Assembly: GCF_003018235.1 (NCBI RefSeq)
Contig: NZ_CP027439.1
Length of the DNA: 64,000 nucleotides
Direction: 5' to 3' (one strand)
From: Escherichia coli
GTDB taxonomy: Bacteria; Pseudomonadota; Gammaproteobacteria; Enterobacterales; Enterobacteriaceae
The translations under genes and the position numbers were made by a program. A model generated the notes under the pieces. It saw only the letters and a program-made list of their open reading frames with translations, was not told where the DNA came from and did not search any database. Within the stretch, counting starts at the first letter, position 1; each line of letters begins with the position of its first letter. Shown here one piece after another: positions 1 through 64,000 of the stretch.

Positions 1-1
1 C

Positions 2-1996
2 GGCATACTCAGTGCGCTGGGATACTCCATCAATACCCTGACAATGTTCGGGATGGTGCTGGCCATCGGCCTGCTGGTTGATGACGCCATTGTGGTCGTG
101 GAAAACGTTGAACGCGTAATGGCTGAGGAAGGGCTAAAACCCCGCGCTGCAACACGAAAGTCTATGGAGCAGATCCAGGGGGCGTTGGTCGGCATTGCGC
201 TGGTCTTATCGGCAGTGTTTATTCCTATGGCCTTTTTTGGTGGCAGTACGGGGGTTATCTATCGACAGTTCTCCATTACGATTGTCTCGGCGATGGTGCT
301 GTCAGTGCTTGTTGCCCTCACCCTGACGCCTGCGCTTTGCGCCACTATACTGAAGCCGGTAAAGCCCGGTGAGCATGCCAAAAACCGTGGATTTTTTGGC
401 TGGTTTAACCGCCGTTTCGACGCCAGTAGCTCGCATTATTCACGTGCTGTCGGTCGTATGCTGAACGGAACAGGACGCTACTTAATCATATACGGCGTGA
501 TTGTCCTGGGTATGGCCTGGCTGTTTGCACGTCTGCCAACCGCATTCTTGCCTTCAGAAGATCAGGGCGTATTGGCTACGCAGGCCGTCCTACCCGCAGG
601 CGCGACTCAGGAGCGTTCTCAGCTTATTCTGGATCAGATTAATGACTGGTATCTCAATAAGGAGAAGCAAAACGTTGCTAACGTCCTGACGGTCAATGGT
701 TTTGGGTTCGCCGGTCGCGGGCAGAATATTGGTATTGCCTTTATCGGCCTGAAAGACTGGTCTAAGCGTGAAGGTAGTGAAAACAGCGTTGACGCCATCG
801 CGGCACGCGCTAATGAAGCCTTCTCTAAGCTCATCGATGCGCAAATCGCCGCGTTCAACTTGCCGCCAATTATTGCACTGGGTAACGCAACCGGCTTCGA
901 TTTTGAACTGATTGATCAAGCTGGCCTGGGGCATGAAAAACTCATGGAAGCCCGCAATACCCTGCTCCAGATGGCGCAGCAGCACCCTGACGTATTGATG
1001 GCCGTAAGGCCGAACGGCATGGAAGATACGCCTCAATATCGGATCAATATCGACCAGCAAAAAGCATCAGCACTGGGCGTTTCTCTGGAGGATATTAACA
1101 CCACGCTAAGTACCGCCTGGGCAGGAAGTTACGTCAATGACTTTATGGACAGAGGCAGGGTTAAAAAGGTTTATGTGATGAGCGATGCGTCTTGGCGCAT
1201 GATGCCGGACGATCTCAATAACTGGTACGTTCGCGCCGGTAACGGTAAAATGGTTTCCTTCGCAAGTTTTGCTGACGCTCAGTGGATTTATGGCTCGCCG
1301 CGCCTTGAGCGGTTCAATGGTCTGCCGTCCCTGGAAATACTTGGACAACCTGCACCGGGTCGAAGCTCAGGCGAAGCTATGGCTCTTATGGAGCAGTTAG
1401 CATCGCAGTTACCGAAAGGTATCGGTCACGACTGGACCGGGATGTCATATCAGGAACGCCTGAGTGGTCAGCAGGCTCCGGCGCTTTATGCCCTGTCGTT
1501 GATTATCGTTTTCCTGTGTCTGGCAGCGCTGTATGAAAGCTGGTCTATTCCATTTGCTGTGATGCTGGTAGTACCGCTAGGCGTCGTTGGTGCGTTGCTC
1601 GCAACGACCTTGCGTGGTCTCAATAACGACGTCTATTTCGTTGTCGGCCTGCTTACAACCATCGGTTTATCGGCGAAGAACGCGATCCTGATCGTTGAAT
1701 TTGCCAACGACATGATGGTGAAGGAAGGAAAAGGTCTAATTGAAGCAACGCTTGAGGCAGCACATATGCGTCTGCGCCCGATATTAATGACCTCACTGGC
1801 CTTTATACTCGGGGTTCTGCCACTGGCATTAAGCCGTGGAGCTGGGTCTGGCGCACAGAATGCCGTTGGGACTGGTGTCATTGGTGGGATGGTCGCGGCA
1901 ACGCTGCTGGCGATCTACTTTGTGCCAGTGTTCTTTGTCGTTGTACGCCGTCGTTTTACTGGCAAGCGTGTCAATGATGACGAGGATGATGAGTAA
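2..1996 (+). CDS. RND multidrug efflux permease, AcrB/AcrF family; 5' end outside the window (C-terminal 664 aa present)
   Basis: The frame is open from base 2 ([14 protein letters not shown] precedes the first Met at 44). The translation is collinear with my memory of E. coli AcrB from [32 protein letters not shown] to [10 protein letters not shown] hairpin terminator follows. Confidence 0.9.
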
Positions 1997-2001
1997 TCAA
2001 A

Positions 2002-2031
2002 ATCACCGGAGCCCCTGCTCCGGTGATTTTT

Positions 2032-2032
<1 letters not shown>
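2002..2032. terminator. Bidirectional rho-independent terminator between the convergent RND and LysR genes
   Basis: Stem ATCACCGGAGC / GCTCCGGTGAT with loop CCCT, followed by a T run. Confidence 0.6.
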
Positions 2033-2955
<923 letters not shown>

Positions 2956-3067
2956 TTAATCATGAGAAGGGTTCATAGACGCAATCATTTTAGCCTCGTT
3001 ACTCTCAATAATCACAGTTGATACACTTCTTCACAGTTAAATTCTCCAATTGCTCAGCAGGTTTATA

Positions 3068-3838
3068 ATGAAGGTTTTAATTGTCGGTGCGACCGGCAGT
3101 ATTGGTCGTCATGTTGTAGAAATGTCGATAGAAATGGGACATCAATCGAAAGCCCTGGTCCGTTCCCCAAAAAAAAGAAAATTGTTGCCACAGGGAATTG
3201 AGATTGTTTATGGCGACGTCTCTGTCCCGGAAACATTGACCGGCATTGGAGATGATATCGATGCCGTTATTTTCACCCTGGGATCAGATGGATTAGGCCG
3301 CATTGGTGCTCGGGCAGTGGACTATGGCGGGGTGAAAAATATTCTTCAACAACTTAAGCATCGGCGAGTCAGAGTTGCGCTGATGACTGCCATCGGCGTG
3401 ACAGAAAGAGAAGGTTCGTATAACCGCCAGACGGAAGCGCATGACTGGAAACGTCGTGCGGAACGCCTGGTTCGTGCCAGCGGTCACCCCTATACCATCG
3501 TCAGGCCTGGTTGGTTTGATTACAACAAACCGAATGAACAACAAATCGTCATGTTACAGGGAGACAGACGTCATTCAGGCACACCGATCGATGGCGTGAT
3601 TTCCCGTAAACAAATAGCCAGAGTACTGGTTAGCGCATTAACAGACGATGATGCTAAGAATAAAACGCTTGAACTCATTGCCGAAAAAGGGAAAGAGCAA
3701 CAGAATCTCACCCCACTTTTCTCAGCCCTGCAACAGGACCGCGCAGATAAAAACGATGGTATTCATGATTTAAACAACATGCCCATGGACTCAGAGCCTG
3801 AGTGCGTTGTTCGTGATCTTAATGCAATGACGCAATAA
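3068..3838 (+). CDS. NAD(P)-binding NmrA-like / atypical short-chain dehydrogenase family protein
   Basis: N-terminal Rossmann motif MKVLIVGATGSIGRHV. The ATG at 3068 is preferred over the TTG at 3050. Confidence 0.8.
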   Translation: MKVLIVGATGSIGRHVVEMSIEMGHQSKALVRSPKKRKLLPQGIEIVYGDVSVPETLTGIGDDIDAVIFTLGSDGLGRIGARAVDYGGVKNILQQLKHRRVRVALMTAIGVTEREGSYNRQTEAHDWKRRAERLVRASGHPYTIVRPGWFDYNKPNEQQIVMLQGDRRHSGTPIDGVISRKQIARVLVSALTDDDAKNKTLELIAEKGKEQQNLTPLFSALQQDRADKNDGIHDLNNMPMDSEPECVVRDLNAMTQ

Positions 3839-3847
3839 GATAAATAT

Positions 3848-3878
3848 AAAAAAGGCGGTATATTCTACCGCCTTTTTT
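3848..3878. terminator. Bidirectional terminator hairpin
   Basis: GGCGGTA-TATTC-TACCGCC flanked by an A run and a T run, between convergent genes. Confidence 0.6.
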
Positions 3879-3880
3879 AA

Positions 3881-4936
3881 TTACGCCTTCAATGAGGCCA
3901 TATCGATCACAAAGCGATATTTTACATCACTCTTTAGCATCCGCTGCCAGGCCGTGTTAATATCCGAAATATTAATCAACTCAATATCAGACGTTATCTG
4001 ATGCTTTGCACAGAAATCGATCATTTCCTGTGTCTCCGCAATCCCACCAATGACCGAGCCAGCCACCGATTTTCGTCCTAAAATCAGCGGCGCGCTGTTC
4101 AGCATCGGATTCAAGTCTCCCAGATACCCCACAAGCACCAGTGTTCCGCTCAGCGCCAGCGTCGGAATATAGGGATTCAGATCATGCACATAAGGAACCG
4201 TATCGATAATCAAATCAAACTGGTTATGTGCTTCCTGCATCTGCTTTTCATCGGTTGAAATAACAATATGCGTGGCCCCCAGACGGCGAGCATCGGCCTC
4301 TTTGTTCGGCGAACGACTGAATAACGTGACTTCCGCACCCAGCGCTTTGGCTAATTTTATCGCCATATGCCCCAGACCACCCAACCCAACGACCACAACT
4401 TTGCTGCCCGGGCCAACATTCCAGTGACGAAGCTGTGACCAGGTGGTGATACCCGCGCACAGCAGCGGTGCTGCACCTTTTAAATCCAGCGTATCAGGTA
4501 CTTTGATAACGAATTTTTCGGTGACCACAATCTTGTCCGAATAGCCGCCATAGGTTGGCATATGGTCATGCCTGTCAATGTCGTTATAGGTTAAGGTATT
4601 GCCCTCTTCACAGTACTGCTCCAGCCCCTGCTCACAGGGCTTACAATGCTGGCAGGAGTCCACCATGCAACCTACACCGGCATAGTCGCCCACGCGGAAT
4701 TCGGTCACCGCCTTGCCAATCTGAGTCACTCGGCCAATGATTTCATGCCCCGGCACCATCGGATATTTTACACCGCCCCAGTCATTAAACGCATTGTGGA
4801 TGTCTGAGTGACAAACGCCGCTGTATAAAATCTCGATAACCACATCGTTATCGCGCGGATCGCGGCGAACAAAATTGTGTGGTACTAAATCCTCTTTCGC
4901 GGCAAAAGCGGCATAACCTTTCACATTTAAGGTCAT
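3881..4936 (-). CDS. Zn-dependent alcohol dehydrogenase (cinnamyl-alcohol/YahK-like group)
   Basis: GVCHSDIH zinc motif, GHEIIG, a CxxCxxC structural-zinc cluster (CQHCKPCEQG) and GLGGLGH NAD(P) motif. The start at ATG 4936 has GGAG 8 nt upstream. Confidence 0.85.
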   Translation of the reverse strand: MTLNVKGYAAFAAKEDLVPHNFVRRDPRDNDVVIEILYSGVCHSDIHNAFNDWGGVKYPMVPGHEIIGRVTQIGKAVTEFRVGDYAGVGCMVDSCQHCKPCEQGLEQYCEEGNTLTYNDIDRHDHMPTYGGYSDKIVVTEKFVIKVPDTLDLKGAAPLLCAGITTWSQLRHWNVGPGSKVVVVGLGGLGHMAIKLAKALGAEVTLFSRSPNKEADARRLGATHIVISTDEKQMQEAHNQFDLIIDTVPYVHDLNPYIPTLALSGTLVLVGYLGDLNPMLNSAPLILGRKSVAGSVIGGIAETQEMIDFCAKHQITSDIELINISDINTAWQRMLKSDVKYRFVIDMASLKA

Positions 4937-5013
4937 CGTTGAATCTCCGAATAAGAAATGAAACGACATGATGGTCACACGGCGGCCATCATGTCCTTGG
5001 AAGAGTAAGAGGG

Positions 5014-5430
5014 TTATTGCGGGCGTAATTCGCCATATTTATAAGATGCCGTTGCGCCGCCATCAATCAGCAGATCGCTGCCGGTAATGTAGGTACCATT
5101 AGGCCCAAACAGAAACTCTGCCAGCGCACCAATCTCATCCGGCGTGCCTCCCCGCCCTGCCGGCGATTTATCAAGCATATTGCGATAAAACGCACCCCGT
5201 TCTGCGCTATTAAGCTCGTCATAGGCTAGGGGCGTAAAGATGATCCCGGCACTGATGCAGTTAATTCGCGCCCCACGTTTGCCCCACTTCACTGCTTCTG
5301 ACATGACACGGAGTGCATTACAACGCTTGGAAATCTGGTAGGCGTATAAGCTGTCTTCAATATCTTTCATCAGTGGCAACTCGAGCAGTTCCTCCGGCGG
5401 TAACGGGAGGGCAGAATTTTCAAGATGTAG
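5014..5430 (-). pseudogene. 5'-truncated short-chain dehydrogenase gene; C-terminal half only, paralogue of 6366-7193
   Basis: The translation from LPLPPEELLELPLMKDIEDSLYAYQISKR to SYKYGELRPQ aligns with residues about 145-275 of the 6366-7193 product. The N-terminal Rossmann part is missing. Confidence 0.7.
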
Positions 5431-5535
5431 GCGTTTTATTTTATGGTTAATAATCACCGCCACTCTTATGGTGAGAGCATAAAAAAGCCCCCACGGGCTT
5501 TATTACTAAATTCAATACAAACAACAAATTATGCT

Positions 5536-5573
5536 CTTAACGTACGTTTTCGTTCCATTGGCCCTCAGACCCC
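5536..5573 (-). repeat. Tn3-family 38-bp terminal inverted repeat
   Basis: The reverse complement reads GGGGTCTGAGGGCCAATGGAACGAAAACGTACGTTAAG. This matches the GGGG...ACGTTAAG Tn3/Tn1000-type end as I remember it. Confidence 0.75.
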
Positions 5574-5574
5574 T

Positions 5575-6306
5575 CATACGGCTCTCGATGTATTCGTGGC
5601 AATCGGTTGGAATAGCAAAGGGTAACTGGTTATCCCGTAATGATTTGTCAAAATCGCCAGATGGGATCAGATAATCATCGAAATTCCTGTATCGGCGAGA
5701 TCCCTTTACCCAGATGTCACCTGAACGCAAGACTCCCTTCAGCTCATTCAGCACGCAAAATTCGTAATATTTTCGGTCAATGCCGGTGGGAGTGATCACC
5801 ACCTTTCTCCAGCTTTCCGGGATAAACCTGGTTGGCGCGGAAGGTGGTACTTTTCGGAGTTGTTTTCGATACATCTCTCTGACGGTATCAAGCGCGTCAC
5901 TGAGCTGCATTGCGGTAGGTGCAGCCCTGAACTGCAACGCGGACAGCATCCGGGGGGCGTATTTACGCAGCGTACTGTATTTTTCTGTGATTAGATGCAA
6001 CGGGTCGAAGTTGTCCTTACGTGACAGGAGCCGCGTCTCTTCCACACTGTTGATAAATTCCTGCCAGGGAAGGACGTCTTCTATTGCGGCCCAGGGATCT
6101 TCACCGGATTCTCTGGCATTAAGCAATGCCTGCCCGACGGTAACGTATTGCTTCAGCTTACTCTGAATCAGCTTTCCCGTTTGCTGGAGTCGTTCGGCCT
6201 GCGTGCGTTTTGCCCTGCTGAACAGACTGCCCAGAATACGCTCGTGCAGATCAATAACTTCGTCAGTCAGCGTTCTAATGATACTGACGATTAATATAAA
6301 TAACAT
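5575..6306 (-). pseudogene. Internal fragment of a Tn3-family transposase (tnpA)
   Basis: The translation contains the characteristic DRKYYEFCVLNELKGVLRSGDIWVKGSRRYRNFDDYLIP block. The expected N- and C-terminal parts of a roughly 1000-aa TnpA are absent. The ORF reads through into the IR of another element. Confidence 0.8.
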
Positions 6307-6365
6307 AGCCCAGCCAGAAGGCTGGGCTAACAGGAAGGCAGACTATTCACGTGTAGATAGTCTGC

Positions 6366-7193
6366 TTATGGCCTGAGTTCCCCGTATTTATAAGAGGCCG
6401 TCACGCCGCCATCAATCAGAATGTCACTCCCGCTGATATACGTCCCGGCTGGCCCGAAAAGGAGTTCGGCTAATGCACCTATTTCATCCGGGGTTCCACC
6501 TCGTCCGGCTGGCGATTTTTCAAGCATATTCCTGTAAAACTCTCCACGCTCCGGACTCGTTAATTCGTCATAGGCCAGAGGGGTGAAAATAATCCCTGCA
6601 CTGATACAGTTAATGCGCGCTCCGCGTTTACCCCATTTCACGGCTTCCGCCATCACGCGCAGTGCGTTACCACGTTTGGATATTTGATAGGCGTAGAGGC
6701 TGTCATCAATTTCTTTAACGAACGGCAAATCCAGTAATGCCTCAGGTGTCAGCGTGGCTAATGCATCGGCCTGTGACTGGGTCAGGGCATCAACATTCAG
6801 ACGATGACTGGATTGTGAACCGATCACCACAGCGGAGCCTCCGGGGGCAATAACCTTACCAAATTCTTCAAATACGACAGCAGTCCCATATAAATCAACC
6901 CGAAGAATATCTTGGGCTTTGGCCTGTGAGGGGGAGAGCCCCGCTGTATGGATGACGCCTTTTATGTCCCCCAGCTCGGTGGCCGTGCGGACCAGGTTCT
7001 GGACTGACTGTCGGGAACTGACATCAACGACAGCGGTACTGATCGTAAAGCCTGCTTTTGACAGAATTTCTTCGGCTGACTGCGCACTTTCAGCCTTAAT
7101 ATCAGCCAGTAAAATATGCTTACCCACACTGACTCTGCGCGCAATCGCCTGCGCAATTGAGCCACTTCCAATGACCACAATGATCTCTTTCAT
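6366..7193 (-). CDS. Short-chain dehydrogenase/reductase family oxidoreductase
   Basis: 275-aa ORF. It has N-terminal VIGSGSIAQAIA dinucleotide-binding motif, the YxxxK region YAYQISKRG, and a hairpin after the stop. Confidence 0.85.
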   Translation of the reverse strand: MKEIIVVIGSGSIAQAIARRVSVGKHILLADIKAESAQSAEEILSKAGFTISTAVVDVSSRQSVQNLVRTATELGDIKGVIHTAGLSPSQAKAQDILRVDLYGTAVVFEEFGKVIAPGGSAVVIGSQSSHRLNVDALTQSQADALATLTPEALLDLPFVKEIDDSLYAYQISKRGNALRVMAEAVKWGKRGARINCISAGIIFTPLAYDELTSPERGEFYRNMLEKSPAGRGGTPDEIGALAELLFGPAGTYISGSDILIDGGVTASYKYGELRP

Positions 7194-7259
7194 GCGATGT
7201 TCCTTATTGTCGGTGGATCAGTGCGGCCTGATTACAGGCCGCAATCTCACTGGTTGATA

Positions 7260-8408
7260 CTACAATGCGAGTTTAAGGATTGTGGTTAACACATCCGGGG
7301 TGTAGGTCTCAGCCAGCCCGAACCAGCGGGTATTCCCTTCCAGGTTTTCCAGGATACGGGGAAAGTCTGCCTCCGTTATTCCCAGTTGTGACAGACGAGT
7401 TGGGGTACCAATTTTATCAAACCATTTTTCAAGCGCCAGGATGCCTTGTTCAGCGGTTTTCAAACCGAACAGATGCTGCGCAAAACGCTCAAACTGAGAA
7501 GGATTCTGGCTGTGGTACCACTTCATCCATGCAGGCATTACAACGGATAACCCTGCACCATGGGGAACATTAAAGAGGGCTGACAGAGAATGCTCAATCA
7601 TGTGATTAGGGTAGCTGAATCCTGACGTTCCGGCATAGATCAGGCCATTAAGTGCCAGCGTTGCTGCCCATGCAAATTCCGCCCGGGCGTTGTAGTCGCC
7701 CGCATCTGCCAGCAACATTTCCGTCGTCTCCATGACCGTTGCGATAACCGATTCAACCAGACGTGACTGGATTTTCGGCTGCACCGCTGCTGTGAAATAA
7801 CCTTCAATGGAATGGGCGATAATGTCCGCTGCCGAATAGACAAGATAGTCCCGGGAGACCGTCTGCATCAGTGCCGGGTTCACAACGGAGACTTTCGGAA
7901 ACGTATGCACGGAATGCAGAGCAAATTTTTCCAGCGTGGCGTCATTGGTGACAACGGCACCACCGTTCATCTCACTGCCGGTCGCGGCAAGAGTCAGAAC
8001 AGAAAACACGGGTAAGGCAGCTTCGATTTGTCCTTTACCGATAAACAAATCCCAGACGTCGTTCTCATAAAGTGCGCCTGCCGCGACAGATTTCGCACTA
8101 TCCAGTACAGAACCGCCGCCCACGCTTAAAATGGCATCAACCTGGTGAGCACGCGCCAGCTGAATACCTTCTCTGACCTTAGAAATCAGCGGGTTGCTGA
8201 CTATCCCGCCAAACTCTACATACTGAATGCCGTGCTTTGTCAGGCTGTCGCTGATAGTGCTGAACAAACCATCTCGCTTGATGCGGTCACTGCCAAACGC
8301 CAGCAGAACTTTACTGACTTTCTGCTCTGCTAGGATCTGGCCGATCAGCTTTTCTTTGTCTGCACCAAATTCAATTCGGGTCGGGTTATAAAAACTGAAA
8401 TTATCCAT
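7260..8408 (-). CDS. Iron-containing (group III) alcohol dehydrogenase, YqhD/butanol-dehydrogenase-like
   Basis: 382 aa with GGGSVLDSAK and histidine-rich metal site motifs (HSIEGY, HMIEHSLSALFNVPHGAGL). Confidence 0.9.
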   Translation of the reverse strand: MDNFSFYNPTRIEFGADKEKLIGQILAEQKVSKVLLAFGSDRIKRDGLFSTISDSLTKHGIQYVEFGGIVSNPLISKVREGIQLARAHQVDAILSVGGGSVLDSAKSVAAGALYENDVWDLFIGKGQIEAALPVFSVLTLAATGSEMNGGAVVTNDATLEKFALHSVHTFPKVSVVNPALMQTVSRDYLVYSAADIIAHSIEGYFTAAVQPKIQSRLVESVIATVMETTEMLLADAGDYNARAEFAWAATLALNGLIYAGTSGFSYPNHMIEHSLSALFNVPHGAGLSVVMPAWMKWYHSQNPSQFERFAQHLFGLKTAEQGILALEKWFDKIGTPTRLSQLGITEADFPRILENLEGNTRWFGLAETYTPDVLTTILKLAL

Positions 8409-8541
8409 CAGTCACCTCTGTGAAATTAAGTCTGTGAATGCTGTTCTGTGTAACAACACTATAAGCAACTGACTCACAACCAACCAGATGGTAATATGAT
8501 GAATCAGTTACAACTAAATGATGTAAATAAGAGTACTGCTC

Positions 8542-9498
8542 ATGATTAATGAACTGCGTTCAGTGACCACCTTTATCCGGACTGTTGAGCTGGGAAGTCT
8601 GAGTAAAGCTGCTGAAGCCCAGCAAATATCACCTCAGGCGGCGAGTAAGGCCTTAAAGCAACTCGAAAGCTCTCTGGGCGTGAGGCTGTTTCACCGCACA
8701 ACACGGAGTATGTCGCTCACTGAGGAAGGGCAACGGTTTCTCGAAGCAGCCAAACCAGCACTGACCGGGTTACAGCAGGCTTTTGCTTCTGTCCGGCAGA
8801 CGCGGGAGGGGTTTTCCGGGCCATTGCGCATAGTGGCTCCGCGTTCTGTTGTACAGCATATTATTCACCCTGTGCTGATTGAATATTGTCGGCTTTACCC
8901 GGAAGTTCAGCCTGATGTCCAGCTTGATGACGGGGTGGATAACTGGGTTGAGAAGCGCGTGGATGTTGGTTTTCGGATTGCTGTTTCACCGCAGGATGGG
9001 CTGATTGCCAGACGCCTGTTTCCGTTGCAACTGATTATATGCGCATCGCCTGCATATCTTCGCAAATATGGTATGCCGAAATCACTGCATGACCTCAGTA
9101 ATCACCGCTGTAATACATTTCGACATGCCGCAACCGGGCGATTACTTCCCTGGACTGTGAAGGAAGGAGACAACATACAGGAGCACTATGTTAAGCCTGC
9201 CATGTCGACAAATGATGAGATGCTGGAATTACATGCCGTCCTTGCCGGAGAAGTTATTGCTCAGGTTGCAGCACCGACAGCAGCGCAATACATACGATCA
9301 GGTCAGCTTGTGCCACTGTTACTGGAGAATATCGCTGATGTCCACAGCCTGTTTCTCTATTATGGGAGCCGGGTCGCTCAGCCACTTCGTATTCGCCGTT
9401 TTATTGACCTTGCTGTTGAGCGCCTGGCCAGTAGAAAGGGCTTTGTTTTTTCCTCAGAAGAACTGAGACAGGCACATATTGAAGGTATTGCAATGTAA
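8542..9498 (+). CDS. LysR-family transcriptional regulator
   Basis: 318 aa with a wHTH N-terminus. It is divergent from the Fe-ADH gene and a clear paralogue of 12146-13105. Confidence 0.9.
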   Translation: MINELRSVTTFIRTVELGSLSKAAEAQQISPQAASKALKQLESSLGVRLFHRTTRSMSLTEEGQRFLEAAKPALTGLQQAFASVRQTREGFSGPLRIVAPRSVVQHIIHPVLIEYCRLYPEVQPDVQLDDGVDNWVEKRVDVGFRIAVSPQDGLIARRLFPLQLIICASPAYLRKYGMPKSLHDLSNHRCNTFRHAATGRLLPWTVKEGDNIQEHYVKPAMSTNDEMLELHAVLAGEVIAQVAAPTAAQYIRSGQLVPLLLENIADVHSLFLYYGSRVAQPLRIRRFIDLAVERLASRKGFVFSSEELRQAHIEGIAM

Positions 9499-9717
9499 CA
9501 GTACTGTTCTTCCCGGTATCGAAGTTAATACCTTCAATAAATCCATCACACTGGATGACTTTCTCCCAGATGCACTTCCCTCTCTCACACACAACTCGTT
9601 TGTATAATGTTGCGTGGTGCGAGGGACATCTGCTCCCGCAGCGACCGGAAACATCCCTGCCGTCAGGCAGAGAGCGAGGGACGCTGCCAGACCCTGCATT
9701 TTTTTGTCTATTTTCAT
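9454..9717 (-). CDS. Possible small exported protein (doubtful)
   Basis: There is a signal-peptide-like N-terminus (MQGLAASLALCLTAGMFPVAAGA). However, the 3' end overlaps the LysR gene and a second frame looks equally protein-like. Confidence 0.25.
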   Translation of the reverse strand: MKIDKKMQGLAASLALCLTAGMFPVAAGADVPRTTQHYTNELCVREGSASGRKSSSVMDLLKVLTSIPGRTVLLHCNTFNMCLSQFF

Positions 9718-9823
9718 ACAGATTTCCTGATACAGGAACGCCCGATTCCTGTCTGTGAATACGTCATGCCAACGAACAGAGAAAAACGGCCCCTGTACGG
9801 AGCCGTTAGCATGGTAAAACAGG

Positions 9824-10600
9824 TTATGACAGGTTACCGGCGTAGACCTGTGTCTGGCCGCCGTCGATGGTAAGATTTATACCGTTGATAAAACTGCTGG
9901 CGTCGGATGCCAGGAACACGACGCCGTCCCCGATCTCATCAGCACGACCAACACGTCCGACGGGGATCTCCGCTGCACATTTGGCGGCGAAGGCTTCAAC
10001 CTCCTCCGGGGTCATACCCTGCACGGTTTCATAGCCTTCAGTCGGGATAGCCCCTGGACTGATAACATTCACGCGGATATTGCGTGTCTTGAGCTCAGTG
10101 GTCCAGACTCGCGCCATGCCGATAACTGCCGCTTTGGTCGCGGCGTAAGTCGTGTATTCCGGCAGACCAATAAAGGCGGTCATGGAGGACGTCAGAATGA
10201 TTGAACCGCCAGCATTCATAATGGGCAGCATGGCTTGTACGGTGAATAACTGCCCCTTAAGGTTGATGTTCAGCATGTTGTCGAAAAACTCTTCGCTCAC
10301 GTCCTCTAGTTTCTTGCCTATGTAGTAGCCGGCATTAGAGAAAATGATGTCCAGATGACCTTTTTCCAGCTGAATGACTGAGGCGACATTCACCATGTCT
10401 TCCTTGCGGGAGACATCGGCAACGATGGCACGGGCATTTGGGCCAATCTGTTTAATCGCCTCATCCAGGACGTCCTGGCGGCGGCCCACTATATAGACAA
10501 AAGCACCTTCTTCAGCAAGGCGCTTTGCGCCCCCCAGACCGAGTCCCGTTCCGCCACCCGTGACCAGTGCCACTTTACCTTTTAACGTTTGAACCGACAT
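9824..10600 (-). CDS. Classical short-chain dehydrogenase/reductase (3-oxoacyl-ACP reductase / glucose dehydrogenase-like)
   Basis: TGGGTGLG cofactor motif, NAG, catalytic YAATKAA, and PG motif. Confidence 0.9.
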   Translation of the reverse strand: MSVQTLKGKVALVTGGGTGLGLGGAKRLAEEGAFVYIVGRRQDVLDEAIKQIGPNARAIVADVSRKEDMVNVASVIQLEKGHLDIIFSNAGYYIGKKLEDVSEEFFDNMLNINLKGQLFTVQAMLPIMNAGGSIILTSSMTAFIGLPEYTTYAATKAAVIGMARVWTTELKTRNIRVNVISPGAIPTEGYETVQGMTPEEVEAFAAKCAAEIPVGRVGRADEIGDGVVFLASDASSFINGINLTIDGGQTQVYAGNLS

Positions 10601-10630
10601 AAATATTCCTCTGTTTGTAATACAGGTGGC

Positions 10631-10924
10631 TTACGCGATCGTCTGCACGACGCTCATGCAGGAGAGATCGATAATGTCTTTGATTTTCTCTCCGAGGGCC
10701 AGATGATCAGGGGCGCGCATATAGCGCTCCCAGTCCTCCCGGGAATCGAACTCGGCAATCAGCACCACTGCCTGGGTTTCTGACCAGTCGAGTGTCTTTT
10801 CAACGCTGAAGGCTTTGATCCTCGGGACGATGGAGGGCAATTGGCGAAGGATGTCCACTACAGCAGACAGCTCGGCCTCAGTCTTACCTGGATATGTTTT
10901 GCCTATGAAAATATGTTTCAACAT
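10631..10924 (-). CDS. Dabb (stress-responsive alpha/beta-barrel) domain protein
   Basis: 97 aa with the typical size and pattern (MLKHIFIGK...AEFDSREDWERYMRAPDH). It is tightly linked to the flanking dehydrogenases. Confidence 0.7.
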   Translation of the reverse strand: MLKHIFIGKTYPGKTEAELSAVVDILRQLPSIVPRIKAFSVEKTLDWSETQAVVLIAEFDSREDWERYMRAPDHLALGEKIKDIIDLSCMSVVQTIA

Positions 10925-10935
10925 TCGGGGCTCCT

Positions 10936-11997
10936 TCAGGCATTTTTCAGCGTAGACATGTCAATAGAGAAACGATATTTGACGTCACCCTTTTCCAGGC
11001 GGACATAAGCTTCATTAATCTCCTGGATGCCGATGACTTCCACATCGGATGTGATGTTGTGCTGACCGCAGAAATCGAGCATTTCCTGCGTTTCAGCAAT
11101 CCCGCCAATAAGTGACCCGGACAGGCTACGGCCGCCAAAAATAAGGCTGTAGGCTGAGACATCAATTTTGTCAGCAGAAGCGCCAACCAGCGTCAGATTA
11201 CCTTCCGGATGCAGCATATTGAGGTAAACATTCAGATCATGTGGAGCGGATACGGTATCGAGAATAAAATCAAACGTACCGGCGTGAGCCTGCATCTCTT
11301 CCGGGTTTCGTGACACCACTACTTCATGAGCACCAACACGGAGTGCATCTTCTTTCTTGGATGGAGATGTGGTGAAGAGAACCACATGTGCGCCCAGGGC
11401 GCGGGCAAATTTTACGCCCATATGTCCTAGTCCGCCCAGACCAACGATACCCACTTTCTGACCGGCCTTTACACCCCAGCGACGGATAGGGGAATAGGCA
11501 GTGATGCCCGCACATACCAGCGGAGCAACACCTGCCAGATCGAGATTTTCCGGTACCTGAAGAACAAAATGCTCATCCACCACAATGCTTTCGGCATAAC
11601 CACCGTAGGTCACCGGAGCAGTACCGTAATTATCCGGTGAGTTATACGTCAGCACCTTGGTAGGGGAATACTGTTCACGATTCGCTTTACAGTGAGGGCA
11701 GGTTGGATCGGCATCGACCAAGCAGCCCACAGCGACAATATCGCCAGCCTTGTGTTTTGTCACCGCCGTGCCCACCGAGATAACCCGGCCTACAATTTCA
11801 TGACCCGGAACAATCGGGTAAATGGTTGGCATGGCGCTGCCGAACTCATCACGCACATGGTGAATGTCAGAGTGGCAAACCCCGCAGAACAGAATATCAA
11901 TCCGGACATCGTGCTCATTCGGATCACGACGCGGGATCGATAACGGTGCAAGTGGGGATGTTGCGGACGTGGCCGCATAAGCTTTGGTTACGTACAT
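10936..11997 (-). CDS. Zn-dependent alcohol dehydrogenase (cinnamyl-alcohol dehydrogenase group)
   Basis: GVCHSDIH, GHEIVG, CPHCKANREQY and GLGGLGH motifs. It is a paralogue of 3881-4936. Confidence 0.9.
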   Translation of the reverse strand: MYVTKAYAATSATSPLAPLSIPRRDPNEHDVRIDILFCGVCHSDIHHVRDEFGSAMPTIYPIVPGHEIVGRVISVGTAVTKHKAGDIVAVGCLVDADPTCPHCKANREQYSPTKVLTYNSPDNYGTAPVTYGGYAESIVVDEHFVLQVPENLDLAGVAPLVCAGITAYSPIRRWGVKAGQKVGIVGLGGLGHMGVKFARALGAHVVLFTTSPSKKEDALRVGAHEVVVSRNPEEMQAHAGTFDFILDTVSAPHDLNVYLNMLHPEGNLTLVGASADKIDVSAYSLIFGGRSLSGSLIGGIAETQEMLDFCGQHNITSDVEVIGIQEINEAYVRLEKGDVKYRFSIDMSTLKNA

Positions 11998-12145
11998 TCT
12001 TTGCTCCCGTTGATCCCGGCCAGAAGTGCCGGGAAGTGCGACTACTATAGGGAGCTAATTATCAATATAATAGATAGTAAATCATTGAAGCTGTTGCAAG
12101 TATTAATTGATAATAATGTGAGTTATCCTGATAGGGAAAGGCATC

Positions 12146-13105
12146 ATGCTGACAAAAGACATTCGCGCGATAGATATACTGGCGAAAGCTGTGGAACTGG
12201 GCAGCCTGCGCCAGGCCGCTCTCGCAAAAGGGGTGACCTCACAGGCCGCCAGCCAGACACTCGCTCAACTTGAAGACTCACTGGGGGTGCGCCTTCTGCA
12301 CCGCACAACTCGCAGCCTCTCTCTGACAGAGGAGGGCAGGCAACTGCTGGAAGCCACACAACCGGCACTGGCGGTACTGGACCGTGCCCTTACGCGTGCA
12401 CGGCAGGCAAAGGACGAGGTTGCCGGTCCGTTGCGTATTGTTGGTCCCCGATCGGCCTTCACACCGGTTTTATGGCCAGTCATTGACGAATACTGCCGGC
12501 GCTACCCGGACGTTCAGCCAGAAGTGCAGCTTGATGACAACGTGGGGGACTGGGTTCTTGATCGAGTGGACGTGGGGTTTCGGTTTGGTTCTCCGCCTGC
12601 AGAGGGGCTTATCGCACGCCCGCTGTTCCGTGCGCAACTGATTATCTGTGCATCACCGGCATACCTCCGCACGCATGGTGTACCCCGTTCGCTGGAGGAA
12701 CTAGCGTACCACCGCTGCAGCGTCTTTCGCCATCCGGGAACGGATGCAATATTTCCCTGGTACGTAAATATAGGGGGAGAAATCCAGACACGAGAGTTTC
12801 CTCCAACCGTGGCAACAAACAGCACAGACATAGAAGTTGAGGCCACGCTGACCGGACAGGTCATCGCACAGCTCTCATCATTGTCCTCAGCTGCGCTGAT
12901 CCGCGCAGGCCGTCTTGTGCCCTTACTAACAGAGCATGTGGCCAGCCACCTTCATCTGTACGCTTACTACGGGAGCCGCAAAGCGCAGCCGCTGCGGGTC
13001 AGAAAATTTATCGAGCTCGCCGTCGAACGGTTAACGGACAACCGGGAGCTGACTCTGACTACAGATGAACTGCAGACGTATTCTGCTGAAAGGCTGAACC
13101 AGTAA
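12146..13105 (+). CDS. LysR-family transcriptional regulator
   Basis: 319 aa, divergent from the 10936-11997 ADH operon. It shares long identical blocks with 8542-9498 (LIICASPAYLR, VDVGFR, YYGSR.AQPLR.R.FI.LAVERL). Confidence 0.9.
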   Translation: MLTKDIRAIDILAKAVELGSLRQAALAKGVTSQAASQTLAQLEDSLGVRLLHRTTRSLSLTEEGRQLLEATQPALAVLDRALTRARQAKDEVAGPLRIVGPRSAFTPVLWPVIDEYCRRYPDVQPEVQLDDNVGDWVLDRVDVGFRFGSPPAEGLIARPLFRAQLIICASPAYLRTHGVPRSLEELAYHRCSVFRHPGTDAIFPWYVNIGGEIQTREFPPTVATNSTDIEVEATLTGQVIAQLSSLSSAALIRAGRLVPLLTEHVASHLHLYAYYGSRKAQPLRVRKFIELAVERLTDNRELTLTTDELQTYSAERLNQ

Positions 13106-13725
13106 GTGACATGTACGAAAACGCCCTTTGTGAAAACAAGACGGGATTCAGATTCATAACCCAGTCAGATATGTCTGCTCCTGACACTTAGCTGACTTTT
13201 AACGGGAGAACAGCCTGGCGGGCTTATATATACAGTTATCGCAATAATTTGCGTGATTTCCTGTGCTGGGGACAATAATCCGCTCAGCACAATAATCGTT
13301 CTTAATTAGTGCCCCTCATTCATCAATCCCTCTCATCTTCTCCGCAGATCCGAAAACCTCCAGAGTAGGATCTTGTCTCACCCTACCGGCGCTGCACACC
13401 ACGACAACACAAGATGTAGCGGCTCTGTCAACTGCCTTGGCTACCAGATGTTGTGTTTATCTCTTCGTTCTGTGAGGGGCGCTGCACGCCGGAAAACGGA
13501 GCTTTGCTCAGGGCGTAATCGTGCTACACTTCCGGAAAGTCGTGAATACGTGAAAAATCGGATCACCTGAAAACCGCCATCCGTTAATTTAATCCAGTGG
13601 TTATCAGGCTGCTAATTATCAGACAAAGAAAACATCATGGCAGGGAAAGTCCTGTGTGTGATAGTCAGGTGAGTTAGCGGTGGTGAGGTAATGATTGCGG
13701 TTTGTGATTATTTATTGGAAAAGGA

Positions 13726-14070
13726 TTGCGGAAGGAATACGTGGACGAACAAAAACTTTTTGATGAGCTGAATGAGAATGGCCACCGGTTCGTGTGGTAT
13801 CTCTGCGAACCTGGTCTTGTACATCCGGACGGGATCTCCCCTGATACTCAGTTCATCGTTGATCAGAACGGGAAGGAACTGGCCCGCCGGTTAAATATTC
13901 ATGAACAGTCAGAAGATGGCTGGCGAATCGACACCTGGCACGCCAGAGATTTTGGAGGGCTGCCGGAAAGTGCTCTGAAGGTGGATTTGCATCTGCTGTT
14001 AACCCGGATTCTTATCGGAGAAACGGGTTCGATGTTTTCGTGGCCCTTTTTCCTGTCCGAAGAAGAGTGA
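13726..14070 (+). CDS. Hypothetical acidic soluble protein (about 110 aa)
   Basis: Clean ORF. The likely start is GTG 13741 (GAAGGA 4 nt upstream) rather than TTG 13726. No motif was recognised. Confidence 0.5.
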   Translation: MRKEYVDEQKLFDELNENGHRFVWYLCEPGLVHPDGISPDTQFIVDQNGKELARRLNIHEQSEDGWRIDTWHARDFGGLPESALKVDLHLLLTRILIGETGSMFSWPFFLSEEE

Positions 14071-14108
14071 TCATAATGATGGGCAGGATTTCTCTTTAAG
14101 GAAAAAAC

Positions 14109-15839
<1,731 letters not shown>

Positions 15840-16086
15840 CAGATATCAGCATTCACGGCTTGGGATGCGTGCCGTTTTACTGGCCAAACGATTGAGGAAG
15901 CTTAATGGTATGCCTTCCTCAAATCTTGATAATGGCAGTTGCTGGTCTGTACAACATGTATTGTGGACTGAGTGGAGGAAACAACGAAAATCCAGAGCCA
16001 GAATGGCATGCCCGGGTACCTAACTTTTTCAGATGCAGGGATGCGGACAGATCATAAATCTTCATGTAATGTTTCAGGAGTCAGTT

Positions 16087-16521
16087 ATGGAAAATATGAT
16101 GAAAACTATGCGTGAGTATTTCCCCACGCGAACAGTAGTGTTCGAACAGTCTCTGGATATGTTTGGTATCACCCGGGGTAAGGATGGGAAGCTCATATTT
16201 CCCCGTCATTCTGATAACCGTTTCCCGATCGGGCGTATCCGCAAACGTCTGGCAGCTTATGGCTGGCGCGGAGAACGTCTGAATCAGGAAGTAGCGCGTA
16301 TCGTCGCGGGTCCTGGTGTTCTTCCTGAAAGAAATGATTACAGCATATTTTTTCCTTACGGATGGGAACGTAACCAGCTTACCCCTGAGATGCGGAGAAT
16401 GTTTCCCCGGAAGACTGGTCGCCGCGTGCTGCTTATGCTGGATGAGCTCCATTATATTCATGACGCCGGGGAGCGTAAGTCGTTTTCACCAGAAAGTAAT
16501 GAAGCACCCGAGGTATCATGA
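16087..16521 (+). CDS. Hypothetical protein co-transcribed with the recombinase
   Basis: AGGAG lies 6 nt before ATG 16087. The stop overlaps the recombinase start (ATGA). No motif was recognised. Confidence 0.6.
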   Translation: MENMMKTMREYFPTRTVVFEQSLDMFGITRGKDGKLIFPRHSDNRFPIGRIRKRLAAYGWRGERLNQEVARIVAGPGVLPERNDYSIFFPYGWERNQLTPEMRRMFPRKTGRRVLLMLDELHYIHDAGERKSFSPESNEAPEVS

Positions 16522-17300
16522 ATTACCCTTCTCTTCCCGGACAGGCCTACGCCCCGGAAAAAGTGCATCTACCTATGGCCATCGATTACCCGGCAGCGCT
16601 GGCCCTGCGTCAGATGGCAATCGTCCAGGACGAACTGCCGAAATACCTGCTGGCCCCGGAAGTGAGCGCCCTGCTGCATTATGTCCCCGATTTGCACCGC
16701 AAGATGCTGCTGGCCACGTTGTGGAATACCGGTGCGCGCATTAACGAAGCGCTGGCCCTGACCCGGAGTGATTTTTCGCTGGTGCCACCCTACCCGTTTG
16801 TGCAACTGGCCACGCTGAAACAGCGGGCGGAAAAAGCGGCCAGAACAGCAGGAAGAACGCCTGCCGGCAGCCAGGCGCATCGCTTGGTACCGCTGTCAGA
16901 TAAACAGTACGTCAGCCAGCTGGAGATGATGGTGGCCACGCTGAAAATTCCCCTCGAACGCAGGAATAAACGTACTGGCAGAACAGAGAAAGCACGCATC
17001 TGGGAAATTACCGACCGCACGGTCCGTACCTGGCTCAGCGAAGCGGTTGAAGCGGCAGCGGCTGACGGGGTGACGTTCTCCGTGCCGGTGACACCGCATA
17101 CATTCCGTCACAGCTATGCCATGCACATGTTGTACAACGGTATTCCGCTGAAAGTGCTGCAGAGCCTGATGGGACACAAGTCAGTCAGTTCGACAGAGGT
17201 GTACACGAAGGTGTTTGCACTGGACGTAGCTGCGCGACATCGGGTGCAGTTCCTGATGCCCAGTGATGATGCTGTGGCTATGCTCAGGGGAAACACCTAA
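16518..17300 (+). CDS. Tyrosine site-specific recombinase (Rsd/ResD/XerD-like, 260 aa)
   Basis: The catalytic signature is intact: TGARINEAL (Arg), HTFRHSYAMH (HxxR), LMGHKSVSSTEVY (His...Tyr). The size and layout match plasmid multimer-resolution recombinases such as F ResD and Salmonella Rsd (from memory). Confidence 0.9.
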   Translation: MNYPSLPGQAYAPEKVHLPMAIDYPAALALRQMAIVQDELPKYLLAPEVSALLHYVPDLHRKMLLATLWNTGARINEALALTRSDFSLVPPYPFVQLATLKQRAEKAARTAGRTPAGSQAHRLVPLSDKQYVSQLEMMVATLKIPLERRNKRTGRTEKARIWEITDRTVRTWLSEAVEAAAADGVTFSVPVTPHTFRHSYAMHMLYNGIPLKVLQSLMGHKSVSSTEVYTKVFALDVAARHRVQFLMPSDDAVAMLRGNT

Positions 17301-17511
17301 GTGGTAAAACAACTGAAGATTACTCCAGTGTGGTCACTTAGCGATTGAGGCTAAGTTCCAGAGTGGTGGCGTTCAGTTATACCCAAGTGTGACAGGCTGA
17401 CGCGCCCGTCGGGCTTGTCCAACCCTTCGCCTGCTCAGATCCAAGATCTGAACAGACTCACGGTTTGCGCGGTGGGTCAACAAAATTAAATACGATCACC
17501 AGAAATATTTT

Positions 17512-17546
17512 CTGGACACTTTTTCCGATAGTGCCGAATTGTCCAG
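17512..17546. repeat. Inverted repeat CTGGACA-N21-TGTCCAG sharing the arm hexamers of the array motif
   Basis: CTGGACA at 17512-17518 and TGTCCAG at 17540-17546. The right half, GAATTGTCCAGG, resembles the array right arm GAATGTCCAGG with one extra T. Confidence 0.4.
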
Positions 17547-17614
17547 GTTGGAAAGCATTTTTTGTGCGTTGTTGAAGGGCCGCGACGAGTGGAGCAAGGT
17601 GACAAAAATAATGC

Positions 17615-17638
17615 TGGACAGAAAAACCTGAACGTCCA
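17615..17638 (+). repeat. Array site R0 (24-bp core-type motif)
   Basis: TGGACAGAA AAACCT GAACGTCCA. Confidence 0.75.
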
Positions 17639-18162
17639 ATATGGGGAAAGGATTACGTGACGGGGCGGGTTTGCTAGCAGTTCTGCGAACGTACCAGCGC
17701 ATCGAGGACTGGTAATGCCAGCAGGCTATTACGTCCGGGCTGGAAAATCGAGAGTTGCGATGATGACGAGGCAAGGGGATCGCAGACATTAACCTCTGCA
17801 ATAGAATATCTATTGCGTGATTTATTATAAATGTTATCCCTTTATTGTTTTCCAATTATCCCCGCAGTTGAAGAAATCAGCACTGAATAAAATTTTCAAA
17901 ATTTTATTCATGATGCTTACAAATAAATTAATGTAGATGAATCATCGGGATAGACTATTCTACATCAACTGCATTCTTAATTTTACGTCAAAATCAAGCG
18001 TTGCACTAAAATAAATCCTTACTAGAATAGCTATCCAGAAGAATCACCATGTATTCTTCAGTCTGACCCTCGGGCGCAGATTCTTGTTGTATTAAAATAT
18101 TGGGAAAATAAATCAGGAGTGAAAATGCAGTGACAGAGACACGTTACACAACGTCTGAAAGC

Positions 18163-18256
18163 AAAAAAGCCCTGAATAATCAGAGCTTTATTACTGGATT
18201 GGAAATGACGGCCATCAAATCCAATTCAAAACACACCAAAGGCATGTCCTCAAGTG
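18163..18256 (-). ncRNA. Candidate antisense sRNA (antitoxin) of module 1
   Basis: A minus-strand promoter reads TTGACG (18291-18286), 17-nt spacer, TATTAT (18268-18263). A minus-strand terminator has stem AAGCTCTGA/TCAGGGCTT followed by TTTTTT (plus-strand A run 18163-18168). The ends are approximate. Confidence 0.45.
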
Positions 18257-18339
18257 ATGAAGATAATAGAAAACTATTCAATCTACGTCAACCGAATGCC
18301 TGCGGTAACAATCCCAAAGCCGTTATCGGAGGTACGATT

Positions 18340-18441
18340 ATGTTGCCATTGCTCAACACGTTCATGAATGCCCCTCTTCTGAGTCAGGGGGCTACTATCC
18401 TGTTTCTTGGGCTTCTTATCCTTGCGCTCAAGAACCAGTGA
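18340..18441 (+). CDS. Candidate small hydrophobic toxin peptide, 33 aa (or 65 aa from in-frame ATG 18244)
   Basis: GGAGG lies 7 nt before the ATG. The product is MLPLLNTFMNAPLLSQGATILFLGLLILALKNQ, homologous to the 19340 peptide. A terminator hairpin (AGCTGGC-TTCG-GCCAGCT) follows. Confidence 0.5.
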   Translation: MLPLLNTFMNAPLLSQGATILFLGLLILALKNQ

Positions 18442-18475
18442 TCGCACTGAGCTGGCTTCGGCCAGCTTCTTTACT

Positions 18476-18499
18476 TGGATAGAATCACCTGAACGTCCA
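18476..18499 (+). repeat. Array site R1
   Basis: TGGATAGAA TCACCT GAACGTCCA. Confidence 0.75.
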
Positions 18500-18601
18500 G
18501 TCGGGCGCTAATTTATAATAAATGACCGTAGAAGGGCCATTTCTACGGCAAAGTTCTGGAGATGATAAAATAAGGGCCTTAAACAATAAAAGGGCTTGCT
18601 T

Positions 18602-19003
18602 ATGACACTGGACCAACTGCTTGAAATCCACGACTGCGCTGGGCTGAGCACCTATGAACAGGAAACAATTATATCTTTCATTAACCAGCGGCGAGGTGAC
18701 TTTGGTGTAAAAGCGTTTCCGGAAATTATGCCTCCAGTATCTTGCGGCTGGATCTCCAGAAGAACAAAACAACGTTCTCAGGAGCAGGCAGACGAAAATA
18801 GCTGGAATTATTATAAACAGAAGATTCAGGAATGGATAACGCTAATCGAATTGCATGAGGCATCACTTACTAGGGGGGAAAAGCTAAAGCGCTTTGTGGG
18901 AAAGCATAAATGGTGGTTAGGAGGCACTTGCGCAGTTATCGCATCAATTACAAGCACTGTGATAGCTAGCTGGATTCTTTCGTTATGGACTTGGGCTAAC
19001 TGA
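18602..19003 (+). CDS. Hypothetical tail-anchored membrane protein (133 aa), module 2
   Basis: Single ORF filling the R1-R2 interval, with a C-terminal hydrophobic helix (GGTCAVIASITSTVIASWILSLW). The stop abuts R2. Confidence 0.5.
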   Translation: MTLDQLLEIHDCAGLSTYEQETIISFINQRRGDFGVKAFPEIMPPVSCGWISRRTKQRSQEQADENSWNYYKQKIQEWITLIELHEASLTRGEKLKRFVGKHKWWLGGTCAVIASITSTVIASWILSLWTWAN

Positions 19004-19004
19004 C

Positions 19005-19028
19005 GTGACAGAAGCTGCGTTACGTCCA
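19005..19028 (+). repeat. Array site R2 (most divergent centre)
   Basis: GTGACAGAA GCTGCG TTACGTCCA. Confidence 0.55.
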
Positions 19029-19164
19029 AGTTGATAAAAAGTTGTTATCCACAGAGAACAGGGCGGTCATCCGGCGGGTTCAATAATATGATATTATTAC
19101 AGCACCTTAAAAAATAAGGATTGCGGACGGATGATATATTGATAAAGGATACTCATGCGTGTAA

Positions 19165-19262
19165 AACGCAAAATACCCTGAGTAATCAGGGTATTAAACG
19201 CGGAAAAGTAAAGGTTGAGCGCTTTACATTTTCCATTCACACCAGAGGCGTGACTAAATCTA
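19165..19262 (-). ncRNA. Candidate antisense sRNA (antitoxin) of module 3
   Basis: A minus-strand promoter reads TTGACG (19297-19292), 17-nt spacer, TAGAAT (19274-19269). A minus-strand terminator has the perfect stem AATACCCTGA/TCAGGGTATT followed by TTTTGCGTTTT. The ends are approximate. Confidence 0.45.
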
Positions 19263-19339
19263 AAATTGATTCTACGGCAACGTTCAATCTACGTCAAATC
19301 GCCAATGGTTTTCCTGTTATGAAAATTACCGGAGGCTTC

Positions 19340-19450
19340 ATGTTGTTAACCATCATCGACACCTATCTTCATGCTTCATTACTGACACAGATACTGGTAA
19401 TCCCGTTTATCTGTGCGGTGGTGTGGGCGGTAAAGAAAATCCGGGTATAA
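19340..19450 (+). CDS. Candidate small hydrophobic toxin peptide, 36 aa (or 66 aa from in-frame GTG 19250)
   Basis: GGAGG lies 5 nt before the ATG. The product is MLLTIIDTYLHASLLTQILVIPFICAVVWAVKKIRV. A 12-bp-stem terminator follows (AACATGGCTGGC...GCCAGCCATGTT). Confidence 0.5.
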   Translation: MLLTIIDTYLHASLLTQILVIPFICAVVWAVKKIRV

Positions 19451-19503
19451 CTTAAACATGGCTGGCTGAGAGGCCAGCCATGTTCAGTGAGTTTTGTTTC
19501 GAA

Positions 19504-19527
19504 TGGACAGAATAACCTGAATGTCCA
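19504..19527 (+). repeat. Array site R3 (consensus copy)
   Basis: TGGACAGAA TAACCT GAATGTCCA. Confidence 0.8.
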
Positions 19528-19645
19528 AGTTTGCAAGGAATTGTGATCGTACTACAACCAGTGTCAACCTTCCTATAATGCAGATAATCTTCTATAATTT
19601 CTTTTAATTCTGTGGCGATGTCATTAAGGAAAAGAGGTATTATTT

Positions 19646-19903
19646 ATGGGAAATAAACACATCAGCGCCAGTGAAGCTAAAAAGATTAGTTCTTCAGTGA
19701 TACCTGATGCAGACAAAACACTTGATATGATATTTGGAGGAATAAAGCTCCAAGCAAGATTGGGCCAGACATCCTTTATTTATCCTGTCCATGAAAACAT
19801 TCTTGAGCAAGTGGTCAAGGTTCTAAGGGAATCTGGTTATAGGATTAACTCATCGAAGGCTAATGAGAATAACAAATTTATTATTGAAATTAGCTGGCAG
19901 TGA
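19646..19903 (+). CDS. Hypothetical soluble protein (85 aa), module 4
   Basis: AGAGG lies upstream of the ATG. Two perfect TATAAT hexamers lie at 19574 and 19593. A terminator (AAGCCAC...GTGGCTTTTTTT) sits just before R4. Confidence 0.55.
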   Translation: MGNKHISASEAKKISSSVIPDADKTLDMIFGGIKLQARLGQTSFIYPVHENILEQVVKVLRESGYRINSSKANENNKFIIEISWQ

Positions 19904-19961
19904 AATAGAATCCGCTTTGTCTTTATTTTACCCTTGAAGCCACCCATTAGTGTGGCTTTTT

Positions 19962-19985
19962 TTGACAAGATTACCTGAATGTCCA
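19962..19985 (+). repeat. Array site R4
   Basis: TTGACAAGA TTACCT GAATGTCCA. Confidence 0.7.
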
Positions 19986-19998
19986 GGTAACGCGGGGA

Positions 19999-20445
19999 TT
20001 AATGAGAAGAATAGGTAGTTGGTATATTTAGCTTGAGTCCAATCTCCTTTATGAGATTGTAGGTATTTTCCTTACTGTTGCCAGCAAGTATTGAGGTGAT
20101 CTCATTAAGGTTTTGTGCTGCACCAAGAACTTCACCCTTTGATGGTACAAACTTCATACCTAAATAGCTTCTTTTTAGGCTACCAGGCAAGGCTGCATAC
20201 TTTGCCATTAACTGAGAAGCAGCATCTTTCAAATCGTGGATGGTTTCATGATTAGCTCTGAAATTTGTGATCGTCGCTTGCTCACGTAATAAAAGCGCTG
20301 TAATCCTCCCTAATTGTTCTCTGAATGATATATAAGGCTCAATGAATCTTTTTGCGATGAGTTGACCAACAACAAAAACGGTTACGCCGGTCAGAACAGT
20401 TACGGCAGCAGACGAACTCATAATTGTACCTAGTGACTGAATCAT
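19999..20445 (-). CDS. Hypothetical N-terminally membrane-anchored protein (148 aa), module 5; reversed relative to the sites
   Basis: One N-terminal TM helix (AAVTVLTGVTVFVVGQLIA) followed by a helical soluble part. It is the only long ORF between R4 and R5. Confidence 0.55.
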   Translation of the reverse strand: MIQSLGTIMSSSAAVTVLTGVTVFVVGQLIAKRFIEPYISFREQLGRITALLLREQATITNFRANHETIHDLKDAASQLMAKYAALPGSLKRSYLGMKFVPSKGEVLGAAQNLNEITSILAGNSKENTYNLIKEIGLKLNIPTTYSSH

Positions 20446-20482
20446 GGGGGTTATCCTATCTGGAGGGCAACAGCCTGTCTAC

Positions 20483-20506
20483 TGTACAGAAAATGCTGTA
20501 TGTCCA
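20483..20506 (+). repeat. Array site R5
   Basis: TGTACAGAA AATGCT GTATGTCCA. Confidence 0.6.
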
Positions 20507-20562
20507 GTCTGTGCTGGAATTATAATGGCAACCATGATCATCACAGGAAGAACGAGTAACAG

Positions 20563-21042
20563 ATGGCAACTGCGTGGGTGGATGTGGCTGATAATGCCGT
20601 AAAAATAGGTTTGGGGTCGTTGTTGACTATTTTAGGGGGGTGGCTGACTCTTAAGCTAACACAAAAGCACGAATTAAAAAAAGAAGCGGCAGTACAGGGA
20701 TTAAAAGATAAAGAAATAAAAACCAAACGATATGTGGAGTTTCTGACCTTGTCTCAATCTCTCATGCAAAAATATTTATATGAGCAGTGTGAAGCAAATA
20801 ACGATGATTATCTTGCCTATCTTCGCATACATAATGAGATAACGATCACGTCAGGTTTAGCCATAAGGAAAGCAGCATTTAAACTCCAGTTTGATGTTTC
20901 TACTTTCATTTTCTACAACAAAATACACGACACAGAACTCATTAATGCACTGAGGGATAAGGCTAGAAATTCTGTTTCCATGTTTCAGGCCATTGTGAAT
21001 GAGGAAATCTGCAACGGAAAGTTTGGCACAGCAAGCCAGTAG
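20563..21042 (+). CDS. Hypothetical N-terminally membrane-anchored protein (159 aa), module 6
   Basis: N-terminal TM helix (IGLGSLLTILGGWLTL), a Lys-rich linker, then a helical domain. The stop lies 4 nt before R6. Confidence 0.55.
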   Translation: MATAWVDVADNAVKIGLGSLLTILGGWLTLKLTQKHELKKEAAVQGLKDKEIKTKRYVEFLTLSQSLMQKYLYEQCEANNDDYLAYLRIHNEITITSGLAIRKAAFKLQFDVSTFIFYNKIHDTELINALRDKARNSVSMFQAIVNEEICNGKFGTASQ

Positions 21043-21045
21043 CGC

Positions 21046-21069
21046 TGGGCAGAATAACCTGAATGTTTA
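21046..21069 (+). repeat. Array site R6
   Basis: TGGGCAGAA TAACCT GAATGTTTA. Confidence 0.7.
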
Positions 21070-21118
21070 ACTGCCGGAGGAATTAACCGAGGGGCGTGAA
21101 AAGGCCGCTTACGCGGCC

Positions 21119-21229
21119 TCAGTTTTCTCTTGAACTCCTGAAGTCTATGTAGTCGATAAACTCAAGAATATAGTAGGCAATCACGCCTGTACCTACATAG
21201 ATAGCTCCGAATATCAGTGACTCACTCAT
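21119..21229 (-). CDS. Candidate 36-aa hydrophobic peptide
   Basis: AGGAG lies 9 nt before the ATG. The product is MSESLIFGAIYVGTGVIAYYILEFIDYIDFRSSREN. The stop is followed by the hairpin GAGGCCGCGTAAGCGGCCTTTT. The ORF is below the 60-aa cutoff of the ORF track. Confidence 0.4.
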   Translation of the reverse strand: MSESLIFGAIYVGTGVIAYYILEFIDYIDFRSSREN

Positions 21230-21266
21230 TGAAGTGTACTCCTGAATAACACTCTATTGCACATAG

Positions 21267-21491
21267 CCGCAAGCCAGATCCCTCGCATCCAGTATAACCG
21301 GACTTACTCCACTGCAGTTTCAGAAACAACTACGTCTACAGGAAGCCAGACGATTGATGTTACGAGGTTCAGATGCCAGTATTGCCGGGTACAACGTTGG
21401 ATATGAAAGCACAAGTCAGTTCTCCCGGGAATATAGACGTTACTTCGGCTATCCCCCCAAAAAGGACATTGCACGATTACGCGAAACATAA
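21267..21491 (+). pseudogene. 3' remnant of an AraC/XylS-family regulator gene (last ~74 codons)
   Basis: The translation [56 protein letters not shown] is the second HTH of AraC-type regulators. There is no start codon or N-terminal domain. Confidence 0.65.
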
Positions 21492-21527
21492 ACATCTTTG
21501 ACATTCGCGACGTCCGACCAGCCGAAC

Positions 21528-21551
21528 AGGATAGAACACCCTGAACATCTC
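21528..21551 (+). repeat. Array site R7 (terminal, right arm degenerate)
   Basis: AGGATAGAA CACCCT GAACATCTC. Confidence 0.5.
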
Positions 21552-21653
21552 GGCTGACTGTGCTTTCATTTTTAGTCGGTTAAGCAGACGCTTTTCTGTA
21601 ATTTCTTTCAGTTCAATGTAGCTGATACTTAACTTTTTGAAATAACTAATATT

Positions 21654-21941
21654 TCACCTCATTCGTTCGCTGGCAAGATTATAAACATCACTACGTTCAC
21701 GTTTCCCTACAGCAACAACAGCGATAACTAATTGATCATCAATCACCTGATAAACCAGGCGGAAGCCAGACGCACGAAGTTTAATTTTGTAGCAATCCTT
21801 TATCCCACGCAGTTTTGCTGATGGGATATGTGGATTTTCACTGCACTTCTTTAGCTTTTTAGCAAACTGCTGCTGAATTGCCTTATCCAGTTTTTGCCAT
21901 TCTTTCAGTGCATCTTCCCTGAATCTGACTGTGTAAGTCAT
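21654..21941 (-). CDS. stbE: RelE/StbE-family mRNA interferase toxin
   Basis: 95 aa. ALKEWQKL...LRG.KDCYKIKLR.SG.RLVYQVID...VGKRERS.VY matches RelE closely. It overlaps the upstream antitoxin gene by 4 nt. Confidence 0.9.
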   Translation of the reverse strand: MTYTVRFREDALKEWQKLDKAIQQQFAKKLKKCSENPHIPSAKLRGIKDCYKIKLRASGFRLVYQVIDDQLVIAVVAVGKRERSDVYNLASERMR

Positions 21942-22189
21942 AGGTAGCTATCCAGATCTACATCGTGCAGCTTCTGGTTGCTGCGTTCGGCGACCAGATT
22001 AACCAGTTCCTGATCGTCTAGGGCATCGAGCATCTTTTCATACAGTTCTGCGGGGACACAGTAAAAGGCGGGCTGGTTACGGTTCAGAATCGCGACTGGG
22101 TAACCATCACCGGCACTGACTGTCGCCATCGGGTTTTTTTTCAGTTCGCTGACACTGGCGCTAGTGTCACTCAGAATAATGTGGGGCAT
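21938..22189 (-). CDS. stbD: Phd/YefM/StbD-family antitoxin
   Basis: 83 aa with a Phd-type N-terminus (SVSELKKNPMATV). It is translationally coupled to the toxin gene. Confidence 0.85.
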   Translation of the reverse strand: MPHIILSDTSASVSELKKNPMATVSAGDGYPVAILNRNQPAFYCVPAELYEKMLDALDDQELVNLVAERSNQKLHDVDLDSYL

Positions 22190-22271
22190 AGGGCACCTTT
22201 AGAGACTATTTAACAGGTCTTTATAGTGTTCTAAAAAAGACCTCTTAACAAGTCTTTTTGTCATTTTACTC

Positions 22272-22316
22272 AATGTGCCGTAAAGCCCCGCCCTTCAGGG
22301 CGAGGAGGATGTCAAA
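22272..22316 (+). repeat. 45-bp hairpin-containing repeat, copy E1
   Basis: AATGTGCCGTAAAGCCCCGCCCTTCAGGGCGAGGAGGATGTCAAA. The second copy is at 26028-26072. Confidence 0.7.
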
Positions 22317-22412
22317 TAATAGGACCCCGAAAGGATTAGTAATGTGGCGTCTTTGCTACACAGGTGCTTTTGTAATATGTTGTATAGCGTACTCACTACA
22401 CAGGAGATGTGT

Positions 22413-22952
22413 ATGGCATTGTCACAGATCAGCGTTCGTATTGATGATGAACTCAAACAACGCACGGATGAAAAAATGAAACTGCTGAGAACCAACCCCA
22501 CGCAGGCCATTACGTTGCTCTATCAGTATATTGCTGAAAATGGGAAACTTCCCTTTACTGTCAGCACCCAACTCTTCACTTCAGAGGATTACACCCAAAA
22601 ATTAATCACCACAGTCAGATCTATTTATGAATACTGGCGCGCGCTTTCTGAGACATCAGCAACAACCAGAACGAAAAGTGGAATGGCCTATTCAATGGCA
22701 ATGGCAGCACATGTTTCGAAGCTGCACAGCGATCTGATACACAACTGCGGCACCTTGAGTGGTGAAGAAGTTGCCTCATTAATGATTGTTATGGAGGACA
22801 TTCTTTCTACGCCGCCATCTTTTTATCGCGGAGAAGCGCCCGATCAGGTGTTTCAGGATAAATTAAACGCTGCTGACCAAACTATTCTGATGATTGAAAA
22901 ATGTCATGGTATGAATGTTCAACGCGGGGAAAATTTTTACGCTCTCAGATGA
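22413..22952 (+). CDS. RelB/DinJ-like ribbon-helix-helix protein with a ~120-aa C-terminal extension
   Basis: The N-terminus MALSQISVRIDDELKQRTDEKMKLLRTNPTQAITLLYQYIAENGKLPF is DinJ/RelB-like. CAGGAG lies 6 nt before ATG 22413. There is no adjacent toxin ORF. Confidence 0.6.
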   Translation: MALSQISVRIDDELKQRTDEKMKLLRTNPTQAITLLYQYIAENGKLPFTVSTQLFTSEDYTQKLITTVRSIYEYWRALSETSATTRTKSGMAYSMAMAAHVSKLHSDLIHNCGTLSGEEVASLMIVMEDILSTPPSFYRGEAPDQVFQDKLNAADQTILMIEKCHGMNVQRGENFYALR

Positions 22953-23085
22953 ATGCACTGAATATGCAACAGCCCGTAAGGGTTTTTTTTGTGTACGCAG
23001 GACAGTTAATCCTAGTGTCCAGTGTGGAGCGGAAGTTACGTAACATTTGACGTAAGTATTTTTGGGATACTTATGAACTGAAATA

Positions 23086-23105
23086 AGATTTCGCATGCGA
23101 AATCT
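23086..23105. promoter_or_regulatory. Candidate parS/operator palindrome P1
   Basis: AGATTTCGCATGCGAAATCT, a perfect 20-bp palindrome. Confidence 0.6.
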
Positions 23106-23304
23106 ATTGCGTATCATTATTGATACTCTATGATTTCTCTGTATACTGTTCATATTGTCATGAACGTATGGCAACAAACGCAGTAGTAGATAGCTGCTTC
23201 TGCATCTTGGCGCAACGCCTGACTCACAGGAGTGTGTATGAAATACCGCAATGAATTCATATCATTACAGCAATACTTTTTCAATCCGCGCCGCCCCCTC
23301 TCAA

Positions 23305-23324
23305 ACATTTCGCATGCGAAATCT
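23305..23324. promoter_or_regulatory. Candidate parS/operator palindrome P2
   Basis: ACATTTCGCATGCGAAATCT (16-bp perfect core), 14 bp upstream of the parA start. Confidence 0.6.
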
Positions 23325-23337
23325 TAAGGACTGTTAC

Positions 23338-24204
23338 ATGACACTGAAAATTGGACCTATCGGAAAATTAATCGTTATATGTAGCCAGAAGGGCGGAATC
23401 GTAAAATCGCAGTCATCCAGCGAAATAGCATATGATCTTCGAGAATCAGGTTTTCGTGTGCTTGAAATTGATATGGACTGGACTACTGGTCTGACAGAGA
23501 GAGCTTTCCCCGATAGCTTACCCTATGAGATAGAGCGCGAACCTTTAAGTAACAGTTTTACACCCGGCGAAGCGAATACATATCAGCTTTTCTTCCCGGA
23601 CACTGAAGTTCGACCGATTGAGCTTCCTGGCGGGCGTTTTTTTATTGGCGCTACCAGTGAGCTTAATGAAATTAACTACCGCAACAGCGACTGTATGTTC
23701 GACTTCAGAGACCGTATTGAAGAACTGAAGAAACAGTTTGATTTTATTATTGCTGATTCAGCGCCATCATATTCAAACGTTATGATCGCCGCACATATGT
23801 CAGCTGACTATCTTCTGATCCCTACTCTGTTGGAGAAGCAGGCCCGAAATGCAGTTGGTAAACAGCTTACTTACATGCAAAAAATAAAACGGAACTATAA
23901 TCCATCGTTGCAGTTTATGGGCACTTATGTGACCCAAACACCGGTAAAAAATTATAAAAAGCCGCTTAAAGAAGGGTATTTGGGACCTATTGATACACTG
24001 AATCTGAATCTACTCATTGAGATCCTTCAGGGAAAAGGATATTCCGAAGAGTACATTCTTGCCTATATATCATTTGTACCTGCTGCTGCCAAAGAAGCGA
24101 TAGAACTTGGCCTCTCATTTGATGAATATGATCCTAAGTGTCTTCCTGCAATTCAGTATAAAGAGCTTACCCAGAAAATTATTCAGATCGCAGGAGATAA
24201 ATAA
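23338..24204 (+). CDS. parA: ParA/SopA-type partition ATPase
   Basis: Deviant Walker A motif SQKGGIVKSQSS and Walker B motif FIIADSAP. AAGGA lies upstream of ATG 23338. The longer ORF from 23251 would read through palindrome P2. Confidence 0.85.
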   Translation: MTLKIGPIGKLIVICSQKGGIVKSQSSSEIAYDLRESGFRVLEIDMDWTTGLTERAFPDSLPYEIEREPLSNSFTPGEANTYQLFFPDTEVRPIELPGGRFFIGATSELNEINYRNSDCMFDFRDRIEELKKQFDFIIADSAPSYSNVMIAAHMSADYLLIPTLLEKQARNAVGKQLTYMQKIKRNYNPSLQFMGTYVTQTPVKNYKKPLKEGYLGPIDTLNLNLLIEILQGKGYSEEYILAYISFVPAAAKEAIELGLSFDEYDPKCLPAIQYKELTQKIIQIAGDK

Positions 24205-25235
24205 TGGCCAAGAAACCGTTTATGAAACGACTCAAGGCGCAGCAGGAAATGAAAAAAAACTCTGCTGTTGTCTCTGATATTGAACAAGTCATTGCAAATA
24301 AACAGCCAGATGAGAAGAGCCATGACGTATCTGCGCACCAGATTTTGACAGATATTTCCCGCCCGGTTCTTGAACCTGATGGACAGATAATCCGCGTCGA
24401 TATAAACCTGGTTTATGCTGAGGAACAAGTACGACCTGAAGAAGATTTCGATGAAGAGGTTATCGATGGTATGGCAGATACTTTCGAAACCATAGGGATG
24501 CTTACCCCGCCTCGTTGTTATCCCCGCGACAGACGTGGATACCAGATATGGTTAGGAGAAACACGAGTTCGTACTGCACGTAAACGTGGTGATACCCATA
24601 TTGATATTTATGTCGGTAAACCACCACGAGAAAGAAAAGAACGAATCATTGGTCAGCTCATTGAAAACCTTCAGCAATCGGGTTTAAAACCATTAGCGAC
24701 TGCAAGATCGTTCTATGAACTTAAGCATCACTTCAATATGACGGGTGAACAGATCGCAAAAACGATGGGTAAACCAACCTCATTTGTCAGTAAACATCTT
24801 CGTCTCATTGATGCTCCAGAGAATGTTACCGCCCTTCTCCGGGATAAAGTGACATCCGATATTGATTTGGCTTACACACTAATACAGGTAAATGAAAGGG
24901 CTCCTGAAGAAGCCGAGAAGCTTATTGCAGCTGCGCGGGAATCTGGTATTTCACGCGCGCAAGTTAAAGCTGTTCTTGATGAGGTTAAGAACAAAAGCAA
25001 CCGTGAGATTTCGCATGCGAAATCTAAAGCTCAGAATAAAAGGCCATCCAAGTCTCTTAATAACAATTCAGATGTAAAAAGCTGGCAGGTAGTTGTCGAG
25101 ATTGACGGTCAGCAGGGAGTAATAATGACCGACCGTGCGCCAGAGGAAGATGGCTATGTGTGGGTTAAATTAGATATTGGTGAAATATCCGTCGAGGCTT
25201 CAGAGGTTCGTGTCAAGGGAATGCGGTCTTTGTGA
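24204..25235 (+). CDS. parB: ParB-family partition/centromere-binding protein
   Basis: It is coupled to parA (TAATG). It carries a ParB N-terminal-type box (IWLGETRVRTARKRG) followed by an HTH-like region (GEQIAKTMGKPTSFVSKHLRL). Confidence 0.8.
   Translation: MAKKPFMKRLKAQQEMKKNSAVVSDIEQVIANKQPDEKSHDVSAHQILTDISRPVLEPDGQIIRVDINLVYAEEQVRPEEDFDEEVIDGMADTFETIGMLTPPRCYPRDRRGYQIWLGETRVRTARKRGDTHIDIYVGKPPRERKERIIGQLIENLQQSGLKPLATARSFYELKHHFNMTGEQIAKTMGKPTSFVSKHLRLIDAPENVTALLRDKVTSDIDLAYTLIQVNERAPEEAEKLIAAARESGISRAQVKAVLDEVKNKSNREISHAKSKAQNKRPSKSLNNNSDVKSWQVVVEIDGQQGVIMTDRAPEEDGYVWVKLDIGEISVEASEVRVKGMRSL
25006..25025. promoter_or_regulatory. Candidate parS palindrome P3, inside the parB coding sequence
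   Basis: AGATTTCGCATGCGAAATCT, encoding EISHAKS. Confidence 0.6.
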
Positions 25236-25672
25236 TGAAATCAACCCCATTCACTGAAATGGCCACTGCATTCCGTGGCCAAATTGTCCGTCTCTGGGCG
25301 CTTCGATATCCCGGAACTCAATCCGAAGCAGCTGCTGCATTAACAGAAGCTGCTATCAATCTTGGATACGTTACAAGAAGTAGACCTGTGCCTGGAGCAG
25401 CCTTATTATCATGGTTATCGAATCCCGCTGAAACGCCTCTGTGGGCGGCTCAGACCGCATTAACGATGATGCTCAAGATTGGCTGGAAGCCAGAGAGTAA
25501 TCAAGAATGGTGTGGGATGTCGGCACTGATATTCAGAGCTAATCGTAAACTTTCACTTGAACTGTTAGTTGCATCCTTGCCTGATAGTATAGACAGGCAA
25601 ACTGCTACAGGATGGTTTGTGGCTGCAATAGAAGAAGATGCCCACTACCGTTATAACAGGAAATTCAGATGA
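25232..25672 (+). CDS. Hypothetical protein (146 aa), translationally coupled to parB
   Basis: GTGATG overlap with the parB stop. No motif was recognised. Confidence 0.55.
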   Translation: MMKSTPFTEMATAFRGQIVRLWALRYPGTQSEAAAALTEAAINLGYVTRSRPVPGAALLSWLSNPAETPLWAAQTALTMMLKIGWKPESNQEWCGMSALIFRANRKLSLELLVASLPDSIDRQTATGWFVAAIEEDAHYRYNRKFR

Positions 25673-25992
25673 CCTTTCAGGAGCTTGATGCTTGTATTGC
25701 TGGCTCTGGTAGGCGTTCTATCGCTTCAGCGTTAATCGCTTTTATTCTCGATGCGTTTGATGATGGACAGGACGGAGTTGATCTTGATTCTTTCCAGAGC
25801 CAGATGCGCTTCGTTCGCAACAATGTAACAACCGTAGCCAACTATCTGCAGCGACAGGGGGTTCTCCATATACTGTATTACCGTGATGGTGCCGCAGAAC
25901 GTCAGTATGAGACCGTTAATAATTATGGACGATGGGCAAAACAGCACTATCGTCCTTCTCAGGCACTTATTCAGTTGCACCGCCGTAATTAA
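25669..25992 (+). CDS. Hypothetical protein (107 aa)
   Basis: ATGA overlap with the previous ORF. No motif was recognised. Confidence 0.55.
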   Translation: MTFQELDACIAGSGRRSIASALIAFILDAFDDGQDGVDLDSFQSQMRFVRNNVTTVANYLQRQGVLHILYYRDGAAERQYETVNNYGRWAKQHYRPSQALIQLHRRN

Positions 25993-25993
25993 A

Positions 25994-26021
25994 GCAAAGA
26001 TTTCGCATGCGAAATCTTTGC
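25994..26021. promoter_or_regulatory. Candidate parS palindrome P4 (extended 28-bp perfect palindrome)
   Basis: GCAAAGATTTCGCATGCGAAATCTTTGC, immediately after the operon. Confidence 0.6.
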
Positions 26022-26027
26022 TTACCT

Positions 26028-26072
26028 AATGTGCCATAAAGCCCCGTCCTTCTGGACGGGGAGGATGTCAAA
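26028..26072 (+). repeat. 45-bp hairpin-containing repeat, copy E2
   Basis: AATGTGCCATAAAGCCCCGTCCTTCTGGACGGGGAGGATGTCAAA. Confidence 0.7.
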
Positions 26073-26074
26073 GG

Positions 26075-27349
26075 TCATCGTATCATTGCCACCGGGAGGT
26101 CAGTCCAGCGTGTCGTATATGCTGGTGACAACATTTCGCGCTTCATTTGCCACTCAGGAGCTATGCCTCGCCCCGCAAACCACACTTTCCCAAGTCCAGA
26201 ATGGTTAATACCGTCCACGACTTTCATCAATTGATTACTGTTGCTTCGGGGCAGAGTATCATCAAACAGATTCAACTGTGAAACTCCGGTCGGCGTAAAA
26301 TCGTTCAGCATGCAGCCTGCCCTTACATAGCGGTGGCCATTCACCCAGATCCTGTCCAGGGCTTTGACGGCAGCGGCAATGATGTCCGGTGTATCCTGCG
26401 TGGGGATGAGCAGCTTTTCACTGGCCAGATTACCGTAGTAGGGCTCATTTACGGCAAACGGCGATGTTTTCACAAATACGACAATATGCCTGCAGAACTG
26501 CCGTTCGCCGCGCAGCTTTTCCGCAGCACGCTCAGCGTACTGACAGACTGCCTGACGCAGGGCTTCATACGTTGTGATACGCTCCCCAAAAGACCTGCTG
26601 CAGACAATCTGCTGTTTCGGCGGGGGAGCTTCTTCAAGCGAAATACAGCTTTCTCCGTTGAGTTCCCGGACCGTTCTCTCCAGTACAACGTTGAAATTCT
26701 TCCGGATAAATACGGGGTTCGCGCGCGCCAGCTGCAGTGCAGTGGTGATGCCCATTGTGCTTAGTTTCCTGGATATCCTGCTGCCAACTCCCCAGATTTC
26801 TTCCACCGGCTGCAGTGAAAGCAGTTTCTCCGTTCGTTTCGGATTGTGTGATGTCAGGGCAAGCACACCACCGAATTGTGGCCATTCCTTGGACGCCCAT
26901 TGCGCGCTTTTAGCCAGCGTTTTGGTTGGCCCCATCCCGACACCTATTGTCAGCCCCGTTCCTGAGCGCACGTGTTCGCGTAGCTGCCGCCCAAAGTCCT
27001 CATAGTCGATGCAGTTGTCTATACCACGGATATCGAGAAACATCTCATCGATGCTGTACTGTTCCACACGTGGCGCCAGCTCTTCTAGGTGAGTCATCAC
27101 CCTGTTAGACATGGACGCGTACAGCTCGTAATTGCTTGAGAACACGATGATCTGCTCAGAGAATTCCGCCTTCTTCAGTTGAAACCACGGCACTCCCATT
27201 TTGATACCCAGCAACTTCGCTTCTTTTGAACGGGCGATAACGCAACCATCATTGTTACTGAGTACCACAACCGGCTTGTTTCGCAAATCAGGTCGAAATA
27301 CTTTCTCGCAGCTGGCATAAAATGAATTCACATCAGCGAGCGCAAACAT
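26075..27349 (-). CDS. umuC: Y-family translesion DNA polymerase subunit (UmuC/MucB/ImpB type)
   Basis: 424 aa. [22 protein letters not shown]...[14 protein letters not shown] and the full length are collinear with UmuC. Confidence 0.95.
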
Positions 27350-27771
27350 CAGCGTACCTCACGCGTCTTGTGTATGAATGCCGTCACTACCCCGAAAATC
27401 TGCAGATCTTCCGGATAGAGGGTGGGGTAGGCTGGATTCATCGGCAGCAGGGCAATACGGGGCTTAAGCTGCAGGCGTTTGACAGTAAACTCGCCGTCAA
27501 TTTCAGCAATAACGATGTCCCCCTGCAGTGGTTTTTCAGCTTTATCGACCACCATCAGATCACCGGAGTGCAACCCCATATTCTGCATCGAATCACCTAT
27601 GGCCCGGACAAAGAAAGTTGCAGCCGGACGTCGGATACAGTAGGCATTCAGATCCAGTTCGTCTTCGGTGTAGTCTGCGGCCGGTGACGGAAAACCTGCT
27701 GGGCAACGTTCGGTGAAAAGTGGTGCGGTAGATAGTTCTGGTTCAGGTGCCGCTGGAACAAAAAGGATCAT
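27349..27771 (-). CDS. umuD: UmuD-like LexA-family self-cleaving protein
   Basis: The [12 protein letters not shown] and GEFTVKRL motifs are present. The start at ATG 27771 (MILFVP) fits the UmuD length and sits 18 bp from the SOS box. Confidence 0.9.
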
Positions 27772-27788
27772 GGTATACTTCTTTAAAT

Positions 27789-27808
27789 ACCTGTTTATAT
27801 ATACAGTA
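27789..27808. promoter_or_regulatory. LexA (SOS) box of the umuDC operon
   Basis: ACCTGTTTATATATACAGTA, i.e. CTG-N10-CAG with an AT-rich centre. Confidence 0.8.
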
Positions 27809-27892
27809 TAATTTAAGATATTTTCCATTCCGCAAGCTGAATTTTACGCTGCCATGCCAGGTGATTGTTCTGGCGAACAAAACAGATGCGTG

Positions 27893-27901
27893 TTATCCAC
27901 A
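27893..27901 (+). promoter_or_regulatory. DnaA box at the replication origin
   Basis: TTATCCACA, a perfect consensus 9-mer. Confidence 0.6.
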
Positions 27902-28019
27902 GAACCGGTGCATAACCCTGTGAGTTGATATCCGCTCTGCTCTGAAGGACAGGGTTTTTCGGCGGATTAGGTAAAGTCTACTGTATGCGACATTTTGATT
28001 TAGTTTTTTCCACTGGCTA

Positions 28020-28073
28020 GATCCAATAAATATATCCATATAGACCCTTAGAGATCCTAGAAGATCCCCGATC
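28020..28073. promoter_or_regulatory. Dam-site (GATC) cluster of the origin
   Basis: Four GATC sites in 54 bp (28020, 28053, 28063, 28070), three of them in AGATCC contexts. The cluster is flanked by an AT-rich stretch. Confidence 0.55.
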
Positions 28074-28110
28074 GCTGCAGGCCGCTCCGTTACTGGTCTC
28101 ATAGATGATT

Positions 28111-28215
28111 AATGTCTACTGTGTGCTACATAATGTCTATTGTATGCGACATAATATCTATTGAGTGCTACAAAAGGTCTACTATGTGCTACCATAAGGT
28201 CTACTGTGAGCTACT
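28111..28215 (+). repeat. Five tandem ~21-bp iterons upstream of repA
   Basis: AATGTCTACTGTGTGCTACA / TAATGTCTATTGTATGCGACA / TAATATCTATTGAGTGCTACA / AAAGGTCTACTATGTGCTACC / ATAAGGTCTACTGTGAGCTACT. An isolated copy lies at 27974-27992. Confidence 0.85.
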
Positions 28216-28251
28216 AAGATATTTTTTGTTCACACTAAACAGGGAAATAAA

Positions 28252-29139
28252 ATGTCTAATAAAATCAATGAACAATTCCTGAATATCAAGGAAATTAACA
28301 AGCGAACGGGAGAAGAGCTCACGCTTATATCCACAAGTGAGTCCAGTGTTCAGGTAGTTCCGTTGATGCGCCTTGGTGTTTTTGTCCCGACTCTTAAAGG
28401 GACCGATAAAGCTAAAATTACCCGCAATACCGTTGATGCTTCGAAAGATTTTAATACGCTTTCGCTCTACAGCTCTGAGGGATTCGAGAAGGTCATTATT
28501 AGTGGTCCCCGACTTGATATGGACACTGATTTTAAAGTTTGGGTTGGCATAATTTCCGTTCTGACAGACAGTGATCATCCGATCACCAAAGAAGGAAAAA
28601 TCGTGATACCTTTCAGCGAATTTGCGCATCGCTGCGGATTCCCACGGGGGAGGATGAAACAGGAACTTCGCACTCGCCTGAAAGACTCGATAAAGAAGAT
28701 TATGTCCACAATTGTCGAATTTTCGAAAGACTCCGGGAAACCAACAGAGAAGACGCAGATGGTGCAACTCATGGGGGAGTCCACAATAGACATTGGTAAT
28801 GATCTTGTTCTGCTTACACCCAGTATGTCTTTAAAAGATCTTTACGCCAGTGAGTATAAAGTCCTGCTCAAGCTAAAAGCGCTAAAAAGCCTGGCTCGTA
28901 AGGAGTCTGCTCAGGCTCTGTATCTCTATTTGGAAGGTCTGCCCACAAATCCTGCTCCAGTTAGTATTAAGCGTTTTCGCGAACGTCTCAACCTTACATC
29001 CAGAACTGCACTGCAGAATGCCACCATTAAGAAAGCTCTAAAGCAGCTGGAAGAAATTGGTTATCTGGAATATCAGGAAATGAGGAGTGGCAGGGACATC
29101 GCGTTTAATATCATCAAACGTAATCCGAAGCTTCAGTAA
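28252..29139 (+). CDS. repA: Iteron-binding replication initiator, RepFIB/RepHI1B-like
   Basis: 295 aa. The blocks VPLMRLGVFVPTLK, ISGPRLDMDTDFKVWVGII, RKESAQALYLYLEGLP and EIGYLEY match my memory of RepFIB RepA. Confidence 0.9.
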   Translation: MSNKINEQFLNIKEINKRTGEELTLISTSESSVQVVPLMRLGVFVPTLKGTDKAKITRNTVDASKDFNTLSLYSSEGFEKVIISGPRLDMDTDFKVWVGIISVLTDSDHPITKEGKIVIPFSEFAHRCGFPRGRMKQELRTRLKDSIKKIMSTIVEFSKDSGKPTEKTQMVQLMGESTIDIGNDLVLLTPSMSLKDLYASEYKVLLKLKALKSLARKESAQALYLYLEGLPTNPAPVSIKRFRERLNLTSRTALQNATIKKALKQLEEIGYLEYQEMRSGRDIAFNIIKRNPKLQ

Positions 29140-29240
29140 GCTACTGTATGCTACATATTGTCCCATTATCTTGAGCGATAACTCCCAAAGTATTCATCTC
29201 GCTGTTATGAGACATTTGTTAATAGCATACAGTAGACATT
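29138..29240. repeat. Downstream iteron copies (one direct, one inverted)
   Basis: AAGCTACTGTATGCTACA at 29138-29155 and the inverted copy TAGCATACAGTAGACATT at 29223-29240. Confidence 0.6.
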
Positions 29241-29537
29241 TCAGTTATGTGGCCTCAGCGTCGTGTGCGGGCTGTGCCGTGCCTCCAACTTAGCCGGGTT
29301 GGCGTTGATGCAAGGGTACGCTTCGCCGCTGCGGTCACCCGGTCCCTCCTTCCCGTCTGCCGTGATTTTCCGGTCGTTCACCCGCTCAGATTTCGCGGTA
29401 TCACCCTCCAACTCCCGTCAGCCGAGTGCGTCAGGCTGCGGCTTCCCTTGCGCCCCTGCATCCCCGCCTTATCGCCCGGCTTTTATGGAGGCACGGCACC
29501 GCCCGGTGTCGCGGAATATGTGAACAACGGAGGAAAT

Positions 29538-29577
29538 CCCATGCAGTATGCGAAACTCCCATGCAGTATGCGAAACC
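29538..29577 (+). repeat. 20-bp tandem duplication spanning the klcA start codon
   Basis: CCCATGCAGTATGCGAAACT followed by CCCATGCAGTATGCGAAACC. Confidence 0.85.
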
Positions 29578-29986
29578 TGTCACTCTGAACGTTGAAGAGT
29601 GCGACCGTCTGTCTTTTCTGCCTTACCTGTTTGGCCTGGATTTTCTGTATGCCGAAGCGTCTGTATACGCGCTGGCGAAACAAATGATGCCGGAATATCA
29701 GGGAGGTTTCTGGCACTTCATCCGCCTGCCGGACGGTGGCGGTTACATGATGCCGGATGGCGACCGTTTCCACATGGTGAACGGTGCAAACTGGTTTGAC
29801 CGTACCGTGAGTGCTGATGCCGCAGGCATCATTCTGATTTCCCTTGTGATTAACCGCCAGTTGTGGCTGTACCACGACAGCGGGGATGCAGGACTGACCC
29901 AGCTTTACCGGATGCGCGATGCGCAGTTGTGGCGTCACATCGAATTTCACCCTGAATGCAACGCGATTTACGCGGCACTGGACTGA
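29561..29986 (+). CDS. klcA: KlcA/ArdB-family antirestriction protein
   Basis: 141 aa. [25 protein letters not shown]...[18 protein letters not shown] matches KlcA as I remember it. This is the typical first anti-restriction gene of F-like leading regions. Confidence 0.9.
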
Positions 29987-30032
29987 TTAACGGACGGGGC
30001 GGCAATGCCGCCCCTGTAAAGGAGACGAGAAC

Positions 30033-30455
30033 ATGTACTGTACTGTTAAAGAAATTATCCGCGAAGTGCTGGATACAGACGTGCCGGACAGTGAATGCGT
30101 TTTTGCCGTGGTGCTGACACGTGGGGATGTGCGTCACATAGCCCAGGACTGGAGTCTGACAGACGATGAGCTGGAAGCCGTCATGCAGCGGCTGGACGAT
30201 GCCTTTGAGCATGGTGCGGATGTCAGCATTGTTCACGACGTTGTTCGTGAACTGATGGAGGAAAAGCGCGCCAGCCGTCAGGTGACAGTCCCGGCGGTGA
30301 TGCTGGAAAAAGTGATGGCGCTGGCAGGCAGTGAAATGAAGCGCCTGTATGCCGTCGGGAGTGAGAACGGGGGCGACGGTGACGCATTCGTCAGGGAGGA
30401 ACGCGAAGCAATAAACGTTGTGTTACAGGCGCTGGACGGGGAGCACATGTCATGA
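30033..30455 (+). CDS. Conserved leading-region protein of unknown function (DUF1380-like, from memory)
   Basis: 140-aa acidic ORF with a GGAG SD. It is coupled to the next ORF. Confidence 0.65.
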   Translation: MYCTVKEIIREVLDTDVPDSECVFAVVLTRGDVRHIAQDWSLTDDELEAVMQRLDDAFEHGADVSIVHDVVRELMEEKRASRQVTVPAVMLEKVMALAGSEMKRLYAVGSENGGDGDAFVREEREAINVVLQALDGEHMS

Positions 30456-30643
30456 ATATCAGCACGGAAACCCGCGAAATTCTGCGCAATTACAAAGCCG
30501 TGATTAATGCGTGGCGTCGTGAAATGGGACAGAAACCGCTCACCACCGCACAGATTGTTGATGAAATCTGCGATTTTGTGGCGAATCAGCAGGCGGTTTT
30601 CCTCGGTGGTCACTACATCCTTCAGGGCAGCAGAAACAGGTGA
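30452..30643 (+). CDS. Hypothetical small protein (63 aa)
   Basis: ATGA overlap with the upstream ORF. Confidence 0.5.
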   Translation: MNISTETREILRNYKAVINAWRREMGQKPLTTAQIVDEICDFVANQQAVFLGGHYILQGSRNR

Positions 30644-30872
30644 TACAGGGGCAGGCGGTGGAGGCCGCCTGTCAGCCCGCGCGAAAACCCCTGGCAGGCT
30701 GACGCCTGCCGGAAGGGAAGCGGGCCACGCTGACGCGTCGCCCGTTACCCTTCCTGTTTGTGATGTGCCCGGAATGTTTTTTTCTGATGTTATTTTTCTG
30801 TGGTTACCGTGCTTGTTATTGTTCTTCTTCTTTTTCCTCTTCCTCTTCTTTCCGTTCCTCTCCTGTTTATGG

Positions 30873-31398
30873 CTTTTCCGGGCGTCCCCCTGACGGGGCG
30901 GGCTGTCGTGAACGGAGCCAGCGAAGCTGTCTCCGCCCTGGCGGGCTTCCATCCCTGACGCGAAACCCTGGCTTGCAGCGACCGTTCCGGTCGCGCCGCC
31001 TCTGTCGCGCCGTGGCCTGCGCTCCTGGCATCCCGGCAAAAGGCCGCCGGGATGTAAGGGGCAACGCCGTTTCGCGCACGCGCTCTCCGTCGTTGCGGCG
31101 GGCCCCTGCTCATTGCCTGCCGGGTGCCACACACCCGTATGAGTCCCTGTCGCCGGGGGCTGAGACAGCCACAACCTGCCGCACTGACTGTCCAGGGTAA
31201 ATGAACAGCCCACAAAATTTTTTACCCAAAAACCGGTAAAAAATTTTGCGTTCTGCCCAGGACAGGTGCGTCAGGCCGTGGCAGTGATGCCCCTTGCGGC
31301 GAAGGTTCTCAAACGGGTGAAGTTCATACCACAGGGAATACAGCAGCAGGTTCCCGCGAAACGTCAAAACCGCGGCTCCCGAAACTCAACGGGTGATG
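30873..31398 (+). promoter_or_regulatory. Frpo/ssi-like leading-region repeat, copy A
   Basis: About 526-bp GC-rich repeat shared with 34166-34707 and 39682-40124. It contains the 14-bp-stem hairpin CAAAATTTTTTACC...GGTAAAAAATTTTG (31213-31248). Confidence 0.65.
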
Positions 31399-31625
31399 TT
31401 CTTTAAAAATCAGGATTTATTTCAGCCTCCGGCAATACGCATTTATTTGTTCTGTCAGTCATCCGGCTGACAGGTAATGAGAACGCAGGAACAGAAGGAG
31501 GAAAACACCGGAAAGCGTCAGATGCAGATATGAAAAAAGCAGGTCAGGGACCTGCTTAATCCATGCCGCAGAGACTGCACGAACAGTTTTTGCGGCTCCA
31601 GTCAATCGTCATAAGAGGCTAAATT

Positions 31626-31856
31626 ATGACAATAAGTATTGTTTCACCTTCCGCAGCGGCTGTAAAGCCCCGCCGTCATCCCCGTTTCAGACGCGAAGAC
31701 ATCCCCGCGCCGGAAATTGACCCCGTGCTGAAAGCCTTCGGGCGACACATAGCCCGGAGTTTTCACCGGGGGCGTGGTGCACACATCCCCGCCATGAAAA
31801 ACACGGCCTTCGGGCAGGTGCTCCGCACACTCGAACTGAAACGCGCTTTTAACTGA
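31626..31856 (+). CDS. Hypothetical basic protein (76 aa)
   Basis: First ORF downstream of repeat copy A. There is no recognisable motif. Confidence 0.4.
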   Translation: MTISIVSPSAAAVKPRRHPRFRREDIPAPEIDPVLKAFGRHIARSFHRGRGAHIPAMKNTAFGQVLRTLELKRAFN

Positions 31857-31907
31857 TGAGGTGAGCCGCCCCGCGAGGGGCGGCAACAGACGGAAGGAGA
31901 ACATTTT

Positions 31908-33269
31908 ATGACATTAGCAGCAATCACCATGACCGCCCCGGAAGCCGCCAGCCCTGTGCAGATGTACCGCGCGACCTACTCACCGGATGACAACAAACTG
32001 CGCCTGTATGCCGCGTCACGTCTTGACCCGGAGACGTATAAGAAAGTCCATGATGCCGGTTTCCGCTGGGCACCAAAACAGGCGCTGTTTGTCGCGCCAG
32101 CTTGGACACCGGGCCGGGAAGATGTGCTCCTCTCACTTGCCGGAGAGATTGAGGATGAAGACAGCACACTCGCTGAACGTCAGGAAGCACGGGCGGAGCG
32201 GTTTACTGGATACAGCGGAAAGCGGGCCAGTGAATCCGCACAGGCACTTGATGAAGTGGAAAGACTGGCCGCGATGATCCCGCCCGGTCAGCCCATTCTT
32301 GTGGGGCATCACAGCGAACGCCGCGCCCGTCGTGATGCGCAGCGTATTGAAAACGGCATGAAACGTGCTGTGATGCTCTTTGAACGTGCAGAATACTGGG
32401 AAGAGCGGGCGCGCTCGGCACTGCTTCACGCGAAGTATAAAGAACGTCCGGACGTTCGCTGGCGTCGTATCAAAAAAATCGAAGCTGATTTGCGCAAGTC
32501 TGAAAAGACCATCGCGCAGTCGCAGAAATATCTGACGATGTGGCGGGCTGAATCGCTGGATCTGAATATGGCAAAACTCATCAGCAGTCATGACCATATC
32601 AGCGCCTGTTTCCCGCTGGATACGTATCCGCGCCCGGCAGAAAAAAGCCAGTATGAAGGAAGTCGCTCGTTATGGTCGGCCCTGGATGATGACATCATCA
32701 CCACGGAGCAGGCCCGTGAAATTGCGATCCGCTGTCATGAACGGCAGATTCAGCGTCAGCAACGCTGGGTTAACCACTATCAGAACCGCCTGATCTATGA
32801 GCGTGCCATGCTGGACGAAAGCGGCGGCGTGGTTACCCGGACACAGGATTTTGAGCCGGGCGGACAGGTTTTCAGCCGGGGTGAGTGGCTGACCATCATC
32901 CGCGTGAACAAAAGCAACGGGGCGGTGAGTTCAGTCACAACGCCAAATTACAGTTTTCTCGGGTACAGCGGCACGATGAAAGTGACGCCCGATCGCATCA
33001 CGGACTACAAAGCACCATCGGCAGAAGAGGCTGCCGTCGCCAGCCAGGCCGCGAAGCGTCCGCCGGTAGTCAACTATCCGGGGGAAGGTTTCCGGGAAAT
33101 GACAAAGGCACAGTGGGCCGCCCTGCCCCGGGACTGTAAGGCCGTGCGCAGTGTGGCAGAAGCAGAAGACCACGGGGCATACCGCTACCGCCGCACAATG
33201 GACAATAATTTCCGTCTGGTGAATGTGTATATCACCGACATGAAAATTACGGAAATCCCACAGAAATAA
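31908..33269 (+). CDS. Conserved leading-region protein of unknown function (DUF3560-like, from memory)
   Basis: 453-aa ORF with a GGAG SD. The N-terminal block YSPDDNKLRLYAASRLDPETYKKVHDAGFRWAPKQ is typical of this family. Confidence 0.7.
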   Translation: MTLAAITMTAPEAASPVQMYRATYSPDDNKLRLYAASRLDPETYKKVHDAGFRWAPKQALFVAPAWTPGREDVLLSLAGEIEDEDSTLAERQEARAERFTGYSGKRASESAQALDEVERLAAMIPPGQPILVGHHSERRARRDAQRIENGMKRAVMLFERAEYWEERARSALLHAKYKERPDVRWRRIKKIEADLRKSEKTIAQSQKYLTMWRAESLDLNMAKLISSHDHISACFPLDTYPRPAEKSQYEGSRSLWSALDDDIITTEQAREIAIRCHERQIQRQQRWVNHYQNRLIYERAMLDESGGVVTRTQDFEPGGQVFSRGEWLTIIRVNKSNGAVSSVTTPNYSFLGYSGTMKVTPDRITDYKAPSAEEAAVASQAAKRPPVVNYPGEGFREMTKAQWAALPRDCKAVRSVAEAEDHGAYRYRRTMDNNFRLVNVYITDMKITEIPQK

Positions 33270-33315
33270 GGTATATCCCCCCGGGAAATCCCCGGGGGAT
33301 GACGGAGATAATGAC

Positions 33316-33879
33316 ATGCACAGTCAGTTAAAAGAACGTATCCGGCTGATGCGCGCAAGGCTGGATAACGCCGCGCCGGTTGCTGAAATCCGGGCTGAAT
33401 CTCAGCTTTTTGTGACTCCTGCCCCGGTCTGTGATCGCCTGGTGACGCTGGCGGAGATCAGCAACCGTGATCACATTCTGGAACCCTCTGCCGGCACCGG
33501 GGCCATACTGCGGGCGATTCGGGATACCGCGCCGGGGGCCATGTGTGATGCGGTGGAAATCAACAGCGGGCTGGTCCGGTATCTGCGGGAAAATTTTAAC
33601 GGTGTCAGGGTTCAGTGTGGCGACTTCATGGAATGGCAGCCGGTGCAGTATTACAGCCGGGTTATCATGAATCCGCCGTTCAGCCACGGGCAGGATATCC
33701 GGCATATCCTGCGGGCCTTTTCCCTGTTGCGTCCGGGTGGCGTGCTGGTTGCCGTCTGTCTGAACGGGCCGCGCCAGCAGGAGAAGCTGTTACCGTTTTC
33801 TGACGTCCGCGAGGAGCTGCCACGCGGCACGTTTGCTTATACCGATGTTCCGACGATGATTATTCGTCTGCGTGCCTGA
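33316..33879 (+). CDS. Orphan SAM-dependent DNA (N6-adenine type) methyltransferase
   Basis: SAM motif ILEPSAGTGAIL and catalytic motif IMNPPF. There is no adjacent restriction gene. Confidence 0.85.
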   Translation: MHSQLKERIRLMRARLDNAAPVAEIRAESQLFVTPAPVCDRLVTLAEISNRDHILEPSAGTGAILRAIRDTAPGAMCDAVEINSGLVRYLRENFNGVRVQCGDFMEWQPVQYYSRVIMNPPFSHGQDIRHILRAFSLLRPGGVLVAVCLNGPRQQEKLLPFSDVREELPRGTFAYTDVPTMIIRLRA

Positions 33880-34060
33880 TGACTCCGGGCAGGCGGGAGG
33901 ACAAATGCCCGTCTGCCCGCGCCGGGAAAAGACCGCGCGCCGGTGGCGCTGAAAGGGGCCGCGCTCACGCGCCGCCCCTTACATTACGCGGACATTCTGC
34001 TGTGGGCTTCTGTCTTTTCAGACCTGTCATTTGTCTGTTACTGATGATGTTGTTGTTCCT

Positions 34061-34108
34061 GCTACTGCTACTGCTACTGCTACTGCTACTGCTACTGCTA
34101 CTGCTACT
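34061..34108 (+). repeat. Hexanucleotide microsatellite (GCTACT)x8
   Basis: Eight perfect tandem copies, preceded by TGATGATGTTGTTGTT and followed by T/C-rich sequence. Confidence 0.9.
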
Positions 34109-34165
34109 GTTCTTCTTTTTTCTGCTGTTCTGATTACTGCCTGTTTTGTTGTTCTCCTGCTTATG

Positions 34166-34707
34166 CCTTTTCCGGGCGTCCCCCTGGCGGGGCGGGCTGT
34201 CGTGAACGGAGCCAGCGAAGCTGTCTCCGCCCTGGCGGGCTTCCATCCCTGACGCGAAACCCCGGGCTTGCAGCGACCGTTCCGGTCGCGCCGCCTCTGT
34301 CGCGCCGTGGCCTGCGCTCCCGGCATCCCGGCAAAAGGCCGCCGGGATGTAAGGGGCAACGCCGTTTCGCAAACCGCGCTTCACGTCGTTGCGGCGGGTC
34401 CCTGTCCGTTGTTGTGTCCGGTGCCATTCACCTGTTTAAGCCCCTGTCGCCGGGGGCTGATACAGCCACAACCGTCTCCGCCAGTCCAGGGGTGAAATGT
34501 ACATCCCGCAAAACTTTTTGCCCAAAAGCAGGCAAAAACTTTTGCGGTCTGCCCCCGGACAGTCGTTTCCGGCCGTGGCAGTGATGCCCCTTGCGGCGAA
34601 GGTTCTCAAAAAGGTGATGGTGAATACCGGAGGGAACAAAAGGCAGGTCCCCGCAAAACGTCAAAACCGCGGCTCCCGAAACTCAAAAGATGATGGGGGC
34701 TGAAAAC
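34166..34707 (+). promoter_or_regulatory. Frpo/ssi-like leading-region repeat, copy B (upstream of ssb)
   Basis: Aligns with copies A and C. The hairpin arms GCAAAACTTTTTGCC / GGCAAAAACTTTTGC carry changes relative to copy A in both arms. Confidence 0.65.
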
Positions 34708-34728
34708 ATCAACAGAAGGAGGCACATC

Positions 34729-35558
<830 letters not shown>

Positions 35559-35621
35559 GAGAGGTGCCGGACGGGAACGCGTCCGGCAGACATACAACCA
35601 TCCCGGTCAAAGGAGAAATAT

Positions 35622-37580
35622 ATGTCAGTTACAGAGTCTAAGACAAAAACGGAGCGTAAATCCAGCCGTAAACCTGCAAAAACGCAGGAAACAGTCCTGT
35701 CTGCCCTGCTGGCGCAGACGGAGGAAGTGAGCGTGCCGCTGGCCTCACTGATTAAATCACCGCTGAATGTGCGCACGGTGCCGTATTCTGCGGAGTCCGT
35801 CAGCGAACTGGCGGACTCCATTAAAGGCGTCGGCCTGTTACAGAATCTGGTTGTTCATGCCCTGCCAGGTGACCGTTACGGTGTCGCCGCAGGTGGTCGC
35901 CGACTGGCTGCACTCAACATGCTGGCAGAGCGTGGCATCATTCCGGCTGACTGGCCTGTCCGTGTGAAGGTCATTCCGCAGGAGCTGGCGACGGCGGCAT
36001 CAATGACTGAAAACGGTCATCGTCGGGATATGCACCCTGCTGAACAGATTGCCGGATTCCGCGCAATGGCGCAGGAAGGCAAAACACCTGCACAAATCGG
36101 TGATTTGCTGGGCTATTCACCCCGCCATGTCCAGCGAATGCTGAAACTGGCAGATCTTGCGCCTGTCATCCTCGATGCGCTGGCAGAAGACCGCATCACC
36201 ACCGAACACTGTCAGGCGCTGGCACTGGAGAACGACACCGCGCGTCAGGTGCAGGTGTTTGAAGCCGCCTGCCAGTCAGGATGGGGTGGAAAACCGGAAG
36301 TGCAGACCATTCGTCGTCTGGTGACCGAAAGTGAAGTGGCGGTGGCGGGGAACAGTAAATTCCGCTTCGTGGGGGCTGATGCCTTCTCGCCAGATGAACT
36401 GCGCACCGATTTGTTCAGCGACGACGAGGGTGGCTATGTGGACTGTGTTGCGCTCGATGTCGCCCTGCTGGAAAAACTCCAGGCTGTCGCAGAGTTCCTT
36501 CGGGAAGCCGAAGGCTGGGAATGGTGCGCCGGACGTATGGAGCCTGTTGGTGAGTGCCGTGAGGATGCCGGAACATACCGCTGTCTGCCGGAGCCGGAAG
36601 CGGTGCTGACGGAGGCGGAAGAAGAACGCCTGAACGAACTGATGGCACGTTACGACGCGCCGGAAAACCAGAGTGAGGAATCCGACCTGCTGGAAGCCGA
36701 AATGAAGCTGATGCGCTGCATGGCGAAGGTCAGGGCGTGGACGCCGGAGATGCGTGCCGGAAGTGGCGTGGTGGTGTCCTGGCGTTATGGCAACGTGTGT
36801 GTCCAGCGTGGTGTGCAGTTGCGCAGTGAGGATGATGTGGCTGATAACGATTACCGCACGGAACAGGTGCAGGAGAAAGCCTCAGTGGAGGAAATCAGTC
36901 TGCCGCTGCTGACGAAAATGTCCTCAGAGCGCACGCTGGCAGTCCAGGCGGCACTGATGCAGCAATCAGACAAATCCCTGGCACTTCTGGCATGGACACT
37001 CTGTCTGAATGTATTTGGCAGTGGAGCGTACAGCAATCCCGCCAGAATCCGCCTGGAATGTGAGCATTATTCGCTGACCAGCGATGCGCCGTCAGGGAAG
37101 GAAGGTGCCGCATTCATGGCGATGATGGCAGAAAAAGCCCGTCTTGCCGCCCTGCTGCCGGATGGATGGGCACGGGATATGACGACGTTCCTGTCACTCA
37201 GTCAGGAGGTGCTGTTATCACTGCTCAGTTTCTGCACCGCGTGCAGTATCCACGGTGTCCAGACCCGTGAGTATGGTCACACGTCACGCAGTCCGCTGGA
37301 TTCGCTGGAAAGCGCCATCGGCTTTCACATGCGCGACTGGTGGCAGCCGACAAAAGCAAACTTCTTCGGACACCTGAAAAAGCCGCAGATTATCGCAGCC
37401 CTGAATGAGGCAGGACTGTCCGGTGCTGCACGGGACGCGGAGAAGATGAAGAAAGGCGATGCGGCTGAACATGCAGAGTTCCACATGAAAGACAACCGCT
37501 GGGTGCCTGGCTGGATGTGTGCACCACGCCCACAGACGGATGCCACTGAACGCACCGATAACCTGGCTGATGCCGCCTGA
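35622..37580 (+). CDS. ParB/Srx-domain protein of the leading region (652 aa)
   Basis: N-terminal ParB-type box LLQNLVVHALPGDRYGVAAGGRRLAAL. It holds the conserved position upstream of psiB in F-like plasmids. Confidence 0.85.
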   Translation: MSVTESKTKTERKSSRKPAKTQETVLSALLAQTEEVSVPLASLIKSPLNVRTVPYSAESVSELADSIKGVGLLQNLVVHALPGDRYGVAAGGRRLAALNMLAERGIIPADWPVRVKVIPQELATAASMTENGHRRDMHPAEQIAGFRAMAQEGKTPAQIGDLLGYSPRHVQRMLKLADLAPVILDALAEDRITTEHCQALALENDTARQVQVFEAACQSGWGGKPEVQTIRRLVTESEVAVAGNSKFRFVGADAFSPDELRTDLFSDDEGGYVDCVALDVALLEKLQAVAEFLREAEGWEWCAGRMEPVGECREDAGTYRCLPEPEAVLTEAEEERLNELMARYDAPENQSEESDLLEAEMKLMRCMAKVRAWTPEMRAGSGVVVSWRYGNVCVQRGVQLRSEDDVADNDYRTEQVQEKASVEEISLPLLTKMSSERTLAVQAALMQQSDKSLALLAWTLCLNVFGSGAYSNPARIRLECEHYSLTSDAPSGKEGAAFMAMMAEKARLAALLPDGWARDMTTFLSLSQEVLLSLLSFCTACSIHGVQTREYGHTSRSPLDSLESAIGFHMRDWWQPTKANFFGHLKKPQIIAALNEAGLSGAARDAEKMKKGDAAEHAEFHMKDNRWVPGWMCAPRPQTDATERTDNLADAA

Positions 37581-37634
37581 TGAACAACCACACCGCCCCG
37601 CCGGAGACGGGGCGGCAGCAAGGGAGATACCGTG

Positions 37635-38069
37635 ATGAAAACTGAACTGACCCTGAATGTATTACAGACCATGAACGCACAGGAATATGAAGATATCCGG
37701 GCTGCCGGAAGTGATGAACGCCGTGAGCTGACTCACGCCGTGATGCGGGAGCTGGATGCGCCGGATAACTGGACGATGAACGGCGAGTACGGCAGCGAGT
37801 TTGGCGGCTTTTTCCCCGTCCAGGTCCGTTTCACGCCTGCCCACGAACGTTTTCACCTGGCGTTATGTTCACCGGGCGATGTCTCTCAGGTCTGGGTGCT
37901 GGTTCTGGTGAATGCCGGTGGTGAGCCGTTTGCGGTGGTTCAGGTACAGCGGCGGTTTGCACCGGAAGCCGTCAGCCATTCACTGGCACTGGCGGCGTCA
38001 CTGGATACGCAGGGGTACAGCGTTAACGACATCATCCATATCCTGATGGCGGAAGGAGGTCAGGTATGA
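37635..38069 (+). CDS. psiB: Plasmid SOS-inhibition protein PsiB
   Basis: 144 aa. [40 protein letters not shown] matches F PsiB. Confidence 0.95.
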
Positions 38070-38785
38070 GCGTACGTTCACAGGCACTGGTTCCCCTCAG
38101 CACAGAGCAACAGGCCGCATGGCGGGCGGTGGCGGAGACAGAAAAACGCCGCCATCAGGGTAACACGCTGGCGGAATATCCGTATGCGGGGGCGTTTTTC
38201 CGCTGTCTGAACGGAAGCCGCAGGATATCGCTGTCTGACCTGCGATTTTTCATGCCGTCCCTGACCGCAGAAGAACTGCACGGCAACCGTCTTCAGTGGC
38301 TGTATGCAGTCGATGTGCTGATTGAAACACAGGGCGAGGTCTGCCTCCTTCCCCTTCCCGGTGATGCAGCAGAGCGGTTGTTTCCGTCGGTGCGGTTTCG
38401 TGTCAGGGAGCGCAGTCGCCATAAATCCGCGCTGGTCATGCAGAAGTACAGCCGCCAGCAGGCACGGGAGGCAGAGCAGAAAGCCCGTGCGTACCAGGCG
38501 CTGGTCGCTCAGGCTGAAATCGAACTGGCATTCCATTCGCCGGAAACAGTCGGAAGCTGGCATGCACGCTGGAGTGACCGGGTGGCAGAGCATGACCTGG
38601 AAACCCTGTTCTGGCAGTGGGGCGAGCGTTTTCCGTCACTGGCCGGAATGGAACGCTGGCAGTGGCAGGATATGCCGTTCTGGCAGGTTATTGCGGAAGC
38701 CAGTCTTGCAGCAAGAGAGGCCGGTCACGCTGTCCGTGAGATGGAGCGGTGGATGGTGCCGAACAAACTCCGGGAGGCTGCGTGA
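38066..38785 (+). CDS. psiA: PsiA protein
   Basis: 239 aa, coupled to psiB by an ATGA overlap. It is collinear with F PsiA as I remember it. Confidence 0.9.
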
Positions 38786-38954
38786 TGCGGCAACAATCAC
38801 ACAGATTACCCGTAAACAGCCTGAATGAGCGGGTTATTTTCAGGAAAAGTGAGTGTGGTCAGCGTGCAGGGATATGGGCTATGATGTGCCCGGCGCTTGA
38901 GGCTTTCTGCCTCATGACGTGAAGGTGGTTTGTTGCCGTGTTGTGTGGCAGAAA

Positions 38955-39016
38955 GAAGATAGCCCCGTAGTAAGTTAATTTTCATTAACCACCACGAGGC
39001 ATCCCTATGTCTAGTC
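38955..39016 (-). ncRNA. sok: Sok/FlmB-type antisense RNA (approximate ends)
   Basis: A minus-strand promoter reads TTGCGC (39051-39046), 17-nt spacer, TATCCT (39028-39023). The transcript would cover the mok start region and the GTTAAT-GAAA-ATTAAC hairpin. Confidence 0.5.
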
Positions 39017-39219
39017 CACATCAGGATAGCCTCTTACCGCGCTTTGCGCAAGGAGAAGAAGGCCATGAAACTACCACGAAGTTCCCTTGTCTGGTGTGTG
39101 TTGATCGTGTGTCTCACACTGTTGATATTCACTTATCTGACACGAAAATCGCTGTGCGAGATTCGTTACAGAGACGGACACAGGGAGGTGGCGGCTTTCA
39201 TGGCTTACGAATCCGGTAA
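39007..39219 (+). CDS. mok: Mok-type leader reading frame overlapping hok
   Basis: 70-codon ORF overlapping the hok frame, as in hok/sok and flm loci. Confidence 0.7.
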
Positions 39220-39223
39220 GTAG
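39065..39223 (+). CDS. hok: Hok/FlmA-family type I toxin (52 aa)
   Basis: [52 protein letters not shown]. The ORF is below the ORF-track cutoff and was found by reading the sequence. Confidence 0.9.
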
Positions 39224-39681
39224 CAACCTGGAGGCGGGCGCAGGCCCGCCTTTTCAGGACTGATGCTGGTCTGACTACTGAAGCGCCTTTATAAAGGGGC
39301 TGCTGGTTCGCTGGTAGCCCCTTTCTCCTTGCTGATGTTGTACGGGCATGAACAACCTGACTTCAGGAAGATCGTTTCCCTTCAGGAACGGGGATGAACG
39401 CGCGCCTGCGGCGCCCGTTCTTTTCCCCCGCCTTCTCTGGTTATGGCCTGTCAGAAATCACATCACCTTCCCTGTGATTATTCTCTTTTTCTTCCTGCTC
39501 TGATTCTGACTACTGCAGTGTTGTCCTGTCTGCTAGGCGCACCTTCGGCTCCCGGCTGCCTGGCGGCATCCGGTCGTCAGGCCCGACTCCGACAGGCAGC
39601 TGCTGGCGCACCTGCCAGTCTCCGCCGAACCCGCTGGCGCGGTTTCGGGCTGTCGCTACGGTCCGATGCGTGAAAACCACA

Positions 39682-40124
39682 GGCTTGCAGCGACCGTTCC
39701 GGTCGCGCCGCCTCTGTCGCGCCGTAGCCTGCGCTCCCGGCATCCCGGCAAAAGGCCGCCGGGATGTAAGGGGCAACGCCGTTTCGCAAACCGCGCTTCA
39801 CGTCGTTGCGGCGGGTCCCTGCCCGTTGTTGTGTCCGGTGCCATTCACCTGTTTAAGCCCCTGTCGCCGGGGGCTGATACAGCCACAACCTGCCGCACTG
39901 ACTGTCCAGGGTAAATGAACAGCCCACAAAATTTTTTACCCAAAACCCGGTAAAAAATTTTGCGTTCTGCCCAGGACAGGTGCGTCAGGCCGTGGCAGTG
40001 ATGCCCCTTGCGGCGAAGGTTCTCAAACAGGTGATGGTTAATACCGGAGGGAACAAAAGGCAGGTCCCCGCAAAACGTCAAAACCGCGGCTCCCGAAACT
40101 CAACAGATGATGGGGGCTGAAAAC
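39682..40124 (+). promoter_or_regulatory. Frpo/ssi-like leading-region repeat, copy C (upstream of orf95)
   Basis: It lacks the first ~100 bp of copies A and B. Internally it is a mosaic of B-like, A-like and B-like segments. Confidence 0.65.
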
Positions 40125-40137
40125 CAGAGAAAGCAGG

Positions 40138-40425
40138 ATGAGTACCCGAAATATCCACGTTAACACCGCGTCGTACACGCTTCTTGTTGCCGGGAAGAAA
40201 AAAAACACCGGGGAAGAGTGGGACGTCCTGGAATTCAGCAGCCTGACTGAGCTGAAAAAATATCGCAAAAGCCACCCGGAAAAGATGGCCTTCAGCTATA
40301 GCTACGCGCTCAGCCAGGGTGTGGATACGCAGTTCCGCCATATCAACATTGCGGAAGCTGATCACTTCAAACAGTTCCTGCGTCAGATTAAGCGTGCCGG
40401 CCTCGATATCCGGGCGATCTGCTGA
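40138..40425 (+). CDS. Leading-region protein of unknown function (F orf95 equivalent)
   Basis: 95 aa. Position and length match orf95 of the F leading region (from memory). Confidence 0.7.
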   Translation: MSTRNIHVNTASYTLLVAGKKKNTGEEWDVLEFSSLTELKKYRKSHPEKMAFSYSYALSQGVDTQFRHINIAEADHFKQFLRQIKRAGLDIRAIC

Positions 40426-40542
40426 CCGGATGTGATGAATATCCCTCCTGATTGTTGCAATGTTGTTAATGGAGAACGGGGGGATGATATTAAGCGGAAA
40501 AATTTTTTATTAAATTTATTCTTTCATAAAGGAGTAGCTGTT

Positions 40543-41364
40543 ATGCGATTAGCTTCCCGTTTTGGTCGGTATAATTCCATCCGCCGTGAACGTCCTTTAA
40601 CGGATGATGAATTAATGCAGTTCGTGCCTTCGGTATTTTCCGGTGATAAACATGAGTCCCGGAGTGAACGTTATACGTATATTCCAACAATCAATATCAT
40701 CAATAAGTTACGTGATGAAGGTTTCCAGCCATTCTTTGCCTGTCAGAGTCGGGTTCGTGATTTGGGGCGTCGGGAATACAGTAAATATATGTTACGTCTT
40801 CGTAGGGAAGGGCATATTAACGGGCAGGAAGTTCCTGAAATTATCCTGCTTAATTCACATGATGGTTCATCCAGTTATCAGATGATCCCGGGAATTTTTC
40901 GTTTTGTCTGCACAAATGGCCTGGTGTGCGGAAATAATTTTGGCGAAATCCGCGTTCCACATAAAGGTGATATTGTCGGGCAGGTTATCGAGGGAGCGTA
41001 TGAAGTGCTCGGTGTCTTTGATAAGGTCACTGATAATATGGAGGCAATGAAAGAAATTCATCTTAACAGTGACGAGCAACATTTATTTGGCAGAGCTGCC
41101 CTGATGGTCAGGTATGAAGATGAAAATAAAACGCCGGTGACGCCTGAACAGATAATTACTCCCCGTCGTCGGGAGGATAAACAGAACGATCTCTGGACAA
41201 CCTGGCAGCGGGTTCAGGAGAATATGATAAAAGGTGGATTATCGGGGCGAAGTGCCTCCGGGAAAAATACCAGGACAAGAGCCATTACAGGTATTGATGG
41301 TGATATAAGAATCAACAAAGCATTATGGATGATTGCCGAACAGTTCAGGGAGTGGAAGTCATGA
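40543..41364 (+). CDS. DUF932-family protein (F orf273 equivalent)
   Basis: 273 aa from ATG 40543 (AAAGGAG SD). It contains the conserved block SHDGSSSYQMIPGIFRFVCTNGLV. Confidence 0.85.
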   Translation: MRLASRFGRYNSIRRERPLTDDELMQFVPSVFSGDKHESRSERYTYIPTINIINKLRDEGFQPFFACQSRVRDLGRREYSKYMLRLRREGHINGQEVPEIILLNSHDGSSSYQMIPGIFRFVCTNGLVCGNNFGEIRVPHKGDIVGQVIEGAYEVLGVFDKVTDNMEAMKEIHLNSDEQHLFGRAALMVRYEDENKTPVTPEQIITPRRREDKQNDLWTTWQRVQENMIKGGLSGRSASGKNTRTRAITGIDGDIRINKALWMIAEQFREWKS

Positions 41365-41414
41365 TAATATAAGTAAAGCCCCGAAAAATTTTTCGGGGCT
41401 TTACTTATATTATC
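41363..41414. terminator. 52-bp perfect palindrome (bidirectional terminator or ssDNA hairpin)
   Basis: GATAATATAAGTAAAGCCCCGAAAAA / TTTTTCGGGGCTTTACTTATATTATC. It overlaps the orf273 stop. Confidence 0.6.
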
Positions 41415-41660
41415 ATCCTGCGGCATTGCTATGTCGTCTGATATGCCTCAATTTCATCAACTGGCTTTTCGGTAGTATGTAAATATTGTGCCCGCGAAAA
41501 ATGGTCTGGCAGGAGGCTGCGCAGTTACCGGATATATATAAGATGGGTTCCCGCTTTGCGGGGCTTCGGCCAGTCAGTATTGTCACTCATATGATATTTT
41601 TGTGTGTGGCCTTCCATGCCGCTTTTGCGGCATAACCGATATCTGACAATGTCTGTAAGA

Positions 41661-42170
41661 TTAATTGTTCTGCACGCTGTTAATTTCCGGAAGTGATTTC
41701 TTCGTGGTCGGAACCTGGATGCCTTTACTGCTCTTTATCCCGGTATAAATCCGGTAAACCTCTGATGCGTAGGCAAGACGTCTCTGGTTCTGGCGTTCGG
41801 TCTTCCTGAATCCAGCATTGTATGCACCAACGGCCTCCCAGGAGACGCCCCATTTTTTAAAGGCTATTGCCAGATAATAAGCACCGGTATAAATGTTCAT
41901 GCAGGGATCTGTTGTCAGATGTTCCGGCTTAATTCCATAGCGGGCCAGTTCGTTAAAATGCTGGGAATCTACCTGCATCAGTCCGCTGCCATATCCCGTT
42001 ACCGGATTAATACCGATGGCATTAACCCGGTAACGGGATTCTTTCCATGATATTGCTCTCAGTAAATCAGGATCTATTTTGTAATCCCGGCCTGCAAGAT
42101 CAAAGCAATCAGTGGCATGGCAGATCTCATTTATAAACATCAGGCAGATGGCTAACATCCATTTTTTCAT
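41661..42170 (-). CDS. Lytic transglycosylase of the transfer system (F orf169 / R1 gene 19 type)
   Basis: 169 aa from ATG 42170 (GAGG SD), with a signal sequence and the SLT catalytic region [14 protein letters not shown]...GLMQV...AYNAG. Confidence 0.9.
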
Positions 42171-42539
42171 TTTTCCACCTCTGGTGACTTTATCCGTAAA
42201 TAATTTAACCCACTCCACAAAAAGGCTCAACAGGTTGGTGGTTCTCACCACCAAAAGCACCACACCCCACGCAAAAACAAGTTTTTGCTGATTTTTCTTT
42301 ATAAATAGAGAGTTATGAAAAATTAGTTTCTCTTACTCTCTTTATGATATTTAAAAAAGCGGTGGTACTGACTATTTTTATAAAAAACATTATTTTATAT
42401 TAGGGGCGCTGCTAGCGGCGCGGTGTGTTTTTTTATAGGATAACGCCAGGGGCGCTGCTAGCGGTGCGTCCCTGTTTGCATTATGAATTTTAGTGTTTCG
42501 AAATTAACTTTATTTTATGTTCAAAAAAGGTAATCTCTA
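42171..42539 (-). other. oriT region of an F-type plasmid, with the nic site on the minus strand
   Basis: The minus strand reads TTTGCGTGGGGTGTGGTGCTTTTGGTGGTGAGAAC (42245-42279), the F nic-region sequence as I recall it, with the nick expected near 42261/42262. It is followed by AT-rich bends and two GGGGCGCTGCTAGCGG(C/T)GCG TraM-site-like repeats at 42403-42422 and 42449-42468. Confidence 0.85.
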
Positions 42540-42923
42540 ATGGCTAAGGTGAACCTGTATATCAGCAATGATGCTTATGAAAAAATAAATGCGATTATTG
42601 AGAAGCGTCGACAGGAAGGGGCAAGGGAAAAAGATATCAGTTTTTCAGCAACAGCTTCAATGCTTCTTGAACTGGGGCTTCGTGTACATGAGGCTCAGAT
42701 GGAGCGTAAAGAGTCTGCATTTAATCAGACTGAGTTTAATAAATTGCTTCTTGAATGCGTTGTAAAAACACAATCATCAGTAGCGAAAATTTTGGGTATT
42801 GAGTCTCTCAGTCCTCATGTCTCCGGAAATCCAAAGTTTGAATATGCCAATATGGTTGAAGATATCAGGGAGAAGGTATCATCTGAGATGGAGCGATTTT
42901 TTCCAAAAAATGATGATGAATAA
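42540..42923 (+). CDS. traM: Relaxosome accessory protein TraM
   Basis: 127 aa. MAKVNLYISNDAYEKINAIIEKRRQEGAREKD. F-type. Confidence 0.95.
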   Translation: MAKVNLYISNDAYEKINAIIEKRRQEGAREKDISFSATASMLLELGLRVHEAQMERKESAFNQTEFNKLLLECVVKTQSSVAKILGIESLSPHVSGNPKFEYANMVEDIREKVSSEMERFFPKNDDE

Positions 42924-43037
42924 AAGAAATTTGACTTCGTTCAAATATCAGAGTTTTTATGATTTAAAAGGGTGACAGTACGAAAGATAATTAGTATATT
43001 AATTACGTGGTTAATGCCACGTTAAAATTTGAATTTG

Positions 43038-43116
43038 AAAATCGCCGATGCAGGGAGTTCACGTCTCCCTGCATCGACTGTCCATAGAATCCTTTGTGAG
43101 GAGGTTCCTATGTATC
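43038..43116 (-). ncRNA. finP: FinP antisense RNA
   Basis: The minus strand reads GATACATAGGAACCTCCTCACAAAGGATTCTATGGACAGTCGATGCAGGGAGACGTGAACTCCCTGCATCGGCGATTTT. This gives two stem-loops complementary to the traJ leader, SD and start codon. The ends are approximate. Confidence 0.8.
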
Positions 43117-43799
43117 CGATGGATCGTATTCAACAAAAACATGCTCGTCAAATAGATCTGCTGGAAAATCTGACGGCAGTTATTCAGGATTATCCAAATC
43201 CAGCCTGTATCAGGGACGAAACTGGAAAATTTATTTTTTGCAATACGCTGTTTCATGAGTCATTTCTTACACAAGATCAAAGTGCTGAAAAATGGCTTCT
43301 GTCGCAGAGAGATTTTTGTGAATTGATCTCTGTCACAGAGATGGAAGCATACAGGAATGAGCATACGCATCTTAATCTTGTAGAGGATGTTTTTATTCAG
43401 AACAGATTCTGGACAATATCTATTCAGTCATTTCTTAATGGACACAGAAATATCATTCTGTGGCAATTTTATGATGCTGCTCATGTTCGTCATAAAGACA
43501 GTTATAATCAAAAAACGATTGTCAGTGATGATATCAGAAATATAATCAGAAGAATGAGTGATGATTCTTCTGTATCATCATATGTAAATGATGTCTTTTA
43601 CTTATATAGCACCGGAATCAGTCATAATGCTATAGCAAGAATATTAAACATATCCATCTCCACATCAAAGAAACACGCGTCTCTGATATGCGACTACTTC
43701 TCTGTTTCTAATAAAGATGAGTTAATCATCTTACTCTACAATAAAAAGTTTATTCATTATTTGTACGAGAAGGCTATGTGTATCATAAATACGCGTTAA
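43110..43799 (+). CDS. traJ: Transfer operon activator TraJ
   Basis: 229 aa from MYPMDRIQQKHARQIDLLENL, with a GAGGAGG SD. F-type allele. Confidence 0.95.
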   Translation: MYPMDRIQQKHARQIDLLENLTAVIQDYPNPACIRDETGKFIFCNTLFHESFLTQDQSAEKWLLSQRDFCELISVTEMEAYRNEHTHLNLVEDVFIQNRFWTISIQSFLNGHRNIILWQFYDAAHVRHKDSYNQKTIVSDDIRNIIRRMSDDSSVSSYVNDVFYLYSTGISHNAIARILNISISTSKKHASLICDYFSVSNKDELIILLYNKKFIHYLYEKAMCIINTR

Positions 43800-43897
43800 T
43801 AAAGTGTTAATAAAATATAGACTTTCCGTCTATTTACCTTTTCTGATTATTCTGCAAACATAAGTAGTAACCAGAAGATAAACAGCGGGAGGTGTTA

Positions 43898-44293
43898 TTG
43901 AAAAGATTTGGTACACGTTCTGCAACAGGTAAGATGGTAAAACTAAAATTACCTGTAGATGTGGAAAGTCTATTAATTGAGGCAAGTAACAGAAGCGGAA
44001 GAAGTCGATCGTTTGAGGCAGTAATAAGACTTAAAGATCATCTTCACCGCTATCCAAAGTTTAACAGGGCAGGGAATATCTATGGTAAGTCGCTGGTTAA
44101 GTATCTGACAATGCGTCTGGATGATGAAACTAACCAGCTACTTATTGCAGCCAAAAATCGTAGTGGATGGTGTAAAACAGATGAGGCTGCAGACAGAGTT
44201 ATTGATCATTTGATCAAGTTTCCTGATTTTTATAACTCGGAGATATTCAGGGAGGCAGATAAAGAGGAAGATATAACATTTAATACACTCTAG
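43898..44293 (+). CDS. traY: Relaxosome accessory RHH protein TraY (F-type, duplicated RHH, 131 aa)
   Basis: (M)KRFGTRSATGKMVKLKLPVDVESLLIEASNRSGRSRS. The TTG start at 43898 is as reported for F (from memory). The ORF track starts at GTG 43892. Confidence 0.9.
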   Translation: MKRFGTRSATGKMVKLKLPVDVESLLIEASNRSGRSRSFEAVIRLKDHLHRYPKFNRAGNIYGKSLVKYLTMRLDDETNQLLIAAKNRSGWCKTDEAADRVIDHLIKFPDFYNSEIFREADKEEDITFNTL

Positions 44294-44325
44294 TTTTATT
44301 CATTTATCCGAAATTGAGGTAACTT

Positions 44326-44685
44326 ATGAATGCTGTTTTAAGTGTTCAGGGTGCTTCTGCGCCCGTCAAAAAGAAGTCGTTTTTTTCTAAATTCACTCGT
44401 CTGAATATGCTTCGCCTGGCTCGCGCTGTGATCCCGGCTGCTGTTCTGATGATGTTCTTCCCGCAACTGGCAATGGCAGCACAGGGCCAGGACCTGATGG
44501 CAAGCGGTAACACCACGGTTAAGGCGACCTTCGGTAAGGACTCCAGTGTTGTTAAATGGGTCGTTCTGGCTGAAGTTCTGGTCGGTGCGGTCATGTACAT
44601 GATGACCAAAAACGTCAAGTTCCTGGCCGGTTTTGCCATCATCTCTGTATTTATTGCTGTGGGTATGGCCGTCGTTGGCCTCTGA
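44326..44685 (+). CDS. traA: Propilin TraA
   Basis: 119 aa with the 51-residue leader ...FFPQLAMA followed by the mature pilin [23 protein letters not shown]... Confidence 0.95.
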
Positions 44686-44699
44686 CAGGAAATAAAACG

Positions 44700-45011
44700 A
44701 TGTCGGGAGACGAGAATAAACTTAAGAAATATCGTTTCCCGGAAACACTGACCAACCAGAGCCGCTGGTTTGGCCTGCCACTGGATGAACTGATCCCCGC
44801 AGCAATCTGTATTGGCTGGGGTATCACAACATCGAAATATCTGTTCGGTATTGGTGCAGCGGTTCTGGTTTATTTCGGGATTAAAAAACTGAAAAAAGGG
44901 CGGGGCAGTTCCTGGTTACGTGACCTGATTTACTGGTATATGCCAACAGCCCTGCTGCGCGGTATTTTTCATAATGTTCCCGATTCGTGTTTCCGGCAGT
45001 GGATTAAATAG
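44700..45011 (+). CDS. traL: Pilus assembly protein TraL
   Basis: Collinear order and sequence with F. Confidence 0.9.
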
Positions 45012-45032
45012 AACTGATACCAGGATTGTTAT

Positions 45033-45599
45033 ATGGAACACGGTGCCCGTTTAAGTACCAGTCGTGTAATGGCCATCGCCTTTATATTTATGTCAGTGCT
45101 TATTGTTCTCAGCCTCTCTGTTAACGTCATTCAGGGGGTGAATAACTACCGTCTTCAGAATGAGCAACGCACTGCCGTGACGCCAATGGCATTTAATGCC
45201 CCCTTTGCCGTGTCACAGAACAGTGCCGACGCCTCTTATTTACAGCAGATGGCGCTGTCATTTATTGCCCTCCGTCTGAATGTTTCATCAGAAACCGTCG
45301 ATGCCTCACATCAGGCGCTTCTGCAATATATCCGCCCGGGTGCACAGAACCAGATGAAAGTTATTCTGGCTGAAGAAGCGAAGCGTATTAAAAACGATAA
45401 CGTGAACTCAGCCTTTTTCCAGACCAGTGTTCGTGTCTGGCCTCAGTATGGCCGTGTGGAAATTCGTGGTGTGCTTAAAACCTGGATTGGTGATTCAAAA
45501 CCTTTCACTGATATCAAACATTACATCCTTATTCTGAAGCGGGAAAACGGGGTGACCTGGCTGGATAATTTCGGGGAAACAGACGATGAGAAAAAATAA
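45033..45599 (+). CDS. traE: Pilus assembly protein TraE
   Basis: 188 aa with an N-terminal TM helix. F order. Confidence 0.9.
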
Positions 45600-46314
45600 T
45601 ACAGCAATAATATTCGGCGGCCTGTTTTTTTCCTGCAGCGTGATGGCCGGAGCCGGTACGCTGGCACCCACCGTGGTGCCAATGGTGAACGGTGGTCAGG
45701 CCAGTATTGCCATCAGCAATACCAGCCCGAATCTGTTTACCGTTCCCGGTGACCGGATTATCGCCGTGAACAGTCTGGATGGTGCCCTGACCAGTAATGA
45801 GCAGACCGCCTCCGGCGGTGTGGTGGTTGCCACCGTCAACAAAAAGCCCTTTACGTTCATTCTGGAAACAGAACGTGGTCTGAATCTTTCCATTCAGGCC
45901 GTTCCCCGTGAAGGCGCGGGGCGTACCATTCAGCTGGTCAGTGACCTGCGCGGAACCGGAGAAGAAGCCGGTACGTGGGAAACGTCCACGCCTTACGAAT
46001 CCCTGCTTGTGACCATCAGCCAGGCCGTCCGTGGCGGAAAATTACCCGCAGGCTGGTATCAGGTCCCGGTGACAAAGGAAACCCTGCAGGCCCCGGCGGG
46101 GCTGTCTTCAGTGGCAGATGCCGTATGGACGGGGAATCACCTGAAGATGGTCCGCTTTGCCGTGGAAAATAAAACGCTGTCTGCCCTGAATATCCGGGAA
46201 AGTGACTTCTGGCAGCCGGGAACCCGTGCCGTGATGTTCAGCCAGCCTGCCAGCCAGTTACTGGCAGGTGCGCGCATGGATGTGTATGTCATCCGTGACG
46301 GGGAGGGCAACTGA
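45586..46314 (+). CDS. traK: T4SS secretin-like protein TraK
   Basis: 242 aa with a signal peptide. F order. Confidence 0.9.
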
Positions 46315-47741
46315 TGGCCAGTATCAATACCATTGTGAAACGCAAGCAGTACCTGTGGCTGGGGATTGTGGTTGTCGGTACAGCCTCCGCGATTGGTGGG
46401 GCACTGTATCTGTCTGATGTGGACATGTCCGGTAACGGTGAAACCGTGGCTGAACAGGAGCCTGTGCCGGATATGACCGGTGTGGTGGATACGACCTTTG
46501 ATGACAAGGTGCGTCAGCATGCCACCACAGAGATGCAGGTGACGGCAGCGCAGATGCAGAAGCAGTATGAGGAAATCCGTCGTGAGCTGGATGTTCTGAA
46601 CAAACAGCGCGGTGATGACCAGCGTCGTATTGAAAAGCTGGGACAGGACAATGCCGCCCTGGCAGAGCAGGTAAAAGCCCTGGGTGCTAATCCCGTCACG
46701 GCGACCGGTGAGCCTGTACCGCAGATGCCTGCCTCACCGCCCGGCCCGGAAGGCGAACCACAGCCAGGAAACACACCCGTATCTTTCCCGCCGCAGGGCA
46801 GCGTTGCTGTTCCACCGCCGACGGCGTTTTATCCCGGGAATGGTGTCACGCCACCACCACAGGTGACGTACCAGTCTGTGCCGGTGCCTAACCGGATACA
46901 GCGTAAGGTGTTTACCCGTAATGAGGGAAAACAGGGACCCTCGCTGCCGTACATTCCGTCAGGAAGTTTTGCGAAAGCCATGCTGATTGAAGGGGCGGAT
47001 GCCAATGCCTCTGTCACTGGTAATGAATCCACGGTGCCGATGCAGCTGCGTATCACCGGCCTGGTGGAAATGCCGAACAGCAAAACGTATGACGCAAAGG
47101 GATGTTTTGTGGGTCTGGAAGCCTGGGGGGATGTCTCCAGTGAGCGTGCCATTGTACGTACCCGCAATATCAGCTGCCTGAAGGACGGCAAAACCATTGA
47201 TATGCCGATTAAGGGGCATGTCAGCTTCCGGGGTAAAAACGGTATTAAGGGCGAAGTGGTGATGCGTAACGGCAAAATCCTCGGCTGGGCATGGGGCGCG
47301 GGATTTGTTGACGGTATCGGTCAGGGAATGGAGCGTGCTTCCCAGCCGGCTGTCGGGCTGGGTGCCACTGCTGCTTACGGGGCCGGCGATGTCCTTAAAA
47401 TGGGTATCGGTGGCGGCGCATCGAAAGCCGCACAGACGCTCAGTGACTACTACATCAAACGTGCCGAACAGTATCACCCGGTGATACCGATTGGTGCGGG
47501 CAACGAAGTGACCGTGGTGTTCCAGGACGGCTTCCAGCTGAAAACCGTGGAAGAGATGGCGCTGGAGCGCACGCAGAACAGAGCGGAAGAAGATAATCCG
47601 GAAAGTCCGGTTCCTGTTCCGCCATCAGCTGAAAGTCATCTTAACGGCTTTAATACTGACCAGATGCTGAAGCAGCTGGGCAACCTGAATCCGCAGCAGT
47701 TTATGTCCGGCAGCCAGGGAGGAGGCAACGATGGCAAATAA
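46314..47741 (+). CDS. traB: T4SS core protein TraB (VirB10-like)
   Basis: 475 aa with a TM helix, a coiled coil, a Pro-rich region and a VirB10-like C-terminus. Confidence 0.95.
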   Translation: MASINTIVKRKQYLWLGIVVVGTASAIGGALYLSDVDMSGNGETVAEQEPVPDMTGVVDTTFDDKVRQHATTEMQVTAAQMQKQYEEIRRELDVLNKQRGDDQRRIEKLGQDNAALAEQVKALGANPVTATGEPVPQMPASPPGPEGEPQPGNTPVSFPPQGSVAVPPPTAFYPGNGVTPPPQVTYQSVPVPNRIQRKVFTRNEGKQGPSLPYIPSGSFAKAMLIEGADANASVTGNESTVPMQLRITGLVEMPNSKTYDAKGCFVGLEAWGDVSSERAIVRTRNISCLKDGKTIDMPIKGHVSFRGKNGIKGEVVMRNGKILGWAWGAGFVDGIGQGMERASQPAVGLGATAAYGAGDVLKMGIGGGASKAAQTLSDYYIKRAEQYHPVIPIGAGNEVTVVFQDGFQLKTVEEMALERTQNRAEEDNPESPVPVPPSAESHLNGFNTDQMLKQLGNLNPQQFMSGSQGGGNDGK

Positions 47742-48318
47742 TATGTCGTCCCGTCAGGCGTGCCATGCCGCCCGGTATGTTGTCGCCCGGGTTCTGCGAG
47801 GACTGTTCTGGTGTCTGAAATACGCCGTCATTCTGCCACTGGCCACAATGGCCCTGATGGCTCTGTTTGTTTTATGGAAGGACAACACCACGCCGGGAAA
47901 ATTGCTGGTTCAGGAGATCGAGTTTGTAAGGGGCAGAACGCCAGCGGGGTTATATCCGGTCCGATACTGCTCGAACAGTTTTGGTTCCGATTTAGCGATG
48001 CCTCCGTCTGTAACGTGCGGTTTTCGCCGGGGGGATGCTGCAGAATATGCCAGGGAGACTGACCGGTCACTGATGCAACTGTTCACCGCATTATGGGCAA
48101 CGCTGGCACTGATGTATGTCTCGCTGGCGGTGATCTCCGGAAAATGTCCGATGCGACCCGGAAAAATGAAATGTGTCCGGGTGGTAACCGCAGATGAACA
48201 TCTGAAGGAAGTTCTTACGGAAGATGCTTCCCTGCCGGAAAAAATCAGGAAATGGCCTGTTTATCTTCCTGATGACAGAACAAACAGAAACAACGGAGAT
48301 AAAAATGAACATGCGTAA
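47731..48318 (+). CDS. traP: TraP
   Basis: 195-aa membrane protein in the F position. Confidence 0.85.
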   Translation: MANNMSSRQACHAARYVVARVLRGLFWCLKYAVILPLATMALMALFVLWKDNTTPGKLLVQEIEFVRGRTPAGLYPVRYCSNSFGSDLAMPPSVTCGFRRGDAAEYARETDRSLMQLFTALWATLALMYVSLAVISGKCPMRPGKMKCVRVVTADEHLKEVLTEDASLPEKIRKWPVYLPDDRTNRNNGDKNEHA

Positions 48319-48625
48319 TATTAATGTTATTACAGCCCTCTCTGTGCCGGGTAAAACCGTGTCAGATGATTTTATTCATGCTGTTCTCAGTAACTGCGCC
48401 ACAAGAATCGTACTTCCTGCACCGGAGAAATTCGGTTCTGAGTCATTGCCGCACAATTTTAATATGGCTGCTGTCGGTGTGATGAAGAAGGGTATGTCGA
48501 TGAGCTTATTTTCTTCTCCGGGGCATATTGTGGTTGCCGGACAATCCGGTGACGGAAAATCTGTTCCGGTGAAAGAACTAATCGACAGAATTATTCAGAA
48601 ATATAAGGAACCCTTCGATGAATAA
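48305..48625 (+). CDS. trbD: TrbD
   Basis: ATG 48305 has a GGAG SD. The position between traP and trbG is as in F. Confidence 0.7.
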   Translation: MNMRNINVITALSVPGKTVSDDFIHAVLSNCATRIVLPAPEKFGSESLPHNFNMAAVGVMKKGMSMSLFSSPGHIVVAGQSGDGKSVPVKELIDRIIQKYKEPFDE

Positions 48626-48869
48626 GCTGGTTTCTGATGGCAGCGTCAAAAAAATAAATTATCCGGTGCTGTATGAGTCCGTAATAACACCTCCGTTATG
48701 TGAAGTCAGTGCACCAGAACCTGATGCGGGTGGGAAACGCATTGTGGCATATGTTTATAAATCATCACGGAATACGGTTTTTGAAAATCCTGACATTGTA
48801 AAAACCTGTACGGTCAGGGATTTGAAGAATGATTTTGTGAACTGCGATGAGAAAGGTGAGGGACAATGA
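48618..48869 (+). CDS. trbG: TrbG
   Basis: 83 aa, as in F. Confidence 0.75.
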   Translation: MNKLVSDGSVKKINYPVLYESVITPPLCEVSAPEPDAGGKRIVAYVYKSSRNTVFENPDIVKTCTVRDLKNDFVNCDEKGEGQ

Positions 48870-49381
48870 AACAGATTTCTTTATTTATTCCTCTGCTGGG
48901 GACCTTATTACTTTCCGGCTGTGCCGGAACCAGTACGGAATTTGAGTGTAACGCCACCACATCCGATACCTGTATGACGATGGAGCAGGCCAATGAGAAG
49001 GCCAAAAAACTGGAGCAGTCCTCAGAAGCAAAGCCGGTTGCGGCATCACTGCCGCGCCTGGCTGAAGGGAACTTCCGGACAATGCCGGTGCAGACCGTCA
49101 CCGCGACCACTCCGTCCGGCAGCGGGCCTGTAGTGACTGCACTTCCGGAGCAGAAACTGCTGGCACCACGCCCGCTGTTTACCGCTGCCCGGGAAGTGAA
49201 AACGGTTGTTCCGGTCAGCTCAGTTGCGCCGGTAACGCCTCCCCGTCCGTTAAGAACGGGTGAGCAGACGGCAGCATTATGGATAGCACCATATATTGAT
49301 AATCAGGATGTTTATCATCAGCCATCCAGTGTGTTTTTTGTTATTAAACCATCTGCGTGGGGAAAACCACGTATTAATTAA
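48866..49381 (+). CDS. traV: Outer-membrane lipoprotein TraV
   Basis: 171 aa with the lipobox LLLSGC. Confidence 0.95.
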   Translation: MKQISLFIPLLGTLLLSGCAGTSTEFECNATTSDTCMTMEQANEKAKKLEQSSEAKPVAASLPRLAEGNFRTMPVQTVTATTPSGSGPVVTALPEQKLLAPRPLFTAAREVKTVVPVSSVAPVTPPRPLRTGEQTAALWIAPYIDNQDVYHQPSSVFFVIKPSAWGKPRIN

Positions 49382-49515
49382 CTGGCCCTGAAGTTGTATA
49401 TCAGCCGGCAATGCCGGCGGGCTTTCTGTATTCAAAATCTGCCTGTAAAACGAGTGCCCTGTGCGTGAAAAGGGATGGGCGGTAGCGTGTCAGAACATGT
49501 CGGGAGGAATATTCC

Positions 49516-49737
49516 GTGAGTGATGAAGCCGATGAAGCATATTCAGTGACAGAACAGATGACCATGACAGGAATAAACCGGATACGCCAGAAAATAAATG
49601 CTCATGGTATTCCTGTTTATCTCTGTGAAGCATGCGGTAATCCTATTCCGGAAGCCCGGCGGAAAATATTTCCCGGTGTGACGTTATGTGTTGAATGTCA
49701 GGCGGATCAGGAAAGGCAGAGGAAACACTATGCATAA
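49516..49737 (+). CDS. traR: DksA/TraR-family zinc-finger protein TraR
   Basis: 73 aa with the CEACGNPIP...CVEC four-Cys finger. Confidence 0.95.
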   Translation: MSDEADEAYSVTEQMTMTGINRIRQKINAHGIPVYLCEACGNPIPEARRKIFPGVTLCVECQADQERQRKHYA

Positions 49738-50203
49738 ATCAGAAACTGAAAAAATAGATTCTATCCTGGATGAACATCAACAGATATATCGCAGACATAA
49801 CCGAATAGATAACATCCTGGCGTTTTTTGCGTGTATTGCATGGATTCCCTGTATTATTGCTGCGTTCGGCGTTGATGGTATATATCTGAAAATCCTGTTT
49901 GCGGTCCTTGCCTGCTGTGGTGCGGTATGCTTTTTTATTTTCTTCTTCACCCTCCTGCCGGAATCACTCATGGTCCTCAGCCGTCAGAGCCTGCTTCAGC
50001 TTATGCGTCTGACTGAAGACGTACCGGATGCGAGACAGGAACTGCTTAACCGTCTGCTGTCCGGTAAAAAACTGACTGGTCGGAATGAAAAGGATATCCG
50101 GCGTCTCTGGCAGGATAAAGTGGATGCAATGCAGGAGTCTGCCACCCGTCAGCGTGAACAGGATACCATTCGGAAGTTTGCTGAAGAGAGTAAATCTGAA
50201 TGA
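49730..50203 (+). CDS. Hypothetical membrane protein (157 aa) in the traR-traC interval
   Basis: Two adjacent TM helices (ILAFFACIAWIPCIIAAFG, LKILFAVLACCGAVCFFIFFFTLL). The start overlaps the traR stop. Confidence 0.55.
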   Translation: MHKSETEKIDSILDEHQQIYRRHNRIDNILAFFACIAWIPCIIAAFGVDGIYLKILFAVLACCGAVCFFIFFFTLLPESLMVLSRQSLLQLMRLTEDVPDARQELLNRLLSGKKLTGRNEKDIRRLWQDKVDAMQESATRQREQDTIRKFAEESKSE

Positions 50204-50282
50204 AAATCTGCTGTGTTTTATAACCTCATAAGTTAACTGAAGGAATATTCAGTGATTAATATTTAACTGGAGGTAATAAAGA

Positions 50283-50417
50283 ATGCATACCTTTATCTTT
50301 CTTGTGCTGATGAAAAATGTTGGCGGTGGTGGTATCTGGAATATTACACCCATGCCAAATACGGATGTATGTGCACAGATCCTTCGGAGAATAGAAGCGC
50401 GTGGAGGCAGGGCTTAG
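50283..50417 (+). CDS. Candidate 44-aa peptide
   Basis: GGAGG lies 8 nt before the ATG. The product is MHTFIFLVLMKNVGGGGIWNITPMPNTDVCAQILRRIEARGGRA. The ORF is below the ORF-track cutoff. Confidence 0.35.
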   Translation: MHTFIFLVLMKNVGGGGIWNITPMPNTDVCAQILRRIEARGGRA

Positions 50418-50527
50418 GAAATTCAGGGGAGTGTATTGAAGTTAAAACAAATGAACCTTTGAACAACGTGATGGAAACACTGAATGGTGATGGGCAATGA
50501 GTGCTTACTGCTTCGAAGGAAAATGAA

Positions 50528-50890
50528 ATGAAGTCGATATATTTAAAATCTGTTCTGGCTTTTATATTTGTTGGCGTTATGGCTATGTTGATATGTGGTC
50601 TTTTTTACAATGATTACCTTGAGCAACAACCTGCAACACCAGAACAACTGACAGAGATTACACAGGATATCCCCTGTGCAGCAGAAGCATTTAAGGAAGC
50701 TATTAAGTCTGACACATCTGATTATCAGCCTGAACCTTTAAGTCTTGGTAAGGCAAAAGAGCTTGCATCAGCGTGTAGAGAAAGAAACGAAATGGCAGAG
50801 GTGAAACGGGTAAGAGAAAATGAGCGCAATAAGATTCGCGAAAAACAAATTCAGGCATTAAATGATGCTCATTCAGTAAAGGAACGTTAA
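50528..50890 (+). CDS. Hypothetical membrane-anchored or exported protein (120 aa)
   Basis: AAGGA SD. An N-terminal hydrophobic segment (VLAFIFVGVMAMLICGLF) is followed by a charged helical part. Confidence 0.55.
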   Translation: MKSIYLKSVLAFIFVGVMAMLICGLFYNDYLEQQPATPEQLTEITQDIPCAAEAFKEAIKSDTSDYQPEPLSLGKAKELASACRERNEMAEVKRVRENERNKIREKQIQALNDAHSVKER

Positions 50891-51015
50891 TCCTGGTTTC
50901 CTGTTAAAAGCCTCCATCTCTTATTTGTGCTGTGGTTTCAGGAATGGCACTGCGTGATATATCCACGGCCACAGACTGATATTTTCCTTTTTTAAACGCA
51001 CTAAGGAATACTCAT

Positions 51016-53646
51016 ATGAGTAATAACCCACTTGAGGCCGTCACTCAGGCGGTTAACTCCCTCGTCACAGCACTGAAACTGCCTGACGAATCAGCAAAGG
51101 CCAATGAAGTGCTGGGCGAAATGAGCTTCCCGCAGTTCAGCCGTCTGCTGCCGTACCGTGATTACAACCAGGAATCCGGTCTGTTCATGAATGACACCAC
51201 GATGGGCTTTATGCTGGAAGCCATTCCCATCAATGGGGCGAATGAGTCCATTGTGGAGGCCCTCGATCATATGCTGCGCACCAAACTGCCGCGCGGTATT
51301 CCGTTGTGTATCCATCTGATGTCCAGTCAGCTGGTTGGTGACAGGATTGAATACGGGCTGCGTGAGTTCTCCTGGTCTGGCGAACAGGCCGAACGGTTTA
51401 ACGCCATTACCCGTGCCTATTATATGAAAGCGGCAGCGACACAGTTTCCGCTGCCGGAGGGGATGAATCTGCCCCTGACCCTGCGCCATTACCGGGTGTT
51501 TATCTCGTACTGTTCTCCCTCGAAGAAAAAAAGCCGGGCTGACATTCTGGAAATGGAAAATCTGGTGAAAATCATCCGTGCCTCTTTTCACGGCGCAAAA
51601 ATCACCACACAGACAGTGGATGCACAGGCTTTCATCGAGATTGTCGGGGAGATGATTAACCATAATCCGGACTCTCTGTACCCGAAAAGACGTCAGCTGG
51701 ACCCGTATTCTGATCTGAATTATCAGTGTGTGGAGGACAGTTTTGATCTGAAGGTCCGGGCGGATTACCTGACGCTGGGGCTGCGTGAGAACGGCAGGAA
51801 CAGCACAGCCCGTATCCTGAATTTCCATCTGGCCCGTAACCCGGAAATCGCCTTCCTGTGGAACATGGCCGATAACTACAGCAATCTGCTGAACCCGGAA
51901 ATGTCCATTTCCTGCCCGTTCATCCTGACGCTGACACTGGTGGTGGAAGATCAGGTGAAAACCCACAGTGAAGCCAACCTGAAGTACATGGACCTGGAGA
52001 AAAAGTCGAAGACCTCCTATGCCAAATGGTTTCCGTCCGTGGAGAAAGAGGCGAAGGAGTGGGGGGAACTGCGCCAGCGGCTGGGCTCCGGTCAGTCTTC
52101 TGTCGTGTCCTACTTCCTTAACATCACAGCATTCTGCAAGGATAACAATGAAACGGCTCTGGAAGTGGAGCAGGACATTCTGAACAGCTTTCGTAAAAAC
52201 GGTTTTGAGCTGATTTCACCGCGCTTTAACCACATGCGCAATTTCCTGACCTGCCTGCCCTTTATGGCCGGGAAAGGGCTGTTTAAACAGCTGAAAGAGG
52301 CCGGTGTGGTTCAGCGCGCAGAGAGCTTTAATGTGGCCAACCTGATGCCGTTAGTGGCGGATAACCCCCTGACACCGGCAGGCCTGCTGGCACCCACCTA
52401 CCGTAACCAGCTGGCGTTTATCGATATCTTCTTTAAGGGGATGAATAACACCAACTACAACATGGCGGTCTGTGGCACCTCCGGGGCCGGTAAAACCGGG
52501 CTGATACAGCCACTTATCCGCAGCGTGCTGGACTCCGGGGGCTTTGCCGTGGTGTTCGACATGGGGGATGGCTACAAGTCTTTGTGTGAGAACATGGGGG
52601 GCGTATATCTGGACGGTGAAACCCTGCGCTTTAACCCGTTTGCGAACATCACTGATATTGACCAGTCAGCGGAGCGTGTCCGTGACCAGTTGTCGGTGAT
52701 GGCCAGCCCCAACGGTAACCTGGATGAAGTGCATGAAGGTCTGTTGCTGCAGGCGGTCAGAGCCTCCTGGCTGGCTAAAAAGAAGCAGGCGCGCATTGAT
52801 GATGTGGTGGATTTCCTGAAAAACGCCCGTGATAACGACCAGTATGTCGAGTCACCGACCATCCGCAGCCGTCTGGACGAAATGATTGTGCTGCTTGACC
52901 AGTACACTGCCAACGGCACTTACGGCCGGTATTTTAACTCTGATGAACCGTCCCTACGGGATGATGCCAGAATGGTGGTGCTGGAGCTGGGCGGACTGGA
53001 AGACCGTCCGTCACTGCTGGTTGCGGTGATGTTCAGCCTTATCATTTACATCGAGAACCGGATGTACCGCACGCCGCGTAACCTCAAGAAACTGAACGTC
53101 ATTGATGAAGGCTGGCGTCTGCTGGACTTCAAAAATCGTAAAGTTGGTGAGTTTATTCAAAAAGGTTACCGCACCTGTCGCCGTCATACCGGTGCCTATA
53201 TCACCATCACACAGAACATCGTCGACTTTGACTCTGACAAGGCATCCAGCGCAGCCCGTGCGGCATGGGGTAACTCCTCCTACAAAATTATCCTCAAACA
53301 GAGTGCGAAGGAGTTCGCGAAATATAACCAGTTATTCCCGGATCAGTTCCAGCCACTGCAGCGCGACATGATTGGTAAGTTTGGTGCGGCCAAAGACCAG
53401 TGGTTCAGTTCCTTCCTGCTGCAGGTGGAAAACCATTCCTCCTGGCACCGTCTGTTTGTGGACCCGTTAAGCCGTGCCATGTACAGCTCTGACGGCCCGG
53501 ATTTTGAGTTTGTGCAGCAGAAACGCAGAGAGGGTATGAGTATTCATGAGGCGGTGTGGCAGCTGGCGTGGAAGAAATCGGGGCCGGAGATGGCTTCGCT
53601 GGAGGCCTGGCTGGAAGAACATGAGAAATACAGGAGTGTTGCATGA
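51016..53646 (+). CDS. traC: T4SS ATPase TraC (VirB4-like)
   Basis: 876 aa with Walker A motif GTSGAGKT and Walker B motif. Confidence 0.95.
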   Translation: MSNNPLEAVTQAVNSLVTALKLPDESAKANEVLGEMSFPQFSRLLPYRDYNQESGLFMNDTTMGFMLEAIPINGANESIVEALDHMLRTKLPRGIPLCIHLMSSQLVGDRIEYGLREFSWSGEQAERFNAITRAYYMKAAATQFPLPEGMNLPLTLRHYRVFISYCSPSKKKSRADILEMENLVKIIRASFHGAKITTQTVDAQAFIEIVGEMINHNPDSLYPKRRQLDPYSDLNYQCVEDSFDLKVRADYLTLGLRENGRNSTARILNFHLARNPEIAFLWNMADNYSNLLNPEMSISCPFILTLTLVVEDQVKTHSEANLKYMDLEKKSKTSYAKWFPSVEKEAKEWGELRQRLGSGQSSVVSYFLNITAFCKDNNETALEVEQDILNSFRKNGFELISPRFNHMRNFLTCLPFMAGKGLFKQLKEAGVVQRAESFNVANLMPLVADNPLTPAGLLAPTYRNQLAFIDIFFKGMNNTNYNMAVCGTSGAGKTGLIQPLIRSVLDSGGFAVVFDMGDGYKSLCENMGGVYLDGETLRFNPFANITDIDQSAERVRDQLSVMASPNGNLDEVHEGLLLQAVRASWLAKKKQARIDDVVDFLKNARDNDQYVESPTIRSRLDEMIVLLDQYTANGTYGRYFNSDEPSLRDDARMVVLELGGLEDRPSLLVAVMFSLIIYIENRMYRTPRNLKKLNVIDEGWRLLDFKNRKVGEFIQKGYRTCRRHTGAYITITQNIVDFDSDKASSAARAAWGNSSYKIILKQSAKEFAKYNQLFPDQFQPLQRDMIGKFGAAKDQWFSSFLLQVENHSSWHRLFVDPLSRAMYSSDGPDFEFVQQKRREGMSIHEAVWQLAWKKSGPEMASLEAWLEEHEKYRSVA

Positions 53647-54029
53647 CCACAACGCAAAAAACGACTGACGTTACAGCCCGTCGACGCAGCCACTGGTGGT
53701 GGACGGTGCCGGGATGCCTGGCAATGGTGTTACTGAACGCAGCCGTCAGTTACGGCATTGTCAGACTGAACGCACCAGTGACTGTCGCCTTCAACATGAA
53801 ACAGACCGTGGATGCGTTTTTTGACAGCGCCAGTCAGAAACAACTGTCAGAAGCACAGTCAAAAGCCCTTTCAGCGCGTTTTAATACGGCACTGGAAGCC
53901 AGCCTGCTGACGTGGCAGCAGAAACACCACGCGGTCATTCTGGTTTCGCCTGCCGTGGTACAGGGGGCACCGGATATCACCCGGGAAATCCAGCAGGATA
54001 TTGCCCGGCGGATGAGGGCGGAGCCATGA
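53643..54029 (+). CDS. trbI: TrbI
   Basis: 128 aa, F order, ATGA coupling. Confidence 0.9.
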   Translation: MTTTQKTTDVTARRRSHWWWTVPGCLAMVLLNAAVSYGIVRLNAPVTVAFNMKQTVDAFFDSASQKQLSEAQSKALSARFNTALEASLLTWQQKHHAVILVSPAVVQGAPDITREIQQDIARRMRAEP

Positions 54030-54658
54030 GATGCCGGGGGCTGATTGCCCTGCTGATATGGGGGCAGAGTGTGGCCGCAGCCGATCTTGGCACCTGGGGC
54101 GATCTGTGGCCGGTGCAGGAGCCGGACATGCTGACGGTGATCATGCAGCGCCTGACGGCACTGGAGCAGTCCGGTGAGATGGGCCGGAAAATGGATGCCT
54201 TTAAGGAGCGGGTGATCCGCAACAGCCTGCGGCCCCCTGCCGTTCCCGGAATCGGACGCACGGAAAAATACAGCAGCCGGTTGTTTGACCCGTCCGTCAG
54301 ACTGGCTGCGGATATCCGGGATAACGAAGGGCGGGTGTTTGCCCGTCAGGGAGAAGTGATGAATCCGCTGCAGTATGTCCCTTTTAACCAGACGCTGTAT
54401 TTCATCAATGGCGATGATCCGGCGCAGGTGACCTGGATGAAACGCCAGACGCCGCCCACACTGGAGAGCAAAATTATCCTCGTGCAGGGCAGTATCCCGG
54501 AGATGCAGAAGTCTCTGGACAGCCGTGTTTACTTTGACCAGAACGGTGTGCTCTGCCAGCGCCTCGGCATTGATCAGGTCCCGGCACGGGTGAGCGCCGT
54601 TCCCGGCGATCGCTTCCTGAAGGTGGAATTTATTCCGGCAGAGGAGGGCAGAAAATGA
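54026..54658 (+). CDS. traW: TraW
   Basis: 210 aa from MRCRGLIALLIWGQSVAA (signal peptide). The longer ORF-track start at 53912 lies inside trbI. Confidence 0.9.
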   Translation: MRCRGLIALLIWGQSVAAADLGTWGDLWPVQEPDMLTVIMQRLTALEQSGEMGRKMDAFKERVIRNSLRPPAVPGIGRTEKYSSRLFDPSVRLAADIRDNEGRVFARQGEVMNPLQYVPFNQTLYFINGDDPAQVTWMKRQTPPTLESKIILVQGSIPEMQKSLDSRVYFDQNGVLCQRLGIDQVPARVSAVPGDRFLKVEFIPAEEGRK

Positions 54659-55647
54659 AGCGAAGCCTGTGGCTGCTGATGTTATTCCTTCTCGCCGGTC
54701 ATGTCCCTGCAGCGTCTGCGGATTCTGCCTGTGAGGGGCGTTTTGTAAACCCGATCACGGATATCTGCTGGAGCTGTATTTTCCCGCTCTCGCTGGGCAG
54801 TATCAAAGTCAGTCAGGGTAAGGTCCCCGACACAGCGAACCCGTCGATGCCCATTCAGATTTGTCCGGCACCGCCGCCGCTGTTCAGGCGTATCGGGCTG
54901 GCCATTGGTTACTGGGAGCCGATGGCGCTGACGGACGTCACCCGATCACCGGGATGCATGGTTAACCTGGGCTTCAGCCTGCCGGCTTTTGGTAAAACGG
55001 CACAGGGAACGGCGAAAAAGGATGAGAAGCAGGTGAACGGGGCGTTCTATCACGTTCACTGGTACAAATACCCGCTGACGTACTGGCTTAACATCATCAC
55101 ATCGCTGGGCTGTCTGGAAGGTGGTGACCTGGATATCGCTTATCTTTCTGAAATCGACCCCACCTGGACGGACAGCAGCCTGACCACCATTCTCAATCCG
55201 GAAGCTGTCATCTTTGCCAATCCGATAGCACAGGGGGCCTGTGCAGCAGATGCCATTGCCAGCGCCTTTAATATGCCTCTCGATGTTCTGTTCTGGTGTG
55301 CCGGTTCGCAGGGCAGTATGTACCCGTTCAATGGCTGGGTGAGTAATGAGTCCAGTCCGTTGCAGTCCTCCCTGCTGGTCAGTGAACGCATGGCGTTCAA
55401 GCTGCACCGTCAGGGCATGATTATGGAAACCATCGGGAAAAATAACGCCGTCTGTAATGAATATCCGTCCCCAATCCTGCCCAAAGAACGCTGGCGTTAC
55501 CAGATGGTGAATATGTACCCGGACAGCGGACAGTGCCACCCGTTCGGGCGCAGTGTGACCCGCTGGGAAACCGGGAAAAATCCGCCCAATACAAAGAAAA
55601 ACTTCGGCTACCTGATGTGGCGTAAACGTAACTGTGTCTTCCTGTGA
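54655..55647 (+). CDS. traU: TraU
   Basis: 330 aa, Cys-rich periplasmic protein. Confidence 0.95.
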   Translation: MKRSLWLLMLFLLAGHVPAASADSACEGRFVNPITDICWSCIFPLSLGSIKVSQGKVPDTANPSMPIQICPAPPPLFRRIGLAIGYWEPMALTDVTRSPGCMVNLGFSLPAFGKTAQGTAKKDEKQVNGAFYHVHWYKYPLTYWLNIITSLGCLEGGDLDIAYLSEIDPTWTDSSLTTILNPEAVIFANPIAQGACAADAIASAFNMPLDVLFWCAGSQGSMYPFNGWVSNESSPLQSSLLVSERMAFKLHRQGMIMETIGKNNAVCNEYPSPILPKERWRYQMVNMYPDSGQCHPFGRSVTRWETGKNPPNTKKNFGYLMWRKRNCVFL

Positions 55648-55652
55648 GGTGA

Positions 55653-56294
55653 ATGATGAAGCTGAGTATGAAATCTCTGGCAGCACTGCTGATGATGCTG
55701 AACGGGGCGGTTATGGCGTCAGAAAACGTGAACACTCCTGAAAACCGCCAGTTCCTGAAGCAGCAGGAAAATTTAAGCAGACAACTGCGTGAAAAACCTG
55801 ACCATCAGCTGAAAGCCTGGGCGGAGAAGCAGGTGCTGGAAAACCCCCTTCAGCGTTCAGATAACCATTTCCTGGATGAGCTGGTTCGTAAACAGCAGGC
55901 TTCGCAGGACGGGAAACCCCGGCAGGGTGCTCTGTATTTTGTGTCGTTTTCCATTCCCGAAGAGGGGCTGAAACGAATGCTGGGCGAAACCCGGCACTAC
56001 GGTATACCCGCCACACTGCGGGGCATGGTGAACAATGACCTGAAGACCACCGCTGAAGCCGTGCTGTCCCTGGTGAAAGACGGCGCGACTGATGGTGTTC
56101 AGATCGACCCGACGCTGTTTTCACAGTATGGCATTCGCAGTGTACCGGCACTGGTGGTGTTCTGCAGTCAGGGATACGACATCATCCGGGGAAACCTGCG
56201 GGTCGGCCAGGCGCTGGAGAAAGTGGCCGCCACGGGTGACTGCTGGCAGGTGGCTCATGATTTACTGGCAGGGAAAGGAGATTCCGGGAAATGA
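55653..56294 (+). CDS. trbC: TrbC
   Basis: 213 aa with a signal peptide. F order. Confidence 0.9.
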   Translation: MMKLSMKSLAALLMMLNGAVMASENVNTPENRQFLKQQENLSRQLREKPDHQLKAWAEKQVLENPLQRSDNHFLDELVRKQQASQDGKPRQGALYFVSFSIPEEGLKRMLGETRHYGIPATLRGMVNNDLKTTAEAVLSLVKDGATDGVQIDPTLFSQYGIRSVPALVVFCSQGYDIIRGNLRVGQALEKVAATGDCWQVAHDLLAGKGDSGK

Positions 56295-58099
56295 AACGTA
56301 TTTTACCTCTGATACTGGCTCTGGTTGCCGGCATGGCACAGGCTGACAGCAACAGTGATTACCGGGCCGGCTCTGATTTTGCTCACCAGATCAAAGGACA
56401 GGGAAGCAGCAGTATTCAGGGCTTTAAGCCACAGGAGAGTATCCCCGGCTATAACGCGAATCCGGACGAGACAAAATACTACGGTGGCGTGACTGCCGGC
56501 GGGGATGGCGGCCTGAAAAATGACGGCACCACGGAATGGGCGACCGGTGAAACCGGAAAAACCATCACAGAGTCATTCATGAACAAGCCGAAAGACATTC
56601 TTTCACCGGATGCACCGTTTATCCAGACCGGCAGGGATGTGGTGAACCGGGCTGACAGCATTGTGGGAAACACCGGGCAGCAGTGCAGTGCGCAGGAGAT
56701 TAGCCGGAGTGAATACACGAATTACACCTGTGAGCGGGATTTACAGGTGGAGCAGTACTGCACACGAACTGCCCGTATGGAGCTGCAGGGGAGTACCACA
56801 TGGGAAACCCGGACGCTGGAGTATGAAATGAGTCAGCTACCTGCACGTGAAGTGAATGGTCAGTATGTTGTCTCCATTACCTCTCCCGTTACCGGTGAAA
56901 TTGTCGATGCGCATTACAGCTGGAGTCGTACTTACCTGCAGAAGAGTGTACCTATGACAATTACAGTACTGGGAACCCCACTGAGCTGGAATGCCAAATA
57001 CTCAGCAGATGCCTCATTTACACCAGTACAGAAAACACTGACTGCCGGTGTTGCTTTTACGTCATCTCACCCCGTCCGGGTCGGGAATACAAAATTCAAA
57101 CGTCATACGGCAATGAAGCTGCGTCTGGTTGTCAGGGTAAAAAAAGCCTCGTACACCCCGTATGTTGTCTGGTCTGAAAGCTGCCCGTTCAGCAAGGAGC
57201 TGGGGAAACTGACAAAAACAGAATGTACGGAGGCTGGCGGGAACAGGACGCTGGTGAAAGACGGTCAGTCATACAGCATGTACCAGAGCTGCTGGGCATA
57301 CCGGGACACGTATGTCACGCAGTCAGCAGACAAGGGAACCTGTCAGACCTACACCGACAATCCTGCCTGTACCCTGGTGTCGCACCAGTGCGCCTTTTAC
57401 TCCGAAGAAGATGCCTGTCTGCATGAATATGCCACGTACTCCTGCGAGTCAAAAACATCCGGGAAAGTGATGGTCTGTGGGGGAGACGTCTTCTGTCTCG
57501 ATGGCGAATGCGATAAGGCTCAGAGCGGGCAGAGTAATGATTTTGCCGAAGCCGTTTCTCAGCTGGCGGCACTGGCCGCTGCAGGTAAGGATGTCGCGGC
57601 GCTGAACGGGGTGGATGTCCGTGCTTTCACCGGACAGGCGAAATTTTGTAAGAAGGCTGCAGCCGGATACAGCAACTGCTGTAAGGACAGCGGCTGGGGA
57701 CAGGATATTGGGCTGGCCAAATGCAGCAGTGATGAAAAAGCCCTGTCTAAAGCAAAATCAAACAAACTGACCGTCAGCGTCGGGGAATTCTGTTCGAAGA
57801 AAGTGCTGGGTGTCTGTCTGGAGAAAAAACGCAGCTACTGTCAGTTTGATTCGAAACTGGCGCAGATAGTCCAGCAGCAGGGGCGCAACGGGCAGCTACG
57901 TATCAGTTTTGGTAGTGCGAAGCATCCTGACTGTCGGGGAATTACGGTTGATGAACTGCAGAAAATTCAGTTCGACAGACTGGATTTCACTAACTTCTAC
58001 GAAGACCTGATGAATAACCAGAAAATCCCTGACAGTGGCGTTCTGACGCAGAAAGTGAAAGAGCAGATTGCTGAACAGCTGAAACAGGCAGGACAGTAA
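56291..58099 (+). CDS. traN: Mating-pair stabilisation outer-membrane protein TraN
   Basis: 602 aa, Cys-rich, with a signal peptide. The length is the same as F TraN (from memory). Confidence 0.95.
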   Translation: MKRILPLILALVAGMAQADSNSDYRAGSDFAHQIKGQGSSSIQGFKPQESIPGYNANPDETKYYGGVTAGGDGGLKNDGTTEWATGETGKTITESFMNKPKDILSPDAPFIQTGRDVVNRADSIVGNTGQQCSAQEISRSEYTNYTCERDLQVEQYCTRTARMELQGSTTWETRTLEYEMSQLPAREVNGQYVVSITSPVTGEIVDAHYSWSRTYLQKSVPMTITVLGTPLSWNAKYSADASFTPVQKTLTAGVAFTSSHPVRVGNTKFKRHTAMKLRLVVRVKKASYTPYVVWSESCPFSKELGKLTKTECTEAGGNRTLVKDGQSYSMYQSCWAYRDTYVTQSADKGTCQTYTDNPACTLVSHQCAFYSEEDACLHEYATYSCESKTSGKVMVCGGDVFCLDGECDKAQSGQSNDFAEAVSQLAALAAAGKDVAALNGVDVRAFTGQAKFCKKAAAGYSNCCKDSGWGQDIGLAKCSSDEKALSKAKSNKLTVSVGEFCSKKVLGVCLEKKRSYCQFDSKLAQIVQQQGRNGQLRISFGSAKHPDCRGITVDELQKIQFDRLDFTNFYEDLMNNQKIPDSGVLTQKVKEQIAEQLKQAGQ

Positions 58100-58122
58100 G
58101 GTAGGGAAAATAACCGGGGGAA

Positions 58123-58383
58123 ATGATGAAAGTCATATTCACGTCGAACCGTTTTATTGATTTTCTTATCCGGCTTTTGATTACAGCGATTGTCATTTCC
58201 CCGGTAATTATCTGGTCGTGGGATACGGTAAAAGAAACCACTGCAGGTGAGATACTTGCTGCTGCTTTCGTTATTTTTTACTCCGGTGTGCTCCTGTTTA
58301 TTCTGTATTTTTGTTTTTCTGCCCTGACTGACCTGCAGAAACCTGATGAAAGAAAAAGTGATGAAAGGAATGAAGATGAATAA
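58123..58383 (+). CDS. trbE: TrbE
   Basis: 86-aa membrane protein. F order. Confidence 0.85.
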   Translation: MMKVIFTSNRFIDFLIRLLITAIVISPVIIWSWDTVKETTAGEILAAAFVIFYSGVLLFILYFCFSALTDLQKPDERKSDERNEDE

Positions 58384-59119
58384 AGCATTACTGCCACTGT
58401 TACTCTGCTGCTTTATTTTTCCGGCGTCAGGAAAAGATGCAGGCTGGCAGTGGTATAACGAGAAAATAAATCCGAAGGAAAAAGAAAATAAACCAGTACC
58501 TGCAGCCCCCCGTCAGGAGCCGGACATTATGCAGAAACTGGCCGCACTGCAGACGGCAACAAAGCGGGCGCTGTACGAAGCCATTCTGTATCCCGGTGTG
58601 GATAATTTTGTGAAATATTTCCGTCTGCAGAATTACTGGACTCAGCAGGCCGGGCTTTTCACCATGAGCGCCAGAAAGGCCATGCTGGCACATCCTGAAC
58701 TGGACTATAACCTGCAGTACAGCCATTACAACGGTACGGTACGGAACCAGCTGGCAGCAGACCAGGCGCAGCAGCGACAGGCCATTGCGAAACTGGCTGA
58801 ACACTACGGCATCATGTTTTTTTACCGGGGGCTGGACCCTATTGACGGGCAGCTGGCGCAGGTCATTAATGGCTTCAGGGATACCTATGGTCTGAGTGTT
58901 ATTCCCGTATCCGTGGATGGCGTGATTAATCCGCTGTTGCCGGATTCCCGGACTGACCAGGGGCAGGCGCAGCGCCTCGGCGTGAAATATTTCCCGGCCA
59001 TGATGCTGGTTGACCCGAAACAGGGCAGTGTTCGCCCGTTATCATACGGCTTTATTTCGCAGGATGATCTGGCAAAACAGTTCCTGAACGTTTCTGAAGA
59101 TTTTAAACCAAATTTTTAA
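58376..59119 (+). CDS. traF: Thioredoxin-fold pilus assembly protein TraF
   Basis: 247 aa from MNKALLPLLLCCFIFPASG. The ORF-track start at 58346 lies inside trbE. Confidence 0.9.
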   Translation: MNKALLPLLLCCFIFPASGKDAGWQWYNEKINPKEKENKPVPAAPRQEPDIMQKLAALQTATKRALYEAILYPGVDNFVKYFRLQNYWTQQAGLFTMSARKAMLAHPELDYNLQYSHYNGTVRNQLAADQAQQRQAIAKLAEHYGIMFFYRGLDPIDGQLAQVINGFRDTYGLSVIPVSVDGVINPLLPDSRTDQGQAQRLGVKYFPAMMLVDPKQGSVRPLSYGFISQDDLAKQFLNVSEDFKPNF

Positions 59120-59134
59120 TCGCGGATTTGATTT

Positions 59135-59482
59135 ATGAGTGAAGATTATTTGAAAATGTTTACAGGTGTTTTTCTGTTAATATTTGTCATTATTGCCGGT
59201 TATTTCTTTTCTGAGCGTAATGACAGGAAAATGTTTCTCCTGAGCTCACTGGTTTTCCTTGTTATTAATATCGCGTGTTTATATGTGCTTACCGCCAGTC
59301 TCTGGTTTCTGTGTGGTGCAATTATGAATCAGGGCGCAGCAATGGTTGTTCCAATGGTTATTGGCTCATTACCGGACGTTACGAGCTTCGACAGGTTCAG
59401 AAGAATATTTGTCTGTATTATGTTGTCATCAGTATGGTCCGGAATGATGTGGTTTTTTATAAGGGGGCTTATGACAGGCTAA
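59135..59482 (+). CDS. trbA: TrbA
   Basis: 115-aa polytopic membrane protein. F order. Confidence 0.8.
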   Translation: MSEDYLKMFTGVFLLIFVIIAGYFFSERNDRKMFLLSSLVFLVINIACLYVLTASLWFLCGAIMNQGAAMVVPMVIGSLPDVTSFDRFRRIFVCIMLSSVWSGMMWFFIRGLMTG

Positions 59483-59600
59483 GTCATATAAAACGGTAAT
59501 AAAAACCATACAAAATAATGAGGTTGAACTGATTAATATCACACAAACGCGAATATTACAGACATAAATACTCTCATGTAAATAATAACCGGAGTTTAAC

Positions 59601-59885
59601 ATGATAAGTAAACGCAGATTCTCTTTACCCCGGCTTGATATTACGGGAATGTGGGTATTTTCCCTGGGTGTCTGGTTTCATATCGTCGCCCGTCTTGTTT
59701 ACAGCAAACCCTGGATGGCTTTTTTTCTGGCGGAGCTGATTGCGGCCATCCTTGTGCTGTTCGGCGCATACCAGGTGCTGGATGCATGGATTGCCCGTGT
59801 CAGCCGGGAAGAGCGTGAGGCACTGGAAGCCAGGCAACAGGCCATGATGGAAGGGCAGCAGGAGGGCAGACATGTCTCTCATTAA
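59601..59885 (+). CDS. traQ: Pilin chaperone TraQ
   Basis: 94 aa. F order. Confidence 0.9.
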   Translation: MISKRRFSLPRLDITGMWVFSLGVWFHIVARLVYSKPWMAFFLAELIAAILVLFGAYQVLDAWIARVSREEREALEARQQAMMEGQQEGRHVSH

Positions 59886-60417
59886 ATCACTGTTGTTCAC
59901 CCTGTTGCTGGCATCCGCTGCCGTGCAGGCCTCCACCCGGGATGAAATTGAACGACTCTGGAATCTGCAGGGCATGGCCGCGCAGCCTGCACAACCGGCA
60001 GCAGGCACGTCAGCCAGGACAGAAAAGCCAGCCCCCCGCTGGTTCCGCCTCAGCAACGGCAGGCAGGTTAACCTGGCCGACTGGAAGGTGGTGCTGTTTA
60101 TGCAGGGGCATTGCCCTTACTGTCACCAGTTTGACCCGGTACTGAAACAGCTGGCACAGCAGTACGGCTTTTCCGTTTTTCCCTACACCCTGGATGGTCA
60201 GGGGGATACCGCCTTTCCGGAGGCATTGCCGGTGCCACCGGACGTGATGCAGACCTTCTTCCCGAATATCCCGGTGGCCACACCGACTACCTTCCTGGTC
60301 AACGTCAACACGCTTGAGGCATTACCGCTTTTACAGGGGGCAACGGATGTTGCCGGTTTTATGGCGCGGATGGATACCGTTCTGCAGATGTACGGAGGGA
60401 AAAAAGGTGCGAAATAA
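59872..60417 (+). CDS. trbB: Periplasmic thiol-disulfide isomerase TrbB
   Basis: 181 aa with the CPYC active site. Confidence 0.9.
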   Translation: MSLIKSLLFTLLLASAAVQASTRDEIERLWNLQGMAAQPAQPAAGTSARTEKPAPRWFRLSNGRQVNLADWKVVLFMQGHCPYCHQFDPVLKQLAQQYGFSVFPYTLDGQGDTAFPEALPVPPDVMQTFFPNIPVATPTTFLVNVNTLEALPLLQGATDVAGFMARMDTVLQMYGGKKGAK

Positions 60418-60709
60418 GCAGGTGGTGTTACTCATTGCCGGAATATCCGGCATCGCGACGGGAATAATCGTCAGCCTGAATATCCCCTTTATCCATCAGG
60501 GGCTTTTTTATCCCGCCAGCCCTGTAGAAATTGTCGTTTCGCTGTGCCTTACCTTTTCTGTTTCTGTTGTGTTTTTTGTGGGGGCAATTGTGGGATGGAT
60601 TTCGGTGTCTGAAATATATTACAGCCGCAGGACTGGACGGAAATATCGGGATATTCCTGCTGAAATGTCGTATGCGCCGGGAGAACACATTAAGGGAGGG
60701 CAAGAATGA
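60407..60709 (+). CDS. trbJ: TrbJ (start uncertain)
   Basis: GTG 60407 has GGAGGGA 6 nt upstream. The product is a membrane protein. The longer ORF-track start lies inside trbB. Confidence 0.7.
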   Translation: MRNKQVVLLIAGISGIATGIIVSLNIPFIHQGLFYPASPVEIVVSLCLTFSVSVVFFVGAIVGWISVSEIYYSRRTGRKYRDIPAEMSYAPGEHIKGGQE

Positions 60710-62082
60710 TGCCACGCATTAAACCTCTTCTGGTTCTTTGTGCTGCTTTACTGACGGTCACACCCGCAGCGTCAGCGGATGTGAACAGCGACATGAATCA
60801 GTTCTTTAACAAGCTGGGCTTCGCCTCCAATACCACACAGCCGGGCGTCTGGCAGGGGCAGGCCGCCGGTTATGCTTACGGTGGCTCCCTGTATGCCCGT
60901 ACTCAGGTCAAAAATGTTCAGCTGATTTCCATGACGCTGCCGGATATCAATGCCGGATGTGGCGGCATCGACGCCTATCTCGGCTCGTTCAGTTTTATTA
61001 ATGGCGAGCAGCTGCAGCGTTTTGTTAAGCAGATTATGAGCAATGCTGCCGGTTACTTTTTTGACCTTGCCCTGCAGACAACGGTGCCGGAAATCAAAAC
61101 CGCAAAAGACTTCCTGCAGAAAATGGCAAGCGACATTAACAGTATGAACCTCAGTTCCTGCCAGGCGGCACAGGGGATTATCGGCGGGCTCTTCCCCCGG
61201 ACGCAGGTGTCCCAGCAGAAAGTCTGTCAGGACATTGCCGGTGAGAGCAATATTTTTGCTGACTGGGCGGCTTCCCGGCAGGGATGTACCGTTGGCGGTA
61301 AATCTGACAGCGTCAGGGATAAAGCCAGCGACAAGGATAAGGAGCGGGTGACCAAAAACATTAACATCATGTGGAATGCGCTTTCCAAAAACAGAATGTT
61401 TGACGGCAACAAAGAGCTGAAAGAGTTTGTGATGACGCTGACCGGCTCACTGGTGTTTGGTCCCAACGGCGAAATCACACCGCTGTCAGCCAGAACCACT
61501 GACCGCTCAATTATCCGGGCCATGATGGAAGGCGGCACAGCAAAAATTTATCACTGCAACGATTCTGATAAATGCCTGAAAGTGGTGGCAGACACACCGG
61601 TGACCATCAGCCGGGATAATGCACTGAAGTCTCAGATTACTAAACTTCTGGCCAGCATTCAGAACAAGGCGGTCAGTGACACGCCTCTGGATGACAAGGA
61701 AAAAGGCTTTATTTCCAGTACCACCATCCCCGTCTTCAAATACCTGGTTGACCCGCAGATGCTCGGTGTTTCCAACAGTATGATTTACCAGCTGACGGAC
61801 TATATCGGTTACGACATCCTGCTGCAGTACATTCAGGAGCTGATACAGCAGGCCCGGGCGATGGTGGCCACAGGAAATTATGACGAAGCAGTTATCGAAC
61901 ATATTAACGACAACATGAATGATGCCACCCGGCAGATTGCGGCGTTTCAGTCACAGGTGCAGGTACAGCAGGATGCGCTGCTGGTTGTCGATCGTCAGAT
62001 GAGCTACATGCGTCAGCAGCTTTCCGCCCGCATGCTCAGTCGTTACCAGAACAACTATCACTTCGGAGGGAGCACGCTGTGA
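60706..62082 (+). CDS. traH: TraH
   Basis: 458 aa with a signal peptide. Same length as in F. Confidence 0.95.
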   Translation: MMPRIKPLLVLCAALLTVTPAASADVNSDMNQFFNKLGFASNTTQPGVWQGQAAGYAYGGSLYARTQVKNVQLISMTLPDINAGCGGIDAYLGSFSFINGEQLQRFVKQIMSNAAGYFFDLALQTTVPEIKTAKDFLQKMASDINSMNLSSCQAAQGIIGGLFPRTQVSQQKVCQDIAGESNIFADWAASRQGCTVGGKSDSVRDKASDKDKERVTKNINIMWNALSKNRMFDGNKELKEFVMTLTGSLVFGPNGEITPLSARTTDRSIIRAMMEGGTAKIYHCNDSDKCLKVVADTPVTISRDNALKSQITKLLASIQNKAVSDTPLDDKEKGFISSTTIPVFKYLVDPQMLGVSNSMIYQLTDYIGYDILLQYIQELIQQARAMVATGNYDEAVIEHINDNMNDATRQIAAFQSQVQVQQDALLVVDRQMSYMRQQLSARMLSRYQNNYHFGGSTL

Positions 62083-64000
62083 ATGAAGTTTATGTGATTG
62101 CCGGTGGTGAGTGGTTGCGGAATAACCTGAACGCCATTGCCGCTTTTATGGGAACCAGGACGTGGGATTCCATTGAAAAAATTGCGCTCACATTGTCTGT
62201 TCTCGCGGTGGCCGTGATGTGGGTACAGCGGCACAACGTGATGGATTTGCTGGGCTGGGTGGCCGTGTTTGTGCTTATCAGCCTGCTGGTTAATGTCCGC
62301 ACATCGGTGCAGATTATTGATAACAGTGACCTGGTCAAAGTTCACCGGGTGGATAATGTGCCGGTCGGACTGGCGATGCCACTTTCACTGACGACCCGTA
62401 TCGGGCATGCAATGGTGGCCAGTTACGAGATGATCTTCACGCAACCGGACAGTGTCACCTACAGCAAAACGGGGATGCTGTTTGGCGCAGAACTGGTATC
62501 AAAAAGCACCGACTTTTTGTCCCGGAATCCGGAAATCGCCAATCTTTTCCAGGATTATGTGCAGAACTGCGTGATGGGGGATATTTACCTGAACCACAAA
62601 TATACGCTGGAGGAGCTGATGGCCTCCGCTGATCCCTACACGCTGATTTTTTCCCGCCCCAGCCCGCTGCGGGGCGTTTATGACAGCAATAATAATTTCG
62701 TAACCTGTAAGGACGCTTCGGTTTCGCTGAAAGACAAGCTGAATCTGGACACACAGAGTGGCGGAAAAACCTGGCATTATTATGCCCAGCAGCTATTTGG
62801 CGGACGCCCTGATCCTAACCTGCTGTTCAGTACGCTGATTGGCGACAGTTACAGTTACTTCTATGGCTCAAGTAAATCAGCCAGCCAGATCATCCGCCAG
62901 AATGTCACCATCAATGCGCTGAAGGAGGGGATCACCAGTTATGCCGCACGTAATGGTGATTCGGCCAGCCTGGTGAATCTGGCCACCACATCATCGATGG
63001 AGAAGCAACGTCTGGCACATGTCTCCATCGGTCATGTGGCGATGCGGACACTGCCCATGACGCAGACCATCCTGACGGGGATCGCCATCGGTATTTTCCC
63101 GCTCCTGGTACTGGCGGCTGTCTTCAACAAACTGACGCTGTCCGTCCTGAAAGGCTATGTGTTTGCCCTGATGTGGTTGCAGTCATGGCCAATGTTGTAC
63201 GCCATTCTGAACAGCGCCATGACATTTTATGCAAAGCAGAATGGTGCACCGGTGGTGCTCTCGGAAATTTCACAGATACAGCTGAAATACTCCGATCTGG
63301 CTTCCACTGCCGGGTATCTTTCCATGATGATCCCGCCATTATCCTGGATGATGGTCAGGGGGCTCGGGGCAGGATTTTCCAGTGTGTACAGCCATTTCGC
63401 TTCCTCTGCTATCAGCCCGACCGCCAGTGCAGCAGGCAGTGTGGTTGACGGTAATTACTCCTACGGCAACATGCAGACGGAGAACGTTAACGGCTTCAGC
63501 TGGAGCACCAACAGCACCACGTCGTTTGGTCAGATGATGTACCAGACCGGCAGTGGCGCAACCGCCACACAGACCCGTGACGGTAATATGGTGATGGATG
63601 CAAGCGGAGCGATGTCCCGGTTACCGGTCGGCATCAATGCAACGCGTCAGATTGCGGCGGCACAACAGGAAATGGCCCGGGAAGCATCGAACAGAGCAGA
63701 AAGTGCCCTGCATGGGTTCAGCAGCAGTATTGCCAGTGCCTGGAACACGCTCAGTCAGTTTGGTTCTAACCGGGGGAGCAGTGATTCTGTCACCGGTGGT
63801 GCTGACAGCACGATGAGTGCTCAGGACTCCATGATGGCCAGCCGTATGCGCAGTGCAGTGGAAAGCTATGCGAAGGCGCATAATATCAGTAATGAGCAGG
63901 CGACTCAGGAACTGGCATCAACAAGTACCAGGCTATCTGGTGGAATGTATGCTGATGCTCATGCTGAATGGGGGGTTAAACCTAAAATTCTTGGTGTTGG
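62079..64000 (+). CDS. traG: TraG (pilus assembly / mating-pair stabilisation); 3' end outside the window
   Basis: A GTG start overlaps the traH stop. The translation (M)NEVYVIAGGEWLRNNLNAIAAFMGTRTWDS matches F TraG. The frame is open to the end of the window, so it is absent from the ORF track. Confidence 0.9.
   Translation, partial: MNEVYVIAGGEWLRNNLNAIAAFMGTRTWDSIEKIALTLSVLAVAVMWVQRHNVMDLLGWVAVFVLISLLVNVRTSVQIIDNSDLVKVHRVDNVPVGLAMPLSLTTRIGHAMVASYEMIFTQPDSVTYSKTGMLFGAELVSKSTDFLSRNPEIANLFQDYVQNCVMGDIYLNHKYTLEELMASADPYTLIFSRPSPLRGVYDSNNNFVTCKDASVSLKDKLNLDTQSGGKTWHYYAQQLFGGRPDPNLLFSTLIGDSYSYFYGSSKSASQIIRQNVTINALKEGITSYAARNGDSASLVNLATTSSMEKQRLAHVSIGHVAMRTLPMTQTILTGIAIGIFPLLVLAAVFNKLTLSVLKGYVFALMWLQSWPMLYAILNSAMTFYAKQNGAPVVLSEISQIQLKYSDLASTAGYLSMMIPPLSWMMVRGLGAGFSSVYSHFASSAISPTASAAGSVVDGNYSYGNMQTENVNGFSWSTNSTTSFGQMMYQTGSGATATQTRDGNMVMDASGAMSRLPVGINATRQIAAAQQEMAREASNRAESALHGFSSSIASAWNTLSQFGSNRGSSDSVTGGADSTMSAQDSMMASRMRSAVESYAKAHNISNEQATQELASTSTRLSGGMYADAHAEWGVKPKILGV

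Follow-up and report, generated by a model that had tools for sequence, protein, structure and literature searches.

The window, by which we mean the whole 64,000-nt stretch of an F-like Escherichia coli plasmid analysed here (contig NZ_CP027439.1), carries a tyrosine recombinase gene of the F plasmid type, followed by a leader and by eight directly repeated copies of a 24-bp motif, TGGACAGAAnnACCTGAAyGTCCA. The features are listed below, with each putative cassette taken to run from position 10 of one site through position 9 of the next.

13346-13373, plus strand: degenerate rfsF-like site, AGATCCGAAAACCTCCAGAGTAGGATCT, 3 mismatches to the published rfsF pattern (PMC8299605); probably the site of F-type ResD
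16033-16521, plus strand: 162-aa ORF (ORF list), function not assigned, overlapping the start of resD
16518-17300, plus strand: resD, F-type ResD tyrosine recombinase (Pfam Phage_integrase; tree and site survey)
17370-17575, plus strand: array leader, conserved element of ~200 bp ahead of the first site (alignments A2 and A6)
17513-17545, plus strand: leader core, TGGACAcTTTTTCCGATAgtgccgaatTGTCCA, pattern TGGACAnTTTTTCCGATA-N9-TGTCCA
17615-17638, plus strand: site R0, TGGACAGAAAAACCTGAACGTCCA, left arm part of the leader
17624-18484, plus strand: cassette 0, R0 position 10 to R1 position 9, type I toxin-antitoxin-like
18476-18499, plus strand: site R1, motif match
18485-19013, plus strand: cassette 1, 135-aa ORF (18596-19003), function not assigned
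19005-19028, plus strand: site R2, degenerate, GTGACAGAAGCTGCGTTACGTCCA, PWM 15.8-20.6, homology border at position 9
19014-19512, plus strand: cassette 2, second type I toxin-antitoxin-like unit
19504-19527, plus strand: site R3, motif match; its right part is joined to the leader in pDEC5B-4
19513-19970, plus strand: cassette 3, 85-aa ORF (19646-19903)
19962-19985, plus strand: site R4, motif match and junction comparison
19971-20491, minus strand: cassette 4, 148-aa ORF (19999-20445, minus strand)
20483-20506, plus strand: site R5, AATGCTG-type centre, which accompanies cassette 5 in every case
20492-21054, plus strand: cassette 5, 159-aa ORF (20563-21042)
21046-21069, plus strand: site R6, motif match
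21055-21307, minus strand: cassette 6a (short), 36-aa ORF (21119-21229, minus strand)
21299-21322, plus strand: decayed ninth site, CGGACTTACTCCACTGCAGTTTCA
21528-21551, plus strand: site R7, degenerate terminal site, AGGATAGAACACCCTGAACATCTC, PWM 15.5-22

Sites and leader

All eight copies share one orientation and lie where the earlier note had placed them, when 0 are expected by chance; six of the eight depart from the consensus at no more than three positions, again against an expectation of 0 (100 shuffles). R2 and R7 are weaker (PWM 15-22), yet both fall exactly on borders of homology with other plasmids, and a separate homology block starts directly after R7. A PWM scan of the whole 64 kb found nothing comparable to a site outside the array, nor did any site-like sequence score near 18035, where a degenerate copy had been suspected. 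Two elements had escaped the earlier note, the conserved leader and a ninth site (CGGACTTACTCC...). The left flank of this decayed site is identical to a cassette end seen in two other plasmids (before L005:8994 and L126:2388), and homology to these contexts stops inside its left arm, so that the last interval, module 6, is composite. Terminator-like hairpins, previously proposed 5' of three sites, are found before R1 by program and before R3 and R4 by reading the sequence. The array had also been called AT-richer than both flanks, which holds for the left (GC 0.33-0.47 versus 0.51-0.58); the right flank (0.40-0.48) is not clearly different.

The motif is built like a tyrosine recombinase core site, as had been proposed, with 9-bp arms around a 6-bp centre, a layout visible in nearly symmetric variants such as TGGACAGAA-CGACTG-TTCTGTCCA; as had also been argued, the sites are not attC, CRISPR repeats or iterons, nor are they a MITE. 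We suggest that the site would act as a 9-6-9 core, made up of the left arm TGGACAGAA, the 6-bp centre and a right arm ending GTCCA. Note that further semi-conserved motifs in the flanks suggest that the functional site may exceed 24 bp, which counts against a 24-bp model.

In a comparison of about 140 related loci every array is headed by the leader, which is conserved across 7 genera and which blastn finds in 1,047 PLSDB plasmids, one copy each. Its core pattern is matched in all array loci and contains the same hexamers as the sites, 21 bp apart. Ahead of this core lie CGATC, without variation, and the palindrome CCAGAAATATTTTCTGG, to judge from columns that do not vary in alignments A2 and A6. 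The sites obey an orientation rule without exception: in leader-bearing loci, 83 strong sites out of 83 point the leader's way.

Cassette shuffling and the crossover point

The same layout with shuffled contents is present on over a thousand enterobacterial plasmids. The same cassettes recur in differing orders, next to different neighbours and on different replicons (IncF, IncX1 and others), and the motif bounds them every time; this bears out the earlier suggestion of mobile modules. Parts of the 5-kb region are matched by 3,525 plasmids, none of which reaches 80% coverage, and the borders of homology blocks coincide with sites. There are 124 junction types; 15 cassette ends have at least two different downstream neighbours and 12 cassette starts at least two different upstream neighbours. 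For example, cassette 0 stands behind three different left neighbours (window, L002, L125) and cassette 3 behind five, and cassette 5 follows a different cassette in Klebsiella L002 and in contigs L015 and L017. Cassette 1 comes first in IncX1 L120 and has an 85% identical copy in a Citrobacter IncFIC array, the homology block stopping at R2 position 9. R0 is the point where homology with pDEC5B-4 and L002 changes; pDEC5B-4 has lost cassettes 0-2 precisely, so that cassette 3 is attached straight to the leader. Cassettes 3-5 are found on an IncX1 plasmid with an unrelated backbone at 99.3% identity, the figure also obtained for cassette 3 in IncX1 p573-5. Cassette 6a, which opens with a common right-flank element (GGAATTAAcCGAGGGGCG...GGCCGC-loop-GCGGCC), occurs alone in Salmonella IncX1-like plasmids. 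Arrays hold up to 11 sites and are restricted to Enterobacterales.

Both toxin-antitoxin-like cassettes pair a small ORF with an antisense promoter and terminator in promoter/terminator scans: a hydrophobic ORF at 18340-18441 with 18291-18166 in cassette 0, and an ORF at 19343-19450 with 19297-19172 in cassette 2. Elsewhere the cargo includes HigBA, ToxN/AbiQ, Abi, SLATT and type I toxins.

In every comparison of arrays, the point where homology changes over lies between site positions 9 and 10, the left-arm/spacer boundary of the 9-6-9 core. Pairs of sites that share only their right flank have 50 mismatches at positions 1-9 and 12 elsewhere, whereas pairs that share only their left flank have 128 at positions 10-24 and 17 elsewhere (Fisher p = 5e-22 for the contrast). 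The interval that contains the crossover spans no more than 2 bp (AA, positions 8-9). Note, however, that position 11 varies even between right halves that are otherwise alike, which a clean single cut does not explain and which counts against the model.

Given cassette limits at positions 10 and 9, an excised circle would hold one complete site, and insertion of such a circular intermediate at a site already present would lengthen the array by a cassette and a site. The variable centre is always inherited together with the downstream cassette, which suggests that the junctions may arise by exchange of a single strand pair and subsequent replication.

Which recombinase acts on the array?

The earlier note had implied that the neighbouring recombinase is the enzyme of the array. 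Its gene is indeed intact, as had been described, with R/K/HxxR/H/Y residues and a Phage_integrase domain, and the product is 86% identical to ResD of the F plasmid. The established site of ResD is rfsF, AGATCCGNAA-N8-TTNCGGATCT, with a 10-8-10 layout (PMC8299605), a hot spot of plasmid fusion and gene-set swaps (PMC8299605, PMC8004404) that differs in sequence from the array motif. In L002, L003, L119 and F the resD operon is preceded by perfect copies of rfsF; in the window an IS3-family element now separates the degenerate copy from resD. The 162-aa ORF, for which family searches gave no match, takes the place of ccdAB in F and is also present in pDEC5B-4. Of 74 F-type resD loci, 68 are without a TGGACA site, and the ResDs that accompany arrays do not group into a clade: array-positive and array-negative members are interleaved in the tree, sometimes nearly identical. 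The adjoining resD is thus probably not the dedicated enzyme of the array.

Leader and sites instead co-occur strictly with a distinct clade of the ResD family, which we call IncX1-type, WP_001278243 being one example, and whose enzyme is 46% identical to F ResD. In all 10 members examined, which share 63-100% identity, a leader and sites lie divergent to the gene, and rfsF is absent; none of three outgroup relatives (45-48% identity) has leader and sites. To judge from these associations, the cognate array enzyme most likely belongs to this clade. The window encodes no member of it. However, the left part of the leader resembles the region just upstream of the cognate gene in other plasmids, and it has the look of such a region left behind after its divergent recombinase gene was lost. 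We therefore read the region, with a probability of about 0.72, as a cassette array made by site-specific recombination, most likely catalysed by the IncX1-type clade; of the earlier integron- or dif-module-like reading, the cassette array stands and the choice of enzyme is not supported, given the co-occurrence with another clade (10/10 versus 0/3). The basic locus would be a recombinase gene, a divergent leader with its extra pair of site hexamers and a single site, probably a multimer-resolution system that accreted cassettes. In the window the cognate gene would be gone, with only its intergenic region left beside the F-type resD, so that the array may be inactive, served by an enzyme acting in trans, or recognised by F ResD as well. 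About half of IncX1 plasmids have the IncX1-type gene truncated at one common point and their arrays still differ, so recent shuffling may need an enzyme in trans or homologous exchange between arrays.

Could the F-type ResD recombine TGGACA sites besides rfsF, making the window a complete integrase-plus-array unit? In at least 17 of 22 contexts the leader has a ResD-family gene or remnant no more than 3.5 kb upstream; the gap between the end of resD and the leader is 45-215 bp in E. coli, Klebsiella, Citrobacter, Leclercia and Hafnia; and diverse arrays occur on F-like plasmids. Moreover, the two enzymes are related as noted, and 6 of 10 left-arm bases are common to both sites, including the inner C-GAA next to the cut. 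We nevertheless consider this unlikely: rfsF, different in sequence and layout, stays upstream of resD in array-bearing plasmids, and the many F-type loci without a TGGACA site, the interleaved tree and the apparent remnant of a lost divergent gene all point away from ResD. Still less probable, in our view, is that the arrays are an enterobacterial counterpart of pdif on which host XerC/XerD act, with XerC-only exchange (compare cer and phage CTX) giving the single crossover. On an 11-6-11 reading, the agreement of the sites with dif averages 11.6/22 positions (5.5 +/- 2.1 for random DNA; top 0.35% of random 28-mers), and the 8/11 and 7/11 quoted earlier hold for R6 only. The position of the crossover is the one expected for a XerC cut, arrays are retained and vary even where no intact plasmid tyrosine recombinase is present, and their range is confined to Enterobacterales, all of which have Xer. 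However, the outer hexamers form one inverted repeat (TGGACA/TGTCCA), which points to a single kind of protein and not to a XerC/XerD pair; the hexamers are repeated in the leader; only 5.5/11 positions match in the XerD-type arm; and both the uniformly direct sites and the strict link to one plasmid recombinase clade speak against Xer.

Two further scenarios seem more remote. If the motif were a repeated operator, terminator or other protein-binding element at gene boundaries, shuffled only by RecA-dependent recombination without a dedicated recombinase, 24 bp would be near the minimum length for exchange; sites do often follow terminators, their flanks hold other semi-conserved motifs, and whole-segment homologous exchange between arrays surely occurs too. 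We regard this as very improbable, however, with breakpoints at one position rather than spread over the shared identity, no exception to the orientation rule, one leader per plasmid beside a specific recombinase clade, and a motif with the anatomy of a core site, symmetric variants included. We give hardly any credence to catalysis by a serine recombinase, although such enzymes are encoded directly beside the leader in L117, L130, L125 and L018 and, in IncX1 L005, L120 and L128, some 1 kb upstream. The 2-bp crossover interval would suit such an enzyme, but the crossover is off the dyad centre of the site, and the genes, which most arrays lack, the window included, fall into three or more distant families (23-47% identity). 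They also come with res-like repeats of their own to the left of the leader, and it is there that L125 has an inserted 'res hunter' transposon of the Tn5053 type.

Relation to known systems

Acinetobacter pdif modules are likewise small plasmid modules bounded by short tyrosine recombinase core sites with a 6-bp centre, occur in varied plasmid contexts and commonly carry toxin-antitoxin cargo. However, pdif sites are clear XerC/XerD sites that alternate in orientation, whereas here all are direct, match dif at only about half of their positions and are accompanied by a single leader and by a plasmid recombinase clade linked to them. ResD/rfsF of F and RsdB/crs of pSLT involve recombinases of the same family (46-86% identity) and a locus in the plasmid maintenance region, beside partition and replication genes, with dimer resolution as the probable ancestral role; rfsF, single or paired, bounds no cassettes, in contrast to 9-6-9 sites with other arms in leader-headed arrays. 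The Xer sites cer and psi also have about 100-200 bp of conserved accessory DNA on the left-arm side of the core, and CTX-type integration likewise has its crossover only at the left arm/spacer boundary, as would fit one-strand-pair exchange resolved by replication. Unlike these, the present arrays show no recognisable ArgR, PepA or ArcA boxes, and have symmetric outer arms and a plasmid-encoded clade linked to them.

As in integrons, a recombinase gene is divergent from a primary site/leader region, downstream of which small cassettes, most of them with a single gene, follow in an array, each delimited by a site of constant orientation that is split at one fixed crossover point; as in chromosomal integrons, the cargo is rich in toxin-antitoxin and phage-defence genes. 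On the other hand, the recombinase is not IntI (63 bits against a cut-off of 265, without the IntI-specific insertion), the 24-bp sites are of double-strand type (hairpin only -2 to -4 kcal/mol) rather than folded attC of 57-141 bp, and the cassettes have their own promoters and either orientation, with no Pc-type promoter detected in the leader by a promoter scan. Our literature search, in agreement with the earlier note, found no description of such arrays. The system is real and mechanistically integron-like without being an integron; it is probably new, and appears to be an undescribed case of integron-like gene capture.

Cassette mobility and the make-up of arrays

Megablast comparison of the 5-kb region with plasmids returned 3,525 matching plasmids, none with a coverage of 80% or more, and local alignment to related loci shows blocks of homology that start and stop within the 24-bp sites. 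The earlier note had proposed that the DNA between sites consists of mobile modules, and this is borne out by both kinds of alignment: the modules recur on other plasmids, in another order or beside other neighbours, and are still bounded by sites. In pDEC5B-4 of E. coli O55:H7, the closest relative of this F-like conjugative plasmid, resD and the leader (a conserved element 5' of the first site) are fused directly to cassette 3, with cassettes 0-2 precisely lost (cassettes being the DNA from position 10 of one site to position 9 of the next). A Klebsiella IncFIA/FII plasmid carries cassette 0, a foreign cassette and cassette 5 in that order, a Citrobacter IncFIC plasmid has cassette 1 downstream of another cassette, and cassettes 3-5 are found at 99.3% identity on an IncX1 plasmid with an unrelated backbone. 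The relevant features of the window are as follows:

13346-13373: degenerate rfsF-like site, left arm intact, three mismatches in the right arm, ~3 kb upstream of resD
~14794-15831: IS3-family ORFs, between the rfsF-like site and resD
16518-17300 (+): resD, tyrosine recombinase gene
17370-17575: leader
17513-17545: leader core
17615-21551 (+): R0 to R7, eight direct 24-bp sites
17624-18484: cassette 0
19014-19512: cassette 2
19999-20445 (-): cassette gene
21299-21322: ninth, decayed site
21354-21491: 45-aa ORF, putative gene fragment, between the decayed ninth site and R7
21654-22189 (-): RelE/StbE-type toxin and Phd/YefM-type antitoxin pair, just past the array

All eight 24-mers that had been reported are present and lie on the plus strand. 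Six of them match TGGACAGAANNNCCTGAAYGTCCA with at most three mismatches, which none did in 100 shuffles, and a weight-matrix scan finds no comparable site in the remaining 59 kb of the window. The other two, R2 and R7, are weak copies, yet each coincides exactly with the edge of a homology block shared with other plasmids. At the decayed ninth site homology ends within the left arm, and the left flank is the same cassette end as is found 5' of good sites on two other plasmids. A degenerate copy near 18035, which the earlier note had thought possible, was not detected by the weight-matrix scan.

A survey of junctions in ~140 loci yielded 153 unique site contexts, among which there are 124 junction types; at least two different downstream neighbours were seen for 15 cassette ends and at least two different upstream neighbours for 12 cassette starts, with cassette 3 occurring in five different left contexts. 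The largest arrays have 11 sites, and the median site spacing is 542 bp. Every strong site in leader-bearing loci (83/83) is oriented as the leader is. High-scoring single sites or two-site mini-arrays also occur on long chromosomal contigs of Serratia (L019, L026) and Enterobacter (L009, L031), where they flank one or two genes of unknown function and have neither a leader nor a ResD-family gene within the 8 kb compared. Viral contigs gave four site matches and no leader match, which rules out a phage feature.

The leader heads each array and is common to E. coli, Klebsiella, Citrobacter, Izhakiella, Pantoea, Hafnia and IncX1 plasmids in alignment. Its core, TGGACAnTTTTTCCGATA-N9-TGTCCA, is invariant and lies 70-160 bp 5' of the first site. 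By blastn the leader is present in at least 1,047 of the 72,556 sequenced plasmids of PLSDB, at a single copy per plasmid (1,060 places), and in 326 of 5,426 complete E. coli genomes (6%), with 337 places on plasmids and five on chromosomes. In the window, the left part of the leader retains a resemblance to the DNA immediately 5' of the recombinase start in a Cronobacter plasmid. A promoter scan of the leader found no promoter-like site, and an Rfam search of leader and cassettes returned no known RNA family, only two sub-threshold matches. In four loci (L023 4540-4580, L012 ~660-700, L135 and L137) a perfect DnaA box, TTATCCACA, sits inside a conserved GATTATCCACAGAAAC.GGGGATAA just 5' of the first site, a stretch which we take to be like the DnaA-box region of F ori2.

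The cassette proteins of the window have no match in Pfam, NCBIfam or PADLOC. Cassettes 0 and 2 each have a minus-strand promoter-like site (TTGACG-17-TATTAT / TAGAAT) followed by a terminator, which predicts an antisense RNA of ~100 nt, and a small hydrophobic ORF at the 3' end; this arrangement suggests type I toxin-antitoxin units, and the small ORFs show no sequence similarity to DinQ or DqlB. Annotated cargo between mapped sites of other arrays comprises HigBA, ToxN/AbiQ, an Abi-family protein, a SLATT protein, an HNH endonuclease and DinQ-like toxins. The similarity of the 45-aa ORF next to R7 is confined to the C-terminal helix-turn-helix of AraC-family regulators (HTH_18, E = 4e-6). 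The RelE/StbE and Phd/YefM pair past the array also adjoins TGGACA sites in an E. albertii contig (L029) and lies downstream of the sole mapped TGGACA site of a Salmonella Poona plasmid (L129).

The point of exchange within the site

The site logo reads TGGACAGAA / t n A C C T / G a A y G T C C A. Some sites of plasmids that carry the candidate cognate recombinase discussed below are nearly symmetric, TGGACAGAA-CGACTG-TTCTGTCCA and TGGACAGAA-ACACTA-TTCTGTCCA, and these variants point to a core site with 9-6-9 layout. To map the crossover we used pairs of junctions in which one flank is at least 95% identical and the opposite flanks are unrelated. Where only the right flank is shared, differences within the site fall at positions 1-9, with the exception of the hypervariable position 11 and one point variant; where only the left flank is shared, they fall at positions 10-24 (50 mismatches at 1-9 against 12 elsewhere, and 128 at 10-24 against 17, respectively; Fisher p = 5e-22). 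The left arm therefore belongs to the upstream cassette, and the centre and right arm to the downstream cassette, so that the crossover maps to the boundary of left arm and centre, between positions 8/9 and 10. By their sequence, the sites appear to have the inverted arms, the 6-8 bp centre and the exchange at the arm/centre edge of a generic tyrosine-recombinase core site.

A symmetric two-strand exchange over a 6-bp overlap should leave the centre with either side. Since the variable centre (TAACCT versus AATGCT, for example) stays with the downstream cassette in all cases, we infer that one strand pair is exchanged and replication completes the event, as also in integrons and by XerC at cer, or else that the overlap is very short. 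Position 11, one base beyond the crossover, carries 0.03 bit and varies even among otherwise identical right halves, and at one junction (L126:589) positions 10 and 11 resemble a patchwork of both presumed parents. To the right of the 24 bp there is weaker conservation, GGnnGnnGnGGnATTAA, and many cassettes end in GCCAG(C/T)AG(A/C)(A/G)C; the functional site may thus extend beyond these 24 bp. Single-strand folding of the sites is weak (a 5-6 bp stem, -2.3 to -4.2 kcal/mol).

Candidate recombinases

ORF and domain searches confirm that an intact tyrosine recombinase adjoins the array: it belongs to the ResD family and is 86% identical to ResD of the F plasmid. The established site of F-type ResD is rfsF, AGATCCGNAA-N8-TTNCGGATCT, with 10-bp inverted repeats and an 8-bp spacer (PMC8299605). 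The array motif is not rfsF: the two have different sequences and spacings, no array site fits the rfsF pattern, and plasmids with arrays carry rfsF elsewhere, as perfect copies 5' of the resD operon. Within the window, rfsF is represented by the degenerate copy at 13346 alone, and the plasmid's own ResD/rfsF resolution may be impaired. Of 74 metagenomic F-type resD loci whose downstream sequence is long enough, 68 lack a TGGACA site, and array-bearing ResDs are scattered through the tree among array-negative loci, so that the F-type loci with arrays have no ResD clade of their own. Because of this separate site, the 68 loci and the scatter, F-type ResD is, judged from sequence, not dedicated to the array, and the suggestion that the neighbouring recombinase is the array's own enzyme is not supported.

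Several loci show how arrays and resD lie together. The F plasmid (L004, NC_002483) has, at 9970-9984, a left half-site and centre only (TGGACAGAACAACCT), 297 bp past resD and with no leader, which looks like what is left of an array on the archetypal plasmid. In Hafnia paralvei (L007, 2201-4631) a full resD is followed by leader and three sites and, 14 bases past the third, by a second, 5'-truncated resD copy (residues ~92-261), suggesting that the array inserted into resD or that a duplication arose around it. In Klebsiella, Citrobacter, Enterobacter and Salmonella plasmids (L002, L003, L117, L118, L130) resD and leader are separated by an opposite-strand gene for an Rpn-family (YhgA-like) recombination-promoting nuclease; this gene may be shared backbone or may have a functional link.

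A better candidate for the cognate enzyme is found on IncX1 plasmids, where a 295-aa ResD-family protein, 46% identical to the window ResD, is encoded divergently from the leader and abuts it, in a junction conserved in ~500 plasmids. Seven relatives at 63-68% identity, from Cronobacter, Erwinia, Phytobacter, Salmonella and metagenomes and on differing backbones, all have a divergent leader followed by one to five leader-oriented sites, and none has rfsF. Together with L023, L036 and L127, the divergent leader and sites accompany ten of ten members of this clade, as against none of three relatives at 45-48% identity, one of which has rfsF; this co-occurrence provides the strongest evidence for the putative cognate enzyme.

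This clade has no representative in the window, and F-like plasmids have diverse arrays too. Moreover, in about half of IncX1 plasmids (L005, L120, L128 and ~250 others) the gene is truncated at one shared point, with ~115 bp of its 5' end left, and replaced by dinQ and a serine resolvase, and still the arrays differ. Such diversity might arise if the enzyme is supplied in trans; it is also possible that F ResD, for all its separate rfsF, cross-recognises the sites, or that arrays exchange by homology. Host Xer acting on the sites is a minor alternative. The sites match E. coli dif at 11.6 of 22 positions, compared with 5.5 +/- 2.1 for random DNA, and with means of 6.0/11 (XerC arm) and 5.5/11 (XerD arm) they are above background and far from known Xer sites; against Xer, the two outer hexamers are inverted copies of one sequence, a layout consistent with a single protein species.

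Serine recombinases adjacent to the leader were rejected as the catalyst, as they come from several unrelated families and have res-like repeats of their own. In a Citrobacter plasmid (pCf.1-6, L125, 2201-7135) a Tn5053-like transposon (TniA/B/Q and a serine recombinase) has inserted into the res-like repeats of a serine resolvase whose divergent gene lies on one side of it, the leader lying on the other; the insertion agrees with the 'res hunter' habit of such transposons and marks the spot as a resolvase-bound region. The mcr-10-linked 'xerC' was also rejected as a relative, being a 331-aa protein, with pMCR10_090065 lacking sites.

The proposed system and its relation to known ones

A further-reaching interpretation, to which we give roughly even odds, is that enterobacterial plasmids carry a second, integron-independent system of cassette capture. 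A clade of ResD-family resolvases would, with the leader, insert and excise self-expressed cassettes, mostly toxin-antitoxin and abortive-infection genes, at 24-bp 9-6-9 sites and through a single strand-exchange point; arrays from which the enzyme has been lost, such as that of this F-like plasmid, would be served in trans, and cassettes would as a result flow between IncX, IncF and other replicons. This would account for part of the fine-scale mosaicism in the maintenance regions of IncF and IncX plasmids and offer toxin-antitoxin, abortive-infection and other small genes a way to pass between unrelated plasmids. It would also give annotation pipelines a further feature (leader plus sites), and the compact site with its ~270-aa recombinase would be a candidate genetic tool. 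A search of open-access text, motif strings included (figures and subscription journals lay outside its scope), found no published description of the system.

To our knowledge, integrons are the only well-established cassette-array system in Enterobacteria, pdif modules being the analogue in Acinetobacter. A shufflon (Rci/sfx), in which Rci inverts segments within a gene at inverted sfx repeats, was rejected since no two sites are inverted relative to each other and the genes of the cassettes are unrelated. Nor is the motif the terminus of a MITE or IS, elements with paired terminal inverted repeats, target-site duplications and copies scattered over the genome: sites are direct only, there is one array per plasmid, each interval holds a single gene unrelated to the others, and a transposase plays no part. 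ResD/rfsF differs from the array system in site and function. The sites of pdif modules are XerC/XerD binding sites (11-6-11) close to dif and alternate between XerC-XerD and XerD-XerC, whereas array sites are direct in every array and appear to differ in sequence as well.

The closest comparison is with the integron, which the arrays resemble in having a recombinase, a primary region, sites in one orientation, one crossover point and a cargo of defence and toxin-antitoxin genes. The order recombinase-leader-array, the fixed crossover at 9|10 and the uniform site orientation are those of an integron array, as regards working mode and not membership. Integron attC sites are imperfect palindromes of 57-141 bp, used as folded single strands, with RYYYAAC/GTTRRRY cores. 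The window sequence contains no attC core motif, and folded sites of that kind were rejected for a 24-bp motif with weak hairpins, so that the earlier 'not attC' stands. Integron integrases (IntI) form a family with a specific extra domain; against the 265-bit cut-off of the NCBIfam model integrase_gron, the window ResD scores 63 bits and the IncX1-type protein 54 bits. Integron cassettes are promoterless, co-oriented and expressed from Pc, whereas genes here lie on both strands, the minus-strand gene at 19999-20445 among them. The system works like an integron, but falls outside integron membership on IntI, attC and Pc.

Follow-up and report, generated by a model that had tools for sequence, protein, structure and literature searches.

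The hok/mok/sok system of plasmid R1 controls a toxin through its upstream reading frame, whose translation gives access to the toxin ORF, and its antisense duplex is a substrate of RNase III (PMC4147584). In a second set of systems, tisB/istR-1, dinQ/agrB, zorO/orzO and shoB/ohsC, the sRNAs are divergently transcribed and only partially complementary, and target either a standby site or processed mRNAs (PMC4147584). We compared with these systems two loci, modules 1 and 3 of a cassette array, contained in a stretch of 64,000 nt from Escherichia coli (contig NZ_CP027439.1; hereafter, the window).

As in hok/mok/sok of R1, both loci are plasmid-borne, encode a small hydrophobic peptide and have an antisense target that is not the toxin ribosome-binding site (RBS) (PMC4147584). 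They also share with it a short, structured, terminator-ended cis-antisense RNA complementary to an upstream frame, and by analogy an RNase III-type duplex would be expected here. Unlike in hok/mok/sok, where the overlap is out of frame and the antisense RNA is directed at the initiation region, the leader shares the frame of the peptide and is usually fused to it, and pairing would involve the leader body (codons ~10–42). The leader start, moreover, overlaps a two-codon mini-ORF, the antisense promoter is located within the leader ORF, we identified no fold-back elements of the fbi/tac kind, and there is neither sequence nor profile similarity to hok/mok/sok. With tisB/istR-1, dinQ/agrB, zorO/orzO and shoB/ohsC the loci have in common a toxin Shine-Dalgarno sequence (SD) hidden in mRNA structure, which is a prediction in our case, an RNA that pairs ~85–180 nt upstream of the toxin start and away from the SD, and a small alpha-helical membrane peptide. 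They differ from this second set in that the RNA is a fully complementary cis-antisense within a translated leader, and in that the peptides show no similarity.

The long ORFs of both modules lacked a family match in Pfam, NCBIfam, PHROG and PADLOC; the original prediction had likewise assigned the peptides to no type I toxin. The only profile matches, all to the long ORF of module 3, were four weak PHROG hits (E 0.006–0.14), three of function unknown and one to a tail-fibre family; with Pfam, the long ORFs hit no family at E ≤ 1, Hok included. Rfam models, evaluated by gathering thresholds and E-value, yielded nothing above chance at 17600–21100, and the sole sok match in the window (38891–39067) is a true sok copy located elsewhere. 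Neither a Hok/Gef profile nor an Rfam sok match was thus obtained at the locus, which places the modules outside the Hok/Sok family as defined by those models. Other curated type I families (Ldr, TisB, Ibs, ShoB, ZorO, DinQ, Fst and TimP/RyfA, among others) gave no family-level match with protein or RNA models; in related plasmids, neighbouring genes carry the Pfam DinQ annotation PF28061. We found no description of the loci in the literature on type I systems of IncX and conjugative plasmids, on cassette arrays, on the protein accessions or on leader coupling.

The comparison set comprised eight diverged lineages (30–95% identity) from IncF and IncX plasmids and a P2-like prophage, with lineage T4 represented by a single metagenomic contig. 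The cassette elements recur in all eight, with selective signatures that differ from one element to another, and the complete set originally predicted for two paralogous loci is present in both modules. These comparisons indicate that the modules are diverged copies of one undescribed plasmid and phage cassette, consisting of a membrane peptide, a leader and an antisense RNA, and that their layout is that of an RNA-controlled toxin-antitoxin (addiction) module. We consider it reasonably likely that each is a type I toxin-antitoxin-like cassette built on hok/mok/sok logic, with toxicity and antitoxin function as putative attributes.

The scan for promoters detected on the minus strand a near-consensus site in each module, TTGACG-17-TATTAT at 18263–18291 in module 1 (10/12 matches, 17-nt spacer), within leader codons 45–54, and TTGACG-17-TAGAAT at 19269–19297 in module 3. 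The 15-nt block TTCAATCTACGTCAA, reported before as common to both, is indeed identical at 18277–18291 and 19283–19297. Across lineages the promoter reads TTGACG-17-TAnnAT, its -35 element and spacing being invariant in 8/8, and synonymous divergence falls to 0.007 under it and to 0.07 under the antisense terminator, compared with 0.43–0.48 in flanking codons and elsewhere. The antisense RNA gene of module 1 (18158–18256, minus strand) would produce ~98 nt folded into three stem-loops: SL1 (18232–18246), SL2 (~18195–18222) and the terminator SL3 (18166–18189), followed by a U tract (18158–18165). That of module 3 (19160–19262, minus strand; ~100 nt), with SL1 at 19238–19252 and a terminator at 19172–19195 plus a U-rich tract, preserves the three-stem-loop architecture, yet its SL2 sequence is unrelated. 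The box CACACCARAGGCRTG, present as predicted at 18232–18246 and 19238–19252, is SL1 itself, and its G·U pairs form on the minus strand only.

Folding of these RNAs yielded three stem-loops with MFE values of -37.6 kcal/mol (z = -5.0) for module 1 and -38.6 kcal/mol (z = -7.1) for module 3. RNAalifold predicted 31 pairs, with compensatory changes in 13; 96% of the cells were paired, as against 39–49% in slid controls, and the observed value was reached by 0/500 shuffles. The structure contains 35 G·U pairs on the minus strand versus 2 on the plus strand, and the recent amino-acid variants in terminator codons (S19G, S19R and F20L) all keep minus-strand pairing. A covariance model scored 118.6 bits for module 1 and 95.8 bits for module 3, and it also recognized two lineages left out of its construction (96 and 87 bits); within the window and the fetched loci, it retrieved no third antisense copy. 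A promoter, a covarying structure and a terminator in both modules indicate that the predicted ~95–100-nt minus-strand RNA is a genuine cis-antisense RNA gene and, lying wholly within the sense unit, it is able in silico to pair with the toxin mRNA.

A further explanation would be that motifs resembling promoters and terminators happen to lie around short ORFs that are spurious. Promoter-like hexamers are indeed not enriched in this AT-rich region of 4 kb (7 observed versus 9.3 expected), and terminator-like sites are (12 versus 3.0). However, all the elements are kept in eight lineages at 30–95% identity under element-specific selection. Conservation in the eight lineages, frozen synonymous sites and minus-strand covariation thus place the elements above chance, and the comparative data already refute this explanation, to which we assign a negligible probability. 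The promoter/terminator pair, on whose presence at homologous loci the original prediction had staked itself, is conserved across the eight lineages.

The antisense RNA is the best-supported element of the cassette, and the minus-strand RNA might be the main product, as a trans-acting plasmid sRNA or one for recombination or maintenance, with the sense ORFs being secondary. SL1 is near-identical between T1 and T3 though the rest has diverged, and the cassette arrays sit beside recombinase genes, both of which would fit such a role. Nevertheless, the RNA always occurs within the same leader-peptide unit, whichever recombinase adjoins it, the peptide ORF is itself under purifying selection, and the conservation of SL1 is explained equally well by complementarity to the sense box. 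We regard this explanation as quite improbable, and the type I-like cassette as the preferred reading.

The peptide gene of module 1 (18328–18441, plus strand) has an SD, GGAGG, at 18328–18332 and runs from the ATG at 18340 to the stop at 18441, encoding 33 aa (MLPLLNTFMNAPLLSQGATILFLGLLILALKNQ); in module 3 (19331–19450, plus strand), with GGAGG at 19331–19335, an ATG at 19340 and a stop at 19450, it encodes 36 aa (MLLTIIDTYLHASLLTQILVIPFICAVVWAVKKIRV). An SD and an ATG or GTG separated by 4–7 nt are found in 8/8 lineages, where the peptides have 32–39 aa, are hydrophobic and end in a basic C-terminus. GRAVY values are 1.15 for the module 1 peptide, with a hydrophobic window of 17 aa, and 1.51 for that of module 3. 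The peptides had been taken for genuine coding sequence despite their DNA divergence, and this is supported by a pN/pS of 0.35 and an excess of variable sites at third positions (15/9/23 for first, second and third). All eight lineages therefore contain a small hydrophobic gene with an SD and with coding and membrane-type features. Some common alleles have a weakened peptide SD, GGAGT (325 contigs) or GAAGG, and others carry N-terminal frameshifts (L004/P0028 and P0041); alleles with weakened elements may represent attenuated toxins, or the elements may matter less than we propose.

Upstream of the peptide lies a long open frame. In module 1, the leader translation start region (18115–18133, plus strand) contains an SD, AGGAG (18115–18119), and a two-codon mini-ORF, ATG CAG TGA (18125–18133), whose stop overlaps the GTG that starts the leader at 18130; the leader ORF (18130–18339, plus strand; 70 codons) is in frame and fused with the peptide (103 aa, 18130–18441). 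In module 3, the start region (19116–19142, plus strand) shows a weak SD, AAGGA (19116–19120), and a mini-ORF, ATG ATA TAT TGA (19131–19142), with its stop overlapping an in-frame TTG at 19139, from which the leader ORF extends for 67 codons (19139–19339, plus strand) in the frame of the peptide. In the mechanical ORF list this leader begins at 19121, not 19139; from the TTG, the ORF has 103 aa (19139–19450), the same length as in module 1, and P0039 in database entries corresponds to this 103-aa form. An SD followed by ATG-NN[G/T]-TGA overlapping a GTG or TTG start is found in 8/8 lineages. In all eight the leader frame is open for 67–70 codons with zero stops and with indels that keep the frame; each of the remaining five frames contains 1–9 stops (1–8 in module 3). 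Outside RNA and DNA elements the leader has a pN/pS of 0.38–0.44, and modules 1 and 3 resemble each other in leader amino-acid sequence only where those elements lie.

The original prediction placed the start of in-frame forms of 65/66 aa at the ATG/GTG of the box, in a mok-like arrangement. That start was not upheld: the ORF actually extends to 103 aa in both modules, and the leader start is located ~110 nt further upstream. As a start codon the box ATG was rejected, its SD-like AAGG being only 1 nt away and the box corresponding to SL1 of the antisense RNA; additionally, the Met is replaced by Ile in P0025 (165 contigs) and in lineage T4. What stands is the general arrangement, in that an upstream in-frame reading frame probably takes part in peptide translation, mok-like in logic, and in all lineages this open leader is overlapped by the antisense RNA.

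The same frame raises the possibility that the sole real product is the 103-aa protein, with a disordered basic N-terminus and a C-terminal helical hairpin or membrane anchor, and a non-toxic role such as exclusion, phage defence or some other membrane function; the antisense RNA would then do no more than adjust how much of it is made, with no significance attached to the internal SD and ATG. In 7/8 lineages the long ORF is uninterrupted and fused, with in-frame indels and the leader pN/pS given above, has its own strong SD and is what annotation pipelines call; neighbouring cassettes likewise encode small proteins with C-terminal hydrophobic segments (a 133-aa ORF in module 2 and 112-aa ORFs in L003 and L011). 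Against this, in lineage T4 the leader ends at a TGA within the SD of the peptide, 6 nt before its ATG, splitting leader from peptide, yet the peptide remains a separate, intact ORF with its own SD and ATG; the T4 peptide must therefore initiate on its own. The N-terminal frameshift alleles, moreover, persist on many contigs, the T1 and T3 leaders are alike only at antisense-RNA elements, and compensatory RNA changes in SL2 are tolerated despite altering amino acids. The internal SD and start at 4–7 nt are kept in 8/8 lineages, and the anti-SD block shows reduced synonymous change. AlphaFold placed helices at residues 62–79 and 83–102 of the module 1 fusion; its model of the 103-aa long ORF was too poor to support a folded protein (mean pLDDT 57.8), with residues 1–40 below 50. 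Taken together, we judge it unlikely that the 103-aa protein is the only product, and retain the peptide under leader and antisense control as the preferred reading.

The sense transcript would originate upstream of the leader. In module 1, a candidate promoter P1 (18001–18028, plus strand; TTGCAC-16-TAGAAT) fell below the scan threshold, and its -10 (TAGAAT/TAAAAT) and spacing recur in the alignment of lineages P5 and T5. A second candidate, P2 (18090–18098, plus strand), is an extended -10-like sequence, TATTAAAAT, located ~12 nt upstream of the leader SD; it reads TGnTAAAAT in most lineages and is kept as TGTGTTAnAnT / TGTGGTAAAAT in the T1 group, T4 and T5. At the other end, the rho-independent terminator foreseen after each peptide ORF was recovered as hairpins at 18449–18476 and 19457–19482. 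The first, an intrinsic terminator found by the scan on the plus strand, has a stem, GCTGGC-N4-GCCAGC, kept in all lineages, and adjoins an rfsF-like site; the second (19457–19500 overall, plus strand) was identified by folding as a GC-rich hairpin, its stem 11 bp long, that leads into a T-rich stretch.

RNAalifold also predicted on the sense mRNA a hairpin that would sequester the peptide SD (18296–18334, plus strand; AUGCCU.CGGUAAC with GUUAUCG.AGGUA). In the T1 group and in T3 the local folds have energies of -8 to -18 kcal/mol, and those of T4 and T5 are weak; 93% of the cells pair, and synonymous divergence is reduced in codons 55–70. The covariation of this hairpin was not significant, with 73–293 of 500 shuffles doing as well, and we therefore keep it as a prediction only. 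When the antisense target was blocked in the calculations, predicted SD accessibility fell in 4/7 variants and was unchanged in 3, which is suggestive of a three-way switch among box, anti-SD and SD in about half of the variants.

From these elements we propose a mechanism for the cassette. A sense mRNA of ~370–440 nt would begin at a promoter preceding the leader and end at the intrinsic terminator beside the rfsF-like site. Ribosomes would load at the strong SD and translate the two-codon mini-ORF, and a fraction would re-initiate at the overlapping GTG or TTG to translate the leader of 67–70 codons, on which selection would act mainly for openness, not for amino-acid sequence. Leader translation would cross the antisense-complementary region into the SD-hiding hairpin, allowing the membrane-inserting peptide of 32–39 aa to be made, together with the 103-aa in-frame fusion in most lineages. 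The ~100-nt antisense RNA with three stem-loops, transcribed from the near-consensus sigma-70 promoter within the leader, would pair with leader codons ~10–42. It covers neither the RBS of the leader nor that of the peptide, so repression must be indirect: pairing would halt leader translation and/or trigger cleavage by RNase III, the SD hairpin would stay closed and no peptide would be produced. Upon loss of the cassette, the antisense RNA would decay and the peptide would kill or arrest the cell. Sequence comparison alone supports the presence of the ORFs, mini-ORF, antisense promoter, structure and terminator and their conservation, with the SD hairpin as a prediction, whereas we propose by analogy re-initiation, coupling of leader and peptide translation, repression through the RNA duplex, toxicity and unequal stabilities of the two RNAs.

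The units appear to be organized as cassettes. Module 1 is bounded on its left by a 24-bp rfsF-like site (17615–17638, plus strand), and further sites occur at 18476–18499, 19005–19028 (degenerate), 19504–19527, 19962–19985 and 21046–21069. The left half of these sites, TGGACAGAAnAACCT, is shared with sequence ~300 bp downstream of F-plasmid resD; the cassettes likewise lie downstream of resD, the product of which is 86% identical to F-plasmid ResD. Homology breakpoints among plasmids coincide with these sites, and it is from the breakpoints that cassette mobility is deduced. Among IncF and IncX plasmids and a P2-like prophage, leader, peptide and antisense RNA move together as a block, whether the adjoining recombinase is ResD, a serine resolvase or a phage integrase, or the setting is a P2-like prophage. 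IncX1 plasmids with the T3 cassette include the 37.7-kb plasmids of S. Heidelberg. The accessory regions concerned also contain toxin-antitoxin genes of type I (DinQ-like) and type II. Screening of metagenome and viral collections with a DNA pattern gave 23 matching stretches, four of them true members and all four of T1 or T3 type. A scan of species-representative genomes yielded just two contigs, both short and from metagenome-assembled genomes with the labels Streptococcus and Veillonella; they are probably binning contamination.

The toxin-antitoxin units of integrons are protein-protein (type II) systems. Like integron toxin-antitoxin cassettes, each module is a self-contained unit of ~470 bp that has its own promoters and terminators and ends at a short recombination site; and, as in integron arrays, it is surrounded by unrelated small cassettes, with a tyrosine recombinase gene upstream and two paralogous copies in one array. 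Unlike in integrons, the sites are 24-bp rfsF-like sequences instead of attC, the recombinase is ResD instead of an integron integrase, and the layout is RNA-controlled. A bolder and rather doubtful extension is that the two loci are founders of a new type I family, with a re-initiated in-frame leader gating the toxin and a mobile cassette with an rfsF-like end, and that the array downstream of resD is a ResD/rfsF cassette-capture platform. If true, this array would be integron-like in function, built from a plasmid resolution system, and would swap cassettes among IncF plasmids, IncX plasmids and P2-like prophages, with toxin cassettes stabilizing it.

If confirmed, the cassettes would represent an undescribed RNA-controlled toxin family on clinically widespread plasmids, among them those of type IncX1 in Salmonella and E. 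coli and of type IncF in Klebsiella and E. coli, with alleles on hundreds of contigs, and would provide a function for genes now annotated just as 'hypothetical protein'. The succession of mini-ORF, in-frame leader and internal start lends itself to the study of translational control in a natural setting, which includes T4, where a stop splits leader from toxin. Arrays of rfsF-like sites, in turn, are a possible route by which small cassettes pass between plasmid families and phages.

Every element listed in the original prediction was found in both module 1 and module 3. On the plus strand, ORFs of 33 aa (module 1, 18340-18441) and 36 aa (module 3, 19340-19450) are each preceded by GGAGG and followed by a hairpin terminator. 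The minus strand carries putative antisense promoters, TTGACG-17-TATTAT (18291-18263) and TTGACG-17-TAGAAT (19297-19269), and terminators at 18189-18166 and 19195-19172, respectively; an identical 15-nt block and the box CACACCARAGGCRTG (18232-18246 and 19238-19252) are present in both modules. Judged from its sequence, each locus is anatomically a type I toxin-antitoxin locus. Terminator-like sites are enriched in the region (12 versus 3.0 expected); promoter-like hexamers alone are not (7 versus 9.3 expected), so the case must rest on conservation.

Relatives were sought in 5.8 billion plus 1.84 billion proteins, in plasmids and in species-representative genomes, and metagenomes and viral contigs were scanned for DNA patterns. 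What emerged is a small family that lacks annotation: all collections yielded only kin of modules 1 and 3, the database name of every relative is 'hypothetical protein', and neither locus had a family match in Pfam, NCBIfam, PHROG, PADLOC or Rfam. Eight distinct lineages were assembled, comprising T1 (the module 1 type), its sub-lineages P4, P5, P6 and P7 (67-83% identity over the long ORF), T3 (the module 3 type), T4 (L044, one metagenomic contig only) and T5 (L041-L043), which has a P2-like prophage setting. The carriers are IncF and IncX plasmids from Escherichia, Salmonella, Klebsiella and Citrobacter; near the relatives lie serine resolvase genes or, in the case of L010, a gene for a phage-type integrase. 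The T5 unit (L041 5001-5327, also in L042 and L043; protein allele P0089, 18 contigs) lies beside P2-like tail/baseplate genes, DinI and a Peptidase_S24 gene, indicating a prophage, and its 3′ flank carries TAATGAACA, which corresponds to the right half of the rfsF-like sequence of F. The only matches in species-representative genomes, two short contigs (L015, L016) binned as Streptococcus parasanguinis and Veillonella parvula metagenome-assembled genomes, are 96% identical to the enterobacterial T1 cassette and probably represent binning contamination. DinQ-like type I toxin genes, identified by PGAP name or a faint match to Pfam PF28061, occur 1-2 kb from cassettes in IncX plasmids (L002 4127-4228; L006-L009 ~7508-7619), in whose accessory regions small toxin genes under RNA control seem to accumulate.

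Comparison among lineages indicates that the minus-strand RNA gene is real. The RNA is predicted to start at ~18255 in module 1 and ~19261 in module 3 and to fold into three stem-loops (SL1 to SL3) up to the U tract, with minimum free energies of -37.6 kcal/mol (z = -5.0) and -38.6 kcal/mol (z = -7.1), respectively. RNAalifold recovered one 31-pair structure common to all lineages, despite the SL2 sequence of T3 being unrelated to that of T1. In a 10-sequence alignment, 96% of cells form the standard pair, versus 39-49% with slid partners, and 13 pairs are changed on both sides, versus 3.3 expected from shuffles, none of which (0/500) reached the observed pairing values. The structure belongs to the minus strand, because G·U cells number 35 there (A·C mismatches on the plus strand) versus 2 of the opposite kind. 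Moreover, when T4 and T5 were left out of the covariance model, it still detected their minus strands, with 87 and 96 bits. Homologous loci had been expected to retain the promoter and terminator, and the promoter (-35 TTGACG, 17-nt spacer, -10 TAnnAT) is indeed kept in 8/8 lineages. Synonymous divergence inside the ORF is 0.007 for promoter codons, 0.07 for terminator codons and 0.43-0.48 for flanking and peptide codons, and recent alleles with amino-acid changes in terminator codons (S19G, S19R, F20L) all keep minus-strand pairing. A chance assembly of the loci is excluded by these comparative data, and we give it virtually no credence. It is also quite improbable that these loci serve mainly to make the minus-strand RNA for action at other sites, since the RNA always lies inside the leader-peptide unit, irrespective of which recombinase is nearby.

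For the toxin-antitoxin reading, patterns of variation argue that the peptide is coding sequence: pN/pS is 0.35 over codons 71-103, variable sites number 15, 9 and 23 at first, second and third codon positions, and a purine-rich Shine-Dalgarno sequence (SD; GGAGG, GAAGG, TGAGG or GGAGA) lies 4-7 nt before the ATG/GTG in 8/8 lineages. The motif LL[DN]TF[ML]NAP in the T1 group, or FLERYLDAP in T5, precedes a ~17-residue hydrophobic segment and a basic C-terminus, and AlphaFold predicts two helices over the peptide part (pLDDT 72-90). In some alleles the SD is weakened (GGAGT on 325 contigs, GAAGG in P7, GAATGG in L045) or the N-terminal part carries a frameshift (L004/P0028 and P0041); attenuated toxins would be expected to look like this, among other readings.

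The frame upstream of the peptide extends much further than originally held, giving a 103-aa ORF in each module. None of the eight lineages has an internal stop within the 67-70 codons that lead up to the peptide ATG, versus 1-9 stops in each of the other five frames over this leader, and leader indels are in frame (3 nt; 15 nt in P0003). The leader start codon, GTG in the T1 group and T4 and TTG in T3 and T5, shares bases with the stop codon of a mini-ORF, ATG-NN[G/T]-TGA, of two codons (three in T3), with AGGAG or GGGAG 5-6 nt before it in seven lineages. The original prediction is upheld in that each locus has an upstream frame and a type I toxin-antitoxin-like pair, but not in its start position or its view of the box: the Met of the proposed 65/66-aa forms is Ile in P0025 (165 contigs) and T4, with unusable SD spacing, and the box is SL1 of the antisense RNA, whose U·G and G·U pairs form on the minus strand only. 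The observations of the original prediction are confirmed and its interpretation partly supported, with all functional claims being predictions from sequence. Outside RNA/DNA elements, leader pN/pS is 0.38-0.44. Similarity between the T1 and T3 leaders is confined to antisense-RNA elements, compensatory RNA changes in SL2 are tolerated though amino acids change, and residues 1-40 have no confident AlphaFold structure, indicating that selection acts mainly on the leader being translatable through, not on its encoded sequence. T4 is the most telling lineage: its leader stops at a TGA created within the peptide SD (ATT TGA GGT ACA GCT ATG), with the 36-aa peptide ORF and terminator intact, so this peptide can be made from its own start only; the arrangement appears to be the classic geometry of translational coupling. 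The same stop, frameshift alleles, the conserved internal start and a leader not conserved between types make it unlikely that the loci produce nothing but the 103-aa fusion, as a small membrane protein whose expression an antisense RNA tunes, although the leader-peptide frame is fused and open and neighbouring cassettes look tail-anchored.

The closest system in logic to the toxin-antitoxin reading of modules 1 and 3 is hok/mok/sok, in which hok can be translated only if the upstream mok frame is translated too, and Sok blocks the latter (PMC4147584). Complementarity of the antisense RNA spans leader codons ~10-42 and reaches neither the leader nor the peptide initiation region; repression would therefore have to act via stopped leader translation and/or RNase III cleavage. 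RNAalifold and local folds predict a hairpin at 18296-18334 in which the peptide SD pairs with a conserved anti-SD block. For T1-group lineages and T3, local folding energies are -8 to -18 kcal/mol, whereas the helix is weak in T4 and T5. Codons of this block show reduced synonymous change (pS 0.185); covariation in the hairpin helix was not significant. Blocking the antisense-complementary region lowered predicted SD accessibility in 4/7 variants and left it unchanged in 3/7. As a hypothesis, this hairpin would serve as an antisense-controlled switch: the RNA would halt leader translation and/or trigger RNase III cleavage, and the hairpin would stay closed. Comparative evidence supports the ORFs, mini-ORF, antisense promoter, structure and terminator; by analogy, we infer re-initiation after the mini-ORF, coupling, duplex-mediated repression, toxicity and differential RNA stability.

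The window is an F-like conjugative plasmid, with Rfam matches above the gathering score to an isrC-like RNA (14650-14772, plus strand), AS-pc01 (31534-31631, minus), sok (38891-39067, plus), the traJ 5'UTR/FinP (43005-43116) and AS-traG (62798-62883, minus). The isrC-like RNA adjoins an IS3-family transposase, just upstream of resD. Modules 1 and 3 are downstream of a tyrosine recombinase gene (16518-17300) whose product shares 86% identity with F-plasmid ResD. Six direct copies of the sequence TGGAYAGAAnnACCTGAAYGTCCA (17615-17638, 18476-18499, 19005-19028, which is degenerate, 19504-19527, 19962-19985 and 21046-21069) divide the region into small modules, including module 1 (17639-18475) and module 3 (19029-19503). 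The left half of this 24-bp site is found ~300 bp downstream of F resD (L040 7969-7995), presumably as rfsF at its expected place; we found no description in the literature of multi-site arrays of rfsF-like sites downstream of resD. Homology breakpoints among IncX and IncF plasmids coincide with the sites, so the modules behave as exchangeable cassettes that appear to shuffle among plasmids; in IncX1 plasmids, the same cassettes come after a serine resolvase gene.

The first ~360 bp of module 1 (17639-18000) are conserved non-coding DNA (92-94% identity in L003, L005, L027 and L035), missing from diverged lineages and interrupted by an IS fragment in L004; they include an inverted repeat of 27 nt (17884-17910) as well as a terminator-like hairpin (17797-17817), and may be a remnant of another cassette. 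Module 2, between modules 1 and 3, encodes a 133-aa protein (18602-19003, plus strand; phrog_34759) with a C-terminal hydrophobic segment, a shorter version of which is named 'nuclease' in some records. Its homologues in L010 (6470-6874, 57% identity) and L014 (589-915, 73%) follow diverged T1-type units, and in IncX1 plasmids the gene lies before T3, indicating that it co-occurs and co-diverges with the toxin-antitoxin-like units. Directly after the array, overlapping 83- and 95-aa ORFs (21654-22189, minus strand), StbD/StbE- and RelB/RelE-like, form what we take to resemble a type II toxin-antitoxin pair.

We found no description of the cassette family in the literature, and modules 1 and 3 look like members of an undescribed family. 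Its translational architecture, in which a mini-ORF precedes an in-frame leader that itself contains the antisense promoter, would be unusual for the type I class.

Follow-up and report, generated by a model that had tools for sequence, protein, structure and literature searches.

How do small membrane proteins come to lie side by side in a cassette array of a conjugative plasmid, and what may they do there? The question is raised by positions 18602-21042 of a 64,000-nucleotide stretch of Escherichia coli DNA (the window; contig NZ_CP027439.1), a region which is part of such an array on an F-type conjugative plasmid. An earlier note on this DNA had described the array cargo as dominated by single-pass membrane proteins and had likened it to exclusion, abortive-infection or addiction cargo. 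The analysis described below shows that the array consists of cassettes and suggests, at a probability of about 0.45, that those with the module 2, 5 and 6 proteins (M2, M5 and M6) carry stand-alone inner-membrane conflict genes.

The array modules are short (~0.5 kb), carry single genes and are bounded by 24-nt sites, all in one orientation and 3' of a gene for a ResD-family recombinase (Table 1). At up to three mismatches from the consensus, TGGACAGAATAACCTGAATGTCCA, four sites were observed against 0.00 expected, and a weight matrix identified six same-orientation sites and a seventh, decayed one. The consensus does not resemble the dif sequence. A homologue of M2 was found alone as a 553-nt cassette at another locus (L113), indicating that modules 2 and 3 were once separate modules. 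The sites are hybrids, in which the left arm goes with the module on the left and the centre and right arm go with the module on the right; in other arrays, the left arm of site 5 (TTGACAAGAT) accompanies module 4 and the centre of site 6 (AAATGCTGT) accompanies module 6. This hybrid nature places the crossover at the site centre. The main ORFs of modules occur on either strand, and the modules possess promoter- and terminator-like signals.

Table 1. Coordinates of the array features and the adjacent recombinase region within the window.
Feature	Position	Strand	Remarks
Degenerate canonical 28-bp rfsF (AGATCCGAAAACCTCCAGAGTAGGATCT)	13346..13373	+	3 mismatches; upstream of recombinase operon
IS-disrupted 217-aa gene	14109..16023	+	coding parts 14109-14581 and 15843-16023; phrog_33426
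ResD-family tyrosine recombinase, 260 aa	16518..17300	+	Pfam Phage_integrase 7e-19; presumed array enzyme
Array site 1 (TGGACAGAAAAACCTGAACGTCCA)	17615..17638	+	weight-matrix score 36.9; 315 nt 3' of recombinase stop codon
Module 1, type I toxin-antitoxin-like locus	17639..18475	+	hydrophobic ORF and predicted antisense RNA
Array site 2	18476..18499	+	weight-matrix score 34.3
Module 2 gene, 133 aa, tail-anchored membrane protein	18602..19003	+	phrog_34759 3.5e-29
Decayed site, boundary of modules 2 and 3 (GTGACAGAAGCTGCGTTACGTCCA)	19005..19028	+	weight-matrix score 10.3; both arms retained
Module 3, second type I toxin-antitoxin-like locus	19029..19503	+	homologous to module 1
Array site 4, exact consensus	19504..19527	+	weight-matrix score 39.9
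Module 4 gene, 85-aa soluble protein	19646..19903	+	no hydrophobic window; dN/dS 0.61
Array site 5	19962..19985	+	weight-matrix score 27.0
Module 5 gene, 148 aa, N-terminally anchored membrane protein	19999..20445	-	phrog_7512 2e-46
Array site 6	20483..20506	+	weight-matrix score 27.4
Module 6 gene, 159 aa, N-terminal hydrophobic segment	20563..21042	+	hydropathy 1.54; 59 homologue clusters
Array site 7, last strong site	21046..21069	+	weight-matrix score 29.9
Putative 36-aa hydrophobic ORF just beyond last site	21119..21229	-	from ORF list; terminator-like hairpin 21102-21119 after ORF

The recombinase is 86% identical to ResD (protein D) of the F plasmid over 252 residues (E = 2e-160), whose gene adjoins ccdB in F. 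In many independent arrays, a ResD-family recombinase is encoded just 5' of the first site: in 10 loci the gene was located 99-450 nt upstream in the same orientation, and in ~14 further loci it was nearby. In ~13 site-selected contigs whose upstream flank measures 3.5 kb or more, no ResD-family recombinase was found. Published rfsF follows the pattern AGATCCGNAA-N8-TTNCGGATCT over 28 bp (PMC8299605), compared with TGGACAGAA-N6-GAAYGTCCA for the array sites. The idea that the array sites are canonical rfsF was rejected, as the published 28-bp sequence is another one and lies upstream of ccdA. The degenerate copy listed in Table 1 is the sole rfsF-like sequence within the window and lies upstream as in F, which has a perfect rfsF at the equivalent place and in which the 24-nt motif is present only in decayed form, 298 nt beyond resD. 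Since the 24-nt sites differ from rfsF, the experimentally defined target of ResD, the recombinase is assigned to the array only by adjacency. Recombination at rfsF fuses and resolves whole plasmids (PMC8299605) and has been linked to gene-set swaps in IncI1 and IncR plasmids (PMC8004404, PMC9412624); arrays of small cassettes at the ResD/rfsF locus were not found described in the literature outside subscription journals. The mcr-10 'xerC' (PMC7067168) was considered as a member of the same recombinase family, which would have linked the array with colistin resistance, and rejected, as it has 331 aa and only the catalytic motif in common; of the 78 loci, none has an mcr-like ORF after the recombinase.

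The architecture of the four longer array proteins was as the earlier note had proposed. The strongest 19-residue Kyte-Doolittle window of M2 (1.92) covers residues 110-128, in agreement with a C-terminal anchor, and N-terminal anchors are indicated for M5, encoded by a reversed gene (2.06, residues 13-31), and for M6, where the value of 1.54 at residues 12-30 is borderline. The 85-aa module 4 protein (M4) has no hydrophobic segment, as expected of a soluble protein. In M6, the hydrophobic segment is followed by the Lys-rich linker KLTQKHELKKEAAVQGLKDKEIKTKR and an all-helical four-helix domain, modelled by AlphaFold as a helix bundle (pLDDT 80.6); M5 likewise has a four-helix domain (pLDDT 84.5) and, in the homologue alignment, an invariant C-terminal PTTY motif. 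The N-terminal domain of M2 and the four-helix domain of M5 are predicted to be cytoplasmic. The dominance of membrane proteins held for this array, where they make up three of the four examined, but not for the wider cassette pool, in which ~30% of the families encode membrane proteins; the difference is within chance (P ~0.08).

The earlier note had also assigned the design of M5 and M6 to a disrupted gene upstream of the recombinase. An IS3-family element at 14582-15839, flanked by a 3-bp duplication (cag), splits this gene, and its removal joins the two coding parts into exactly the 217 codons previously suggested. The protein has an N-terminal hydrophobic segment (~residues 22-42), so that the common architecture was borne out, but homology was not: profile comparison gave probabilities of 0.06-0.4%, and a common origin of this protein, M5 and M6 was rejected. 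All three folds are generic four-helix bundles, and no relatives were found in Pfam or the PDB. The 217-aa protein matched the PADLOC profile PDC-S67 (E = 5.2e-39, positions 6-185 of 203). PDC-S67 is a PADLOC defence candidate family only, and no mention of it was found in the literature outside subscription journals.

The ORFs of modules 2, 4, 5 and 6 are real genes with conserved homologue families, all under purifying selection (dN/dS 0.15-0.61). M2 has nine homologue clusters of 44-98% identity (dN/dS 0.45); it was found in 92 PLSDB plasmids, and a homologue is present in a Klebsiella phage-plasmid. M5 is represented by 26 clusters (dN/dS 0.28-0.38) and 71 PLSDB plasmids, M6 (dN/dS 0.15-0.20) by 389 PLSDB plasmids, and the sampled arrays contained the module 4 cassette 7 times. 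The earlier note had proposed to look for co-occurrence of homologues with the 24-nt motif. In Salmonella plasmids, an M5 homologue of 75-77% identity lies between the same sites in the same gene-to-site orientation, directly adjoined by an Abi_2 cassette, and sites also flank an M6 homologue in an array on a Serratia chromosome. In addition, phage-plasmid D6 carries an M5 relative between humD and phd/doc, and P2-like prophages carry an M6 relative as a moron on the opposite strand, flanked by the genes for the baseplate spike and for tail completion.

Database searches yielded little direct information on function. M2, M4, M5 and M6 had no match in Pfam, NCBIfam or, at E up to 0.1, PADLOC-DB 2.0, so that the PADLOC check proposed earlier picked out the split gene and was silent on these four. 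M4 produced weak PHROG matches only, M6 had no match in GenBank phage genomes, and a viral fold library gave no match below E = 0.01. No Pfam match to HEPN was found, and M5 and M6 have no Rx4-6H motif among their invariant residues. The public-record name of M6, peptidase M14, was rejected: neither Pfam nor NCBIfam matched, Pfam was empty for 59/59 homologues, and the model is a helix bundle. Structural comparison of the AlphaFold models returned only generic helix bundles. The two outcomes named in advance as speaking against the proposal, confident housekeeping matches and absent conservation, did not occur.

A small sample of 164 modules from ~40 arrays was grouped into 85 cassette families. 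The arrays are combinatorial, with modules in many orders and on different plasmid backbones; M4-M5-M6 recur at ~99% identity in an IncX4 plasmid, the recombinase of which is only 46% identical to the one described here. About three quarters of the pool proteins have no recognised domain, as is the case for most of the 85 families. Among the conflict genes of the pool are AbiD/Abi_2 (3 families), HEPN_RiboL-PSP, DUF4145, a DpnII-MboI-like nuclease, an HNH effector, a Shedu SduA-like protein, PDC-S15 and the toxin-antitoxin parts ParE/Phd, PemK and RelB.

Within the array itself, modules 1 and 3 show the predicted anatomy of type I toxin-antitoxin loci, a toxin ORF with a cis antisense RNA. In module 1, an ORF of 33 aa (18340-18441; hydropathy 2.02) is accompanied by a predicted minus-strand antisense RNA of ~95 nt (~18160-18257), with a promoter-like site at 18291-18263, a terminator at 18189-18166 and a predicted fold of three hairpins (z = -5.3). 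In module 3, the hydrophobic ORF spans 19319-19450, and the minus strand has a predicted promoter (19297-19269), terminator (19195-19172) and antisense RNA (~19166-19263; fold z = -6.2). The two modules align, with a common 15-nt exact block, and the three-hairpin folds are conserved between them. Rfam searches of the array, with gathering as well as permissive thresholds, gave no match.

The array resembles several known systems. Like integrons, in which sedentary forms store anti-phage cassettes (10.1101/2024.07.02.601686), it has a tyrosine recombinase beside small, mostly single-gene cassettes in combinatorial order, with sites in between and a cargo which includes compact defence and toxin-antitoxin genes. 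However, the recombinase is not IntI (63.1 bits for NCBIfam integrase_gron against a cut-off of 265, and 49 bits for PRK15417 against a cut-off of 435), and its sites are 24-nt imperfect dyads of duplex type rather than folded attC hairpins, which are imperfect palindromes of 57-141 nt. Integron cassettes are promoterless and co-oriented, whereas those of the array occur in both orientations with promoter-like signals of their own, so that a common Pc promoter would not be needed. Acinetobacter pdif modules are also discrete, have short tyrosine-recombinase sites, are known from numerous plasmid contexts and frequently include toxin-antitoxin genes (PMC9455709), but they use 28-bp sites (11-6-11) of host XerC/XerD in alternating orientation, in contrast to the single orientation and the plasmid-borne ResD-family recombinase of the array. 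With the ResD/rfsF system of F, the array has in common the type of recombinase and an rfsF upstream, degenerate in the array, and it differs from that system in its sites. The rAID-1 clusters of Bacteroidales (10.1101/471110) similarly combine an XerD-like recombinase, repeated intergenic sequences and small acquired conflict genes; phylum, recombinase and repeats are different, and rAID-1 genes share one direction and code for immunity to toxins, whereas the recognisable cargo of the array is anti-phage and toxin-antitoxin.

In the reading we favour, recombination between two direct sites by the recombinase would release a module as a circle, which the enzyme could re-insert at any 24-nt site. 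Modules 2, 5 and 6 would each provide, from a single self-expressed gene, a small protein anchored in the inner membrane by one helix and, by the positive-inside rule, with its helical domain in the cytoplasm. There it may act in superinfection exclusion, against the DNA of incoming phages or plasmids, or, alternatively, by membrane collapse upon infection (abortive infection). HK97 gp15, lactococcal Sie2009 and T4 Imm/Sp are small prophage-encoded membrane proteins which block phage DNA entry; they are similar to M2, M5 and M6 in size (~80-170 aa), single membrane helix and stand-alone moron gene, but not in sequence or specific fold. As conserved, individually mobile cassettes from a pool with many anti-phage and toxin-antitoxin genes, M2, M5 and M6 are good defence or exclusion candidates. 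This function is suggested by genomic company, and function by association is weak here. The likeness to exclusion, abortive-infection or addiction cargo is supported in part, by the conflict genes of the pool, the Abi_2 neighbour of the M5 homologue, the PDC-S67 match, the type I toxin-antitoxin-like anatomy of modules 1 and 3 and the phage and prophage relatives, though none of these points to a direct function of M2, M5 or M6. It is doubtful whether two further steps apply jointly, namely that M2, M5 and M6 are the first members of three unrelated new families of single-gene defence proteins, acting at the inner membrane against phages or plasmids, and that the array is an unrecognised integron-like system through which IncF, IncX4 and other plasmids of enterobacteria, and at times chromosomes, exchange compact genes for defence and addiction.

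That the membrane proteins are instead toxins for addiction or selfish stabilisation, checked by an unrecognised antisense RNA or low expression and killing the cell upon loss of cassette or plasmid as hok-type toxins do, appears unlikely. Modules 1 and 3, the ParE/Phd, PemK and RelB genes in pool and flank, the phd/doc neighbourhood in phage D6 and the position of the 217-aa gene, which lies where F has ccdAB, with the rfsF-like site on one side and resD on the other, would all fit. However, a single gene of 148-159 aa nearly fills modules 5 and 6, far above the size of known type I toxins, neither a partner ORF nor an antisense promoter/terminator pair of the module 1/3 type was found, and the well-folded predicted cytoplasmic bundles are unlike simple pore peptides. 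Quite unlikely is a role as orphan immunity proteins against membrane-targeting toxins (colicins, contact-dependent or type VI effectors), gathered in a recombinase-associated array as in Bacteroidales rAID-1 clusters, where an XerD-family recombinase and repeated intergenic sequences accompany small immunity-gene arrays (10.1101/471110). The cassettes are indeed single small genes without partners, the pool holds at least four divergent M6 versions, as specificity diversification would predict, and a membrane location fits protection against pore-formers. Yet there is no recognised immunity family among 73 pool proteins, the recognisable cargo consists of Abi, HEPN, nuclease and toxin-antitoxin genes, the folded domains are cytoplasmic by predicted topology, and the relatives inside phage genomes are a better fit to phage-related conflict.

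The F-type background of the window and the 85-92% of carrier plasmids predicted to be conjugative could point to plasmid housekeeping or transfer, with the proteins serving entry exclusion, mating modulation or envelope adaptation to carriage. Known entry-exclusion proteins are small inner-membrane proteins as well. Against such a role, which we consider very unlikely, the modules are variably present and lie in the replication/partition region rather than the transfer operon, and the same cassettes occur on the unrelated transfer systems MPF_F and MPF_T and also in a chromosome and prophages. Finally, the lack of known domains and the very short modules without an ORF in some arrays might suggest non-functional passengers or chance frames in recombination debris, but this is close to refuted by dN/dS values well under 1, invariant residues kept among homologues only 42-57% identical at the protein level, the confident AlphaFold models and the presence of the modules in tens to hundreds of plasmids.

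If stand-alone inner-membrane conflict genes are indeed carried by these cassettes, the arrays would represent a catalogue of very small, self-contained conflict genes on plasmids spreading resistance in E. coli, Salmonella and Klebsiella, and the 24-nt site a new genomic marker for the discovery of defence genes. In F-like and IncX4 plasmids, the arrays would account for part of the variable region beside the genes for replication and partition. A recombinase known for the resolution of plasmid fusions would also drive the exchange of cassettes. As candidates for new mechanisms of exclusion, the membrane proteins would bear on phage therapy against plasmid-bearing strains.

A family search with the putative 36-aa ORF just beyond the last site gave no match. 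For M6, distant relatives from a profile search match over the N-terminal ~55 residues only, none of them with a Pfam domain above threshold. The anchor is the most conserved segment of M6, suggesting a role beyond anchoring.

The window belongs to an F-type conjugative plasmid, in which the traJ leader, FinP and sok were matched by Rfam. Six modules, i.e., gene cassettes between copies of a 24-nt site, form one array 3' of a tyrosine recombinase gene (see table), and modules 2 to 6 make up the stretch under study (18602-21042). Searched with up to three mismatches, the 24-nt motif gave 4 matches against 0.00 expected, and all six sites of the window were regained by a weight matrix from related sequences. 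The full arrangement of the window occurred in no plasmid. A GGAATTA/GGGATTA-like element, which travels with the right-hand module, is conserved about 10 nt right of most 24-nt sites and might serve either for accessory binding or as a promoter element of the -10 type.

Features of the array, its flanks and comparable loci (window positions unless a collected locus, L, is named)
Feature	Position	Strand	Remark
Degenerate rfsF	13346		only copy in window
Slot from degenerate rfsF to recombinase	13346-16521		
IS3-family element	14582-15839		splits gene from 14109; 3-bp duplication
Rfam isrC match	14650-14772		130 bits
Tyrosine recombinase, 260 aa	16518-17300		Pfam Phage_integrase
Copies of TGGACAGAATAACCTGAATGTCCA	17615, 18476, 19504, 19962, 20483, 21046	one orientation	24-nt imperfect dyad, 3' of recombinase
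Decayed site copy	19005		weight-matrix scan
GGAATTA-like element regions	17639-17660, 18500-18520, 19528-19548, 19986-20006, 20507-20527, 21070-21090		directly right of each site
Type I TA-like loci	17639-18475; 19029-19503		modules 1 and 3
36-aa hydrophobic ORF (MSESLIFGAIYVGTGVIAYYILEFIDYIDFRSSREN)	21119-21229	-	directly past last strong site
AraC-type regulator C-terminal fragment	21354-21491		pseudogene remnant
Weak decayed site	21528		score 9.1
RelE/Phd pair	21654-22189		
202-aa protein	22344-22952	+	RelB/DinJ-like N-terminus, long additional C-terminal domain
Other repeats, L034/L044	~11131-13237		
Other repeats, L040	10785-12667		
Other repeats, L069/L070	~10842-12297		
394-bp cassette, L096	6583-6953		also at 17 other loci
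Four-site array, L164	5791-9257		Serratia chromosome

The four longer proteins of the array were as the earlier note had described them. Module 2 encodes 133 aa with a hydrophobic helix at the C-terminus, module 4 a soluble protein of 85 aa, module 5, on the reverse strand, 148 aa with an N-terminal helix, and module 6 159 aa, with an N-terminal hydrophobic segment, a Lys-rich linker and a helical domain in that order. Homologues, all enterobacterial, formed 26 clusters for module 5 (down to 56% identity), 59 for module 6 and 9 for module 2. The alignments of modules 5 and 6 contain invariant residues, and pairwise dN/dS was 0.28-0.38 for module 5, 0.15-0.20 for module 6, 0.45 for module 2 and 0.61 for module 4. 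By these families, residues and ratios, the module ORFs are real genes. By the positive-inside rule, every membrane protein here is predicted to have its folded domain in the cytoplasm. The AlphaFold models of the module 5 and 6 proteins (pLDDT 84.5 and 80.6) were alike, with a long N-terminal helix leading into an up-down four-helix bundle. Searches of a viral fold library and of PDB sequences returned no match for the membrane proteins. Among 1.84 billion representatives, a profile search identified 248 relatives of module 6; the distant ones have only the first ~55 residues in common (W.DVAD.AVKIGLG...), which indicates that this segment forms the conserved core and does more than anchor the protein. 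Members of the module 6 family are widely labelled 'peptidase M14' in public records; the family contains no such domain, and the unsupported name looks like a propagated mis-annotation.

Arrays were collected from 78 genome loci around recombinase relatives, from contigs encoding homologues of modules 5 and 6, and from 72 viral or metagenome contigs with the 24-nt motif. A weight-matrix scan of these loci showed arrays of up to eight sites, co-oriented without exception, and division at the sites yielded 164 modules (median length over all of them about 570 bp) belonging to 85 sequence families. The arrays are combinatorial, module 5 occurring with seven different neighbour combinations. Sites are hybrid in make-up: positions 1-10 move with the left module and positions 11-24, together with the GGAATTA-like element, with the right one, the trace expected from crossover at the site centre. 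Salmonella plasmids carry a module 5 homologue (75-77% identical) between the same sites and in the same relative orientation, a module 6 homologue on a Serratia chromosome is likewise flanked by sites, and an IncX4 plasmid holds modules 4, 5 and 6 at ~99% identity in a five-site array, with a recombinase 46% identical to that of the window. The commonest cassette sampled (394 bp, 18 occurrences), absent from the window, encodes on the minus strand a 71-aa soluble glycine-rich protein like the KGG-type stress proteins. The Serratia array at L164, near proBA-crl, shares the motif and has no recombinase within 7 kb; such an orphan array can be compared with attC clusters that lack an integrase.

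The recombinase is 86% identical to ResD (protein D), the tyrosine recombinase of the F plasmid, whose gene follows ccdB. At 10 loci a ResD-family gene precedes the first site by 99-450 nt, in the same orientation; at some 10 further loci the distance is about 2.8-3.0 kb, and in the IncX4 type the gene is divergent and 266 nt away. Because of this adjacency to first sites, we infer that the ResD-family gene is the best candidate for the enzyme serving the array. Against this assignment, some 13 contigs selected by site contained no recombinase in their ample flanks and may be orphan arrays, and the published ResD target, the canonical 28-bp rfsF, differs from the array sites (PMC8299605). In F, rfsF is located upstream of ccdA. 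Recombination at rfsF fuses and resolves whole plasmids (PMC8299605), and the locus has been tied to the swapping of gene sets (PMC8004404, PMC9412624); a literature search returned no description of small-cassette arrays there. Downstream of other recombinase relatives, short repeats of different sequence (GTCATAACATG, ACCACTATAGA, TACTCATTTG) occur with cassette-like spacing; site sequences other than the 24-nt motif may serve arrays of this family.

The proposal that membrane proteins dominate the cargo holds for the window, where they account for three of the four longer proteins and modules 1 and 3 add two further small hydrophobic peptides, but not for the wider pool of collected cassettes. 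There, a membrane helix was predicted in 24 (hydropathy cut-off 1.6) to 28 (cut-off 1.5) of about 80 coding families; at cut-off 1.5 this corresponds to 61 of 157 occurrences, a count in which a few known soluble proteins are falsely positive. At a pool frequency of ~0.3, three membrane proteins in four have P ~0.08. A domain scan of 73 cargo proteins of the pool identified AbiD/Abi_2 (three families), HEPN_RiboL-PSP, DUF4145, FRG, DUF2971, T5orf172, a DpnII-MboI-like nuclease, an HNH effector, a Shedu SduA-like protein, the defence candidates PDC-S15 and PDC-M68A, and ParE/Phd, PemK and RelB. It gave no match for any of the single-pass membrane proteins or for most of the other proteins.

The suggestion of exclusion, abortive-infection or addiction cargo gained support by association only. 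In the most likely account, to which we give a probability of roughly 45%, modules 2, 5 and 6 would be self-contained conflict genes that act at the inner membrane and travel as mobile cassettes. Alternatively, the membrane proteins may be addiction toxins. They may also serve plasmid transfer: the PLSDB plasmids with module 5 (71), module 6 (389) and module 2 (92) are overwhelmingly conjugative. Relatives occur outside arrays as well. In P2-like prophages, module 6 relatives are opposite-strand morons between baseplate-spike and tail-completion genes; the P1-like phage-plasmid D6 has a module 5 relative flanked by humD and phd/doc, others are found in 48-kb phage-plasmids, and a module 2 relative in a Klebsiella phage-plasmid. 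A further rival reading of the membrane proteins is rAID-1-like immunity (10.1101/471110) to bacteriocins that target membranes. Together with rAID-1, integrons and the Acinetobacter dif modules (PMC9455709) are the closest known systems; by the tests that define them, the array is neither an integron nor a set of dif modules.

Modules 1 and 3 are mutually homologous, and their anatomy supported the earlier assignment to type I TA loci. Each has a hydrophobic ORF of 33-43 aa and, on the other strand, a promoter-like site plus terminator that bracket an antisense RNA of ~95 nt, which is predicted to span the leader and to fold into three hairpins (z = -5.3 and -6.2); neither module matched Rfam. 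A third variant was seen in the metagenome locus L135. The 36-aa ORF past the last strong site adjoins a bidirectional terminator-like hairpin and may encode another small membrane peptide. Farther right, the AraC-type fragment and the weak decayed site suggest that the array once reached the RelE/Phd pair. In L079, the same ParE/Phd pair forms a cassette flanked by sites, and four pool cassette families (MATINARIDDD...) have the design of the 202-aa protein with differing C-terminal halves.

Left of the recombinase, the gene from 14109 was restored to exactly 217 codons upon removal of the insertion sequence, as had been proposed. The repaired protein matched the PADLOC candidate PDC-S67 (5e-39), a family for which no literature was found. 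Its supposed common design with modules 5 and 6 is one of architecture only; the three proteins are not homologous to one another. The isrC match lies inside the IS3-family element and is insertion-sequence-borne, not plasmid backbone. Besides the split gene, the slot between the degenerate rfsF and the recombinase holds a 114-aa ORF and a 162-aa ORF (phrog_26837), which overlaps the recombinase start codon. The F counterpart of this slot is ccdAB, and thus the slot beside resD also looks exchangeable.

Follow-up and report, generated by a model that had tools for sequence, protein, structure and literature searches.

Three 46-bp hairpin repeats around the parAB and umuDC genes of an Escherichia coli IncF plasmid as probable remnants of IS609-like elements

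Three short hairpin repeats, E1, E2 and E3, occur in a 64,000-nt stretch of Escherichia coli DNA (GCF_003018235.1, NZ_CP027439.1; hereafter the window). Comparison of their sequences indicates, with a probability of about 0.9, that they are core-deleted ('terminal-only') remnants of IS609-like elements of the IS200/IS605 family. The repeats thus belong to a known, ordinary type of transposon remnant rather than forming a signal special to the border of the partition-gene block. An earlier note had described E1 and E2 as two near-identical direct hairpin repeats at 22272-22316 and 26028-26072, and the sequences at these positions match those quoted there. The description was confirmed, since E1 and E2 are identical at 39 of 46 positions without gaps, both on the plus strand, and a degenerate 45-mer search allowing up to three mismatches found these two sites only in the window and zero sites in 100 dinucleotide-preserving shuffles. 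A repeat search lengthened the pair to 51 nt (22266-22316 and 26022-26072, 86% identity, repeat family D10). The natural borders enclose 46 nt in each copy, preceded by TTAC and ending in TCAA. The features are as follows.

22266..22269, plus strand: TTAC, target and left cleavage tetranucleotide of E1, read in the sequence and abutting the 5' side of E1
22270..22315, plus strand: E1, probable terminal-only IS609-like element of 46 nt, its ends matching a full-length IS
22270-22285, plus strand: left-end linker of E1, closing with the guide AAAG
22286-22293 and 22298-22305, plus strand: stem arms of E1, with a C.A mismatch at pair 3
22294-22297, plus strand: loop TTCA of E1
22306-22311, plus strand: AGGATG of E1
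22312-22315, plus strand: TCAA, right cleavage site of E1
26022..26025, plus strand: TTAC, target tetranucleotide of E2, read in the sequence
26026..26071, plus strand: E2, probable terminal-only IS609-like element of 46 nt, its ends matching a full-length IS
26042-26049 and 26054-26061, plus strand: stem arms of E2, a perfect 8 bp, with loop TTCT and followed by AGGATG
26068-26071, plus strand: TCAA of E2
27925..27970, minus strand: E3, a decayed 46-nt copy, with TTAC at 27974-27971 and TCAA at 27928-27925

The origin of the repeats is indicated by a full-length 1748-bp IS with tnpA and tnpB on an IncI2 plasmid, since the left half of the unit corresponds to its left end and the right half to its right end. 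This IS begins with CCAGTGCGCCGTAAAGCCCCGTCCTTCAGG directly after TTAC and finishes with CCACGTCCTTCAGGGCGTGGAGGATGTCAA. Its TnpA matches the Pfam family Y1_Tnp (E 3.5e-42), its TnpB matches OrfB_IS605 and the Cas12f1-like TNB domain, and a 94% identical chromosomal copy is named IS609 in the RefSeq annotation. By blastn, left-end positions 2-37 align with 22271-22306 (86%) and right-end positions 1716-1748 with 22283-22315 (88%) in E1; in E2, positions 5-37 align with 26030-26062 (88%) and 1716-1748 with 26039-26071 (85%). [quoted passage not shown] The earlier note had named mapping to the end of a known mobile element as the outcome against its idea of module-border repeats, and this is what the alignments with both IS609-like ends revealed; of the origins it had listed, insertion scar was the correct one. 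No parent IS with the exact stem variant of E1 or E2 was retrieved, the nearest full-length ends being 85-88% identical, and tblastn found no tnpA or tnpB in the window. Relatives are present in 5015 of 5426 E. coli genomes. The guide and target co-vary, with TTAT and AAAA in chromosomal IS609 and TTAC and AAAG in the IncI2 copy, E1 and E2. In the full-length copies, the tetranucleotide 5' of the right-end hairpin is GAAT or GGAT. Copies of the unit in prophages are exact IS609 chimeras, in which the left-end 5' arm (CCCC...) is joined to the right-end 3' arm (...GTGG), the signature of a hairpin-to-hairpin deletion.

The unit consists of 12 nt and the guide AAAG, an 8-bp stem with a TTCA or TTCT loop, and AGGATG followed by TCAA, all directly 3' of TTAC. 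TTAC precedes E1, E2 and E3, AAAG lies 5' of the stem in E1 and E2, and the end of TCAA lies 10 nt from the stem foot both in all three and in the full-length copies. Terminal inverted repeats and target-site duplications are absent; the flanks read TTTTAC, E1, ATAATAGG and GCTTAC, E2, AGGTCATC. The stem-loops are CCCCGCCC-TTCA-GGGCGAGG in E1 and CCCCGTCC-TTCT-GGACGGGG in E2, as quoted in the earlier note, but the E1 stem is imperfect because of the C.A mismatch, which fits a chimeric hairpin origin as in the prophage copies. Folded as single-stranded DNA, E2 is better than shuffled sequences (-10.4 kcal/mol, z -2.9), whereas E1 is not (-6.0 kcal/mol, z -0.5). The C/T and G/A differences between E1 and E2 lie on opposite sides of a single base pair, and had been taken as a compensatory change that showed preservation of the hairpin. 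Preservation holds for the family, since 88% of stem cells are paired among 29 distinct copies and both-sided changes occur at 4 pairs, but a compensatory change as a single event in place does not hold. Across copies this pair is T.G in 12, C-G in 10 and T-A in 1; T.G is the commonest state, and E1 and E2 are therefore each one step from it. E1 and E2 most likely go back to separate insertions, by family members that had diverged, and the hairpin is apparently kept as a recognition structure for TnpA, conserved across a large family. The tail AGGAGGATGTCAAA, noted earlier as resembling a Shine-Dalgarno sequence with ATG, is instead the conserved right terminus of the IS. A ribosome-binding site with start codon was rejected for it, because the string is conserved at the DNA level in IS termini, archaea included; the reading frames that start from the ATGs at 22309 and 26065 are unconvincing, and one runs antisense to umuC. 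Readings of the flanks as sigma-70 (-35 TTGACA), sigma-54 (TGGCAC) or XerC/D sites were likewise set aside, since by eye the spacing or half-sites misfit and they leave the IS-end homology unexplained.

IS200/IS605 elements transpose as single-stranded DNA, with a subterminal hairpin at each IS end as the recognition structure of the Y1 transposase TnpA. TnpA cuts the left end on the top strand, 3' of a target tetranucleotide, here TTAC, which is read by way of AAAG, the guide immediately 5' of the hairpin, and cuts the right end after TCAA, 10 nt 3' of the right-end hairpin. The two hairpins, with CGTCCTTCAGG in common, are near-identical direct repeats, and recombination or replication slippage between them may have deleted tnpA, tnpB and all else. 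The product would be a left linker, one chimeric hairpin and a right tail, 46 nt in all. Each copy would stem from its own earlier insertion at a permissive TTAC between genes. The copies are probably now essentially inert DNA, because the window has no tnpA or tnpB and one hairpin cannot fill both TnpA dimer sites. No full-length IS and solo unit were found at the same site in different plasmids, so that deletion in place and transposition of an already minimal element are not separated. A search around a prophage solo revealed no base-exact empty site and gave only 18 genomes with the same locus, partial nleD-flank matches and IS609 left ends. With a synthetic query for a solo at the ydcL-ydcO site, one strain showed a stretch of poly-G and then part of the right-end 3' arm with the tail, which is probably an artefact of assembly; of the 2135 genomes with at least 80% query coverage, many carry another element, IS200C, at this site (24 of 25 among the matches listed).

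Similar structures are known from haloarchaea. Palindrome-associated transposable elements (PATEs) include terminal-only forms of 52 bp, which result when repeat-mediated deletion removes the core of IS605-type transposons, such as the core-deleted form of HqIRS46 and the remnant of ISHwa23 in Haloquadratum walsbyi (PMC3119063). Fused left-right end units with an 8-bp stem and a UUCA tetraloop are common in haloarchaea, for example VNG_R0052 of Halobacterium (PMC4615843). These remnants of about 52 bp date from reports of 2011 and 2015 (PMC3119063, PMC4615843). The units described here are likewise tens of bp long (46 against 52), with a left linker, a single near-terminal palindrome (8-bp stem, TTCA loop) and a right tail, and lack inverted terminal repeats, target duplication and coding capacity; in both cases the origin is ascribed to repeat-mediated deletion between near-terminal palindromes. 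They differ in having 12 nt rather than 14 nt before AAAG, in their IS609-like parent, and in their hosts, an enterobacterial IncF plasmid, E. coli prophages and plasmids generally instead of haloarchaeal chromosomes. IS608 inserts 3' of TTAC, has AAAG as its left guide, and carries TCAA 10 nt 3' of the hairpin foot (PMC3201880), the same arrangement as in E1 and E2. E1 and E2 correspond to ~36 nt from the start and ~33 nt from the end of an IS609-like element, but unlike IS609 and IS608 they lack tnpA, tnpB and the omega-RNA scaffold and have one hairpin instead of two. They are therefore not autonomous and probably not normal substrates of a two-end transpososome. REP/BIME sequences, which are associated with RAYT (TnpA-REP), also consist of short hairpin repeats that are dispersed between genes and related to the end hairpins of IS200/IS605; however, E1 and E2 are homologous to both ends of an IS609-like element and have TTAC and TCAA, and REP/BIME form high-copy chromosomal arrays, whereas the unit is of low copy on mobile DNA.

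The unit is widespread, with matches in 675 plasmid records and in 735 of 5426 E. coli genomes (948 places, often prophages). It also occurs in other Proteobacteria and in haloarchaea, always with unrelated flanks; its borders are sharp, and an alignment of six copies showed a core of ~50 nt between unrelated flanks. In species-representative genomes, haloarchaea included, 36 loci carry the unit. These loci, one plasmid copy, E1 and E2 make up 39 tabulated copies, chosen by pattern, of which 32 have TTAC 11-14 nt upstream of AAAG. Copies in Salinarchaeum and Halorubrum share the 34-nt core of E1 without a difference. We found no paper describing the enterobacterial copies, and the IS609 literature gave only routine mobile-element listings. 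Binding of ParB or DinJ was rejected as a function, because the unit occurs elsewhere with neither gene nearby. A separate 20-bp palindrome, present four times, belongs to the partition region.

A functional RNA or transcription element, such as a minus-strand intrinsic terminator or 3'-end stabiliser (a GC hairpin, then CUUUAUGG) that at E2 ends umuDC, is a very unlikely explanation of the repeats. The placement of E2 relative to palindrome P4 and the umuC stop had been reported correctly. The TTAC of E2 overlaps the final 2 nt of the 32-nt palindrome 25992-26023, and 3 nt separate its right border from the umuC stop (TCA, 26075-26077). On the umuC strand, E2 thus starts 3 nt past the stop and forms a perfect GC stem of 8 bp with CUUUAU after it (-20.9 kcal/mol, z -2.4), and a Klebsiella copy lies just downstream of a chorismate mutase gene, as E2 does beside umuC. 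However, a terminator scan of 21500-26600 on both strands found six terminator-like sites, none of them at E1 or E2, which were not called because the T-tract is too short; no U-rich tract directly follows the hairpin, the minus-strand tails being CTTTATGG and CTTTACGG. E1 lies between two divergent promoters with no minus-strand gene upstream, orientation relative to nearby genes is not constant (one prophage copy is downstream of nleD on the same strand), and relatives end the same convergent genes with the palindrome alone. Termination also does not account for the conserved TTAC, AAAG and GGAGGATGTCAA or for the homology to both IS ends. Among Rfam families, the only matches were sub-threshold ones to HgcC/sot, and these correspond to the IS right-end hairpin. 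HgcC (RF00062) gave 32.2 bits for E2 and 25.2 bits for E1, against a gathering threshold of 50 bits, and a true full-length IS right end scored 32.7. The hairpin and tail align to the 3' end of the model (CCccCGcccUUuAgggCGggGAGGAGGUCAG), a resemblance to the 3' hairpin of HgcC, sotRNA and the TnpB omega-RNA, but only this last hairpin and tail match and the scaffold is absent. A terminator-like effect at E2 is possible as an incidental one; for a remnant, any present effect may be of this kind, such as an additional GC hairpin where the umuDC transcript ends.

E1 and E2 had also been said to delimit a 3.8-kb unit, which is not supported. They might act as a pair, either as crossover sites that delete this block or as a composite single-strand transposon (E1 left, E2 right) carrying dinJ-parAB, and we regard this as extremely improbable. 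The two are on the same strand, as left and right ends require; TTAC, AAAG and the hairpin are intact in E1, as are the hairpin and TCAA in E2, and E1 and E3 lie at seams of backbone modules. However, the order parA-parB-orf-orf-umuC is kept in many plasmids without the E2 stretch, so the block was not delivered between E1 and E2, and the block flanked by both was seen only in a single plasmid lineage, at a constant position. The longest run of perfect identity within the 39 of 46 matching positions is 13 nt, too short for efficient RecA recombination. The tetranucleotide 5' of the E2 hairpin is the left-end guide AAAG rather than the right-end GAAT or GGAT, which makes right-end cleavage at E2 doubtful, and no tnpA for such a pair was found in the window by tblastn. 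Relatives with the parAB-umuC synteny, two of which have the same flanking genes as at E2, lack the stretch; E2 is therefore probably an insertion, although the empty site is approximate and not base-exact, as the spacer has diverged in these 87%-identical relatives.

The third copy likewise speaks against a unit delimited by two repeats, as do the hundreds of copies in unrelated contexts. E3, overlooked in the earlier note, lies upstream of umuD, with the umuD promoter region on one side and the RepFIB module on the other. It matches the family consensus at 36 of 46 positions (best of 100 shuffles, 29) and E1 and E2 at 32-33 of 46, and its hairpin has decayed in single-stranded DNA folding. 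The homology upstream of umuD to Klebsiella and Citrobacter plasmids stops at the TCAA end of E3. E1 and E3 are at homology breakpoints between backbone modules and not at clean indels, a position that simple insertion alone does not predict. The suggestion that the repeats might mark borders of variable segments was borne out for E1, which sits at such a seam. Position is also what suggests that the 46-mers might not be inert: IS609 TnpA may mobilise them alone or as same-strand pairs, or they may be a stable loss form of the IS605 family, or TnpA decoys. We consider this unlikely. If mobilised, they would help to join plasmid backbone modules, explaining why E1 and E3 are exactly at homology seams. 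Nearly every E. coli is a source of IS609 TnpA. As a stable loss form, core deletion would part the TTAC motif from the right flank, and the site would escape the cleavage of vacated sites by TnpB and omega-RNA. As decoys, they would parallel the TnpA decoy role proposed for haloarchaeal PATE RNAs.

Our analysis, on the reading of the repeats as remnants, allows three unannotated 46-bp stretches here, and hundreds more in plasmids and prophages with no feature under the match, to be labelled as IS609-type remnants, which need not be pursued as regulatory or partition signals. The value of this is modest and current understanding is unchallenged. The remnants would be traces of earlier IS200/IS605 insertions between the phd-relE, dinJ, parAB, umuDC and RepFIB modules. 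The terminal-only PATE, known in haloarchaea and predicted for bacteria, appears to be common on enterobacterial mobile DNA, with its 34-nt core almost unchanged.

The two hairpin repeats E1 and E2, which bracket the dinJ-like/parAB block, have the positions and sequences quoted in the earlier note. With up to 3 mismatches permitted, a degenerate 45-mer search matched only these two in the 64 kb, with no match expected by chance (100 dinucleotide-preserving shuffles), and an independent repeat search recovered them as a 51-nt family with 86% identity (22266-22316 and 26022-26072). E2 has a perfect, GC-rich stem of 8 bp with a loop of 4 nt, and the E1 stem is the same except for one C.A mismatch. 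Folded as single-stranded DNA, E2 reaches -10.4 kcal/mol (z -2.9) and E1 just -6.0 kcal/mol (z -0.5). Both copies share the layout TTAC, 12 nt, AAAG, stem-loop-stem, AGGATG TCAA, and exactly 10 nt separate the TCAA end from the hairpin foot. The borders are therefore 22270-22315 and 26026-26071, 46 nt each, and the terminal string, taken in the earlier note for an SD-ATG-like sequence, is the conserved right terminus of an element. A third copy, E3, agrees with the family consensus at 36/46 positions, where the best of 100 shuffles reached 29. The features of the region are as follows.

21654-21941, minus strand: relE/parE
21938-22189, minus strand: phd/yefM, then E1
22270-22315, plus strand: E1, 46 nt, TTAC 5' border and TCAA 3' border
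22413-22952, 3' of E1: gene with a RelB/DinJ domain (Pfam RelB)
ending at 25235: parA and parB, then two small ORFs ending at 25992
after the two small ORFs: a palindrome, then E2
26026-26071, plus strand: E2, 46 nt, TTAC 5' border and TCAA 3' border
26075-27349, minus strand: umuC
annotated from 27349, minus strand: umuD
27925-27970, minus strand: E3, 46 nt, a decayed remnant of IS609 type between umuD and RepFIB repB
28252-29139: RepFIB repB

A full-length counterpart of these termini is present on an IncI2 plasmid, where annotated IS200/IS605 tnpA and tnpB genes lie 2 kb from a short copy. The full-length element there is 1748 bp long, with GTTAC followed by CCAGTGCGCCGTAAAGCCCCGTCCTTCAGGTCGGGG at its left border and GGAATCCACGTCCTTCAGGGCGTGGAGGATGTCAA followed by AGGG at its right border. 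Its transposase is of the Y1 type (PF01797, E 3.5e-42), and its TnpB has OrfB_IS605 and Cas12f1-like TNB domains. Of 5426 E. coli genomes, 5015 contain relatives about 94% identical to it; in one such relative RefSeq labels the transposase 'IS609 family' and the tnpB gene insQ. In blastn, the four top matches of the element in the window fall on E1 and E2: positions 2-37 and 1716-1748 both align to E1, and 5-37 and 1716-1748 both align to E2, overlapping at the hairpin in each case. Such overlap of left- and right-end matches shows that E1 and E2 are the two ends of an IS609-like element joined through a single hairpin. No tnpA or tnpB protein of this insertion sequence is encoded in the window (tblastn). 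The Rfam HgcC model gave sub-threshold plus-strand scores of 32.2 bits for E2 and 25.2 bits for E1; the right end of the full-length element itself scored 32.7 bits, also sub-threshold and equal to E2, and the alignment was confined to the terminal hairpin and tail. Gomes-Filho et al. described an 8-bp-stem UUCA 'RE-like tetraloop', also within HgcC, and reported that fused left end-right end units are common in haloarchaea, predicting bacterial counterparts (PMC4615843). Dyall-Smith et al. defined palindrome-associated transposable elements (PATEs), in which 52-bp 'terminal-only' (core-deleted) forms arise by repeat-mediated deletion between two near-terminal palindromes of IS605-type transposons; ISHwa23 was thus reduced from 1500 bp to 52 bp, and such forms might remain mobilisable (PMC3119063). 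The observation of the earlier note was correct, and E1 and E2 are 46-bp terminal-only IS609-type remnants of a known mobile-element family, a kind of element already described before these copies.

The anatomy agrees with this assignment. In IS608, TTAC serves both as target and for cleavage at the left; it lies 19 nt from the hairpin foot on the 5' side and is read by the guide AAAG directly 5' of the hairpin (PMC3201880). Target and guide covary in the copies studied here, being TTAT and AAAA in chromosomal IS609 and TTAC and AAAG in the IncI2 element, E1 and E2. This covariation illustrates in nature the guide-directed choice of target that experiments have demonstrated in IS608. Neither E1 nor E2 has a target duplication, and flanks rejoined by exact loss of the 46 bp would read TTAC followed by ATAATAGG and TTAC followed by AGGTCATC.

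The repeat is a dispersed element rather than a local one. In a plasmid-database search for further copies, the E2 53-mer was matched in 675 plasmid records, with at least 80% of the query covered at one place in 439 of them. Among 5426 complete E. coli genomes, 735 match the E1 59-mer, at 948 places in all, and 607 of these places are chromosomal. The flanking contexts are unrelated to one another. On IncI2 plasmids copies separate hok from repA, a large IncFIB plasmid of Salmonella Infantis has one beside IS26, and pSE11-3 also carries the element. In Klebsiella a copy follows a chorismate mutase gene, and in E. coli prophages copies follow nleD or lie close to a gene of the hok/gef family. 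Six aligned copies (alignment A1) share about 50 nt of conserved core, sharply bounded on both sides by unrelated sequence.

The earlier note proposed that the two repeats delimit a 3.8-kb unit. This does not hold on the E2 side, where plasmids 85-87% identical over parA-parB-orf-orf-umuC lack the E2 stretch and run from a conserved palindrome through a short diverged spacer to the umuC stop (A2). That synteny also contradicts a paired recombination site or composite transposon formed by E1 and E2, as do the single genomic location of the E1-E2 block and the left-type guide that precedes the E2 hairpin; we regard this reading, though mechanistically conceivable, as highly improbable. E1 does lie at a segment boundary, as had been suggested, since homology of the relatives spans the phd promoter and ends at TTAC, beyond which they carry another repeat motif and no dinJ-like gene (A3). 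Upstream of umuD, homology to Klebsiella and Citrobacter plasmids ends at the TCAA end of E3 (A4). Of the three copies in the window, E2 is probably a plain insertion, and E1 and E3 lie at seams between backbone modules. The seams may be merely permissive intergenic DNA, or they may record recombination involving full-length elements. The TCAA ends of E2 (plus) and E3 (minus) point toward umuDC, which the two copies flank.

The E1-E2 region is 99.7% identical to pDEC5B-4, an IncF plasmid from E. coli O55:H7. The dinJ-like product has 179 aa and an N-terminal RelB domain (residues 4-50) as its sole domain, and no toxin gene is adjacent to its gene (22413-22952). The gene and about 85 nt upstream form a small module also found beside mer genes on pKOX_R1 and on a Citrobacter IncR plasmid; this module of gene and promoter occurs elsewhere alone, and some 11-14 nt separate the start of its homology from E1, on the right side of E1 (A5). 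Four copies of a perfect palindrome of 20 bp, AGATTTCGCATGCGAAATCT, are present, one with 1 mismatch (23086-23105, 23305-23324, 25006-25025 and 25998-26017), where none is expected by chance. They lie upstream of, within and downstream of the parAB operon and are probably parS/ParB-binding sites of this partition system. The palindrome P4, noted earlier beside E2, is one of them and is kept in relatives without E2. A further motif, TGGACAGAAtaACCTGAAtGTCCA, is present in about 7 copies 0.5-1 kb apart at 17615-21084; in two related plasmids (L010, L013) it lies just after the phd promoter, the place of E1 and the dinJ-like gene here.

Across 29 distinct copies, 88% of stem cells are paired, and both-sided changes occur at 4 stem pairs, a number reached in 0/500 shuffles. 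The structure of the hairpin is thus conserved, which bears out one part of the proposal that selection has preserved it. The other part, a compensatory double change between E1 and E2, does not stand: at that pair the family has T.G in 12 copies, C-G (the state of E1) in 10 and T-A (that of E2) in 1. A single substitution thus separates E1, and likewise E2, from the commonest state, with no double change in place. The hairpin could also be read as a minus-strand terminator at E2, because E2 is placed after umuC and the minus-strand hairpin is followed by CUUUAU. We consider this unlikely, as a terminator scan calls none at E2, no gene lies upstream of E1 on the minus strand, copies differ in orientation, and the conserved termini would be left unexplained.

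As for the origin of the terminal-only remnants, chromosomal IS609 has CCCCGTCC/GGGCGGGG as the arms of its left hairpin and CCACGTCC/GGGCGTGG as those of its right hairpin. The prophage solos, short single-hairpin copies without tnpA and tnpB, have CCCCGTCC/GGGCGTGG, the left 5' arm with the right 3' arm, and this chimeric stem is mismatched at its third pair, where E1 has its C.A mismatch. A solo would be produced by deletion from the left hairpin to the right hairpin, leaving a chimeric stem, and the E1 mismatch appears to fit such an origin. Queries with sites around a prophage solo and with ydcL-ydcO found no site at which one replicon has the full-length element and another the solo. The ydcL-ydcO region carries IS609 in some strains and, at nearly the same position, IS200C with different ends in many others (such as strain 7/2). 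Strain HH45 shows what is probably an assembly artefact, in which a poly-G run precedes part of the 3' arm and tail of the right end of IS609.

The family extends well beyond E. coli. A pattern of AAAG, parts of the stem, TTC and GGAGGATGTCAA inside 34 nt matched 36 loci in species-representative genomes, many of them in haloarchaea and others in Yersinia ruckeri, Trabulsiella, Paraburkholderia and Ectothiorhodospira. Among 39 tabulated copies (these loci, one plasmid copy, E1 and E2), TTAC lies 11-14 nt 5' of AAAG in 32, and 4 of the other 7 have one-base variants (GTAC twice, TCAC and TAAC). The 34-nt core of E1 (22282-22315, AAAG to TCAA, C.A mismatch included) is identical in Salinarchaeum laminariae and a Halorubrum sp., an unusually strong cross-domain conservation of IS200/IS605 ends.
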